DNA from: Chiloscyllium plagiosum
Lineage: Eukaryota
Direction of reading: 5' to 3'
DNA length: 64,000 nucleotides
Assembly: GCF_004010195.1 (NCBI RefSeq)
Contig: NC_057718.1
Span: 56,805,166 to 56,869,165, forward strand
Position 1 is the stretch's first letter. Every line of letters starts with the position of its first letter. The translations under genes and the position numbers were made by a program. The notes beneath the pieces are model-generated. The model was not told the DNA's origin and searched no databases. It saw only the letters and a program-made list of their open reading frames with translations. Below, one piece after another: positions 1-64,000 of the stretch.

Positions 1-435
1 GAGTGAGAGAGAGTGAGAGAGAGTGAGAGAGAGTGAGAGAGAGTGAGAGAGAGTGAGAGAGAGTGAGAGAGAGTGAGAGAGAGTGAGAGAGAGTGAGAGA
101 GAGTGAGAGAGAGTGAGAGAGAGTGAGAGAGAGTGAGAGAGAGTGAGAGAGAGTGAGAGAGAGTGAGAGAGAGTGAGAGAGAGTGAGAGAGAGTGAGAGA
201 GAGTGAGAGAGAGTGAGAGAGAGTGAGAGAGAGTGAGAGAGAGTGAGAGAGAGTGAGAGAGAGTGAGAGAGAGTGAGAGAGAGTGAGAGAGAGTGAGAGA
301 GAGTGAGAGAGAGTGAGAGAGAGTGAGAGAGAGTGAGAGAGCGAGAGAGCGAGAGAGCGAGAGTGAGAGAGAGTGAGAGAGAGTGAGAGAGAGTGAGAGA
401 GAGTGAGAGAGAGTGAGAGAGAGTGAGAGTGAGAG
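1..435. repeat. (GAGTGAGAGA)n decamer tandem repeat, truncated by the window start, with a short GAGC variant patch at about 339-360
   Basis: Directly visible near-perfect tandem array. Confidence 0.98.
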
Positions 436-1625
436 ATGGGTACCGAACTTGACTATCAGCATCTGCTCAGCCACTTTGCTTTGATGCCTGAACCGAAGTC
501 TGCCTTGGAGGATGATCACCCGAAGATGCAAGGTCGAATGTCCCGGACCCCTGAAGCATTCTCCAACAGGGAGAGAACATTCCTGTCTGTTGATTGTTGT
601 GCGACGTCCATTCATTCGTTGCTATTGCCTCTGCTCAGTCTTGCCAATGTATCATGCTTCAGGGCATCCTTGTCTACCCCATACACTGCAGGCAATGTTA
701 GCTGAGTCACATTAGTACCTGCCACTTACATGGTGGCAGGTGTCCCCACACATAATGGTGGTATCTGTGTCGACACTCTGACACGTGTTGCAGCATCTAC
801 CATGACAAGGTTGTATGGTGTTGTCCTGAAAGCCGAGCAGTTTGGTGTGAACAATGATCTGTTTGAGGTTTGGTGGTTGTTTCAAAGATGAGAAGTGGTG
901 GCGTGGGGAAGGTCTTGGTGAGGTGCTCATCCTTATTGATAATGCATTGCAGGCTGTGAAGAACATGGTGTAGTTTTTCAGTTCCTGGGAAGTACTGGAA
1001 AACAAAGGGTACCCTGCCAATTGCAGCTCGTGTCTGTCTCCTGAGGAGGTAATTACGGTTTCTCGCTGTGGCACGTTGGAATTGGCGGTCAATGAGTTGA
1101 GCATCATACCCCGGTTCTTATGAGCTTCCTTGAGTACTTCCAGGTGCCTGTCACCTGTTCCTTCTCATCTGAACAGATCCTGTGTATGCGAAGGGCTTGT
1201 CCATAGAGGATGGCTGTTTTAATATATTTCAGGTGGAAGTTGGAGAAGTGTACATCGTGAGGTTATCCGTGGGTTTGCAGTAGAGTGAAATGCTGAGGTG
1301 CCCATCCTTGATGAAGATGCATGTGTCCAAGAATGAGACAGATAGTAGAGAGTAGTCCATGGTGAGTTTGATGGTGGGATGAAACTCATTGACATCACGG
1401 TGTAGTTTTCTTCAGTGACACCTTGCCATGAGCCCAGAGGGAGAAAATGTCGTTAATGTACCTGTTGTTGGTTGGAGGTACTGCATAGAGAAGTAGTCTT
1501 GTTTGAACCTGTACATGAAAATGTTGGCATGTTGGCATGCAAATTTGTTCCCCATAGCTGTTCCGTGTGTCTGGATGAAGAACTGGCTGTCAAAGGTGAA
1601 AACGTTGTGGTCGAGGATAAAGCCC
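436..1625 (-). mobile_element. Decayed Penelope-like retroelement fragment (RT C-terminal half, Cys linker, GIY-YIG endonuclease)
   Basis: Minus-strand peptides ILDHNVFTFDSQFFIQTHGTAMGNKFAC (PLE-type RT 'G.AMG' motif), PCHGRCCNTCQ (Cys linker) and RQGCPEA*YIGKTEQ (YIG motif); stops and frameshifts present. Confidence 0.8.
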
Positions 1626-3788
1626 TCTGGTTTTGGACTCCCCATGAGAGGGAAAAGACCTTGGCTATTCACCCTATTCATGCCCCTCATGATTTTATAA
1701 ACCTCTATTAGATCACCCCTCAGTCTCAGATGCTCCAGGGAAAATAGCCTCAGCTATTCAACCTCCCCCTACAACTAAACCCTCCAATCCTGGCGTCATT
1801 CTTGTAAATCTTTTCTGCACACTGTCAAATTTAACAACATCTTTTCTACAGAAGGATGAGCAGAATTGCATGCAGTATTCTGAAAGTGGCCTCACCAATA
1901 TCCTACACAGCCACAACATGATATCCCAACTCCTATACTCAATGCACTGACCAATGTTGGCAAGCATGCCAAATGCCTTCTTCACAACTCTGTCTACCTG
2001 GAACTCCACTTTCAAGGAACTGTGCACCTGCATCCAGAGGTCTTTTTGTTCGGCAACATTTCCTCGGACCCTACCATTAACTGTACAAGTCCTGCCCCTG
2101 TTTGCCTTATCAAAATGCAACACCTCACATTTATATAAATTAAATGCCATCTGCCACTTCTCGGCCCAGTGGCTCATCTGATCAAAGTACCATTGTATTC
2201 TGAGATAATTCTTCATCACTGACCACTGCAACACCTATTTTTGTGTCATCTCCAAACTTACTAAACATGCTTCCTTTCTTCACATCCAAATCATTTATAT
2301 AAATGACGAAAGGGAGTGGATCCAGCAGTAACCCCTGATGCACTCCATTAGTTATAGGCGTCCAGTCCAAAAAGCAATCCTCTACCATCACCCTCTGTTT
2401 CCTATCTTCAAGCCAATTTTTTTATCCAATTGGCTAGCTCCCCCTCCATCCCAGTCCCATCTGATCTAACATTACTAACCATTCTACTAAATGGAACCTT
2501 GTCGAAGGCTTTGCTGAAGTCCATGTAGATATCTACCACTCTGCCTTCAATCTTTTTTGTTCACTGAGACATGATTTCCCACACACAAAGCAGTGTTGAT
2601 GTTCCTGATCAGTCCTTTCCTTTCTAAATGCAAGTAAATCCTGTCCCTCAGAACCCTCTCCAACAACTTGCCCACCACTAAAATAACACACACCGGTCTA
2701 TAGTTGTCTTTTCCCTACAGCCTTTCTTAAATATTGGCACCACATCAACCAACCTCCAGGCTTCTGGCATTTGGCCTATAACTGTTGATGATACAAATAT
2801 CTCAGCAAGGAGTCCAGCAATCTCTTCCCTAACTTGCCACGAAGTTCTGGGAAACATTTGATCAGGTCCCAGGGATTTATCTACCTTTATCAGTTTTAAG
2901 ATCTCCATCAACTCTTCTGTAATATGAACTCTCTTCAAGATATCACTATTTATTTCCTCAAGTTCCCAAGCTTCCATGTCCTTCTCCAGAGTAAATACTG
3001 ATGTGAAATATTCATTTAGTATCTCGCCTCGGTGGCACAGTGTGGGCGGCACAGTGGCTAGCACTGCTGCCTCACAGCGCCAGAGACCCGGGTTCAATTC
3101 CAGCCTCAGACGTCTGACTGTGTGGAGTTTGCATGTTCTCCCCGTGTCTGCGTGGGTTTCCTCCGGGTGCTCCGGTTTCCTCCCACAATCCAAAGATGTG
3201 CAGGTCAGGTGAATTGGCCATGCAAAATTGCCCGTAGTGTTAGGTAAGGGGTAAATGTAGGGGTATGGGTGGGTTGCGCTTCGGCGGGTCGGTGTGGACT
3301 TGTTGGGCCCAAGGGCCTGTTTCCACACTGTAATGTAATCTAATCTAAAAAAGATCTAATCTAATCTCACCCATCTCCTGTGGTTCCACACATAAATGGC
3401 CATATTCTTCTTAAAGGGCCCTATTCTCTCACCATTAAAGTACTCATATCATCTCTCTGGATTCTCTTTAACGCTTTTTGCCAAAGCTATCTCATGTCTC
3501 CTTTTTGCCCTTCTGATTTTCCCCTTAAGTATAATCCTACTGCTCTCATGCACCTCTAGGGATTCACTTGACCCCAGCTGTTTGTACCTGACATCTGCCT
3601 CTTTTTTTCTCAACCAGAGCCTCAATTTCTCTTGTCAAACAGCATTCCCTACACTACCAGCTTTGCTCTTCATACTAACTGGTACATACTATCTCTGAAG
3701 TCTCGGTATCTCATTTTTAAAAGGCCTCCCACTTCTCCACCAACCCTTTACCTGTGAATGCCTTACCCCAATCAATTTTTCAAAGTTC
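1626..3788 (-). mobile_element. CR1-type LINE ORF2 fragment (RT and C-terminal region), interrupted by a V-SINE at 3029-3363 and by a PLE at 3789; resumes at about 6648-6815
   Basis: Peptides GVHQGLLLDPLPFVIYINDLD..SKFGDDTK, WAEKWQMAFN..KCEVLHF and LNEYFTSVFT..VDKSLGPDQMFPR are typical CR1 ORF2 motifs. Confidence 0.88.
3029..3363 (+). mobile_element. HE1-like V-SINE (tRNA-derived head, V-domain, LINE-like tail)
   Basis: A-box-like GGCACAGTGGCTAGC, B-box GGTTCAATTCC, V-domain TGTGTGGAGTTTGCATGTTCTCCCCGTGTCTGCGTGGGTTTCCTCCGGGTGCTCCGGTTTCCTCCCAC, (TAATC)n tail; imperfect TSD atctcRcc at 3021-3028 / 3364-3371. Confidence 0.9.
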
Positions 3789-6647
3789 CATCCCCTTTGT
3801 TGTCGCCACCACAGCCACTTCCGCCTCATAAACATCAACTATGCCACATGTCCCACCAATTCCGCCCCTTTTGTTGCCACCACCGCAGCCACTTCTGCCC
3901 CCACCATCACCTATGCCATGCATTCTGTCACATTCGCACTCGTAACTTCCACCGTCGCACCCACTTCCGCTCCCACTGACGCCACTCACCTGAACACCGC
4001 CGACAGAATCGCCTATGACACACCCCCCGCGGATCCTACAGTCACCACCTTCACCCCCCAATTCCCGCGGTGAGCGTTACTTCCGGAAATGACGTCACCC
4101 CTGGTCCCTCTACTACCACTCCCACTTCAGTTAGTCTCCACCCCCACTCCCAGCTCCAGCCCAACATCAAGTCCTAGCTCCCAGCCCTGCCAAGTCTTTA
4201 CCATCCCCTGAGACCTACCCTCATTGAGGACGAACAATGAGTCCGCAGCAACGACCTTACCTTCATCCCAGTCTGCTCCCAGATCAACAAATTCAACACG
4301 CATTGTGACATCGAACACTTCAGCTGCCTTCAGGCTTACTTTTTCCACCAAGACTTCTGCCCACCTTCCGAGGACCCCTTCTCCCGCCTCCAACACACCC
4401 CACCTGGACACACCGTGCCGATCTGTCATCTGCTCTCAATCTCTTTATTTCCAAATGCCGCCGGACACTGACTGCCTCAACCTGTCCACCTCCCCCCACC
4501 CACTCCAACCTCTCACCCTTGCAACTCACAGCCCTCTACTCCCTTTACTCCAAACCCAACCTCTCCATCAAACCAGCAGACAAGGGGGTGCACAGTGGTA
4601 GTCTGGCGCACTGACATCTACATTGCTGAAGCCAGGCGCCAACTCAAAGACACCTCCTCCTACTGCCCCCTCGACCACAACCGCACCTCCCATCACCAAA
4701 CCATCATCTCCGAGACTGTACAAAACCTCATCACTTCAGGAGATCTCCCACCCACAGCTTCCAACCCCACAGTTCAGGAACTCCGCATCGCCCAGTTCTA
4801 CCTCCTACACAAGTTCCACAAACCTGACTACCCCAGCTGACCCATCATCTCGATCTGCTCTTGCCCCACCAAACTCATCTCCACATACATCAATACTGTC
4901 CTATCCCCTCAGTCCAGGAACTCCCCACATACTTTCGGGACACCACCCATGCCCTCCACCTCCTCAGAGACTTTAGTTTCCCTGGCCCTCAACGCCTCAT
5001 CTTTACCATGGACATCCAGTCCCTACACACCTCCATCCGCTATGACAAGGGTCTCCAAGCCCTCAGTTTCCTCCTCTCCCGATGTCCCCACCAACACTCT
5101 CATTTGTTTGACTGAACCGGTCCTCACCCTCAATAATTTCTCCTGTGAATCTTCTCACTTTCTTCAGATGAAAGGACTAGCCATGGGCCCCTGCATAGAC
5201 CCAGCTATGCCCGTCAGTTTGTCAGTTATGTGGAACAGTCCATCTTCCACCGTTACACCGGCACCATTCCCCACATTTTCCTCCGCTACATTGATGACTA
5301 TATCGGCGCCACTGCGTGCTACCACGAGGAGGCTGAACAGTTCATCAACTTCACCAACATATTCCACCCCAACCTTAAGTTCGCCTAGACCATCTCAGAC
5401 ACCAACCTTCTCTTCCTGGACCTCCCCATCTCCACCAAAGGTGACCGACTCAACACTGACAACTTCTACAAACCCACCGACTCCCACAGCTACCTAGATT
5501 AGACCTCTTCCCACTCTGCCTCCTGTAAAAGCACTATCCCTTATTCCTAAATCCTCCGACTTTGCTGCATCTGCTCCCAGGAGGACCAGTTCCACCACAG
5601 AACACACCAGATGGCCTCCTTCTTCAAAGACCACAATTTCCCCTCCCAAGTGGTTGCTGATGCCCTCCACTGCATCTCATCCACTTCCCGCACCTCTGCC
5701 CTCGAACCCCACGTCTCCAACTGCAACAAGAACAGACCTCTCCCACCCCCCTCCCCCATCCCGGTCCTCACCTTCCACCCTATCAGCCTCCGTATCTATT
5801 GCATCATCCTCCGCCATTTCTGGCCACCTACAAACGGACCCCACCACGAGAGATTTTTCCCTATCCACTTTCCGTAAAGACCATTCCCTCTCTCGTCAGG
5901 TCAACGACCCCCACCAACTCACTCTCCCCCACCCCGGCACCTTCCCCTGCCACCACAGGAATTGCAAAGCCTGCGCCCACACCTCCCCTCTCACCTCCAT
6001 TCAAGGTCCCAAAGGAGCTTTCCACAACAGAGTTTTACCTGCACTTCCACACGTCATTTACGGTATCCGTTGCTCCCAATGCTGTCTCCTCTACATTGGG
6101 GAGACAGGAAGCCTACTCGCAGACCGCTTCAGAGAACATCTCCAGGAAACCCACACCAACCAATCCCACCGCCCCGTGACTGAATACTTCAATTCTATCT
6201 CCCACTCCGCCAAAAACATGCAGGTCTTGGGCCTCCTCATTCGCCACTCCCTAACAACCTGACGCCTGAAGAAAGAACACCTCATCTTCTGCCTCATGAC
6301 ACTACAACCGCCCTGGCATCAATGTGGATTTCACCAGTTTCCTCATTTCCCTTCCCTCCACTTATCCTATCTACAACCTCCCTCATGTCCTGTCCTACCT
6401 GTCCACATTCCTTCCTACCAATCCGCTCCACTCTCCTCTCCGACCTAACATCATTGCTCACACGTCCATCTACCTATCGTACTCTCCGCTACCTTCCCTC
6501 CAACCCCACTGCCGCTCCCATTTATCTCACCATCCCCTTGGCTCACAGCCTCATTCCTGATGAAGGGCTTTTGCCCGAAATGTCGATTCTCCCGCTCCTC
6601 GGATGCTGCCTGACCTGCAGTGTTTTTCTAGCACCATTCTCTCGACA
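3789..6647 (+). mobile_element. Near-complete but decayed Penelope-like element: C-rich low-complexity 5' part, RT, GIY-YIG, 3' terminal repeat with hammerhead motif
   Basis: Peptides DKGG..VVW, FTMDIQSLHTSI, GLAMGPC, LRYIDDYIG (5281-5307), FPCHHRNCKAC and VIYGIRCSQCCLLYIGETG; many frameshifts. Inserted in a CR1 with aaagttc repeated at both junctions. Confidence 0.9.
6557..6584 (+). ncRNA. Minimal type I hammerhead ribozyme motif at the PLE 3' end
   Basis: CTGATGA-A-GGGC(TTTT)GCCC-GAAA-TG-TC: conserved core boxes and 4-bp helix II; helix III palindrome ACGT changed to ATGT, probably by CpG decay. Confidence 0.7.
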
Positions 6648-6900
6648 TTTAAAAGTTCTTACCTAATACCACCAAAATTGGTCTTACTCCAATTTAGAAC
6701 TTTAACTTTTTGATCAGTTCTACCCTTTTCAATAACTATTTTAAAACTAATAGAATTATGATCACTTGCCCCAAAGTGTTCTCCTACTGACACCTCAGTC
6801 ACTTGCCCTACCTTACTTAATCACGGCTTGCAGTATTTAAAAGCTCTATTTAGGTAGCATTCAAACACTGTACAGAATATAAATTTAATTTATATTATTC

Positions 6901-7114
6901 AAAAAACAAAGAACTGTGGATGTTGGAAATCTAAAACAACAACAGAAATAGCTGGAGAAATTCAGCAGGTCTGGCAGTATCTGCGGAAAGAAGCAAAGAC
7001 AAGGTTTCAGGTTCAGTGGCACTTCTTCAGAACCCTGAAACTTTAACTATGTTTTCTTTCCATACATGCTTTTAGACCTCCTGAGTTTCTCCAGCTACTT
7101 CTGTTTTTGTAACT
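6901..7114. mobile_element. Old fold-back PLE-terminus insertion with degenerate hammerhead motif (minus strand, about 7004-7030)
   Basis: Imperfect inverted arms (acagaaatagctggagaaattcagcagg / cctcctgagtttctccagctacttctgt); TSD tattattc at 6893-6900 / 7115-7122. Confidence 0.7.
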
Positions 7115-7453
7115 TATTATTCCTTGGGATATAGGTATCATGAACAAACCACACATTTATTACCAAGGTACTTCCAAAAAGCTGTCTGTTAGGGAGTTCA
7201 AAGATTTTGACCAGAAACAACGGAGGTACATAAGTCCAAGTCAGGATGGTTTACTTAGAAGGGGAATTTGGATGTGATACCGTTCCTTCTCCATAAGGAT
7301 ATATTAAATGCTCATTTGTAAAACACATATTTAAGATTACTTTGATTAAAAATCTTAAAACAGCTCTAATTTTTGAGAATTTCTATTCTTCAATTGCAGT
7401 TACTAGAACAGTAGATAATGGAAATGCTGCTGTTTAATTTGTTGAAAAGTTAC

Positions 7454-7595
7454 CGTCTTTAATTCCTGACGTAGTTGCTGGTTCAAATTTGTTGATTCTT
7501 CTAATCGTGCTTCAAGACTGGCAATTTTCTCCTCTTTTATTTCAAGAGACTTTTTTAATGTGCTTTCAAGTTTGGACTCCAGAAGTTTATACCTG
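7454..7595 (-). CDS. CCDC88A: Girdin (CCDC88A) exon, 142 nt (139 nt with the distal acceptor at 7592), phase 2/0: (S)RYKLLESKLESTLKKSLEIKEEKIASLEARLEESTNLNQQLRQELKT
   Basis: Tandem acceptor ctttTAG CAG G; donor ACG|gtaac (7453-7452). In frame with the phase-2 end of the 20445 exon; peptide is Girdin-like. Confidence 0.95.
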
Positions 7596-7871
7596 CTAAA
7601 AGTTGTACATTAACATAGAAAATGGTTTAATTAGAAGTTTTCTCAGCTATGCTTTAAAACAGTTTGCTGATAATCTGATATAAAAATACAGTAAATGCAG
7701 AACACATACTAAGTTCTTGGGACAAATCTATTTTGTGTGTTCATTACTTAGATCTTTAAAGGTGATAGAACATCTGAGAAAGCAGTCAGAGAGGCATGAG
7801 AGATGTGAGATTGTAAAGAATTGGTAGGAGTACAAAACAAAAGGCAAGTTATAAGGAAATTAAAACTTTAG

Positions 7872-8062
7872 TTTCTCCCCACCCCCACCCTCCTCTAGCT
7901 TATCTCTCCACGCTTCAGGCTCACTGCCTTTATTCCTGATAAAGGGCTTTTGCCTGAAACGTCGATTTCGAAGCTCCTTGGATGCTGCCTGAACTGCTGC
8001 GCTCTTCCCGCACAACTAATCCAGAATCTGGTTTCCAGCATCTGCAGTCATTGTTTTTACAA
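7872..8062 (+). mobile_element. PLE 3'-terminus fragment with mutated hammerhead motif (CTGATAAAGGGCTTTTGCCTGAAACGTC, 7936-7963)
   Basis: Similar to the PLE end at 6530-6640 and to the 44166 element; core G8>A. Confidence 0.75.
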
Positions 8063-9299
8063 CTAGAGTAATATACATCTATGTCTAACATTGTTTGCTT
8101 TAATATTGCCAAGTTGATAGGGCTTGTGCTCTAATTGAGCATCACAAGATTAATTTTAATGTTGTTTCCCACATGATCAGATTAGTGCTATTACGAATGG
8201 TTCCTGCTGCCCTCTCTCCGTGCCAAACCATCTGACTTTCAAGTTCTCCTCTTCCTCGACCTCCATACCTGCAGTCTCTCCCTCTGCCTGATCATTCAGT
8301 GTGTGGCCTCTTCCCCTCTTCAACCCTCCTAGTCCAAGATCCTAGTCTGATACCAGAGCTCGAAGATTGTGAAAGTGCAAACCCCAATGATGCAGAGGTG
8401 CTGAGCCGCAGTTGTTATAATCTGTGTTTTTTTTTAGAAAAGTGATTTTGAAGCTTCTCCTTCTGCCTCTTTCCAGTGGTACACTTCTCTGGGGTGCGCA
8501 CACGCAGCAAGGGTTCAGGAGCATGAGGCAGTAGGTTTTTTAAAATGTGGGTTATAATAGCCACAGATTAGTGGACTAATTTGGATTAACACCTTCACAA
8601 CTGCAGAGCTTCGGCATTAGATTGGGATCTTGAATGGGAATCTAAGTTCAGGAAACAGAGCAGTGAACGAATGTGTCAGGGAGAGACAGACAGAGGCCAC
8701 AATTCAGAGTGATTCAGGAAGGGGATGATGGCAGAGTGCTTAGAAAGAATACAGGGTGACAGTGCCGTGTCTGAGAGGGAAGAATTTACAAATTGGAAGA
8801 TTGGAGAGGGGGAAGAGGCTGCAAATTTGAGACCAAGGGAAGCGGGGCTACTGGAAGATGGGTCAGGAGGAAGATGATTTGTAGAGATCAGGATGGACCA
8901 GGAGCAGCTGCTTAGGAAGCAGATTTGGGCAAAAGTGAGCTGGACTGACTTAACAGAAAGTTACTTTTTCCTTATACTGAAAAAAATTGCTAAATTCCTA
9001 TGTTGCTAAATTCAATGTAAAAGTATTTCAATTACACGGTATAATTTTTTTCCTTATAAGGAAGATCATATAAATCTAACTATATTTTTTGCATTGGTTT
9101 CAATAAAAAAATTAAATTCACTTAAAGTCAATTGCTTTTAGGAATACAACTTCAACTTTCAGTGAGGACTTGACGCATTGCATCCAATGTTGGTTACCAC
9201 ACTTGAAGAAAGTTGTGAAAGTCACAGAGATAGTACAGGGAAGATTTACCACAAAAGTTACAGGGATGAGGGGCTAGGTAAGCAGATGCAGTTGAGGTA

Positions 9300-10200
9300 A
9301 TAGCACAGCATATGATTTGGAAGAATAGTTTAAACCAAGTGGAACACAGCTTGAGCTGGCTAAACAGCACATGGAGCAGCTTGAAACAGGAAAAAGGAGA
9401 AAACTTGAAAGAGAATTGGAGAGGTCTGAATATGAACCCCATAAAAAGTAGTTGTTGTGGGAAGGCAACAATCGGAAAGAAAATGAGAATTTTAATGAGG
9501 GGAAAAATTAAGAAGCATGTACAGGCTAAAGAAAAGCTTAGACTACATGGGTTTAAGTCAATGGAAATGACAGCACAAAGAACAAAAGTAATGTTATGAA
9601 ACAAGTATGTTTACATTGCTATAACACAGAAATTGTAAAAGCAAGTTGTTGGAAGTGTAATGATAAATGAATGGAAATAATACGGATGCTTCAAGAGTAT
9701 TGAAACAATTAAGCATCAGAAAAAGAAACGGGTATTAGTAACAATGATGCATGTGAAGTATGTTCCCTCAGAACCTGTTAGAATGGGGATGCTACTCAGG
9801 ATAGACGAGAAAATTCTTCCTTGAATACTGTTACAGTAAGCCAGGTTCTGCCTCGAAGGCAGAAGTGTTACATTACTTCAACAATACAAGTTAAAAAAAA
9901 ATTCACAGGTTGAAAGCTACTTGGACAAATCAGTCATTGCTGGTAGTTGATGATATAATTTGCATTCCAGATGGTTTGATGGAAGAGAAATAACTATTGT
10001 ACAAAATAAACAGGTTAACTTATGAAGTAACTGTGGGAATTGTTCCTAGTTCTCCACTGAAGATGTGGATTTAATACAAAGTAACGATCTGGCAGGTCTA
10101 AATTCTCAGCATCTCCAACAATGCTAGCTGATGTTATGAAAGCTAAGATTTTGCAGGAGTATTATTCTGGAATGTTTCTCAATTGAGCAGTAGCTGCAGC
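9300..10200 (+). mobile_element. Highly decayed Gypsy-like gag/protease remnant
   Basis: Frameshifted VTVGIVPSS..DVDLIQSNDLAG (about 10027-10097) resembles the 'D(L/I)LGNDLAG' protease C-terminus of Gmr1-like Gypsy elements; no intact ORF. Confidence 0.45.
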
Positions 10201-11169
10201 CCAAGTTTGAAATGGTAGACCGAATTAACAGCTTCCCCAGAATAAAAAAAGATCTAATGCCACAAATGCAAGATATCAAAAGGTAGAATGAGGAAGGAAC
10301 TAGGCTCTGCTAAAGAAAAACTGATTAGTGGAGAGAATCAACTTTTGGCACGAGAGGCTTAATGAGAAACATTAATGAGAAACATAATTGGTAACAATAC
10401 CTGGGTATCAGTTACAGAAGTAAAACACTTGAATGCTGGAATGATAAACTTGTGGAAGCAAATTCAACCCTGATAGATTCTCAATTAAAACCTGCTGAAT
10501 ATCAAGTATCAGAAGTATATACGAAATATTATGAAAAACAGCTCAAACAGGAGGAGTTGCCAATGAACCATAGTGGCTAGCTGAATTCAGAATTAAAAAC
10601 CCAAACTGATGAATGATGGAACTTTGCATTGCAGAAAGCAACAAAAGTTTGAACACCAATGCAACAAGTATCTTGTCACTTAGCCTAAGTCTGAATGTTA
10701 CTGCATTAGAAATGGACAGCTTCAGTATCTGAGAGTAGTGAATGCTGCTGAACATTGATAAATGCACAATGGACATCTCCACTTCTGACCTTATGATGGA
10801 GAAAAGGAAATTGAAGAAGCTGAAAATGGTTGGGCACGGGACATTATCCCGAGGGAGTCCTGCAGACATGACCTGGGACTTAGGTGATTTATATCCTTCA
10901 ACCATAACCATTGTCCTTTGGGATAGGTATGAATACAACCAACAGCATTTTTCCCCCCCAATTCCCACTGACTCCAGTTTTGTCAGGACTCTTTGAAGTC
11001 ACATTTGGTCAAATACTGCTTTGATGTCATGGGCAGTCATGCTCTTCTGCTACAAGTTAAGCTTTTTAAAAATCAATATTTGGACTAAGGCTGTAATGAG
11101 GTCAGGTGCTGAGTGAGCATCTGCTGCAGATTGGTCAAATACAATTTTTCCACTATTTCAGTGTTGTTC

Positions 11170-11910
11170 ACTTTGGAAGGAAGAACAAAAAAAATCAATA
11201 TGTTATTTAAATGGATAAAAACTACAGAAAGCTACAACACAAAGGGACCTGGGGGTACTTGTGCCAGGATACACAGAAAGCTAGCATCCAATGCACCAGG
11301 TAATCAGGAAGGCTAAAGGAATGTTGGCACTTATTTCTAGGAGATTGGAGTATAAGAGTAAGGGAGCCTTATTGTAACTGCACCATCTGGAGTATTGTGA
11401 GCAATGTTGGTCCCCTTATTAAAGGAAAGATATGATTTCACTGCAGGCAGTTCAAAGAAGTTCAATCGGATGATCCCCTGTATGAAGGATGGTCTTAGGA
11501 TCACAGGCTACACAGGTCAAGACTGTACTCACCGGAGTTTAGAAGAATTGAAGGACATCTCAATGAAATATATAGGATTCTCAACAGGCTTGTCAGGGTA
11601 AATGCAGACAGAGAGAATGTTTCCACTTATGAGGAAGAGTCTAGGACAGAGGACAATCTCAGAATAAAGGGGTGCCAATTTCAGACTGAGATGAGGAATA
11701 ATTTCTTCTCTCAGAAGGTTGAGTGTCTTTGGAACTCCTCACCTAAAGAGAGCCATGTGTATTTAGGGCTGAGATAGATAAACTCTTCATCAGTAGAGGA
11801 ATCTAGGGTTACAGAGAAAACACAGCAGGTAGACTGTTGAATCTGCCTTTGAATGGTGGAACAGGCATGGGGCGGGGAGGAGATGGCCTATTCCCACTCC
11901 TATTTCTTAG
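11170..11910 (+). mobile_element. Decayed CR1 3' fragment
   Basis: catctggagtattgtgagca (HLEYC motif) and CR1 3'-end-like gagatgaggaataatttcttctctcagaaggttgagtgtctttggaac. Confidence 0.7.
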
Positions 11911-13529
11911 GGTCACAAACTGCTCACAGCTACATAATTTAGAACACTCCTGCTCTGTCAATATTGGTTCAACTGAGCAATTCTTGGCAGGGTACATTGA
12001 AGACACCACCCAGACAACCTTTGCTACCTTCAGTGCATCCTCCAAATAGTGTTCAATGTGGAGGAGCACTGATTAATCAGCTAAGGGACACGGGTCTGCA
12101 GATGATAATTAGCAGGAAGCTCTTTGACCAAGTTGGACTGATGCCATGAAATTTCACGCATTCCAGAGTAAATGTAAAGGATGCCCACAACCACTTCCTC
12201 CCAACCCTATTCTAATCTGCCATCACTTCAGGGACAGTGCAAGATATGATTCGTGAGAATGACTTTGTCAAGCTGTTGCTCAACTAGTCTGTGAGCCAGT
12301 CCTCCAAACTTTGATACAAGCTCCCAGATGTTAGTAGGGAGGATTTTGCAGACTCAAAAGGGTTGTGCACTATTGTCATTTCCAAAGACTCAGTTGATGT
12401 TGAGTGATCCAATTAGGTTCATTCCTTTTATTTAGATGCAACTTGCTAAGCTCTTTCAGAGGGCACTGCAGAGTCAACTATATTGCTGTTGATTTGGACT
12501 CACATATATGCCAGAACAGGTGAAGAAAGCAGATTTTCCTCCCCTAAAGGAATTACTTGAATCAGATGGGTTTTATGACAGTTGTTTCATGGTGATTATT
12601 AATTTAGCTTTTCAATCTATATTTATTAATTGAATTCAAAATTTTATCATCTGCTATGGTTGGATTCGAGCACATGGCCCTAAAATATTAACCTGGTTCT
12701 CTGGATTACCAGTTCATTGACAATACTGTCACGTAACCACTCCCTTCAAGTGCAGTATGAAAAAGCTGATCCAATCTTTAAAACTGTCAAAGGGAAATTT
12801 TAAGAAATAGGATAAGGAGCTGGCAAGCAGTTGAAAGTGCCTTAAGAGCTATCAGTAACTATGGAGGATAGATTCCAAAATGAAGAATGCCCAGGTGAAG
12901 TGGTCATACAGGTTTGATACATGACTGTAAAACTAAGGCAACTGAAGTGACCAAAGCAATTGCTAAGCTGAATGAAGTCAACAAATTGAAAATGAATAGG
13001 AGCATTAGAGAGTAAATAAGTATTTGGAGGAAATTCTAAAAGAGATGAAAAATGAAGGCTCTAATTTTGAAGTGCCAGTGGGAAGAAAATGAATGTGTTC
13101 ACAGGATGTGGCACACCACTTGGAAAAATTAGAAAATGACTAATAAAAAGAACAACGCTCTTTAGATGTAGCAAAATCAGTTATGGAGGAAGTGACTGAA
13201 GAGGATAATTTTGAAGCTGGTTGTCAACCTGAAATGTGCTCTCTGTGTTAAACACAGGAATACACATTCAGTTTGTTCTTGGTCAACAAAGGAGCTTAGA
13301 AGTAAGAAGAAACCATGCTCCTCTGTATTAAAAGTTGAAAAGCCTATGTGCAAATCATTTATGCCATGTGGTGTGTCTAAGATGTCATCATGTATGAAGA
13401 GGGAAAGACACCTAAAGAAATGTGTGAAGAAAATTTTAACATATTTCAAGTTGGTACCCATGAAAAGATTACAAAGAAAAACATGATTGATGTTCTGTCA
13501 GGAAAAAAGTGTGAGTAAAATGTCAGCGT

Positions 13530-14840
13530 TGAGCAAGTAATAAAATATGTGAATATATAGAGTACAGTAAATAAGATTGGGGAATTACAGCTGCAGATTG
13601 TCATGTGGAATAATGATATTGTGGTGATAACTGAAATCTGGTTCAAGGAAGATCAAAACTGGGTGTTAAATATTCCTGGGTACAATATGTTCAGAAAAGG
13701 TAGAATGGAGGAGGGATGGCAGGTTGGTTAAGGAGTACATCACAGTGCTGGAGAAAGGAGAATATCTCCAAGGGTTTTGGAATGTATTTGGCCAGAGCTA
13801 AGGAACAAAAATGTTGCAATTACATTGCCTAGTGTAGTCTACAGACCATTAACTATTGGGAAGGATGTAGTGGAACAAATCTGCAGGAAAATTAGAGACA
13901 TGCCAACATAATAAGAGTACTTACAATGGGAGGATTTAATAACTCAAATATAGATTGGGATGCTGGTAGTGTAAGAAATAATGAGGGGATAGTGTTGCGA
14001 GATTGTGTTCAGAAGAATTGTCTACAGCCGTACTATCCAGTTCAAAAAGAAAGGATGCACTGCTGGACCTGGTTCTTGGAAATAAGGTGGGCCAGTGGAT
14101 CAAATGTCAGTGGGGGAACATTTAAGAGATAGTAATCATTGTATCGTTAGGTTTAAGATGTTGGGAAAATAAAAATGGTTAATGATCAAAAAATCATTTG
14201 GCAGGGTGTCAACTGCAATGGGACTATAATAGAGTTGGGCAGCAAAGATTGAAATGAAAGGTGACTAGAAAAACTACAACTGAACAATGGACCTTCAAAG
14301 AGGAAATGTTTCAGGTACAGTCCCTCAAAAGAAAAGATAGGACAAACACATCCAAAGCTTCCTGAATGAAAATGGAAATAGAAAATAAAATAAAGGAAAA
14401 GTGAGCTAAAGACAGATTTCAGGTAGAAGATAAAATTACAAGCCAAGCAATGCAAGAGGATCAAAGAGAAGGTGAAAATGCACTAAGTGATACAAAAAGG
14501 AATTATGAGAAAAGGCTGGCAGCCAACATAAAGAGAAGCCCAAAGTCTTCTATAGGCATTTAAATAGTCAATGAGTAGGAAACCAGGAGTAGGGTTGATT
14601 AGGGACGAAAAAAGGGATTTACACATGGAGGCAGGGGACATGGCTGATGTATTAAATGAATACCATGCATCTGTCTTCACCAAGAAGGTACATGCTAACT
14701 AAGACATGGTGACATAAGAGATTCTATCATCAGAAGGGTTTAAAATTGATAAGGAAGAGACACTGCATAGACTGTTGGTACTTGACAAAGCAAAGAAATG
14801 GATGAGATGCATCTAAAGATACTGAAGGCAATGTGTGTGG
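13530..14840 (+). mobile_element. Decayed CR1 ORF2 5' region (APE endonuclease and linker)
   Basis: NKIGELQ..DIVVITEIW..NIPGYN, MGGFNN.NIDW and LNEY.ASVFTK motifs in broken frames. Confidence 0.75.
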
Positions 14841-15584
14841 AACTATAGGCAAAGATACTTGTGCAGGTGTGGGTTCAGATTCTTGTGCAAAGGGTGGGTG
14901 CTGATTATTACATAGGTGCGGGTACAGCTACGCATCCAGACACCGGTACAGCTATGCATTCTGGGTACAGATACTGGTACACATGTAGGTACTGTTACTG
15001 GAATTAGTGTTATTAATGATATTGGTACATGTGTGGGCACAGATACTAGAATAGGTCTCTGTGAAAATATTAGTATAGGTGTGGGTGCAGAAGCCTGTGT
15101 TGGCGCAGTACAGATTCTTGCACAAGTGTGGCTACAGATTCTTGTACAGCAGTGAATACGGATATATGTGGGTACATCAACTGGTGCAGGTTTGGGTGTA
15201 GATTATAATAAGGGAGTGAGTACAGATTTTTGTACAAGATTGGGTGCAAATATTGGTTCAGGTGAGGGTACAGATACATGTACAGATGTGGCACTGGCAC
15301 TAGTATGAGTGTGAGTACAGATTCTTGTATAGGTGTGGATACAGCTACTGTTACAGTTGTGAGTACAGACAGTGCAACAGGTATAGGTATTGGACAGGTG
15401 TGGGTATAGATACTGGTACAGTTGTGAGTGCAGGTACTGGTGCAGGATTGGGTAGAGATACTGGAATAGGTGTGGGTACAGATTAATGGTTCAGGTGTAC
15501 GTAAAGATACTGGGTTGGACATGGGTGCAGATAATGATTCTGGTGTGAATACATATTCTTGTACAGGTGTGGATACAGATACTG

Positions 15585-15820
15585 GGAGAAAGTGAGGACT
15601 GCAGATCAGAGTCGAGAGTGTGATGCTGGAAGAGCACAGCCGGTCAGACAGCATCCGAGGAGCAGGAGAATCAACGTTTTGGGCAAAAGCCCTTCATCAG
15701 GAATGAGGCTTGTGGGTCAGGGCTTGGATAAATGGGAGGGGGCTGGGGTTTGGGGGAGGTAGCTGGGAAAGCGATAGGTGGATGAAGGCGAGGGAGAAGG
15801 TGATGGGCAGATGAGCATAT
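15585..15820 (-). mobile_element. PLE 3'-terminus fragment with mutated hammerhead motif (about 15673-15700)
   Basis: Starts ggagaaagtgaggactgcagat like the other copies; minus strand CTGATGAAGGGCTTTTGCCCAAAACGTT (G12>A). Confidence 0.8.
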
Positions 15821-15821
15821 G

Positions 15822-16442
15822 GTCCATGCTCATCTGCCTCTGTCTGCTTTTTTGTGTTTCTTTTTTCATTTGCTCCTTTAAAAATTTTTTTTCTTTTAAG
15901 GCCTTTATGGCATCTTTGGCGTGGTGGAAGCAGGCTTGGTAGCACAGAGCGTGCGGTGGAGGTGGCAGCAACAGCAGCAGCAGAAGACTGCAGGCCAGCA
16001 GTGCAGAGGAGAGAGCAAGCTCGGCTGTTCAAGATGGCAGCATTGTCACAATAGGCCTAAGATAGACTCAAGGCCGGCCGCACCTTTGTTTTTCTCTTTC
16101 CTTTTTGTCTTTTACTCTTTTCTTCATCTTCCTGATGTTGTGGGGAGTCTGGAACAGTTTCAGCAGTGCAGCAGGGATTCCTGTATTCATAGGCTCAATG
16201 AGTGGACTCCTAGAATTGGTGGCATGGCATGGCTGAGTGATGAAGGAGCAGGGACTTGTGGTGGCATTAGGCTCAGAGTGTGGACCTTGCAAAAGTCCTG
16301 AAGCCGTATTTGTGACCTCAGCCAATGAAGAGGAACTCTATTTAAGTACTTTGATTTCATTCTTTTGTGCCTCAAAATGGTGCCATATTGTGGCACTTTT
16401 CACTGTATCTCCTAAGATATGTGACAATAAATAAATCATTCA
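15822..16442 (+). mobile_element. Non-autonomous SINE-like element, copy 1 (LINE-type 3' tail cttttcactgta...gtgacaataaa)
   Basis: Shares the 5' block gctcatctgc, a T-rich block and the 3' block atggtgccata...cttttcactg...tgacaataaa with 17586-18015. Confidence 0.55.
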
Positions 16443-17585
16443 GACTCTTGCATAGGTGTGGGCAATGATGCAAATGAAGGTGTGGGCACAGATTCTTGTG
16501 TCCAATATGGGTTGCAGATTCTTCTACAAATGAGTGCACCTCTACTTGTAACAGGTATGAGTAGCTACTGGAACAGGTAGAGCGCAGGCACTGGTACAGA
16601 TATGAATGTAGACATAGGTAGTATTCTGGGTACAGACATTGCTAAAGATTTGGCTGCAGATACTAGTACAAGCTTGGGGAAAGATTCTTGTACGTGTGGT
16701 ATGGAGATGTTACAGGTGTGGGTACAGATTATTTTCCATGTTTGTGTACAGCTACTGATACACATGTAGGTGCAGATACTGGAATTGGTTTTTGTTAAGA
16801 TGCTGTTAGAGGTGTGGATACAAATAGTGGTACGGGTCCACAAATGTGGGTCCAAATTCTTGTACAGCTGTGAGTACTGATCCATGAAAATAATCATAAA
16901 CAGGAAAGGGCTGGCTAAGTGTCAAGAGTGGTGCTGGAAAAGCACAGCAGGTCAGGCAGCATCCGAGGAGCAGGAAAATTGATGTTTCGGGATTAGTGAA
17001 TCTCCATCCAGCAGATAGGGGCCCCCCAACACCTCCATAAATTCAAGCTATAGGTTTTCTTTTTATGAAACCTTTGGTTAAGTGCATGGCTTCCCAAATT
17101 TTCCAATTGTCCCATTTTAATACTTGAAAATTAATGTAATACCAACAAAAACAAAACAGCATTTAAAGTAACACAGTAACATTTAATATATGAAGTTCAC
17201 ATATTTATATGATGTATTATGTTGATCTGTATTATGAAAGTGTGTATGTAAACATTTTACATACTCAACAAGCCTGAGATACATGGCCATGTATGTTGAC
17301 AGTGTGAATTGGAATCCCATTTTACAAGCACAGTGAAAGTGTTCCCCTGATTTGGTTCAAGCCAGAATGCTCACTGTCACCCCTATTTTCTTTATGGTCA
17401 GGAGAAACAGCCTCTGTTTATCCATTTCCCTGTTCTACTTTTTATTCTCGAGCATTTCTAATTTTAAAGACTGTAAAGTTGCAAAGCGTGGAGTATGATG
17501 CCTTGCTGCAAACTAGGTTAAGGTATGTGAGTATCAAAACCAAAAAGCTCCCCATTGCTCATCGCTTCAGGGTTCCTTATTTCTG

Positions 17586-18015
17586 CTTGAGATGGCAGTG
17601 GAGTAGAAACACAGCACACAGACTCCTGCCTTGAGCTCATCTGCTCCATCCGCTGTTACTTTCTATTCTTTTGCTTTTTTAAAATTCTTACTTTAATCTA
17701 TTTACCTTTTGTGGACAGCTAGTTTGTGCAGTGCAGAGGAGTCAAGCCATTGCAGGGCGAGTGATCCCAACATGGTGAGACCAGGCAGCCTGAGGCAGCG
17801 GTGAGAGAAAGTTTCCAGGAGTTGAGTTCAGCATGGACTGCAGGCGGAACCTGGTGCAGTCTAGTGGCTTTTTATTCCTTTATTTTTCTCATTTATTCCC
17901 AAAATCCTAAATACCTAGGCAGCTTTGTATCTGAGATGGTGCCATAAGTGGAGTCTTTGTAAACTTTTCACTGGACTCATGTGAGTATATATGACAATAA
18001 ACCTAATGCTAAATC
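17586..18015 (+). mobile_element. Non-autonomous SINE-like element, copy 2
   Basis: Same block order and tail as 15822-16442; the tail also occurs inverted at about 59078-59130. Confidence 0.55.
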
Positions 18016-18779
18016 ATTCCCACCTCTCACTGAGCGTCTCTATCTCAATTTCTAACTACTAACTCATGAGACCACAAATTTTCAGGATACACAATTCTGA
18101 ACTTTCCCAACCAGTTGCAGCCCTCTAAGGTTAACATTATCAAACAGAATTTGTTGATAAGCTTGTGGGAGTAGCAGGAAATTATTTGATATGAAATTAA
18201 TTAGGTTTTATCCTTGCTCAGACACTGGATTCAAGTATAATAGTCAATCATTGTTTGCAATTTCTTACAAAAACTTATTTTACATGTAGACAAATTGTAA
18301 TGAGAAATCTACAGCATTTGGCTCCCAGGCTCTTGCAATTAGTGCTCATATAGGAAATTTCCTATTTTGAGAAAGTGTGAATTGAGATATTAAATTGGTC
18401 ACTTCCCAGCTTTTGGCAGATGTTAGTTCTTTATCAAATATCAATAGTACACCCCCCAGAGAAATCTAACACAGAAACAGAAATGTGCAAGCATTCAATT
18501 CAAGGTAGACCAGCATCTCTGCCGCTACAGTGCTGGGTAAAGAAATCTTCATTCCAAAAACATGGTTTCTTTCAACTGCTTCTGTTTTACTCATATCCAC
18601 TTACATCATTCTTTACCCATCAAATGTTTTTAATGAATTGAAGACATTTGTGATTGTGGTTACAAGTTACAATTGTTATTATTATAATTTAAATCATTTG
18701 GGACTATCAGTTTGTTCCCTGCATATTCATTTATACAGGATTTACATGCACAAGGAGCTTTGTTCCTGGAAAAAAGGTC

Positions 18780-20310
18780 TGAACTGTCCCCATCAACCAC
18801 CACCCTCTTCCTCACTCTGAATTATTCCTCTCATTTTCTTCAGGTCAAAGGGGTAGCCAATCAGTACTTGCATGGACCCCGGTAAGCCAGTCTCATTGTG
18901 GATGCATGGAACATTCCTTGTGCCAGTCCTGTTTCGGTCCTTATGCAGTTTATAATGATACCATCAGTAATGCTTCCTTCACTCATCCGGAATTGGCAAT
19001 GCTTATCAATTTCATTTCCAACATCCAGTCCACTCGAACCTGCACCAGTCTCCTCCATTCCTTTCTTTGACATCACTTTCCATTTTTGGAGAATAGGCTG
19101 GCCACCAATAGCTACGACAAACCAACTGATTCCCACAGTTACCTTGACTATATATATCCTCACATCTTACTTGCTGTAAAAGACTTCATTCCATTCTCCC
19201 ACTTCCTCCATCTAATTTGTTTTGATGATGCCAATTTCAATAAGGGGGACTCCGAAATTCCATCTTCTTCCTCAACCAAGGATCTCCCAGCACTGTACTT
19301 AAAAGGGACCTCAGCAGGATTGGACCCATCTCCCATACTTGAGCTCTCCCCCTCACTCTTCTCTCCCACCACAACCATTGGGTCCCCTTTGTCCTCACCT
19401 ACTATCTCACCAGCATCCACATCCAGAGGAACATTAGCCGCCATTTCCGCCACATCCAGCAGGATGCCACCACCGGACACATGTTCTCCTCCCCTCTCTT
19501 GTCAGCCTTCTGCAAGAGAAGCTCCCTTTGGGACACTCTGGTCCAACCTTTGTTCATTCCCAACAATGCCCAACCCCTCCCCACAGCCCCTTCCCCTGCA
19601 ACTACAGAAGATGTAACACCTGCCCAATTACTCCCTCCCTCCTCAAGATCCAATGGTCCAAACACACCTTCCAGGTAAAGCAGCTTTACCTGTACTTCAG
19701 TCAATCTAGTCTACCGTATTGTCTGCTCACATGTGGTCTTCTTTATATTGCGGAAACCATGTGCTGACTGCATGACCACTCGCAGAACACTTCTGTTCTG
19801 CTTACAAAGCAAACATTGATCTTCCAGTTGAAGAGGTGGCTTCTTCAAAAGACCACCTTGTTCTCTGGCAAACATCTCTGTCTCAGGCTTGCTGCAGTGC
19901 TCCAACAAAGCTCATCAGAAGCTGGATGAATAGCACCTCATTTTCCATTTGGGAACTCTACAGCCTTACCTTACCTCCAAAACCCCACACCAGGCTTTGT
20001 TATCACATGATCTGCCATTATATACTCCACATTTTTAGTCACTAATAGTCCCATTAGCAGCCATTCATTCTCCTAGGCTGACCATTATTCACACTTTTGT
20101 CTATCCAATTCTTCTCTCTCATTGGGTTCTATCTCCACTTATAGTTTACTCCTTACCCCTCCTCCCAGCCTATCTTCTGCATAAAAAATGTGTTCGTAGC
20201 TACCATCAGTTCTGAAGGTGGCGGCACTGGACCCAAAATGTTAACTGTGATTTCTCTCCACAGATGCTGCCAGATTTGCTGAGGTTTTCCAGAAATTTCG
20301 CTTTTTTTTG
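18780..20310 (+). mobile_element. Decayed Penelope-like element (RT C-terminus, Cys linker, GIY-YIG, terminal repeat with degenerate hammerhead motif at about 20212-20245)
   Basis: KGVA.., DKPTDSHSYLDY, FPCNYRRCNTC and CGLLYIAET motifs; colinear with the 5100-6640 PLE. Confidence 0.8.
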
Positions 20311-20444
20311 CATGCACAAATTTATGTCTTTAAAGAGGAATAATTTTAATTGCCATAGTTTTAATGCTACTGGAAATGCTTCCAATTTAAAATATGAATA
20401 TACTACTGTATCTACTATTAAAAGTGCTAAATTGTCAGTCTTAC

Positions 20445-20572
20445 CTATCATCTGTGCTTTGCTCATCATGAAGAAGGCGCTCCTTGTTCAGTCCAATTTT
20501 TTCCAGTTCATGAGTCAATTTTTCCAAGTCATTACTCATTTGTTGAGTATTTAATTTTTCATTTACAAGCTC
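20445..20572 (-). CDS. CCDC88A: Girdin (CCDC88A) exon, 128 nt, phase 0/2: ELVNEKLNTQQMSNDLEKLTHELEKIGLNKERLLHDEQSTDD(S/R)
   Basis: Acceptor atttgcag|GAG; donor GAT AG|gtaag. Peptide continues the Girdin sequence directly after 'TLRE'. Not captured by the ORF track. Confidence 0.95.
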
Positions 20573-21142
20573 CTGCAAATATCACACAAAATTATAAATG
20601 ATTAAATTTATTCTTTGAGATTTGTAGGAATGAGCACCATTTTCCATAATGCAACACATTTCTACAAAGTATTGTAAACAAACTAAAAAATGGTGACCCC
20701 TCATTGAGAAATTCAGATAGCTATTACTAAACCAGCACCTTAAGCTAAAAAATAAGTTACTTTAATATTGGCAAAACTTAAAATGAGCAAAGTGGATTAG
20801 CATTAGCACAAAGGATGAGCACATAAAGGAACAATAAAGTAGTAAGCTCATAAATAAGCCTGAATATTTGACTAATTCTAGATGAGAAAATGATTCTTAT
20901 TTATTGCAAAGGAAACCTCAAGTACAAAAACGTGCAGCGGTAAGTTTTGACGTTACTAACATAAAATGTCAGCACTTCTGACTTGAAGAATCTTTTTCTC
21001 CCAAATGTTGTTCACCTGAAATTCTGCCTGAAAAAACAGGCGGTGGTCAAATGGAAAAAATGGAGAGAAGAAAGTGGAATCTTGGTTGCTCATAGCCAAC
21101 CTGATACAATTCATGCAAACATAAAACCATAAGATACAGGAG

Positions 21143-21464
21143 TGACATGATGGCTCTGGTGGTTAGCATTGCTGCCTCACAGTCCCAGGGACATGGATTC
21201 GATTTAGGCAACTGTCTATATGAAGTTTGCACATTCAGTGTCTGTGTGGGTTAGCTCCGGGTGTTCCAGTCCAAAGATGTGTAGGTTAGGTGGATTGGCT
21301 ATGCTAAATTGCCCATAGTGTCCAGTGATGTGCAGGCTAGGTGGATTAAGACACAGGAAATGCAGGGTTAAAGGGAATGGGTCTGGGTGGGACGCTGTTC
21401 GGAGGGTCAGTGTGGACACAATAAGCTGAATGGCCTGCTTTCACATGGTAGGAATTCTATGATT
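21143..21464 (+). mobile_element. Diverged HE1-like V-SINE
   Basis: ggtggttagcattgctgcctcacag head, V-domain remnant and attggctatgctaaattgccc block as in 3029-3363. Confidence 0.8.
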
Positions 21465-22020
21465 CCAGCAGTAGAATTAGGCCATTCGGCCTATTGCGTC
21501 TGCTCTGCAATTTCATCATGTTTGATACATTTCTCAACCCCATTTTCCTGCCTTGTCCTTGCAACTTTTGATGCCTTAGCCATCAAAAACCTATATTCTA
21601 TGGTAATGAGTTCCACAGATTCACCAGCCCCTGGCTGAAGAAATTCTGCACAAGACAGTTCTAAAGACGTTGTCCCTTCATTCTGAGGTGGTGCTCTTGG
21701 GTCCTCACCTCTCCTACTAGTGGAAATATCGTCTCCACATCCAGCCTAACCTGGATTCTGTAATTTTCAATTAGATCCCTCCCTCATCTTTCAGCTCCAT
21801 TCAGCACAGACTCAGAGTCCTCAACTGCTCCTCACATGACAAGTCCTTCATCCCTGGTATCATTCTTGTAAGCCTCATCTGGACACCCTCCATCCCCAGC
21901 ACATCTTTCCTTGGATACACCACCCAAAACTGCTCTTAAATTTCCAAATGCAGTCTAACCAGAGCATTACACAGCCTCTTGTCTTCTCACCCTTTTGAAA
22001 AGAATACTAATATTACATTT

Positions 22021-22236
22021 TTGAAACTTTATTGCTGGAACAGCACAGCAGGTCAGGCAGCATCCAGGGAACAGGAGATTCGACGTTTCGGGCACAGGCC
22101 CTTCCTCATTCCCGAGGAAGGGCCTGTGCCCGAAACGTCGAATCTCCTGTTCCCTGGATGCTGCCTGACCTGCTGTGCTGTTCCAGCAATAAAGTTTCAA
22201 CTTTGATCTCCAGCATCTGCAGACCTCACTTTCTCC
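22021..22236. mobile_element. Fold-back PLE-terminus insertion: perfect 87-bp inverted arms (22021-22107 / 22114-22200), 6-nt spacer, 36-nt unpaired tail
   Basis: Arms compared base by base, 87/87; 15-bp TSD actaatattacattt at 22006-22020 / 22237-22251; hammerhead-like motif in each arm. Confidence 0.92.
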
Positions 22237-22910
22237 ACTAATATTACATTTGCCTTCCTAATTGTGAAATTAACCTGTATGTTAACCTGAAGAGCATCCT
22301 GAACTAGGACTCCCAATTCCCTTTGTGCTTCAAATTTCCGAAGCTTTTATCCATTTAGAAAATAGAAAAGCTTCTCTTCTGCCTACTAAAGTGCATAAGC
22401 TCATATTTTCCCACATTGTATTGCATCTGCTACTTCTCTGCTCACTCTTGTAGTCTGCCCAAGTCATTCTGCAGCCTTTCTGCTTCCTCAACACTGACCC
22501 CCTCCCATCTTTATGTAAACAACAAAGTTAGCAACAATGTCCCCAGTTTCTTCATCCAGATCGTTAATGTATAATGTAAGTAGTTGCGGTCCCCAACATG
22601 GGCCTCTGTGGAACTGCACTAGTCACTGATTGCTGTCCCGAAAAATACTCTTTCATCCTTATCTCTGCCTTGTCAATCAGCCAATCCTCAATTCATGCCA
22701 GTACCTTGCCCCTGACACCATGGACCCTTATCTTATTTAAGTCTCCTGTGCAGCTCCTTTCCGGAAATTCAAATAGTCCACTGGCTCTACTTTGTCTAAT
22801 TTGCTCATTAACTCCTCAAAGAATTCTAACAGATTTGTCACACGTAACCTCCCCTTGGACGAAACTGTTTTGACTCAGCCCTATGTTACCATGTACTTCC
22901 AAATACTCTA

Positions 22911-23129
22911 GGAGAAAGTGAGGACTGCAGATGCTGGAGATCAGAGCTGAAAAATGTGTTACTGGAAAAGCGCAGCAGGTCAGGCAGCATCCAAGGAGCA
23001 GGAGAATCGATGTTTCGGGCATAAGCCCTTCTTCAGGATTCCTGAAGAAGGGCTTATGCCCGAAACATTGATTCTCCTGCTCCTTGGATGCTGCCTGACC
23101 TGCTGCGCTTTTCCAGCAATACATTTTTC
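22911..23129. mobile_element. Fold-back PLE-terminus insertion with back-to-back hammerhead motifs (minus 23009-23036, plus 23042-23069)
   Basis: 16-bp TSD acttccaaatactcta at 22895-22910 / 23130-23145; CTGAAGAAGGGCTTATGCCCGAAACAT on both strands. Confidence 0.92.
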
Positions 23130-23579
23130 ACTTCCAAATACTCTACAAGCTCATCCTTACCAACAATCAGGTGAGACTAACCAGTGTATAGTTTCCTGTC
23201 TTCTGCCTCCCTCACTTTTTAAACAGGGGTGTCTCAAACATTTTCCAGTGATTCCTGAAAGATCACCACAATGCCTTTACAGTCTCCTCAGCTATCTCTT
23301 CCAGAACCCTAGGGTTAGCCCATCTGGTTCAAGTGATTTATCCAGCTTCAGATCTTTCAGCTTCCCCAGCACCTTCTTCCTTAGTGATAGCAATGACAGT
23401 CATCCATGCCTCTTGACACTCTTGGAGTTCTGGTATGCTGCTGGTGTCTTCCACTGTGAACACCGATGCAAAGCACCTATTCAATTCTGCCGCCATTTTT
23501 TTCCTCATTTATCAGTAGCCTAATTTCCACACTTACCTTTTAGATATCTAAAAATAGCCTCTTGCAATATCCTGTTAAA

Positions 23580-24395
23580 TGCAGAATATTGTAGATGTTG
23601 GAAGTCAGAAATAAAATATAAAATGCTGGAAATACTCAGCAAGTCTGGCAGTATCTGTGGTTAGAAAAAAAAAGTGCTGGTGAATGGCCTGAGTGATTTC
23701 ATTTAAAATGGAATGCTAGAAAACATCCCAGAAAATGGTTCCAAACATTTTTTATGGAAAGAAAGCAAACTTATCATTTCTGATCTAGCAACCTTTCTTC
23801 AGAACTGATTGAAGCTAGGAAAAGGTTGGTATAGATGCTAAAGATGAGGCGAGGGTGAAAGAGTAAATGATAGGTGGAGATGGAGCCCAGAGAGAGAAAA
23901 GCAACTGGGCAGACAAAGGTATGGGTTAAGACAAGCTTGGGAGAATGAAGAACAGGTAATGGGGACTGTTAGTGGCTGACAATACATTGTTTGTGGTAGC
24001 AGCCCATGTGATGACAAAGCCTGGCATATAGAAATTCTGGTAAACACATGGGTGAAGGTGCTTAAACGCTAAAAGTGTTGAACCTGATGTTGAGCCCAGA
24101 AGATTGCAAGGCTTCTACGCAGAAATTGAGGTGGTGTTCTTCCAGCTTGTGCTATGCTGTATGGAGCACTATAGTGAGCCTGAAAGAGAGGTGTTTGGCA
24201 GGGAACACGTTAGTATGTTGAAGTGGCAGGCAACTGGAGGATCAGACTCATTTCCGAGGACAGAATAGAGATGTTGTGCAAAGCAATCACCCAGTCAGTG
24301 CTTCGTCTCCCCAACGTAGAGGAGACCACATTGCGAGCAGTGAACAAAATAGATCAGATTCAATGAAATGCAGATAAATTGCTGCTTCAGCAGTG
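23580..24395 (-). mobile_element. Old PLE 3' fragment (GIY-YIG remnant and terminal repeat)
   Basis: Minus strand CSQCGLLYVGET motif (cgtctccccaacgtagaggagaccacattgcgagca) and terminal tgctggaaatactcagcaagtctggcag block. Confidence 0.7.
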
Positions 24396-24535
24396 AATAC
24401 TAGTAAAGAGATCTTGCGTTGTATAGAACTCTGGTGAGACCACATTTGGGTTACTGTGTGCTATTTTGGTCTCTTTCCCAAGGATATACCTGCCACAAAG
24501 GAAACACAGCAGAAGTTAACCAGATTAATTCTAGG

Positions 24536-25122
24536 TGTAATGTTAAACGATCGAATGGGAATATCTCTCTGGACATTAATATAATATTAAAGGATTAAAC
24601 TGCATGGTGTTTGGGTGGGGACGACAATCATGAAAGAATGCGGATGACTATCCAGTGTAATTTACACTTCATTTAGACAGCCATTTGCTATTAATCCCCT
24701 GCTATTGTCAAGTTATCATTCAATCTCTTTCATTCAAAGGTATGTTGCACCTGCATTGTCTTGGGAATCACTGAGTCAGGAAATCATCTGCATAACAATT
24801 CCCACAATATGGGCATGAGCATTTGCTTTATCTCGGAGGATGATCTCATCCTGCCATTGTACATGGGATAACATGTGACTGAGTGTGACTGGGGGTTGTC
24901 TCGGGTGGCATGTCACTGTGGGGGAGTGGCCAGAACATCTGTAAGCATTGCCAACTGACCTGTATAAAGGGGATGTGCTTTCTTTGTTCAGGGCCTCACC
25001 TTTGACTCAACCTCGCACGCCTGACAGGGGGTCCAAGAGGTCACCTAGCTTGTAAAAGCTTTCATAAACTTTAAGTGTTTGCAAAGTTGGTGTGAGCGAA
25101 TTCTCAGGAAAAGAACCTAACA
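24536..25122 (+). mobile_element. Solo LTR (587 bp) inserted in a CR1 3' fragment
   Basis: TGT...ACA termini; 5-bp TSD ctagg/ctggg; TATAAA at about 24963; CR1 sequence (agattaatt|ctgggatggcaggactg) rejoins when the insert is removed. Confidence 0.75.
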
Positions 25123-26415
25123 CTGGGATGGCAGGACTGTACTATGAGGAAAGATCGAGAGACTGGGTGTGTATTCATTGAAGGCTGAAGAATGAGAGGT
25201 AATTTCAGAAATTTACAAAATTCTTAAAGGGTTAGACAGGATGGATGGGGAAAGGGTGTTATCCTCTGGCTGGGGAGATAGAGGTACAGAAAAAGGGAAT
25301 ACAGTCTTAGAATGAGAACAACCTACATGGATTGAAATGAGAAGGTGTTTCTTCAGTAAACGACAGAGTGAATATTTGGAATTCTTTACCCCAGAGGGCT
25401 GCTGAAGCTCAGTTAGAATATTCTTAAGATAGAGACAAACAGATTTCTGGACACTAATGGGATATAGGAAATTACAGGGAAAAGGAATTGATCATCCATA
25501 ATCTAAAGTGACAGAGGGGACTCCAGAGCTGAATGGCCTACTACTACTCTTATGTTCCTAATAGTATTTAGAAAAACTTTACAAGCTCAAGCAATGCATA
25601 AAACATAAAACTTTAACAAATAAAAGTTTACATTCTCCTGAAACTTAATATGTACACAATTAAGAAGTGTGCCAAAATGATTAAAATTGACAATTACATC
25701 ATAAGTGGCTATCATATCTGTAGGTAAACCTAAAATTTATACATATAAGCTTATTAAATTTTCATCGACATCATCCTTGTCATTACACAATGCTAATTTC
25801 CAATTGATTCTAAATCTCTGGAAACTGTTTCATCCATTAATTTTTCTGTCTTATTATCTTATCTATAACTTATGCTTTCAATCTGGATCATTACTTCATG
25901 ACATATTGGACTGGATTTTAATTTCATGGAGGAGACAGGTTTGAAGGTAGGCTTGCCAGCAAATTTGTGTCGGTAAGTGATATGTCAGTTTCCCAAGATG
26001 GTCTCACCATCCAGTGATTTGATGGAGGCATAATATCATGGGTCATAGTAGATTGTCAATTAATCTGTTGAGACATGCTAAGATTCATGTTTGGGCAGGT
26101 GGGACTTGAACCTGGATCGTTTGGCCCAGGAGGTCGGTAACTATCACTGTTCATAAAGGCTTAAGTCACAGTGGATTCTTTTTAAAATTGACTTGTTCAG
26201 ACAGGTTATGAAACAATTCTGAAGCAGGTACACCAGACGTAAGGACACTACCATCAAGTCACAAAAGCTCACCTAAAGCCTTCAAGAGGGCACTGGACAG
26301 TGTCTTTTTGATTGACAATTGCAGGTATATGGGAAACGGCAGATGAGTGACACTAGATATACGGCTGGTACACACATTACAGCACCATAATAAGTCTGCA
26401 ATTCTGTGAGATTAT

Positions 26416-27178
26416 TGTAACCAACCTGAAAATGGAGGGTAGGGGTAACACTGGAAATTAATCCCCATCACAGAAGTTAAAGATTTTAAAAAGTACGCAA
26501 AATTACCAAGTTACCTGACTTTCAGAGTCAGGTTGCCAGAAAGCATGGATCAGGTTTCTGTACTTAACAAGAATTACTGTTTATTACAATTAAATAGATT
26601 CTAGTGACAGGTAAACAATGGCATACAGCTCTACTAATTAAAACATTCATCCCTTTATTAACTGCCCCTCACACAGACATACATACACATACAGGCAGGA
26701 AGGAGGACACCAATGTTAACAGGCAGCCAGAAAACCAGGAAAACAGTTGTGGTCTCTGTTCATAGGATCTGATTAGGGGTTCTCAGTCTTCCTGCTACAG
26801 ATACTTTCACTGGTTTGCAAGAGACACCAGCTGGCTGGTTTGCACTTATATATAAGTCTCTCACTTATTCCTTCGAAGTTATAGCTAACAGCAGCTGCTG
26901 AAGCAAACATAAACGGGCTTTCTTCAGATTAAAGCGGCCTTTACTGCGGAAAACAAAGACAGCCCAAGCTGTTCAGCTATTTAAAAGCCAACCACATATT
27001 TGTTGGAGGTTCTAAGGCCTTTCTCATTGATAATTAGTCACCAGTCCAGAGACCAGACTAAAGCTCCATTTGCACACAATCCAGCTCATCTGCAAATAAC
27101 ATTTTAAGAACTGCTGGCACTCATTTTCTAGTTTAATCCTTGATTTTCAAAGCTGTTCTTTTCAAATTTCAGTTCACA
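26416..27178 (-). mobile_element. Probable solo LTR (763 bp)
   Basis: TGTAAC...GTTCACA termini; imperfect TSD attat/attag; minus-strand TATA (ttatatataa at about 26846) upstream of minus-strand AATAAA (about 26580 and 26654). Confidence 0.45.
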
Positions 27179-30100
27179 ATTAGAAATACAGAAAATTAAA
27201 AAGTCAGTCTTTACAGAGTCATCACCTGAGGCAGCTAACGAGCCATCGAAAGCTTGTTGCAGGGGCGTTTGATACTTTGGAAGCAATGCACAGGTAACAG
27301 ACTGCTTCAGCAACATATTCAAGTGGTTGCTTAATAAAAATTCAGGGAAGGTGCAATTACTGACCCTGCCAAAACTGTGGAGAAGCAAAAAGGAGCTCCT
27401 GCAGCAGAACGTAGTGGTCACTGCATGAACAGAGTAAGTGTGTCATCCCTAGATATGAGATTTAGCTACTGAGTTTGGTGACAAGTCATAATGGAAAAGG
27501 AGCAGCAATAACAATAACAAATGTAGTCCTTTGGTGCAATCTGACGTATGACTACCAAAGGCATTCAGTTCAGGCTGGAGAAGTGCCATGACGTTTTTAT
27601 CCTGTGTTAACTGCAAGAACGCAGTTCAAGTCAGGATAACACTATATGCTTTAGAACAAGTGCTATCACAACTGCTGCCAATAAGGGCACAAGAGGCCAC
27701 TACGTAGTTTGCCATGAGAACACTTAAAAATGAGGTAACACTGCATTGGCTGAGCGAAAGTTGGAAGTAGGGGAGGAAGTCTATCCAGTACATTCCCTCA
27801 AGCTTTTCTTGATTGATGGTAGCCCCCTAAATAAGTATTGACATTAAGGATGAAGATATGGAGTAGCAGAATACTTTGTCTGGAGAGATGAAGGAGGAAG
27901 ACATGGTTTCAAACAGTGAGCACGCATGCAAAGCTTTCCACAGGGTAAATGAAGGATTAAACCATTGACTAATTTGGGCCAAAGTAATCTAGACATGATT
28001 TTCGCCTTCAAGGTTCATCCAGGATGGCAACTGCCATGAAGGTACATATTTCACACAAGGTGCTGCAAAATCTAAGTGATAGCTATGCAAAACTGTCTCT
28101 TGTTTCCCCAGACCTAGAACTGACACAGTTTCCTCTACCATCCACTTTTGTGTCACACATAACTTCATTATACCGATATGCCTACAACAGTGAGATCACA
28201 CAATTCAGGGTGCAACCAACCATTTCATTACACTGATATTTAAATTTAATAAACAAACGGGTGCTCCAGTTTCCTCCCATAATCAAGGTGGTACCTCAGT
28301 GTTCAGGGTGACTGATATCGAAGATGCCAGTGAGGGGGAGCACCTTTGACATAATCTCTGCTTGCCCAGCCGTTCAGTAACAGTGTTTGAGGGAAGTAGC
28401 AGCTAGAGAAAATCTGGTAGCCCATACATGAATCCTTGCGTCATCAGTGCAACTAATTTGCCGATGCTCCAGAATTCAGCATGCATTCCAGGTTTGACTG
28501 TAAGATGCCCCTGCATTCATTTAGCATGACAACCATGACATAGTGGAGCTCATCAGATAAGCAAACTCTACCATTCTTTACACAGCTTTGGGAAACTGAC
28601 ATTCAGGCACATTGTCCTGTTGTTGCTTCAAAAAGATTTGCCTTGACTGTGATCCCTAGGGCTCAACATCTCTGCTCAATTGTGCATGGCTGTGTCTGTA
28701 GCAATTGCCGAAAGCTGCCTCCGCCTCCTTCACCATATCATGCTTAAAATGATAAGTGCTGGTCATCATGTGTCCTCCAGTTTAAACTACTGTGACATAT
28801 CACAGTCTGTGTGGAGTTTGCACATTCTCCCCGTGTCTGCGTGGGTTTCCTCACAGGGCATTGGGAGAAAGCAGGCTTATGGCACGGAGATAAAAGATCA
28901 GCAATAATCACATTGAATGGCCTACTCTTGGTCCGATTTCTGTTTACAGTTTCCCTTGCAGTTGACAAACTCACTTTTCTGTGTCATCAGCAAACTTTAA
29001 AATTGCATTTTGTATATCAAAGTGCAAACCGCATAAATACAATGAACAGAAGTGGATCCAAAATACCTCTGGGACACAAAACTTCAACATTTCTAAAATC
29101 CTTTTTTTCCTCTTATGACAACCAACTCTCTGTCCATACTGAAACATTTCCTCTTGCATCATTTTTATGTTGTCATGGGATGTGGGTGTCACTAGTAATG
29201 TCAATGTTTATTATCCATCCCTAATTGCTCTTGAATGGTGTAGCTTGCTAGGCCATTTCATACGGCAGTTAAAAGTCAACCACATTATTTGGGTCTGAAT
29301 TCATTTGTAGGCCAGCCCAGGTAAGGATGCCAGATTTCCTTGCCTAAATGGATACCAGTGAACCAGATGGGTTTTTAAATGGTAAATAATGATTTCATGG
29401 TCATTATGTGGGATAAGCTTTATATCCCAACTGCAGTGATATGCCTAAATTTGTTTAATGAGCATCTTATGATATAAATGATTAAACACATTCTCAAAAT
29501 CCATGTAAGTTATGTCAACTGCATGTCCTTTGTTCTTCTCTTCTTCAAAACTTCTTACTAAATTTGTTAAACGTCTTGCCTATCTTTTGACAAGTTAATG
29601 AGGCTAGTTAGACAGATAATGTATGATTCAAGTTAATGCCAACAAGGAGTTCAATCCTGACTTTGAGATTTAGAAACTGCCTGTATGCCACACCCTACCC
29701 ATAGTAAAACATCATTACATTCTGCCATGGTTCAGTGAATATTTACCAAGGTTCTGCCTTGAAGCAGAGAACTGAGGAAAATCCACAAGAATTACAATCT
29801 TTTGGTTAGGTGACACCTATATAATATTGCACAGAATAAGTGATTTCAATATTTTATTTGAAAAGACAGACAACTTATTAATCAAGGTTTTAAATCTCTA
29901 TAGGGCTTACTTTGAAGGTTTAGTACAGAAATGCTGCAAAAGCCTCTAAGTAACCCTTGATACAATAAATAACTTTGATCAAAAGAAATGAAAACTGTAT
30001 GAAACTAGAAGGCAGAGTTTATACAATAGCTGAGAGTAATGGAGATCCCAAAGACTGGGAAAGATATAAAGAAGAAAAAATTTGCAAAGTGTGTAGTGAC

Positions 30101-31139
30101 AGTTGCAGAAAGAGTAGAATATAATAAAAAATGTGTTATCAAGGACAACAGAAACTTTTGTAAGTATAATACAAAATAGATGATGTTAAAGGCAATGTCC
30201 CAAAAACAGATGCATGCAATATGATGACCGGAAATAAAGAAATGACAGGATAAATGGTTACTTTGTTATCGATCAATACAGTAGAGAAAAATTTTAAGTA
30301 CCAGAGATAAAAAGAAAATGGAGTATAAATCTGGGTAATGAACTTACCAGACTTAACACAAGTTTATAAAGAAGGTAAGGGGAAAAGGGGAAAATATTGA
30401 TAAATCTGCAGCACGTGATGGCTTACACTCCAAGAGTTTAAAAAAAGTAGGAAACAGAAAAATTGCAGAGATCTTAAACATCATATTCTAAAACTCTTGA
30501 TTTTGCAACTAGCTGCTTGGAATGGAAAACTGCCAATGTCATATCACTTAAGAAGTGTGTTAGAGATAAACCAAGAAATTTGAGACTTTTTAGTCTAATA
30601 TCTGCTATGAAAAAGTAGCACGATTACTAATAAGAAACAAATTGGCTGAGCAAATACAAATTGATCAGAAAACATTAAATCTAGTTAAAACCAACTAATA
30701 GACTGAACAGTTAATATTTCAGAGCTTAAGACAGTAGAAAATGTATGCAATAAATAGCTGTCAGTTTTTAGACATCCTTTTATTACAGTTAAACACACCA
30801 GATCTTCAAAGTGATGACAGTAATGGAAATCTATTTTTGCTAATGATTAATACAAATGGGTTTCTGCAACTGAATTAGGCCCAGGTGTGCTAATAATGCA
30901 ATAACCTCGAGTCTTTAGTTCTATAGATGTATAAAAATGTTATAAATTTCATCCGAAGTGTTTGGGCATTGTAATCATTGGTAAATCCATTGGGAATAGG
31001 TTGAAAAACTGTAGCCTAAGAAATCAAAAATAAATTGCTGAAATAATGCAGTAGTAACAATGATTAGTGTTGCCATCAAAAATCAACTCGGAATTCAAAC
31101 ATACAATTTTCTTAAAATTTGCTTTTATTTCCTATTATA

Positions 31140-32190
31140 GTGTAAGTAACTTTGCAGATGACACCAACATTAGTGGTGTAGTAGTGAAGAAGGTTCTTTT
31201 AAGAGTAAAGACGGTTTGAGGAAAGACGGATGGAGTTTAATTTAGATAAATGAGAGGTGTTGCATCATGGTAAAGCAAATCAGGACAAAATGTATTCACT
31301 TAATAGTTGGATCCTAAAGGGTGTTGCTAAACAAAGAGACCATGGGGTGGAGGCTCATAGTTCCTTGAAGGTGGAGTTTCAGGTAGATAGGGTAGAGAGC
31401 TGAAAATGTGTTGCTGGAAAAGCGCAGTAGGTCAGGCAGCATCCAAGGAACAGGAGAATCGACGTTTCGGGCATAAGCCCTTCTTCAGGAAACCTTCTTC
31501 GGGCTTATGCCCGAAACATCGATTCTCCTGCTCCTTGGATGCTGCCTGACCTGCTGCGCTTTTCCAGCAACACATTTTCAGCTCTGATCTCCAGCATCTG
31601 CAGCCCTCACTTTCTCCTCGAAGATAGGGTAGAGAGGAAAGATTTGGTATGCTTCCCTTTATTGGTCAGTGCATGGAGTATAGGAGCTGGGATATCATGT
31701 TGCGACTTTGGTGAGGCCACTTTGGAATACTGTATTCAATTCTGGTCTTGCTGATAAAAGAAATATATTATTAAAGTTGAAAGGGTTCAGAAAAGATTTG
31801 CTGGGGTCAGAGGACTTGATCTACAGTGAGAGGCTGAATAGGCTGGAGTATTTCCCCTGGAGCATTGGAGGCTGAGGGGTGACCTTATAAAAGCATGATA
31901 GGCATGAATGGGGTGAATTGCTACGGTCTTTTTCCTAGGGTAGGGCAATCCAAAACTAGAGGGCAACATTTTCATGCAGTGGGTAGTGCATGTACGTAAT
32001 GAGGTGCCAGAGGACGTAGTGGAAGCTGATACAAAAGACATCTAGAGGGGTACATGCATATGAAGGCTTTAGAGGGATAGATGCCAAATGCTGGCAAATG
32101 GGACGAGATTAATTTAGGATAGCTGATCTGCATAGACGAGTTGCACTGAAGGGTCTGTTTCTGTGCTGTACCACCCAATGACTATGGATT
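31140..32190 (+). mobile_element. CR1 3' fragment (FADDT motif to 3' tail) hosting a hairpin insertion
   Basis: tttgcagatgacacc (FADDT), LEYCIQFWS and tail gggtctgtttctgtgctgta..atgact. Confidence 0.8.
31400..31621. mobile_element. Fold-back PLE-terminus insertion with a consensus hammerhead motif on the minus strand (31461-31488)
   Basis: 15-bp TSD agatagggtagagag at 31385-31399 / 31622-31636; minus strand CTGAAGA-A-GGGC(TTAT)GCCC-GAAA-CG-TC. Confidence 0.9.
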
Positions 32191-32614
32191 TCATATCTAA
32201 ATAACCTGGTTGAACTTGTTGAGGAGGTTGCTGATGTGTCAGATAAGGAAGCATTACAGAAGTTTTATATACATAGAATTCTTGCAGGCATTTGATAAGG
32301 TTTCACACGACACAATATTACCAAAGTAAAAGGTTCATGGAATTAGAGACAATTGTCTGACATTGTTATAAGATTTTGAAGAGGTAGGTGATAGAAAGTA
32401 GAGAAAATTGGTATATGCTACAATTGCCTAGATGTGGTGTAAGGAGATCTCCCAGGAGTCTGTACTGCACCTTCATCTTTCACTATATTTATTGATGAAC
32501 TAGACAAAAGAACATGGAGTCATATACCCAGTTTGTTGATGAACCAAGTTAGGTGGCACCGTAAATTGTGCAGATTAGACTTGAAAATTGCAAAAGAATA
32601 TTGGTGGATTAAAT

Positions 32615-32992
32615 CTGGGTGACAGTAGCATAGTGGTAATGTCACTAGCTTAGTAATTCAGAATCTCAAGCCCATGTACTAAGGACATGAGTTCGAATCC
32701 CTAAAGGGCAAATAGTGAAATTTGAATTCAATCAGAAAAATCTAGAATAAAAAGCTAGCCGAAAGGCAAACATGTAACCACTGTCAATTGTTGTAAAAAC
32801 CGACCTGGTTCACCACCATCGTTTAGGGAAGAAAAGCTGCCATCCTTACCTAGTCTGGCCTATATGTGACCCCAGACCCATTCTAACTGTCCTCTGAGGT
32901 GGTCCTTACAAGCCACTCAGATCAAAAGGCTACCAGAGTTGAGTCATAAGTGCTGGCCCAGCCAGAAACATCCACATCCCATGAATGAATTT
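32615..32992 (+). mobile_element. tRNA-headed SINE with a LINE-shared 3' tail (related inverted copies at about 12440-12745 and 29165-29420)
   Basis: A-box-like tagcatagtggt, B-box gagttcgaatcc, central ctggttcac..tttagggaag..ctgccatccttacct..tggcctatatgtgac, tail gctggcccagccag..ccacatcccatgaatgaa. Confidence 0.7.
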
Positions 32993-33808
32993 TTTCTTTT
33001 AAAAGGAGTGGGCAAAATTGTGACAGATGGAGTTAGTATAGAGACTTGACAGAAAAAAGCTAGGTGGATGTATCAATCGCTTAGAACTGTAGAATAAGTT
33101 CATACCAGTAGTCACTAAAAAAGTAGTGGACGGGTGAAAAACTAATTCAAAATGTTAATGGTATGTTGAAAGAGTTGTGGAAAGGTTACAATTGTACAGA
33201 ACAGTATTGTCCAATCATTTGGCATGGATTGGAAAAAGTGGCACATTTTAGATTTTCTCTTTCTTAGGGGGCTGGTGAACAAACTTAAAAAATGTTTGCT
33301 ACAACAATAACCACGAACTTTGTAAAATTAAAAAGAATAAAGCTTACTTTTGTCTTTTAAGGAGCAGAGCACTTTTTCCCCCTGAAATTGTAATTACTGC
33401 CCCATCTCATCTGCATAGCCTGACTTACAGTTCCCCTCTGCTGACACTCATTGCCTTCTCCCATTGGTGTGACTCTCAGCTTCTTTCCTTTTTCCCAAGC
33501 CAGTGTCTCCTTGAAAGCATCCCATTCCCAGACCCAGATAGTAAACTAAACACCATGATTTGGACTCCCCTCAGACCCAAGCCTTGGGCACTTTACTGCT
33601 TCTCCAATCACAGAATAGCTCTCTCCCACATTTGCTGTTGATAAGCTTATCAGAAAAGTGCCTCTGAATGGAGATGTAGCTTGTTTTCATCTCAGTCTAA
33701 AATCCTTCTTGGGTAAAGTTATCTTATTATTAACTATGGAGACCCGATGAATGATCAGTAAATTTGTCTAACAGAGAAAATGGACACTGCTCCAGGCTGG
33801 ACACTCCT

Positions 33809-33976
33809 AGAATACAGCTTTGATTAGACTGCATTTGGAATATTGGATCCGGTCAGAGCACCAAATCACATGAAGAATATTCTGAAACAGAAACAAGGTG
33901 CTGAAGAATATTCATGTGATTTGGCGCTCAGACCGAATCCAGTATTCCAGATGCAGTCTAACCAAAGCTGTATTCT
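33809..33976. repeat. 66-bp inverted repeat (33809-33874 / 33911-33976), 60/66 identical, 36-nt spacer
   Basis: Direct base comparison; arm sequence looks CR1-derived (ALVRLHLEY-like). Confidence 0.9.
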
Positions 33977-34554
33977 TTGTACAGAGAGGGGAGCAATGTT
34001 AATGCTTTGAATCAAAATAATCTTCATTGAAAAAGAATGTTGTGGAGAGGAGTGCAGTTCAGACATGCCAGAATGATATTGCGACTTAGCAGATTACATT
34101 AGGAATATAAAAATATAGAGTGGTTTAATTGATGGTTAAAATGAATAAAGTATGTGACTGAGTAGAATTAAAGAAACTGTTCCCTTTGATCAGGTAGTTC
34201 AGAACAACTGTGCATACTTTAACATTCTGAAATGTTCTTTTTTCTAGTCATGATTTTCCATTATTGTAATGGATAGGATCTTCAATTGTGAAGGGCTGAT
34301 TGCCCCTACTAAGGGGAAATATTAGCCCTTCATTTTGATCCCAGACCCACAATAGGATTCCAATTGTCTCCGCCCTTCACCCCACCAGGTTTTCTGTTGA
34401 GAAATCATCCTCAAATGATTTTCGTGACCTCTAGCATCATGCTACCACAAACTTTCCATTTCCTCCCTTCCCCTTCTGCCCTTACAATGAGCAGGTTATC
34501 CTCTGTGACAGCCTGGTAACTTAATCACCCAGATAACAAAAATAAGTATCTTAC

Positions 34555-35625
34555 CTCTCTTAATGTCACTAGAGTCTTTTTATCAATAGTTGCCTGTTTA
34601 ACTAGCTCTTTATTGTCTTTTTCTAAATCTTTCAGTCGTCCATGAAGATCTTTAAACTTGTTGATTTCTTTCACAAGTAATTTGTTTTCTTTTTCAAGAT
34701 TAGAAATCGTCATGTTGTTTTCATCCAGTGTTGAGTCCTTGATCTCAGTCTGTTGGCGCAATCTCCTATTTTCTTTCTCAAGCTGCTTCTTGTCTTTCTC
34801 CAGTTGGACATTCTCTTGCTCCAGCAGCTTGTGTTCCATCTCTAATTGTAACAACCGTTTGCTGGAAATTTTTAATTCTTCCAGATTTCTTTGTAAGCTC
34901 TGGTTTTCGGTTTCTAAGTCCTGTAATTCATTTTCCAGCTGATTAATTTTTTTGTTGCTATTTTCTAAAGTCTTTTGGAGCCTATGATTTTCTAAATCAA
35001 GCCCTTGATAACTTACTTCCAAACGTTCAGTTTTCTTATTACAAGCCTTCAAGAGATCCAGGCTCTTGTTTAATTGTTCTTTTTCATTTTCCAGTTCTTT
35101 GTTTTCTAGTTCTAACTGTGCCAATTTGACACTATTAGACTTCAAACTCTCCACTGTCCTCCTCAATTGTAAATTTTCTTCATCAAGTTGGTTGTTTTCT
35201 TTCTCTAATATATCTAACTGCAGTGTAAGGTTTTTCAAGCCATCTAAAGTCTTTTTCAGCTTTCTGTTTTCCACTTCTAGATCAGAGTTCTCCTGTTCCA
35301 AGACTTCGACTTTTTCACATGTAATTATTAGAGCAGTAACCTTCTTCTGCAACTGTTCATTTTCTCTTTCCAAGCGGCTCAAAAGAGTCTCAAGTTCCTT
35401 TGCCCTTTCTCCTTTCTCTTTATAGTGTTCCAATTCCTTTCGGATTTGTTTCTTCTCCAACTCTAATTTGTTCAGTTTGCCACTAGTTTCCCTAATAGAT
35501 TCATGTAGAATTTTGTTTTCTTTCTCGATATCTTTCACTTTAGCTTCTGCACTGATTTGTGCTCGTTGCCTCAGGGATGCAATGGTCTGATTCAAATGTT
35601 CATTTTCCTGCTCCAATACTTTGAT
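34555..35625 (-). CDS. CCDC88A: Girdin (CCDC88A) large coiled-coil exon, 1071 nt / 357 codons, phase 0/0 (IKVLEQENEHLNQTIASLRQRAQISAEAKVKDIEKENKILHESI...ATIDKKTLVTLRE)
   Basis: Uninterrupted heptad-rich ORF; acceptor tctag|ATC (AG at 35627-35626); donor GAG|gtaag (34554-34553). Motifs EQENEHLNQT, KTERLEVSYQGLD and KTLVTLRE are Girdin-like. Confidence 0.96.
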
Positions 35626-38049
35626 CTAGAACATACATGTGAAGTGATGGAAATTAATTTCAAACATTGTAAACACTAGTTCTTTGTCACAATTCTTCTG
35701 CAATTTGTTAAACATTTATGATAAATTACTGTTGAAGCAAGTTGATTTGCAACAGCTATGAAGAGCTATAAAGTAATCTTGAAAAGAGGTAGTACTGTCA
35801 TTGGACTGTCACCAAAACAATACAAAAAGAATGTTTACACAAGATCTGGGAAAACAAAATTAATGTAGTTTTCATTTTTCACTTTCTTTTTCAATTATTT
35901 ACTAACATTTGCAGTAAATACAAATGACTTAAATTACTAAATTTGCATATTGTCTTCTAAGTTTTAATGACAAATGCTTCCGATCCAAAATAATTGATGC
36001 ATTGCGAACATGGACCGAATTTTAACACTGTACACGAGAGCTTAATGAACTGAAGTATCATCTAATTTCTTGAAATACTATAATTATTCAAATTTAAGGG
36101 AGAATATTAAAAATTCACATTGAGTTTAAGCAAAAGTAAAATTTCTAATTTAAGAGTCTCAATATCATCTTGAATAAGCACAATATAGAGTTAACAGCAC
36201 AAGGGAAGACATTAGGTGGCTAATTTATGATCAGAAAGAGATCCAGTTAACTACAGTTTGAATAAATGAAACAACACATACATTGGGACATGAATCTCTC
36301 AGGCACTGCTGCCTGAAGCTAAGAACTTTTGCCTTCAAATATCTCTCAGCATTGTGCACATCTAATCAATAATGTCAATAGCCAGCACTGCAGTGAAGTG
36401 TCTACCTCGTTGACACTTGCCCCCACTTCCCTAATTAAAATTAAACAGGACATTAAAAATTGAACTGATCTGGTAGAGAAATTATCAGGAACTATGAGTG
36501 GGGAGGAAGAACAGACATGAAGTGTGTGAAAGAACAAATAACTGATATGTGCACCATGACAATGGACTGGAGGAATGGAACTTAGCATGAGGAATGAGTA
36601 GGATACTATGGAATGCACAGAAGCTTCAGTCAGAGAATGTATTTCTGTATTTCTGTTGGTAGTTCATAACAAGTAACATTTAAATTTTTCCACGATTGTT
36701 TGAGCTGTTGACTGTCCTCAAAATGATAGCCTCTGGGAACTGAGTTGTCATATCCAAAATATGAAAAATATACTGATGTCCTGCTTCATTTTCATTAATG
36801 GTCCTACACAGTCTACTAAAACCATAATGAATGGTTCCTCAAAATCTGGTATAGGTATTAAAGGTGCTGCGTTTGATTGTATGTGGATGTTTTCCTACCA
36901 TCCTCGTGCATGGTACTTTTACAAAACTGCACCACATATAATGAAGACTGGACCAGTAAAAGTGCCAGTTTATCAATCTTTTGAGTTTTCCACATTACTG
37001 CATATCCTGCCAAAATAATTTCATACATTCTCTACAATATTGTTTTACAACATGTCGGTGGTAATACTACCTGATTAAATAACTATTTACTCTTCATATG
37101 TACATCTGTAAGAGGATCTCCATTTCTTCACCAAAATCCAACTTTTAACACAATAACACTTTGGAACTCCCTCAGCCTCAACTTTTGTGGGCTGACTACT
37201 AATTTGCATAACTCTGCATCTAATCACAAACATACATAGTGGCGGTAGGCCATTCAGCCACTCTAACCTACCCCACCACTCATTACAATCATGGTTATCT
37301 GGCTGTAACATCAAATCCACTGTTTATCTATCCCAGTAACTTCTTACCCCTTTCTCACAAGCATCTGGCTAACTCTGCCTTGAAATATTCAAGGACTCCA
37401 CTTTCATGGGAGAGTTCCAAAGGCTCATGATCTGCAGAGGAAAAAGAAATTGCCAAATCTCTGTTTTAAATGAATGACCCCTGACTTTTAAATAGTGACC
37501 CCCAGTTTTAGCTTCTCCTATAAGAGGTAACATCTTCTCCACATCTATAGTGTCAAGACCCTTCAAGGTTTAAGTGTTTCACTCAAGTCACTTCTTCCTC
37601 TTCTAAACTTTATTGCATACATACCTAGCCCGACCAACCTTTCCTCATGAGACAACTCACCCATTTCAGGTATTAGTCTAGTAAATATTTGAAATGCCTC
37701 TAATGCATTTAGTTCCTGCCTTAAATAAGGTGATCAATACTGTGCATAGTACTCCTGGTGTAGTATCACCTGTTCCCTATGTAACTGCAGCATAAACTCC
37801 TTATTTTTGATTTTAATTTCCCTCAAATTATAACATGCTTTTTAGTTTTCCTAATTATTTGCTGTACCTGCAGACTAACCTTCTGTGATTCATGCATAAG
37901 GACATCCAGATCTCCCTGCATCTCAAAGCTCTGATATCTCTGATCATTTAGACGGTATTCTTTTTCATTCTTCCTGCCAAAACAACAGCTTCATATTTTC
38001 CCAAATAGTTTTTCATTTGCCGTATCTTTGCCCACTCACTGATCCTATC

Positions 38050-39175
38050 AAGTGTTCCCGAGAATGCTGTGGAAAGCTAGAGAAGTGTCTGCTGGAACTC
38101 TTGCTGAGATATTTGTATCATCGGTAGTCACAGGTGAAGTGCCGCAAGACTGGAGGTTGGCAAACGTGGTGCCACTGTTTAAGAAGGGCAGTAAAGACAA
38201 GCCAGGGAACTACAGACCAGTGAGCCTGACCTCACTGGTGGGCAAGTTGTTGGAGGGAATCTTGAGGGACAGGATGTACATCTATTTGGAAAGGCAAGGA
38301 CTGATTCAGGATAGTCAACATGGCTTTGTGCGAGGGAAATCATGCCTCACAAACTTGATTGAATTTTTTGAAGAAGTAACAAAGAAGATTGATGAGGGCA
38401 GAGCAGTAGATGTGATCTGTACGGACTTCAGTTAGGCGTTCGACAAGGTTCCCCGTGGGAGACTCATTAGCAAGGTTAGATCTCATGGAATACAGGGAGA
38501 ACTAGCTCCAAGTTAGAAGACAGACGGTGGTGGTGGAGGGTTGTTTTTCCGACTGGAGGCCTGTGACCAGTGGAGTGCCACAAGGATCGGTGCTGGGTCC
38601 TCTACTTTTTGTCATTTACATAAGTGATTTGGATGCAAGCACAAGAGGTATAGTTAGTAAGTTTGCAGATGACAACAAAATTGGAGGTGTAGTGGACAAC
38701 GAAGAGGGTTACCTCAGATTACAACAGGATCTGGACCAGATGGGCCAATGGGCTGAGAAGTGGCAGATGGAGTTTAATTCAGATAAATACGAGGTGCTGC
38801 ATTTTGAGAAAGTAAATCTTAGCAGGACTTATACACTTAATGGTAAGGTGCCAGGGAGTATTGCTGAACAAAGACCTTGGAGTGCAGGTTCATAACTCCT
38901 TGAAAGTGGAGTCACAGTTGGATAGGATAGTGAAGAAGGCGTTTGGTATGTTATCCTTTATTGGTCAGAGTATTGAGTACAGGAGTTGGGAGGTCATGTT
39001 ACGGCTGTTCAGGACATTGGTTAGGCCACTGTTGGAATATTGTGTGCAATTCTGGTCTTCCAATCGGAAAGATGTTGCGAAACTTGAAAGGGTTCAGAAA
39101 AGATTTACAAGGATGTTCCCAGGATTGAAGGATCTGAGCTACAGGGAGAGTCTGAACAGGCTGAGGCTGTTTTCA
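38050..39175 (+). mobile_element. Relatively young CR1 RT fragment
   Basis: VPQDWRLANVVPLFKKG..PGNYRPVSLTS, QHGFVRGKSCLTNLIEFFE, GVPQGSVLGPLLF, FADDNK; few disruptions. Confidence 0.92.
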
Positions 39176-39962
39176 ATAGATAATAGGTGCAGGAGTAGGC
39201 CATTCTGCCCTTCGAGCCTGCACCACCATTCAATATGATCATTGCTGTTCATCCTTAATCAGTATCCTGTTCCTGCCTTATCTCCATAACCCTTGATTTC
39301 ACTATCCTTGAGAGCTCTATCCAACTCTTTCTTAAATGAATCCAGAGACTGGGTTTCCACTGCCCTCTGGGGCAGAGCATTCCACACAGCCACCACTCAA
39401 TGGGTAAAGAAGTTTCTCCTCATCTCTGTCCTAAATGGTCTACCCCGTATTTTTAAGCTGGGTCCTCTAGTTCGGCACTCACCCATCATCGGAAACATGT
39501 TTCCTGCCTCCAGAGTGTCCAATCCTTTAATAATCTTATATGTCTCAATCAGATCCCCTCTCAGTCTTCTAAACTCAAGGGTATACAAGCCCAGTCACTC
39601 CAGTCTTTCAGCGTAAGGTAGTCCCGCCATTCCAGGAATTGACCTCGTGAACCTACGCTGCACTCCCTCAATAGCCAGAATGTCTTTCCTCAAATTTGGA
39701 GACCAGAACTGCACACAATACTCCAGGTGTGGTCTCACCAGGGCCCTGTACAGCTGCAGAAGAACCACTTTGCTTCTATACTCAATCCCTCTTGTTATGA
39801 AGGCCAGCATGCTATTAGCCTTCTTCACTACCTGCTGTACCTGCATGCTTACCTTCATTGACTGGAAAACACCCAGATCTCTTTGTACTGCCCCTTTACC
39901 TAAATTGATTCCATTTAGGTAGTAATCTGCCTTCCTGTTCTTGCCACCAAAGTGGATAACCA
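39176..39962 (-). mobile_element. Young CR1 3' fragment in opposite orientation
   Basis: LLQLYRALVRPHLEYCVQFWSP and LEFRRLRGDLIETYKII..RTEMRRNFF, followed by a 3' UTR ending at about 39176. Confidence 0.9.
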
Positions 39963-40319
39963 GCTTAGTATCATGTAGGAAAACATAGTTGTAAGCCATA
40001 GGATTGGAAAAATTTTTAAAACCCACAAAATATAAACCAAAGAAGGAAGAAAATTAACTTTGAGGGCAAAGTTTCAAGTAATATCAAAACAAATAACAAT
40101 TGCTCATTTAACAGTATTAAACAAAGGCTAGTGAACCTGGGTTCCTTAGAGAATAAGGTGGGGAAACAGGAAATGGCAGAAAAGTTGAATACTTTGCATC
40201 ATTCTTCACAGCAAACACCCTTACAGCACCCCAAAATTATTAAGTATTCACAGGGCAAAAAAGTGGAGAGGAAATAAATAAAATAACAATCACTAGAGAA
40301 CAAATATTAGGAGAAACAG

Positions 40320-42728
40320 AGTTTTAAGATACTCATTGGTAAGGATAACATCAGTCCTCAGATGAAAGAGTGTGAAAATGGTGGAAGGTGAACTACAAAA
40401 ATATTAGGCAGGAACTAGAGAATTTTGACTGGGAGGTGGCTGTTTGAGGGAAAATCCACAACGGACACGTGGGAGTATTTCAAACGGCAGTTGATAGAGG
40501 TTCAGGAGTGACATGTATCTCCAAGGATGAAGAATAGGTATGGCAAGTTAGATGAATCTTGCATTACCAGGGATGTTATGACTTTGGTCAAAAAGAAAAA
40601 GGATACATAAGATCCAGGAGGATGGGAACTGATGAAGTCCTTGAAGGAAAGTAGAAAAGAACTTAAATAAAGAATTTGAAGGACAAAAAGGGATCATGAA
40701 AAGACCTTAGCAAACAGGATTAAGAGAATCCCAAGGCTTTATAAAAAGCAAGAGGGTAGCTAGGGAAAGGGTTGGGCCAGTCAAGGACAAAGGAAGGAAT
40801 CTACGTGTGGAGCCAGAAGAGGCAGGTGAGGTCCTAAATAAGTACTTTGTGTCAGTTTTCATCAAACAGAAGGAATTGGTGGACGATAATCTCAGGGAAG
40901 GTAATGCCAAATTTCTAAGGCAAGTTGCTATTAAAAAGGAAGAGATGTTGTCATCTTATTAAGATAGATGAGTCCCTGAGTCCTGATGTGATCCCAGAAT
41001 ATTGAGAGAGGCAAGAAAACAAATTGCTGGAGCAGTAACAGACATCGTTGCATCCTCTTTGGCCTCAGGTGAGGTCCCAGATGACTGGAGAATAGCCAAT
41101 GCTGTCTCGTTGTTTAAGAAACGTAGTAGGGATAATCCAGGAAATTATAGGCTTGTATGCCTCACATCAGTGGTAGGAAAATTACTGGAAAAGATTCTTA
41201 GGGACAAGATCTACACGTATTTGGAAGCAATTTAGAGATAGACAGCATTGTTGTGTGCAGGGGAGGTCATGCCTCACTAACTTGATTGAGTTGTTTGAGG
41301 AGGTGACAAAGATGATTGATGAGGGAAAAACAGCTGATGTTGTCTACATGGACTTCAGTAAAGCTTTTGACAAGGTCCCTCTTGGCAGACTGGTACAAAA
41401 GCGGAGGTCCCATGGTATTAGGGGTGAGCTGGCAAGGTGGATACAGAACTAGTTCAGTCATAGGAAACCGAGGGTAGTGTTGGAAGGATGTTTTTTGGAA
41501 ATGGAGGGCTGAAACTAATGGTATTCCACAGGGGTCAGTGCTGTTCGTGGTCTACATAAATGATTGGGAGAAAAACGTGACTGGTCTAATTAGTAAGTTT
41601 GTGGAGGATGCAAAGGTTGGTGGAGTTGCAGATAGTGAGGAGGATTGTCAGAGGATACAGCAGGATATGGATTAGTTGGAGGCATGGGCAGAAAAACAGC
41701 AGATGGAGTTTAATCTGGACAAATGTGGGGTGATGCATTTTGGAAGGTCAAGGGCAGGTGTAAATTATGCAGTGAACGGCAGAGACATATGTCGAGGGAT
41801 CTGTTTGTGCAGGTCCACAGATCCCTGAAGATGGCAGCGCAGGTAGCTAGGATAGTAAAAAAAGGCCTATGGCATGCTTGCCTTCTTTGAAAATGACATT
41901 GAGTATCAGGATAAGCAAGTTATGCTGCAGCTTTATAGCACTTTAGTTGGGCCGCACTTGGAATATTGCATACAGTTCTAGTCACCATACTACCAGAAGG
42001 ATGTGGATGCTGTAGAGAAGTTGCAGAAAAGGTTTACCAGTATGGTTCCTGGTATGGGGAATTTTAGCGATGAAGAAAGGTTGGAAATTCTGAGTTTGTT
42101 TTCACTAGAATGCAGGAAGCTGAAGGGTGACCAGATAGAAGTCTATAAGATTGTGAATGGCATGGATAGAGTGGAAAGCATGAGACTTTTTCCTAGTGTG
42201 GGGAGGTCAATTACTAGGGGACATAGGTTCAGGGTTGGATGGGGATGCAATTTTGAGAGAAAGTGAGGACTGCAGATGCTGGAGATCAGAGCTGAAAATG
42301 TGTTGCTGGAAAAGCGCAGCAGGTCAGGCAGCATCCAAGGAGCAGGAGAATCGACGTTTCGGGCATGAACTCTTCTTCAAGTACACATTTTCCTGAAGAA
42401 AGGCTCACGCCCGAAACGTCGATTCTCCTGCTCCTTGGATGCTGCCTGACCTGCTGCGCTTTTCCAGCAATACATTTTCAGTGCAATTTTGAGAGATGTG
42501 CAAGTCAACTTTTTCATTTAAAAGGCCGTAAGTACCCAGAACACACTGCCAGAGATGATGGTGGAAGCAGACACAATAGCAGCTTTCAAGAAGCACCTGG
42601 ACGAATACATAAATTGGAAGTGAATATGGGGATATGGATCCTGTAAGGGAGGACAGATTTAATACAGAAGGGCAATATCTGTTGGCACAGGCTTGGAGGG
42701 CCAAAGTGCCTCTTCCTGTGCTGTATTA
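40320..42728 (+). mobile_element. Decayed CR1 ORF2 (linker, RT, 3' end) hosting a hairpin insertion; an older CR1 fragment follows at about 42730-43825
   Basis: VPDDWRIANAVSLFKK..NPGNYR, SCLTNLIE..DVVYMDFSKAFDKVP and 3' tail gcctcttcctgtgctgta. Confidence 0.88.
42261..42481. mobile_element. Fold-back PLE-terminus insertion (hammerhead motif plus 42393-42420; degenerate copy on the minus strand)
   Basis: 15-bp TSD tgcaattttgagaga at 42246-42260 / 42482-42496; inverted arms. Confidence 0.9.
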
Positions 42729-44165
42729 ACAGATAGGTCCCCTGGTCCTGATGGGATGCATGCTAGAATATTAAAAGAAGTAGCTACAGAGGTAATGGAG
42801 GATTGGAAAACTACCAATGTAATATCTTTAGTTAAAAAGGGAGGAGAAAAAAGGTTTACTAGAGATTAGCGAGCTTATCATCTGTTATTGGGAATAAATG
42901 ACAGTCTACATAAAGAACACAGTTGCACAGCAGTATATTATCAAGCAGAGTCAACAAGGGGAAAATCATGCCTGACCAAATTTACCAGAATTCTTTGAGG
43001 TGGTAACAAGCAATATAGGTAAAGGGGAAGCAATAGATCTAATATATGTGTGTTTTCAAAAGGCATTTGATAAGGTGCCACACAATTGGCTCTAACCTTA
43101 ATGAAGAACCTATGATGTTGGAAGTAGTATAGGAGCATGCATAGAGGATTGATTAACTAATCTAAGAGAGTTGCGTTAAGGGAGGCATTGTCAGGATAGT
43201 AACCTAAAGCTAGTGAAGTGCCACGGAGATCAGAGCTGGTGTCATAATTATTTACAGTATATATTAATGACTTGAATGAGGAGAGAGTGTACTGTAGCCA
43301 AGCTTGCAGACAAAACAAAATAGGTGAGAAGACAAGTGGTGAGGATGGCACAAAGGGTCTGAAGAGGGGTACAGACAGATTAAGAAAGTGGGCGAATACT
43401 TGATAGTTGGAAGATAACCCAGGGAAATGTGAGGTTATGCACTTTGGCAGGAAGAATAGAGGTGGTGAATATTATTTAAATTGAGTAAGTCTACAAAATG
43501 CTGAAGAAAAGGGATTTAGGGCTCCTCAACCATGAATCATAAAAAGCTCGCATCCAAGTTCAGAGGACAATAGGGAAGGCAACTGGGAAATTGGCTTTTT
43601 TTCCCCAAAGGGAATGCAGCATACAATTAGAAAGGTTTTACTAAAACTATAGAAAGTACTCCACAGCTAGAATGCGAGCAAAGTTTTAGGTCCCTTGTCC
43701 AAGGCAAAATATATTGGCATTGAAGGCATCCAGAGAAAGTTCACTGGACTGATAACAGATATGGAGGGCCTATCTTATGAGAAGAGATTGAGTGGATAGG
43801 AATTGAGAAGAATGCAAGACAACCATGGGCTTGATGTATCATTTGAGGAATAAGGGATTACTTTACCTCAGCAAAAACCATTTTAATTCACTTCTCCTGC
43901 ACACTCAGCAATGTTCACCATCAGACTCATTGCTGTCTTTAAACCTATAATTTATTCCGTTAGTTTTTCATTCCGTGCTTCTTTTTTGCAACCATTCTTA
44001 TGAACCCAATTAGTCCCATAAGTTTTGCATGTGTTGTGCTTAAAACTAGGTAGGCCTCATTGACTATGAGGTCCTTGATTAACCCAGGTTAACAACCCCA
44101 ATCAGGGGCACTGGTTGAACAATATTTGGGAATATCCTCAGATCAGGGACTGACTCTGAGCAGGC

Positions 44166-44351
44166 GAGGTTCTGGATTAGTGGTGCTGGAAGAGCACAGC
44201 AGTTCAGGCAGCATCCGAGGAGCAGTAAAATTGACGTTTCGGACAAAAGCCCTTCATCAGGAAGGACTGATGCTGCCTGAACTGCTGTGCTCTTCCAGCA
44301 CCACTAATCCAGAATCTGGTTTCCACCATCTGCAGTCATTGTTTTTACCTA
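44166..44351. mobile_element. Fold-back PLE-terminus insertion within the Gypsy 5' LTR; hammerhead motif on the minus strand (44233-44260) in the unpaired centre
   Basis: 11-bp TSD tctgagcaggc at 44155-44165 / 44352-44362; minus strand CTGATGA-A-GGGC(TTTT)GTCC-GAAA-CG-TC. Confidence 0.88.
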
Positions 44352-46204
44352 TCTGAGCAGGCTAGCCATAGTCAGTGGTACGTGCACAAGTAAATAAAGG
44401 GTGCCTTGGTACTGGCCTCATTGCAGTAGTGACAGGAGAAAATATTACGTGCCTGAAGAACATTTATTTGCGACAGTTATCTTGGAGTTGGGGTAAGCAT
44501 TTCTGGCATCATGCTGTTATTTGGAAGTTGACTCACTTGCACCTGCTAAAGTCTGGGTCCAGTATGTGGAAAGAATGTAATTTTTTTCTGGGGAATGACA
44601 TTGGGGCAGATGAAAACTAATGAGTAATCCTTCTGACTGCTTATGGACACGCAGCATTTTGAGTAATAAGGAGCTTAACTTTTCCAGAACACCAGACACT
44701 AAAATCTTCTGAGTAGACTGAGGCAGTTAAGGAAGATCACAACCCCAAAATTCCTCTAATCCTGAGACGCTATCTGTTTCATTCGGCTGTTAGAGAACCA
44801 GGCGAATTCATATCAGGATTTTTAATGAAGTTAAGACGACTGGCAGAAGCATCTGATTTTGGGTTAACCCCGAATGAGATGCTGAGACACCATTTGGTAT
44901 GTGGGATTAATGATATAACCATGCACCAACTATCTGAGCCCAACTGGACCTCAAACAGGCACTACAGCTAGCTCTGTTATTAAAAAATGCAGCAAGTGGA
45001 GAATGGGAACTACAGGGCATCCCAATGGAAGTGAACATCCTCACCTGTCCAACTGAGCTTGGGGTACACCACTTGTGTGTAGGCATTCACAGAGCCTCAA
45101 GTAAAGCAAATCCTGTGCAGAGGGAACCTCGAAAGGCCCACAGAAGAACCCCAAATAAAGCCAAGCTTAGGCCAAGCGGCCAAAAAGTTCTTCAGGATCT
45201 AGGCTGGCAAGCCGTTGTAGTTGTTGCCTGCATGCCGACTCGAGACAGCAAAGTAGTCCTACAAGGTCTGATTTACCTCAAGAAAACTCGTAGGCCGGTC
45301 CCCAGGAGAGTGCACACCCTCACGTCCCCCTACACGTAGTTTGGAAAAATTAGATTGCTTATCCACATCCAAATTAAAATCTATTAACGTTTGTTTAAAT
45401 GGTCACACAGATCAATACCGGCCCAGCCGTATCAGTGGTTGCAGAGTCTGTCTTTAACAAGATTCGCTCGGGTCCCCAACCTTTAAGTTTGCAGAAGACC
45501 TCAGCCACACAAAGGACAAACACTGAGGAATCATTGCAAATTAGCACTTCGGTTCTGATCTATGAGAAGCAGTTGGTGCAGTTACCATTGATGGTAGTAA
45601 GAGGTGCGGGCCCAAGCCTGTTGGGGCAGAATTAGTTGAGAAAGATTCACCTAAATTGGCTCAACATTTTTCAAATAGAAAATAGCTGCCTCAGTGAAGT
45701 CCTAGTGAAATACCCAAGATTTTATTTAGGAAGGGCTAAGGACTATTAAAGAGGCCAAAGCCACTTTACATGTTAACCAGGAAACAATTCCAGTGATTTT
45801 GCAAGAACTCAAGAGGATGGAAATTGAATGAATCAAACTACTGCAATTTGCAGAATGGGCAGCACGAGTCATACCATCTGTGAAGCCTGGTGACTCAGTT
45901 CATGTTTGTGGGGATTTTAAGCAAATGGTAATCCACTTCTTGCAGTTAAATAAATATCCAAGCACTCGCATAGAGGACTTGTATGCAAAGTTCTTGGCTG
46001 GCCATCCTTTACGAAGCTGGACATGAGCCATGTGCACCTGCAATTGCAACTGCAACTGGATGAGGAGTCTCAGAAATACGCCAGTTAACCCCATAAGGGT
46101 TTATACCAAAATACAAGACTGCCATTTGGATTGTCATCAGCCTGTACCTTTTTACAGTGGACCATGGAGATCATTTTACAAGGGCTACCCCAGATTACCA
46201 TTTG

Positions 46205-46560
46205 TGAATCTAGTTATGGCCAGGGAGGAATGGAAGGGAGGGGGAAGGGCTAGGAAGGGAGGTTATTTGAAATTGGACAACTCTATGCCCCAACTCTTCC
46301 ATTCCTCCCAGCCACCTACCGGATTCATTCCTCTCATTGACCAACCAGGTCGTACCCTCTGCCTGTCTTCACCTATCCCCACTTCACCACCTTATCCTCC
46401 ACCACCCACTTTATCTGCAGTTCCCCCCATACCCACCCCGAGTCCTGAAGGGTTACATCCGAAATATCAACTTCTCCACCTCTTGATGCTGCCTGGCTTG
46501 CTGTGTTCTTCCAGCCAGTCTACTTTGGATTCCAGCATCTGCAGTTTTTTGTCTCTAACC
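46205..46560. mobile_element. PLE 3'-terminus fragment with short inverted 5' piece, inserted in the Gypsy pol
   Basis: Degenerate ctgaagggttacatccgaaatatc, then gatgctgcctggcttgctgtgttcttccagc..ccagcatctgcag; the left part is inverted relative to the right. Confidence 0.65.
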
Positions 46561-48789
46561 AATATTACTTTGGGAAGGAAGGGCAATTGTCCTAAGTAAA
46601 GGTTGTTGCCAGATACTGGCTGAACTCCACCAGGGTCATTCAGGAGTTTCCAAGATGAAGATGCTATGTCTGGTGGCCAGGGTTGGTTTCTGACATAACT
46701 GCGTTTGTAGTGCAGTGCCCAAAGTGCCAACAAGGAAAAACTGCCACCAGCGGCTGCTCCACATTCGTGTGAATGACGGGATAAACCCTGCATCTGGTTA
46801 TATGTAGACTATGCTGGTCCCTTCATTAGCTCTATGTTCCTAGTCATTGTGGATGCCCATTCAAAGTGATTGGATGTGCATAAAGTTTCAGCAAACTCAG
46901 GGATGACAATTGAGAAGCTGTGAGCACCGTTCATGATAGTATTGGTCACAGACAACAAAACATTATTTATCAGCAGGGAATTTGAGTATTTCCTGAAATT
47001 GAATGGCATTTGGCACATAGGACAGCTCCATATCATCCAAAGGTCCAATGGAAAGAGCAGTCCTTGAAGGCAGGCTTGAACAAGCAAACTAATGTGACCC
47101 TTGATACTCAACTGTAGTGGTTCCTGTTTGATTAAAAGACCACCCCACACTCCTCATGCAACAACAAGGATAGCTCCAGCAGAGTTGCTGATGTGGGGAA
47201 GACTTCACACCAGGTTAAATCTGATATTCCCAGATGTGTGGGGGAGGGGAATGGCAGCAGGAACACCAAAGCCAGCCACATACCTCCTCCAAGCGAGAGA
47301 CAACTTAATTTGGGGTTAAATTTGGTGCCAGAACCATGGGAATAGCCCTGCATGGGTGCGAGGCGAGGGTGCTGCTGGTTCAGGTCCTGTGACTTATGAC
47401 ATTTGGGTAGGTGAGGCAGTCCTGAACAAACATGTGGATGACCTAAAAGCTGTTATCTCACTAACAGAGCAGAAGCAAAACGCAACTCGACCTTGAGAAC
47501 AGCCAGAAGGCCTGTCAGAGACCATATGTTCTCCCCCTCCGCATCTAGTGTCAAGGAAGCTTTGGAGTCAGAGATGGATACAACCTCAATACTATTACTG
47601 CTGGAAGAGGAGGAAACTCTCGGGACATCCTGGACATGAGATCAGCTATGATCTGGTAAACACTGCCTGTGTCAGAATCCTAATCAGCGCAACCGGACTG
47701 GGGTGAAAACATCAGAGGAAAATCCAAGAGAGAGACCAGGCCTACATCCCTGAACTTGATTGTTTTGTTTTTTGGGGGTGGCAGAGGTGAGGGGGTGGTT
47801 TGTTTGGAGGGATGTAGTCATTGAACAAGGGCCTCTTGTTCCAGAGGTATAGACACTACCACTATGCCACAAGAGCCCGGTAAGTTCCTTAGGATATTGT
47901 CCTAGGCCAAACCGTCTTACTGCTTTATTAATGACACAAGACCAAAGAAATAGGAACAGGATAACGCCATTCAGCCCTCAAATCTACTTCTTCACCATAA
48001 TAGCTGATCTGACATTCCTCTCATCCACTTTACTGCCCTTTCTCCAAAGCCCTTGATTCCGCTACTGTTCAAGAATCTATCTCAGCCTTACATATACACA
48101 GGGACTCTGTCCCCACAGTACTGTGGCAAGGAATTCTAAAAACCCAACTCTCCAAGAGAAGAAATTCTTCCTCGTCAGTCTAAAATTAGCACCCCTTAAT
48201 TCTAAGACTATGTCTCTGGTTCTACACTCCCATGTGGGGAAACATTCTCTCATCATTTACCCTGTCAGGTCCCATAAGAATCTAATATGTTTCAGTGAGA
48301 CCACCTCTCATTCTCCTAAACGTCAGTGAGTAGATGCCGACCTATTTAGCTTTTACTCATAATACAATCCCTCACTACCAGTATTCATCCAAGTGAACTT
48401 TCTCTGAATTGCCTCCAATGAAGTGATATCTTTCCTTAAATAGGAGACCAAAACTGCTCACAGTACTCTAGATGTGGTCTCCCCAGCTTGTACTGATGGA
48501 GTAAGAACTCCCCACTCTTACTCCAACCCAATCCTGACTCCTGTGGTACCCTACTGATCATGGATCACCAATCTGAAAAATAATTCCCTATCCTCACTTG
48601 CTGTTTCCTGCCCATATTATCTATCCATACAAATACATCACCTCTAACATGGTAGGCTCTCAATTTATGATGTAAATTTTTTGAGAGGTGCCTTGTTGAA
48701 CATCTTCTGGAAGTTCGAATAGAACACATCTACAGGTTCCTTCTATCCAGTCCGGCTGAGACTTTCTCCAATATCTCGAATAAATTTGT

Positions 48790-48934
48790 TAAAAATCACA
48801 ACACCAGGTGGTTGCAAGGAGCAGTGCTCTGAAAGCTAGTGCTTCCAAATAAACCTGCTAGACTACAACCTGCTGTTGTGTGAGTTTTACCTTTGTACAC
48901 ACCAGTCCAACACCGACTCCTCCAACTCACATCT
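48790..48934. mobile_element. Second-family ('AGCT') PLE-terminus insertion, hammerhead motif 5'-truncated
   Basis: aaggagcagtgctctgaaagctagtgcttcc..aaacctg; imperfect TSD aataaattWgt at 48779-48789 / 48935-48945. Confidence 0.7.
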
Positions 48935-49892
48935 AATAAATTAGTCTAATAAATGAAGTCATGACGATTCTGCTTCAGTACATTATGACTTTCAAAATGT
49001 TTTGCTATTATTTCCTTAATTCCAAAACTTCCCCAACAATTGATCATTTTAACTCATTTGTGGGAAGTGGATGTTGCTAGTTGACCAGCGTTTATTGTCT
49101 GTCCCTAGTTGCCTTTGATGGTGGTGGTGTGTTGCCGCCTTGAACTGCTGCAGTCCACCTGCTGTGGGTTAACCCACAATTCTGTTAGGTAGGGATTCCA
49201 GGATTTTGACCCAGTAACTGTGAAGGAACAGTGATATATTTTCAAGTCAGAATGGGAAAAAGCTTGAAGGGGAACTTGCTTGTGTGTTCCATGCCCTTCT
49301 AGATGGAAGTGCTGTGTGAGGATCTTTGCTCAATTTCTGTAGTGCATCTTGTAGATTGCACACATTGCAGCTACTGAATGTCAGTGGTGGAGCAAGTTGA
49401 TGTTTGGGATGAGGTGTCTATCAAGTGGCTGTCCTTGGTGGTGTCAAGCTTCTCGAGTGTTGTTGGAGTTGCACCCATCCAGGCTAGTGGAAGATATTCC
49501 ATCACATTCCTGACTTGGGCCTTGTAGATGGTTGACAGGTTTTGGGGAGTCAGTTGGATTACTCACTGCAGTATTTCTACCCTATAATGTGTTCTTATAG
49601 CGACTATGTTTATTTGGTGAGTCCAGTCCAGTATCTGGTCAATGGTAACCTCCAGGATATAGGTAATGGGGGATTCAGTGATGGTAACACCATTGAATGT
49701 CAAGGGATGATGGTTAGATTGTCTCTTCCTGGTGATGGCATTTGTGAACATTACTTGCCAATTGTCAGTCGATGTATGGATATTATTCAGATCTTGTGGG
49801 GGTTTGGGGGATGATTGGACCTGGACACTGTCCTGAAAAACTCCTGCAGAGATGTCCTAGGGCTGAGATGACTGACCTCCAACAATCACAAA

Positions 49893-52800
49893 TGCAGTGA
49901 TTTGGAACAAGGGCCAAGTGGATCACTGATTCGGGAGATCCTTGATTGGGGCTGTTAACCTGGGTATATACAGGAGATTCAGAGAATGTCACTTCTCTAG
50001 GGTCTGACTCTGAGCTAGTTAGTCAAAGAACCTGTAAATAAAAAGAGTGACTTGGTGATTTGATAACAGCCTCCGCCCAGTTATTTCAGTGGCACTGAAA
50101 GAAAAGCATGCTCAAGAAATTCAATTGCAACAGTCATCTTTGAGTTGGGGTTAACTATTTCTGGCATCATGCTGTTTGGGAAGCTTGACTCATTCAATCC
50201 TGCCGAAGATTGGGCCCAGAATGTGTTATTCTTTCTGGGCAAATGACAATGGGGCAGATGAACAGCAATGAGTAATCCTTCTGACTGCTTGCAGACCCCC
50301 AGCATTTTTGGTTATTAGGTGCCTAACTTTCCGAGGCAACAGATACCAAAACCTATTAAGAGTTGATGGATTTAGCTAAGGAATATTTGGACTTTAATTG
50401 GTGAGAGTGGGGGGCATAACTCCAAGTACTATCATGGATCACAAGCAGGTTAGCATGTGGGGAGTACATTCAATTGCATGGAAAAGTATGAAAAAAATGA
50501 AAATAGAACTCAGGGGTCATTAAAGTCTCCAGAACACAAAATAGGGCAGTGTGTTTGGAAAGGATTAGGAATCTAACTTAAAGCACTTCGGATAAAGGGA
50601 TGACAATGAAAAGAGGGACTGAAGGTGTTGTATCTGATTGTATGCAGTGTACAAGATAAGGTAAATGAGCCTGTGGCACACATTGAATTTGGCAGATATG
50701 ATGTAGTGAGCATCACTGAGACATGGCTCCAGGAGTGGGAGCTAAATATCCAAGGACATACGTCCTATCGAAAAGACAGGCAGGTAAGCAAAGCGGGTGG
50801 AGTTGCCTTTTAGTAACAAATGGTGTTAAATCAATAGCAAGAAATGACAGATTCTACATCATCTGACCCTATGTGGGTAGAGTTGAGGAACCACAAAAGG
50901 TGAAAAAACCATAATGGAAGTTATGTACAGGCCTCCAAACAGTAGTCAGGATGTGGGGCATAAGATACAACAGGAGTTAGAAAAGGCATGTAAGGGGGCC
51001 AAGGTTACAGTAATCATGGGGAATTTCAATATGTAAGTGGACTGGGACAATAAAGTTGGTAGTGGATCACAAGAAAAGGAATTTGTGGAATATCTAGGAG
51101 ATGGTGTTTTGGAACAGCTTGTAGTGGAGCCCATCAGAGAACAGGCAATTCTGGATTTAGTGATGTGCAATGAGGCCAACTTGGTAAGGGAGCTTAAGGT
51201 AAAGGAACCCTTACGAGGCAGTGACCATAATATGACAGAACTTACTCGGCAATTTGAGTGTGAAAAGTTGGAATCAGATGTAACTATATTATAGTTGCAT
51301 AAAGGCAACTACAGAGGCATGAGGGAGGCGTGGCCAGAATTGACTGGAAAAGGAGCCTAGCAGGAAAGAGAATGGAACAGCAATAGCAGGAGTTTATGGG
51401 AGTAATTCGGGAGACACTGCAAGAATTAAACCCTAGGAAAAAGGAGCATACTAAAGGGAGAACTAGGCAACCATGGCTGACAAGGGAAGTCAGGGACAGC
51501 ATAAAAACAAAAGAGAAAGAATATAATGCGGTGAAGGTCAAAGGGAAGCCAGGGACTGGGAAGTCTACAAAGACCAACAGAGGATAGCTATAAAAGAAAT
51601 AAGGAGGGAGAAGATTAAAATGGGGATAAGCTAGCCAGTAATATAAAAGAAGAGTGCAAGAGTTTCTTTAGATATCTAAAGGGCAAAACAGAGGCAAAAG
51701 TGGATACTGAGTTGCTGGAGAATGACAGTGGAGAAGTAGTAATGGGGAACAAAGAAATGGTGGAGGAACTAAACAAGTACTTTGCATCAGTCTTCACTGT
51801 GGAAGACATGAGTAACATCCCAAAAGTCCAAGAGAGTCAAGGCTCAGAGGTGAGTATGATGGTGGCCATCACCAAGGAGATGATGCTAGAAAAACTGCAA
51901 GGTCTGAAGGTAGATAAAATCACATGGACCTGATGGACTAGAGTTCTGAAGAGACAGTGGAGGTAATTTTTCAGGAATCACTGGGAAGGTCCCAGAGGAC
52001 TGGAAAATCGTTAACGTTACCGCCCTGCAAGAGTCAGTGTTGGGACCAAATATTTTCACTTTATACATTAATGATCGAGACGAAGGAACTGAGGGTACAT
52101 GATACAAAAATAGGTGAGACACAAATTATGTTGAGGAGACGGGGAGGCTGCAGAAAGGTTTAGACAAGTCAGGAGAGTGGGCAAAAAAGTGGCAGATGGA
52201 ACACAATGTGGGAGAGTGAGAGGTTATGCACTTTGGTAGGAAGAATAGAGGCACAGACTATATTCTAAGTGGGGAGAAAATTCAGAAATCTGAAGTGCAA
52301 AGAGACTTGGGAGTTCTAGACCAGCATTCTCTTCAGGTTGAGTTGGTAGTTAGGAAGGCAAATGAAGTTTTGGCATTTATTTCGAAAGGACTACAAAATA
52401 AAAGCAGGGATGTACTTCCGAGGGTCTATAAAGATTTGCTCAGACCACATTTAGAATATTGCGAACAATTTTGGGCCCTATGCATCAGGTAAGATGTACT
52501 GGCTCTGGAGTGGGTCCAGAGGAGGTTCACAAGAATGATCCCAGGAATGAAAGGCTTAATATATGAGGAATGTTTGAGGACACTGGGTCTACACTGGAGT
52601 TTATAAGGATGAGGGGAGGATTTAAATGAAACTTACAGAATACTGAAAAGGTCTGGATAGAGTGGATATTAGGAAGATGCTTCCATTAGCAGGAAAGACT
52701 AGGACCAGAGGGCACAGTCTTAGAGTAAAGGGAAAACCGTGTACGAGAGGGATGAGGAGAAAATATTTCAGCCAGAGAGTGGTGAATCTATGGAATTCAT

Positions 52801-53220
52801 TGCCACAGATGGTTGTGAAGGTCAAGTCATTGAGTATATTTAAGACAGAGATAGATAGGTTCTTGATTGTTAAGGGGATCGGAGTTTACAGGGAGAAGGC
52901 AGGAGAATAGGGTTGAGAACCTTATCCGCCGTGACTGATTGGCAGAGCAGACTCGATGACCTAATTTCTGCTTCTATGGAATATTATGATCCCAAGCCTC
53001 CTCTAATTCTGAGGTGCTATCGGTTTTAATTCGAGAATCAAGGGAATCCATATTGGGATTTTTGGCAAGGTTAAGACAACTGGCAGAAGCATGTGATTTT
53101 GGGTTAACCCTGAATGAGATGCTGAGTGACAGGTATACAGGGTTAATGGCATAATCATGCAAAATGCACCAACTAGCTGAAGCCCAACTGAACCTTAAAC
53201 AGGCACAAGTTGTTTTGTCA
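49893..53220 (+). mobile_element. Second Gypsy-like copy: LTR 49893-50088 plus gag start, split by a CR1 insertion; gag resumes at 52986-53220
   Basis: TG..CA LTR with AATAAA; gag atgctgtttgggaagcttgactcattc resembles about 44510; 52986-53210 aligns with 44740-44975. Confidence 0.8.
50388..52977 (+). mobile_element. CR1 LINE (APE, linker, internally deleted RT, 3' end) nested in the Gypsy gag
   Basis: YDVVSITETWLQ, ILDLVMCNE..GSDHN, LNKYFASVFT and RPHLEYCEQFW; 8-bp TSD ggaatatt at 50380-50387 / 52978-52985. Confidence 0.88.
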
Positions 53221-54129
53221 AATAAATATTGCATTTATAAGAGTAGGTCAGAGGCTACGAACACCGCAACAAGCAACTCACCTACTAAATGCTCAAAGCC
53301 TGTCCACCATCTACAAGGCACAAGTCAAGAGTGTGATCGAATGTTCTCAACTGGCCTGGCGGAGTGCAGCTCCAACATTACATAAGAAGCTTGACAACAT
53401 TGATAACAGCCCACATCACAGGCAACTCATCCACCACTTTCTACGTTTACTCTTCAACAATGATGTCCAGTAGCAACAGTGTGTACCACCTACAAAATGC
53501 ACTGTAGTAATTCCCCCACGTTCCTCCAATGGCATCTTCCAAACACATAACATCTATCAGATAGAAGGACAGGGGAAGCAAATGTCTGGAGCACCACCAC
53601 AAGAAAGTTATCCACAAGCCATACACCATTCTGACTTTGAACAAAATTGCTGAACAAAATCCTGGAACTCAGTTTCAAGCAGGACTTCAGATGTACCTAT
53701 AGCACAAGGACTTCAGCAGCACACAAAGCAGATCACTATCACTTCATCTTGGCAATTGGGCATGGGTAACAAATGCTGCCAATTCCAGTAACATTCACAT
53801 CCTGTGAACAAACAAAAAAACTTAAATGTACGTAACTGCTCAGCTCAAACAAGGACATTGCTTGCCACCAGTCTATTTGTCTTGATGAACTGCTTTTATT
53901 CTAACTGAAGACCAGTAGCAAAATGACCAGGAAATTATGTTCGAGAACTTGTACTGCATGGTGATTAAAACTGAGTCATCTACGGTGATACTAACATAAT
54001 TTAAGGTATGAAATCTTCTAATTTATATTTGAGTGTCAAAGTTGCATGAATATGAACATATCACAACATAACCTGGCTAAGAAATGAAGGAACAGACTTG
54101 CGAAAATATACTTTCTCATTTATTCTTAC

Positions 54130-54267
54130 TTGTCCCTCCGTATTTTCTCGAATGGTTTCAATAGCTTTTTCGAGCTGGGTCTTCTCTTTAATAAGATCAT
54201 TGCTGAGTGTTTCAACACTTTGCATACTTTGTTTTTCATTGCTGATCTCTCCCTGGAGTCTCTCCAT
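54130..54267 (-). CDS. CCDC88A: Girdin (CCDC88A) internal coding exon, 138 nt, phase 0/0: MERLQGEISNEKQSMQSVETLSNDLIKEKTQLEKAIETIRENTEGQ
   Basis: Acceptor cttcctgttttag|ATG (AG at 54269-54268); donor CAA|gtaag. Peptide resembles the Girdin segment '...EKQSLQNCQNLSKDLMKEKAQLEKTIETLRENSERQ' as I recall it, and splices in frame to the next exon. Confidence 0.9.
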
Positions 54268-55304
54268 CTAAAACAGGAAGAAATAACATTGCTTTTTAAT
54301 TGTCAAATGCAATTCGACAGCTTATCATCAGTAAGGCAGTGCTTCTGAGACTTTTTCCCCATTGTGACCCTATTTTGGTACTTGACAATAGCCATGACAT
54401 CAGACTGGAGGTTGCTGTCACTGAGAACTCGAGAGTTTGAGAAGTCTCGCAATAAAGAATTAAGTATCTTGTTTGTAAACAATGAGCCAACAAATTAAGG
54501 CCTCATGGAAACTAAATTTATCACTTGCGTCATCGTCCCTTCGCATTCAATAGCATTACTATTGCTGAAACCCCACTCTCAACATTCTAGGGATTATCAC
54601 AGATCAGCAACTGAACTGGATGAGCATTAAAAGTAGTGTGGCTGCAAGAGCAAGTCGGAGAACAGGAATCATGCAGCAAGTAATTCAATGCCTGGCTACT
54701 GACACTCAGTAGCAACAGTGTATCTCACCTACAAGATGCACTACAGGATTCACCAATGCTCCTTAAACAGCATCTTCCAAACCCATGCTCATTACCATCT
54801 AGAAAGATAAGGTGGCAGATACATAGGAAGTTCTCTCCGAGCCACTCATCATCCTCTCTCGGAAATGTTTCGTCAATCCTTCAGTATCGTTGCGTTAAAA
54901 GCCCTGGAACTCACGCCTTTGTAGGTCTATCCAGACTTAATGTACTACAGCGGTTCAAGGCAGCATCAATTTCTCAATAGCAAGTAGGGATAGGTAATAA
55001 AAGCTGACCAACCTGCAATGCCAACATCTCATATAGGAATAAAGATACTGGTTGAGCTCTGAACATGCAGCTAGCCTCACTCACCTGCATATGAATGTTG
55101 GTTAGATGTGTAGAGAATTGACAATTCTCCAACTTCAATTTAGCAGTGCCGACTTTTCATTTTGGAAATAAGTGCTTCCCAGTCCTACGTGGAGTATGGC
55201 ACATATACACTCATTCTATGTCAGGTATATACCATCACCCTGTAAGTATCCAGCTCATCCATCAGAAACTATAGTTACGCCCTCCTTCCAACCTAAGTTG
55301 TAAA

Positions 55305-56000
55305 TGACCTTGGAGTGCAGGTTCATAATTCTGTGAAAGTGTAGTATCAGGCAGACAGGATAGTGAAGAAGGCATTTCATATCTTGTCTTTATTGATCAT
55401 TTTATTGAGTATAGGAGTAACCATGTCTGCTACAGCTGTACAAGACACTGGTTAGGCCACTTTTGGAATACTGCATTCAATTCAGGGTCTCCCTGGTAAA
55501 GGGAGGAGGTTGTGAAACTTAAAAAGCTTCCAAAGGATGTTATCAGGCTCGTAGGATTTCATCAATAAGGAGAGGCTGAATAGGCTGGGGCTATTTTCCC
55601 TGGAGCGTCGGAGGCTGAGGGGTGACCTTATAGAGGTTTATAAAATCATGAGGGGCATGGACTGGGTAAATAGGCATGGTCTTTTCCCTAGGGTGGGGGA
55701 GTCCAGAACTAGATAGCATAGGTTTAGGGTAACAGGGGAAAGATTTAAAAAGGGATCTAAGGGGCAATTTTTTTCATGCAGAAAGAAGTATAAGTATGGA
55801 ATGAGTTGCCAGAGAAAGTGGTGGAGGCTGGTACAATTACAACATTTAAAAAGCATCTGGATGGATGGGTTTATGACTAGGAATGGTTTAGAGGGATATA
55901 GGCCAAATGGTAGCAAATGGGACTAGATTTATTGAGGGTATCTGATCGGCAGACAAGTTGGACTAAAGGGTCAGTTTCTGTGTTGTACAGTTCTATGACT
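55305..56000 (+). mobile_element. CR1 3' fragment
   Basis: gaccttggagtgcaggttcat.., LEYCIQF and ggaggctgaggggtgaccttatagagg, with tail tctatgact. Confidence 0.82.
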
Positions 56001-56211
56001 AAGTGCAGAAAGCTCTGTGTTTATTATTGTCACTTTCCTCTGGAGCCTAGCACCAAAATTATATATCCTTAATGGTGTCCAAGGTGGTTGCATTACACAA
56101 GACAAATGTAAATATCTGTGCACGCCTTGGGCACCGTGGTAGTGTCCTACCTCCATCTGAGCTGGCAAGCCCTTGGTTTGAATCCCACTTGCCCAAATGA
56201 TTCAGTTGCTT

Positions 56212-57049
56212 AGGAGAAAGTGAGGACTGCAGATGCTGGAGTACCAGAGTTGAAAAATGTGGTGCTGGAAAAACACATCAGGCCAGACAGCATCAGAGGA
56301 TCAGGAGAATCGACATTTCGGGCATAAGCCCTTCTTCAGGAATGAGGTTGGTGTGCCAGGCGGGCTGAGATAAAAGGTAGGGGGGAGGGAATTTGGGGGA
56401 GGGGCACTGGGAATACAATAGGTGGAAGGAGGTGAGGGTGAGGGTGATAGGCCGGAGAGGTCGGGAAGAAGATTGCAGGTCAAGAGGGCGATGCTGAATC
56501 CGAGGGTTGGGACGGAGATAAGGTGGGTGGAGGGGAAGTGAGGAAGCTGGAGAAATCTACATTCATCCCATGTGGTTGGAGGGTTCCTAGGCGGAAGATG
56601 AGGCCCCGTGGCTGAACACTTTAGCTCCCCCTCCCACTCTGCCAATGACATGCAGGTCCTTGGCCTACTCCATCGCCAGACCCTGGCCACACGACGCCTG
56701 GAGGAAGAGCGCCTCATCTTCCGCCTAGGAACCCTCCAACCACACGGGATGAATGTAGATTTCTCCAGCTTCCTCATTTCCCCTCCCCCCACCTTATCTC
56801 AGCCCCAACCCTTGGATTTAGCACCGCCCTCTTGACCTGCAATCTTCTTCCTGAACTCTCCGCCCCCACCCTCTCTCCGGCTTATCACCCTCACCTCCTT
56901 TCACCTATAATATTCCCAGCACCCCTCCCCCTTATCTTTTATCTCAGCTCGCTTGGCACACCAGCCTCATTCCTGAAGAACGGCTTATGCCTGAAACGTC
57001 GATTCTCCTGCTCCTCGGATGCTGCCTGGCCTGCTGTGTTTTTCCAGCA
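56212..57049. mobile_element. Large fold-back PLE 3' fragment (arms of about 350-450 bp) with hammerhead motifs at 56312-56339 (-) and 56973-57000 (+)
   Basis: Right arm encodes a GIY-YIG C-terminus (VAEHFSSPSHSANDMQVLGL..RRLEEERLIFRLGTLQPHGMNVDF); left arm is its reverse complement; TSD ccaaatgaYtcagttg at about 56193-56208 / 57050-57065. Confidence 0.9.
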
Positions 57050-57317
57050 CCAAATGACTCAGTTGATTTAAAAGCAAATCTATACTACCTTAACGAAGGC
57101 AAGTGCAGGTGTGTGCTTTGTTCCAAATGCAAATCCTGAGTTGCTGATAGCCTGTACTCACCTCATTCCAGATTGCATCACCCCTCTCATATTCCCTTCA
57201 AATAGAACAATTTTGCTGACTCTTATTTCTTCAAGAACCCTGTGTGAATTGCTCATTTTAAAAAAATGCCCTGCTTTCATCGTTTCAGTCAATTTTTGAA
57301 AACCTAAGGTCTCTCTT

Positions 57318-58835
57318 GTAGAATGACAGTGGTATCCCAACCTCTGAGCCAGTGTATTCATGTTCAAATCCTGCCTGCTCCAATGGTGTATAATAACATA
57401 TCTGAACAGACTGGAATAAAAAAAATCCACTCTCTACCTAAGGGTTTGTATGGCGCTGTGGTGTTGTCCATATCTCTGGACTAGGAGGCCTAGGTTTAAG
57501 TCCCAGCTGCCCCACAATTAGACTCAGAGTCCTACAGTATGAAGACAGGTGCTATGGCCCAAACTGGTCCATGCCAACCAAAATATCTGTTCACACTAAT
57601 CCCATTTCCCTGCACTTGGCCCATATCGTTCTAAACTTTTCCTATCCATGTATTTGTCCAAATGCCTTTAAATGCTGTTAATGTATACGCCTCAACCACT
57701 TCCGCTGGCAGCTCATTCCATATGCCTGCCACCCTCTGTGTAAAAAATAGGTTCCCCTCAGGATCCTTCCCCTCTAACCTTAAACTGATGCCCTTGAGTC
57801 CTTGATTCCCCAATCCTGGGAAAAACACTAATTGCATTCACCCTATACATGCCTCTCATGATCTTATACACTTCTACAAAGTACCCCCTCAGTCTCCTAC
57901 ACTCTAAAGAAAAATGTCCTAGCTTGCCCAACCTCTCCCGATTAATTCGGACCCTTGAGTCCTGGCAACATGTTTGTACATTTCTTCTGCACTCTTTCCA
58001 GTTTAATAACATGTTTCCTATAGCGAGGTGGCCAAAACTGAACATAATACTCCAAGTGCAGCCTCACGAATGTCCTGTACAACTGCAACATAACTTCCCA
58101 ACTTCTATACTCAATGCCCTGACCGATGAAGGCCAGTGTGCCAAAAGTTTTCTTCACTACCCTATGACTCCTCCACTTTCAGAGAACCGTGCACCTGAAC
58201 CCCAAGGTCCCTCTGTTTCATTATACGCCTTAAGGCCCTAACATTCACCATGAAACTCCTATCTTGATGTGACTTTCCAAAATGCAAGACCTCACACTTA
58301 TCTATATTAAACTCCATTTGCCAATTCTCGGTCCACTTGATCAATGTCCTGCTGCAATTTCTGATAACTTTCCTCATTGTACTTTGGGTCATAACATGAA
58401 CAGGGTGATTAGAAATATCTACGAAAACCTGATAGGTTACAAGAAAACATTTCCACTCCTACCCGTGCGATTCTTGTATGCCGCGGTGGTAAGGTCCCTG
58501 TCTCTGTGCCAGAAGGCCTGGGTTGAAGTTCTACCTGCTCCAAATTACATTTCTGAACAGTTTGATGAGAAAATACTTTGACTCCTACCTGGAATGCTCC
58601 TGCGGCACTGTGATAGCTTCTATACCTGAGCCAGGAGGCCCAGGCTCAAGTTTCACCTGCTCTAGAGTTGTGCAAGGACATCTCTGAACAGGTTGCTTAG
58701 AAAATATCTCCACTCCTACCTTAAGAGCTTTTATGGTGCAGTGGTTAGTGTCCCTACTTCTAAACCAGGAGACCCAAGGTCAAGCTTGTCCTGCCTCAGA
58801 GATACGTCATTGCATGTCTGAGTGAATTAATTAAA
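57318..58835 (+). repeat. Tandem array of about five diverged ~125-130 bp tRNA-like SINE units, split by a minus-strand CR1 fragment (about 57520-58385)
   Basis: Repeating (t)ggNgcNgtggt..gtcc..ctctgagccag.aggccc.ggttcaagtcc..cctgctcc..acatctctgaacag..agaaaat..ccactcctacc. Confidence 0.7.
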
Positions 58836-61129
58836 AAAGCTTTAAGGGCATTAGAAGGTTCAAAAAAAGGTTCATTTCACAGATTCCTGGAATGATGGTG
58901 TTATCATACGAGACATATTGAGCCTATATGCGTTACCAGTGTAAAAGATTAAGAAGTGATTTTACTGAAATGTATTCGATTCTGAGGGAAACAGAGTGAA
59001 TGGTCAGAAGGTATACCCTTATGTGAGAGACTAGAACTAAGGGACAATTTGAAAATAAAAGTATCTCTCCAAATTAAGATTTTGATTTGATTTATTATTG
59101 TCACATGAACGGAGATAGTGAAAAGTATTGTTTTGCATGCAAGTCAAGCAAATCACACCTTATCTAAGTACCTCAGGGCAATGGAACAGAATGCAGAATA
59201 TAGTGTTGCATGTTTTCTGTTAAAGCTGTTGGTTTGTGAAATTCTCTTTCCCCAAGATGAGCGGATGCTTTTAAGACCAAATTAGATTGATTCTTCATTA
59301 ACAAGGGAATCATGATGGTAGACAGAAAAATGTTAAGAGCACATTCAACTCCTCCATGGCAACTTCCTCATAGTTGTCCTACCATTCTCCAAACATTTCA
59401 ACCTATATAAAACTCAACCAAAAGCATTCTACATATAACTATGACTTACTCAATGACTATTCCATATCTTTAGCATACTTTCCAATATACTTTAATGTGT
59501 TGAGTATATTGGCTGCTGTCGTAATGTTAGCAAGAGAATTAAAGCCATCTCATATATCTTCAAATCAGGTCTTATAATTTCATTTTCCCTCTGCTACCAA
59601 TAACAACTTCATGAATCATACTGCCCTATTCAGCATTTAATATTTTTCAGTGCATCTCCACTTCTTTCAGCCTATCATGGACCCTAAGATGGAGGAACAT
59701 GGTGCCTGTTTTGTCATTCAATGACATCATGTCAAATCTGATAATCCTCAAGAAGAATTTTATGCCTTTTCTCCATAACCCTTGGTTCCCTTACTGATTA
59801 CAAAATTGTCTATCTCAACCTTGAACATATTTAATGACTCAACTTTTGCAGCCCTCTATGATAAAGAAGTAACTATAGGTTGGTTAGCTTACATCTATCA
59901 TTGAGAACATGCAGAGTCTATTATAAAGGATGTAATAATGGAGAATTTACATAATATAATTGAGCACACTCTGTATAGCGACAGACTCTCAACCCTCAGA
60001 AGAAACTGCTCCTCATCTTTGTTTTATATAGGCAACCCTCTAAACTGAGATCATGTCTTTTGGTCCTCGACTCACCCACAAGGGGAAACAACCTGTCCAC
60101 ATCTCTTTTCTAAGTCCTCTGAGAATCTTGGAAGTTTCAGTAAAGTCACCTCTCATTCTTCTAAACTCTAATAAGTTTAGGCCCAACCTGCTCAACTTCT
60201 CATAATCCTTACCCAGGATCAAACTTAGTGAACCTGTTCTCAACAGCCCAATTGCCAGTATATCATTCCTTAGACCAAAATTGCCCACAGTATTCTCAAT
60301 GTGATTTGACTAATGCCTTACATGATTTTAAGCAAAAGTTCCTCTATTTTTATACTCCACTCCCTTTAAAATAAAAGCCAACTTGCCATTTTTTTCCCCT
60401 TTTACCTGATCTTCAATGCTAGGCTTACACAAGATCTTCCAAGTCACTCTGTATTATAACTTTCTGCACTATTTTTCCATTTAAATAATACTCAGTCTCT
60501 CTATTCTTCCTTCCAAAGTGTTTCACATTACATTCTTCCACGTTATATTGTAATTGCAACAAAAACTTTAATAGTCTCCATTCCTCTGCAGACCCTTTGT
60601 GACATTCTCGCCAGTTGCCTTCTGACCTACTTGTGTCATCTTCAAACCGGGCTATAATATATTCATTTTCTGCACAGTCATTTACACTAAATAATTGTGG
60701 TATCAGCTTGACTTCTGTAGTGCTTCACCACCTACAGGTTACCATCCTGAAACTTCCCTTCTTACTGCAAATCTGTCTATTAATTAGCAAATCTTTTATC
60801 CATTCTAATATTCTTCCTCTAACACAACGGACTCTTATCTTAATTTGCAGCTTATTGCGTACTATCTGATCAAACACTTTCTCGAAAATTTTGACACTGT
60901 CCTTAACTTGCTTGACTAACCATGGTTGGATTATCCTGTTTTAAGAATCCTTCTTTCTCACTGGAAAGTATCTTTGTTTTGAACAATGAACATTTTGCTT
61001 AAATATGTGCATAATCCTTAACCAGCTTTGCTGTTAAGATTCCTTTTGCTAGCATTACCGTAGGCACTGCATCCTTCCTACATTTCCACAACGCCATTCT
61101 ACTCGGAAACCATGCCTCTATCCAAATCA

Positions 61130-61340
61130 TGTTTTGAAGATGTCGGTGTTGAACTGGGGTGTACAAAGTTAAAAATCACACAACAACAGGTTATAGTCCA
61201 ACAGGTTTAATTGGAAGCGCTAGCTTTCAGAGCGCCACTCCTTCATCAGGTCGTTGTGGGGCCTGGTGAAGGAGCTGTGCTCGGAAAGCTAGTGCTTCCA
61301 ATTAAACCTGTTGGACTATAATCTGATGTGTGATTTTTAA
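61130..61340. mobile_element. Second-family ('AGCT') fold-back insertion; hammerhead motif minus 61221-61249, degenerate plus copy at about 61263-61291
   Basis: Inverted arms (gttaaaaatcacaca..ttatagtccaacaggtttaattggaagc); TSD ctctatcYaaatca at 61116-61129 / 61341-61354; minus strand CTGATGA-A-GGAGT(GGC)GCTCT-GAAA-GC-TA. Confidence 0.85.
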
Positions 61341-63487
61341 CTCTATCTAAATCAAAATCATATGCAACTGGAAGAGTTTTACATTTAAACAAAAGTCATC
61401 CAGCTGGTTGAGCAAATTGCCAAACTAGTGTTGAAACTGAGGCATTATTGCAGTTATTCACAAGTCTCTTCAATTTAATCCCAGGTCACATGAACAAAAA
61501 GACAATGTTTAACTTGCTGCACCAGTCCAACCTCTGATTATGAAGGCGCTATTATTTTAACAAAGCTCCTATGTTTCTTTCCCTTTGATTTAATAAAAAT
61601 CATATTTCTGCAAAGGTTTTCGATGTATAGTCATTTCCGTTCATTGCTAGACCATGGATACATATTAATTTTGCAAACTTTGAAAGCTGTCTGATTGTTC
61701 TCAACAAAATAACATTAAGAAGGTTCAAATAAAGCAGTACAAAGTCCAACTTAGCAACCTCTTCCAGCATAGCATTTCTCGGACTCTGGCCTTTTGAGCA
61801 TTCCCTTTCTCTCCATTACTGGAGCCCATGATTTAGCCATTTTGGGCACAGAATTTCCACCTTCCTTTACTAACCTTTTTAAACTCATGCTTGATCAAGG
61901 TTTTGGAGATGTATTTACTATCACTTGTATGGCTTGATTGGCATTTAATTAATCCTATGCCTTTGTGAAATGCTGTTCAAAATTATTTTATGCTAACAGG
62001 ACTAAATGACTGCGATTGTTGTTGGCACGGAGTTCTTCAGGAGGATTTCAAAACTGATATTTTGTGGCGCCTCATTATAAAACACACAGAATTCTCTGCT
62101 CACCATTTATCAAGTGAAGATTGATTTTCGGTAACCTACAAAATTTAAGTTATAACTGTTCACCTGATGTGAATAACTACAAATTGATAACATGTAAAGC
62201 ACACGTTAACATAGATGACTGCTGCTGCCTTCGAAAGGAATATAGCAAACTATAAAAAGGAAGAGTACTTTCAATACTATAACCAGAGGCTTCAGTTTGC
62301 AATTAATAACGGCACATTTTGTTAAGCCAAGTGATATCACAATTCACACTTACTCCTATTTCCAAGCGTGATCCACTTTTGAGAGGGCTTGACAGAATAA
62401 ATGCTGAACGTTTGACTCCTTGTGGAGAGACTAGGACTGGAGGACATAATCTCAGAATAATGCGTCACCCATTTAAGGAAGAAATTAAATGGAATTTATG
62501 GCAGTAAATTTGTGGCATTCGGGGTCGTTAAGCATATTCAAGGCTGACACAGTCAATTTTTTTTTTAAATCAGTAAGGGAATAGTGTGTTATGGAGATAA
62601 GGCAGGAAAATGGAGTTGAAGATCATCAGATCAACCATCATCTAACTAAATGGGTGGAGTAGAACTGGTGGATGGAATGGGCTACTTCTGCTCCTACACA
62701 TTATGACTATCTTATGATATTACTGCTTTAGCCACTGATGAACTGAGACAGAGGTGATGCTGCGGAGGTGGAAATAGGTGGGCCTAGTTCATGGCATGAA
62801 ATGAGGTCAAAAATAAGGTTCAAACGTGACATCAAGGTTGCAAACACTCTTGACACGGTCCTAACCAATGATGTACGATCAAGCAATTTTAATAGTTATG
62901 GGGCAGTTGACAGGGCTGTTCCTTGTCACCATTGCTTTTCACACTAGTGATCAAACCTGCTGGTGAAGGCAATATGCAGGGATCCCAATTAACCACTCCA
63001 GAAGTGGGGACTTAGTCACATAAGATTGCACTGTATGAGGATGACATTCTCGTCTTCTTATCAACCCCAACAGTCTTAGTGCTACACCTAATACAATGTA
63101 TCAATCTATTTGGTGGCTTATCAAGTCATAGAGATGTACAGCATGGAAACAGACCCTTCGGTCCAACCCGTCCAGGCCGACCAGATATCCCAACCCAATC
63201 TAGTCCCACCTGCCAGCACCCGGCCCATATCCCTCCAAATCCTTCCTATTCCATATACCCATCCAAATGCCTTTTAAATGTTGCAATTGTACCAGCCTCC
63301 ACCACTTCCTCTGGCAGCTCATTCCATACACGCACCACCCTCTACGTGAAAAAGTTGCCCCTTAGGCTTCTTGGGTTATAAGATCAGTTTTGCGAAGTCA
63401 GAGGCCATGCCCATGGGTGGTCTCCCGAGAGTGCCAGATCCTGAGGACGGATCTTGGTTCCCTTTTAGAGAGCTTTCTCCACTTATG

Positions 63488-63592
63488 ATTTGGAGATGCC
63501 ATTGTTGGACTGATGAAGGAGCGTCGCTCCGAAAGCTAGTGTACTTCCGATTAAACCTGTTGGACTATAACCTGTTGTTGTCTGATTTTTAA
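63488..63592 (+). mobile_element. 105-bp second-family mini-insertion carrying an intact hammerhead core
   Basis: TSD ctttctccacWtatg at 63473-63487 / 63593-63607; sequence shared with 61130-61340. Confidence 0.85.
63510..63538 (+). ncRNA. Minimal type I hammerhead ribozyme motif, second family
   Basis: CTGATGA-A-GGAGC(GTC)GCTCC-GAAA-GC-TA: both core boxes intact, perfect 5-bp helix II, palindromic AGCT helix III. Confidence 0.75.
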
Positions 63593-64000
63593 CTTTCTCC
63601 ACATATGTATATTTATTACTCCTATTTTTGATCGGCTATTTAAAACCAATTTTGCCCATTTATTCGATAGAATCAAGCAGGACCTTTGTAGATGGGTGGC
63701 ACTTCCGATCTCTTGTTTAGATCAGATAGCCCTCATCAAAATGAGTATTCTGCCCCACCTGTTGTATCCTATGCGAATGCTTCCTCTACTTTTTACTAAG
63801 CAAATATTTAGAAGACTTAGCAGCTGGTTTAATTCTTTTATCTGGTATTGCAAGTGGCCTCTAATTAAATTGACTAAATTGCAGTTACCTTACACGAAGG
63901 GTCTGTTTCCATGCTGTACATCTCTATGACTCTATGACTGGGACAAATGGGCCTCCCAGATATAAAAAGCTACCAGTTAAGCTCGTTGCTATCTTATGTG

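Follow-up and report, generated by a model that had tools for sequence, protein, structure and literature searches.

A 64,000-nucleotide stretch of the Chiloscyllium plagiosum genome (hereafter the window) contains ten fold-back insertions, most of them very short, each consisting of two head-to-head arms derived from a Penelope-like element (PLE). We consider it very likely that these hairpins are dead-end by-products of Neptune-like PLEs, left by abortive integration. Their arms stop preferentially at one point, the 5' edge of a hammerhead ribozyme motif carried by the element, and this break point probably marks the start of the element RNA.

Fold-back insertions in the window

All nine insertions listed by the initial annotation, from 6901 to 61130 and including one of ~840 bp at 56212, are present, and a tenth was found at 63488. 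The claimed TSDs were also found; they measure 8-17 bp across these nine copies, some with mismatches. Positions within arms are numbered from C3 of the hammerhead core (position 0). In window coordinates, the features are:

4841..6636, + strand: decayed long parent-type copy with broken RT/endonuclease frames (RT-likeness read by eye), pLTR, hammerhead (core at 6557) and short 3' end
6901..7110, no strand: old fold-back, family D; 8 bp TSD at 6893-6900 / 7115-7122, read by eye, the TSD script having found none
22021..22236, no strand: fold-back, subfamily A2; exact 15 bp TSD at 22006-22020 / 22237-22251; short inverted arm 22021-22107, junction at ~22105-22113, tailed arm up to 22236; no intact hammerhead core remaining
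22911..23129, no strand: fold-back, subfamily A1; 16 bp TSD at 22895-22910 / 23130-23145; left arm tailed and inverted, right arm short
23009..23036, - strand: minimal type I hammerhead core, left arm of the fold-back at 22911
23042..23069, + strand: minimal type I hammerhead core, right arm of the fold-back at 22911, CpG-decayed at 15.2-16.2
31400..31621, no strand: fold-back, A1; templated 9 nt insert at the junction; 15 bp TSD
42261..42481, no strand: fold-back, A1; 10 nt insert at the junction; exact 15 bp TSD
44166..44351, no strand: fold-back, family B, asymmetric, arm starts -3 and +45; TSD with an exact 11 bp core
48790..48931, no strand: fold-back, family C, lopsided, with an inverted arm of ~22 nt and a tailed arm from +6; degenerate 14 bp TSD; missed by BLAST pairing and found by eye
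56212..57051, no strand: long fold-back, A4, ~840 bp; 17 bp TSD with 2 mismatches; usual architecture, with arm starts at -262 and at or beyond -368, extending into the ORF end
56605..56802, + strand: PLE GIY-YIG endonuclease, C-terminal remnant (P0001)
61130..61340, no strand: fold-back, family C; 14 bp TSD with 1 mismatch
63488..63590, no strand: fold-back, family C, lopsided; absent from the initial annotation

The window also contains inverted pairs of other repeats at 33809-33976, 38928-39830 and 63124-63931, which we take to be CR1-like LINE pieces and a SINE-like end; the first of these is a short fold-back with neither a hammerhead nor a detectable TSD. At 34528-35625 (- strand) lies an open coiled-coil frame of 366 aa, whose top atlas match is a 'DAPLE fragment' with a score of 0.93, which the tool itself ranks as weak. 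Presumably the frame resembles Girdin/CCDC88A. A gene of the CCDC88 family probably contributes this frame as one of its large exons, in which case the window hairpins would be intronic.

Abundance and architecture

Besides the window, the census covered 77 stretches of 10 kb each, taken at even intervals from the same genome and amounting to 749,870 non-N bases of an assembly of 3.56 Gb in 101,977 contigs. Native reference copies served as search probes, and head-to-head arms were paired into fold-backs. The 304 arms found in the 77 stretches and the window resolved into 75 head-to-head fold-backs and 154 solo copies. Sixty-six of the fold-backs lie in the ~750 kb sample, or one per 11.4 kb; the abundance of about one per 7 kb claimed initially thus holds within the window but not across the 77 stretches. 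Extrapolation from large scaffolds only gives an estimated ~313,000 fold-backs genome-wide (bootstrap range, 237,000-394,000). All fold-back counts are lower bounds, because the lopsided copy at 48790 escaped pairing. Long fold-backs in particular are undercounted, because N gaps in the assembly fall inside long inverted PLE copies, as at loci L111, L112, L053, L055 and L070; just 10 of the 278 sampled arms abut N.

The fold-backs span 103-789 bp, and 68 of the 75 fall between 103 and 231 bp. A TSD score of at least 9 was obtained for 48% of them (36/75), as against none of 300 random position pairs, and the TSDs of these high-scoring copies are 11-19 bp long with a mode of 14-16 bp. Of 30 young A2 copies, 29 have an exact TSD of 12-17 bp. 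In families A-C, one arm is long, carrying the 30-40 nt tail, and the other short in 58 of 64 fold-backs. The reading that the initial annotation had preferred, in which PLE insertion aborts time after time and leaves an inverted terminal copy plus a tail, is supported.

The parent element

Upstream, the arms continue into the 3' end of an ORF that in family A encodes a GIY-YIG endonuclease with a CCHH motif and a CX4CxxC linker. CCHH GIY-YIG motifs were seen in L108, L104 and L111; the Pfam GIY-YIG match is weak, falling short of the 22.6-bit cut-off at 22.0 bits (E=2e-4). Visual inspection of L092 shows RT motifs in a frame of 202 aa that precedes the endonuclease. A search for a full-length parent ORF among these copies recovered none intact: both '764 aa' frames are N gaps, as 'long open frames' from the genome search at PLE copies can be, and the candidate full-length parents L205-L207 carry internal deletions or a truncation. 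The arm itself is a piece of the pLTR / 5' UTR; beyond the tail the sequence leads to the ORF ATG at +162. The outer ends of the arms lie at two fixed sites, centred at about +85-90 and +122-127 and mostly within +74..+94 and +119..+128, and solo copies end at the short as well as the long site. Copies in which the pLTR is accompanied by tandem or inverted 5'-truncated copies are present.

Neptune and Nematis PLEs have a CX2-5CxxC linker ahead of the GIY-YIG domain, according to excerpts of PMC8557442. The CX4CxxC linker is present in family A and absent from family E1. On motif content, the parent elements of the hairpins appear to be Neptune-like EN+ PLEs, a clade label to be read with the linker being common to Neptune and Nematis, and the linker-less family E1 appears Poseidon-like.

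Several further features of these elements were observed. In an E1 copy (L076:9026-9633, - strand) the ORF stop codon lies inside hammerhead helix II and an ATG at the helix start, the same placement as reported for PAc, a Poseidon element of Anolis. An AATAAA/ATTAAA hexamer occurs 3' of the hammerhead in all three C references (in C1 and C2 at +38..+40) and in A2 (at +76), and is absent from the other A/B references; it is possibly a poly(A) signal, which would give the pLTR a U3-R-U5-like layout. The tail end of A1/A4 (L205:480-500) has a pyrimidine tract followed by AG, resembling a splice acceptor, ~35 nt before the ATG; Penelope has an intron in its 5' UTR (excerpts of PMC8557442). Adjoining a PLE copy at L111:4644-5946 are broken pol-like frames of an LTR retroelement.

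Hammerhead cores

We searched the window and the 77 stretches for the core motif CUGANGA...GAAA-NN-UH. Helix II of at least 4 bp is present in 63 of the 96 motifs found, against a shuffle mean of 3.2, and its pairs are swapped between families (G-C, U-A, A-U and C-G). By core conservation and helix II covariation, then, the hammerhead cores are real, as the initial annotation had held; their cleavage is a prediction. An Rfam scan of the window gave 13 matches at E<=1, none to a hammerhead and all under the gathering scores; these below-threshold matches were to miRNA models.

The description of the insertions as carrying back-to-back hammerheads proved overstated. Both cores are intact in only eight of the 75 fold-backs and a single one in 27; the other 40, copy 22021 among them, keep none. 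Folding the RNA of five window copies gave one long hairpin with the core paired out in 10 of 10 cases, so the ribozyme is expected to be masked by this structure.

A break point at the 5' edge of the hammerhead

Among sampled arms of families A-C that reach +10, 61 of 69 fold-back arms stop within -14..+10, as do 42 of 68 solo copies. The stop hazard of fold-back arms in this interval is 0.064 per nt, compared with 0.007-0.013 in the flanking bins. The inversion point was thus correctly placed at or beside the hammerhead core by the initial annotation, and its position with respect to the ribozyme is far from random. For families A and B alone the corresponding counts are 37/42 (fold-back arms) and 31/52 (solos). 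In well-kept A/B arms the mode is at -3 (11/62), which lies ~30 nt 5' of where cleavage is predicted (+28); the upstream edge of the distribution is sharp and its tail lies downstream. We had predicted that the family C edge would lie further upstream than that of A/B, but the difference is not significant (8/27 against 9/47 at <=-7; p=0.39).

These statistics leave aside families D, F and G (57 of the 278 sampled arms), whose references reach only 3 nt upstream, and the 17 stretches that also serve as references. In simulations, upstream-truncated pieces of A and C1 were mis-called into the peak in 2 of 320 cases, but C2 pieces whose own reference was withheld were mis-called in 63 of 64. Stop calls for solo C-family copies are less safe for this reason; those for fold-back arms are safer, because the partner arm bounds them physically.

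The same point is used by copies that extend to the ORF side. The ORF-bearing test set comprised 35 of the 40 loci best matching the sequence past the tail (36 arms), and 12 of the 14 arms reaching +10 stop within -14..+10. Because both solo and ORF-bearing copies use it, the break is a property of the parent PLE template and not of the hairpins. Two of the candidate parents, L206 and L207, each contain two tandem units, starting at -2/-5 or -8/-8; the first unit (from -2 or -8) enters the ORF, and the second (from -5 or -8) reaches the tail end. Followed the way reverse transcription proceeds, the pattern would be a run-off, a jump into the RNA body and a second run-off. At L170, three units of one complex insertion all seem, by eye, to start near -116, which suggests a single template whose one 5' end was reached repeatedly.

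All six A/B references have an Inr-like YYANWYY with its A at -4 and TTATCT at -34..-36, and all three C references have TATAAA at -38..-40; these promoter motifs are short and were matched post hoc.

Family E1 behaves differently. The copies examined are 39 of the 40 best matches (query itself excluded), all young and Poseidon-like. Our prediction of a stop peak near -22 failed: among the 37 copies reaching +10, only four stop within -35..+10, and two of these within -14..+10, even though E1 carries both a hammerhead and TATAAA at -53. Universal run-off at the TSS throughout the PLE clades thus fails in this family. The result also shows that a stop needs more than a hammerhead and that the peak is no product of the method. 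The hot spot depends on the family; more efficient jumping, or read-through templates, in E1 would be our guesses. Older E3 copies start at -5..+6, but the E3 reference extends only to -5, so that edge may simply be the limit of the reference.

Junctions and arm relationships

Breakpoint pairs are almost all unique, with 63 distinct among 64 in the unbiased set. The junctions of 32 well-kept copies comprise 10 overlaps, 3 blunt joins and 19 inserts, several of which copy neighbouring arm sequence. In a set of 30 loci chosen for resembling copy 22021, and so biased by the query, 20 distinct junctions were found, and four junctions recur (6, 4, 2 and 2 times); the recurrence is explained by the bias of the set and by these being the likeliest joins of ends at -3/-4. 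Some of the junctions in L001-L030 allow a reading as a small stem-loop (stem 5 bp, loop 4 nt).

The two arms of a fold-back belong to the same subfamily. In 17 young A/B copies they disagree at 1 of 95 diagnostic sites, against 45 expected from pooled A/B arms, a pool that also mixes ages; the concordance covers A/B only. Divergence between arms ranges from 0 to 23%, and rare variants common to both arms are few (4/64 in A/B and 0/43 in C), which gives no sign of gene conversion between arms or of hairpin lineages. The start positions of the two arms show a weak correlation (rho 0.26, p=0.04, n=63). Very short inverted pieces that do not start at +88 were found at L037 and L057.

RNA reads

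Of the RNA runs, X21 gave no matching reads, and only X20 was informative. X20 is a single-cell poly(A) data set, a type that is ill suited to locating 5' ends, and 2% of it yielded 775 reads. Within that 2%, reads run in both directions with no pile-up of RNA starts or ends. At L041:5072 and L041:5018, X20 reads of one direction only show A>G (8/148 and 5/45, against 0/86 and 0/35), and the change is nearly absent from X15 contigs; position 5072 is part of the core GAAA of the hammerhead. This is a hint of A-to-I editing, in reads that stem from many copies.

Discussion

The explanation that we favour, and think probably correct as a whole, is that the hairpins are run-off cDNAs from the RNA 5' end, joined pairwise. 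The break (-14..+10, mode -3/-4) would be the 5' end of the uncleaved template RNA, and we judge this part likelier true than false. The RNA would start at the Inr-like motif (A at -4), 30-32 nt below the TATA-like box, with helix I as its first bases, and each arm would be a 'strong-stop' cDNA of 90-130 nt. A reverse transcriptase that then jumps template would generate a longer tandem copy, and one that does not would leave a solo copy. Where both target strands are primed, two run-off cDNAs would be joined head to head, by microhomology or by end joining with templated inserts, leaving a TSD of 14-16 bp. The product is predicted to be inert as a ribozyme, the antisense arm pairing with the core on either strand.

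In LTR retroelements, minus-strand strong-stop DNA is a short cDNA that is primed internally and extended as far as the 5' end of the RNA. L1 twin priming produces inversions through priming on both target strands, with the inverted part internal and the 3' end not duplicated. By analogy, the hairpins may resemble both, but here there is no tRNA primer, PBS or integrase. In the excerpted text of PMC11167929, the PLE protein of Poseidon PAc cuts and extends both target strands, acting as a predicted dimer; the two positions where reverse transcription begins lie inside the RNA and delimit the tail; the main substrate is RNA that has not been cleaved; and hammerhead mutations leave in vitro insertion unchanged. 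The two fixed outer ends in our copies match the two in vitro start sites of PAc, which supports our explanation. The TSS of Drosophila virilis Penelope lies inside the pLTR (excerpts of PMC8557442).

How the two arms come to be joined is less certain, and we lean only slightly towards priming at both ends over snap-back. In a self-priming scheme, the end of one cDNA (or antisense RNA) folds back and primes a copy of it, the tail being removed from one side by the endonuclease. Such a mechanism was proposed for head-to-head palindromes of rotifer PLEs (excerpts of PMC3846280). It would fit the near-complete agreement of the arms at diagnostic sites, the weak correlation of arm starts and the stem-loop reading of some junctions, and it (or templated insertion) accounts better for the very short inverted pieces at L037 and L057. 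However, it needs a second step to account for the short end being fixed, a site at which reverse transcription starts in vitro (excerpts of PMC11167929), and it sits poorly with solo copies that end at both sites and with inserted letters in 19 of 32 junctions. We regard self-priming as a credible but less probable route; as it concerns the joining only, it can go together with cDNAs that run off the 5' end of the RNA. The break itself might instead be set by the ribozyme, the reverse transcriptase dropping off after unfolding the hammerhead or a bound protein, or self-cleavage ending the template. The edge does coincide with the 5' strand of helix I (-4..-1), and the hazard at +26..+35 is slightly raised, both in fold-back arms (0.012 against 0.007-0.008) and in solos (0.009 against 0.002). 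Several of those solo calls are internal deletions or alignment ends, though, E1 has a hammerhead and no peak, and the hammerhead mutants of PAc have no effect on insertion in vitro, as excerpted from PMC11167929. Cleavage predicts a stop at +28, not -3, and the main peak leaves the ribozyme uncut; we have rejected hammerhead cleavage as the break point, and find a ribozyme-set break in general unlikely.

It would be very surprising if the hairpins were non-autonomous, retrozyme-like units that are transcribed and re-inserted whole. Four recurrent junctions among the 30 loci resembling 22021 are what such units might leave, but the unbiased set has 63 distinct breakpoint pairs among 64 copies. 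The hammerheads lie on opposite strands and not in tandem, two cores survive in only 8 of 75 copies, and the core is paired out in every fold. With junctions nearly all distinct, cores lost or masked and the break at the 5' edge of the ribozyme, the distinct class of ribozyme mini-elements envisaged by the initial annotation is unsupported. We give hardly any credence to an ordinary MITE or an assembly artefact, despite the terminal-inverted look of the copies and a short-read assembly with gaps at long palindromes. A MITE with a fixed junction and short TA-type TSDs is at odds with 63 of 64 distinct junctions and TSDs of 11-19 bp; the termini are variable and asymmetric, the centre varies, and the arms are continuous with a PLE ORF. 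An arm divergence of 0-23% is unlike mis-assembly.

Both halves of the object, the PLE fold-back architecture and the PLE hammerhead, are already in print. Complex insertions of EN+ PLEs (excerpts of PMC8557442, PMC3846280 and PMC8969392) show the same head-to-head inverted 5'-truncated copy, 30-40 bp tail at one end and long variable TSD. The copies described here differ in that the minimal form of ~100-230 bp dominates (68/75), at ~3x10^5 copies, and in having a preferred inner break point, which those excerpts do not describe. PAc likewise has two fixed outer ends ~35-40 nt apart and keeps an uncleaved hammerhead, but its ORF starts within the hammerhead and that of family A at +162 (excerpts of PMC11167929). 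The minimal hammerheads of metazoan PLEs in the excerpted part of PMC4209133 have the same core, bulged base before helix II and palindromic 15.2-16.2. Dual min-HHRs on opposite strands are known from Schistosoma at a distance of 100-700 bp (same excerpts), whereas in the fold-backs only 0-30 nt separate the cores, which the hairpin masks. Non-LTR retrozymes (excerpts of bioRxiv 10.64898/2026.07.22.740005) are also non-coding, derived from PLEs and equipped with a type I hammerhead, but they are tandem repeats with a hammerhead per unit, and the fold-backs are single inverted pairs with unique junctions. In the open literature (excluding Repbase, Dfam, subscription journals and supplements) we found no paper on the break-point hot spot or its strong-stop reading, nor any on a class of short PLE fold-backs in such genomes. 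The break point is thus the part that we did not find in print.

The origin of PLE pseudo-LTRs, inverted copies and tails has been called open (excerpts of PMC8557442 and PMC11167929). The sharp, family-dependent stop leads to a specific prediction, namely an RNA start at about -4, a strong-stop cDNA and a template jump. We tentatively suggest, with slightly more doubt than conviction, that Neptune-like PLEs run an LTR-like cycle, in which the RNA starts in the pLTR and the strong-stop cDNA must jump template for the body of the element to be copied; the ~300,000 hairpins would then be failed jumps on both target strands. If the explanation is right, the hairpins map PLE transcription start and RT start sites straight from DNA, and the divergence between arms dates each insertion. 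The elements are dead retrotransposon remnants that risk being misannotated as MITEs or miRNA precursors. If the explanation holds, introns would have been seeded with long dsRNA, much as by inverted Alu pairs in primates, and at about one fold-back per 11 kb this is a large potential source of intronic dsRNA.
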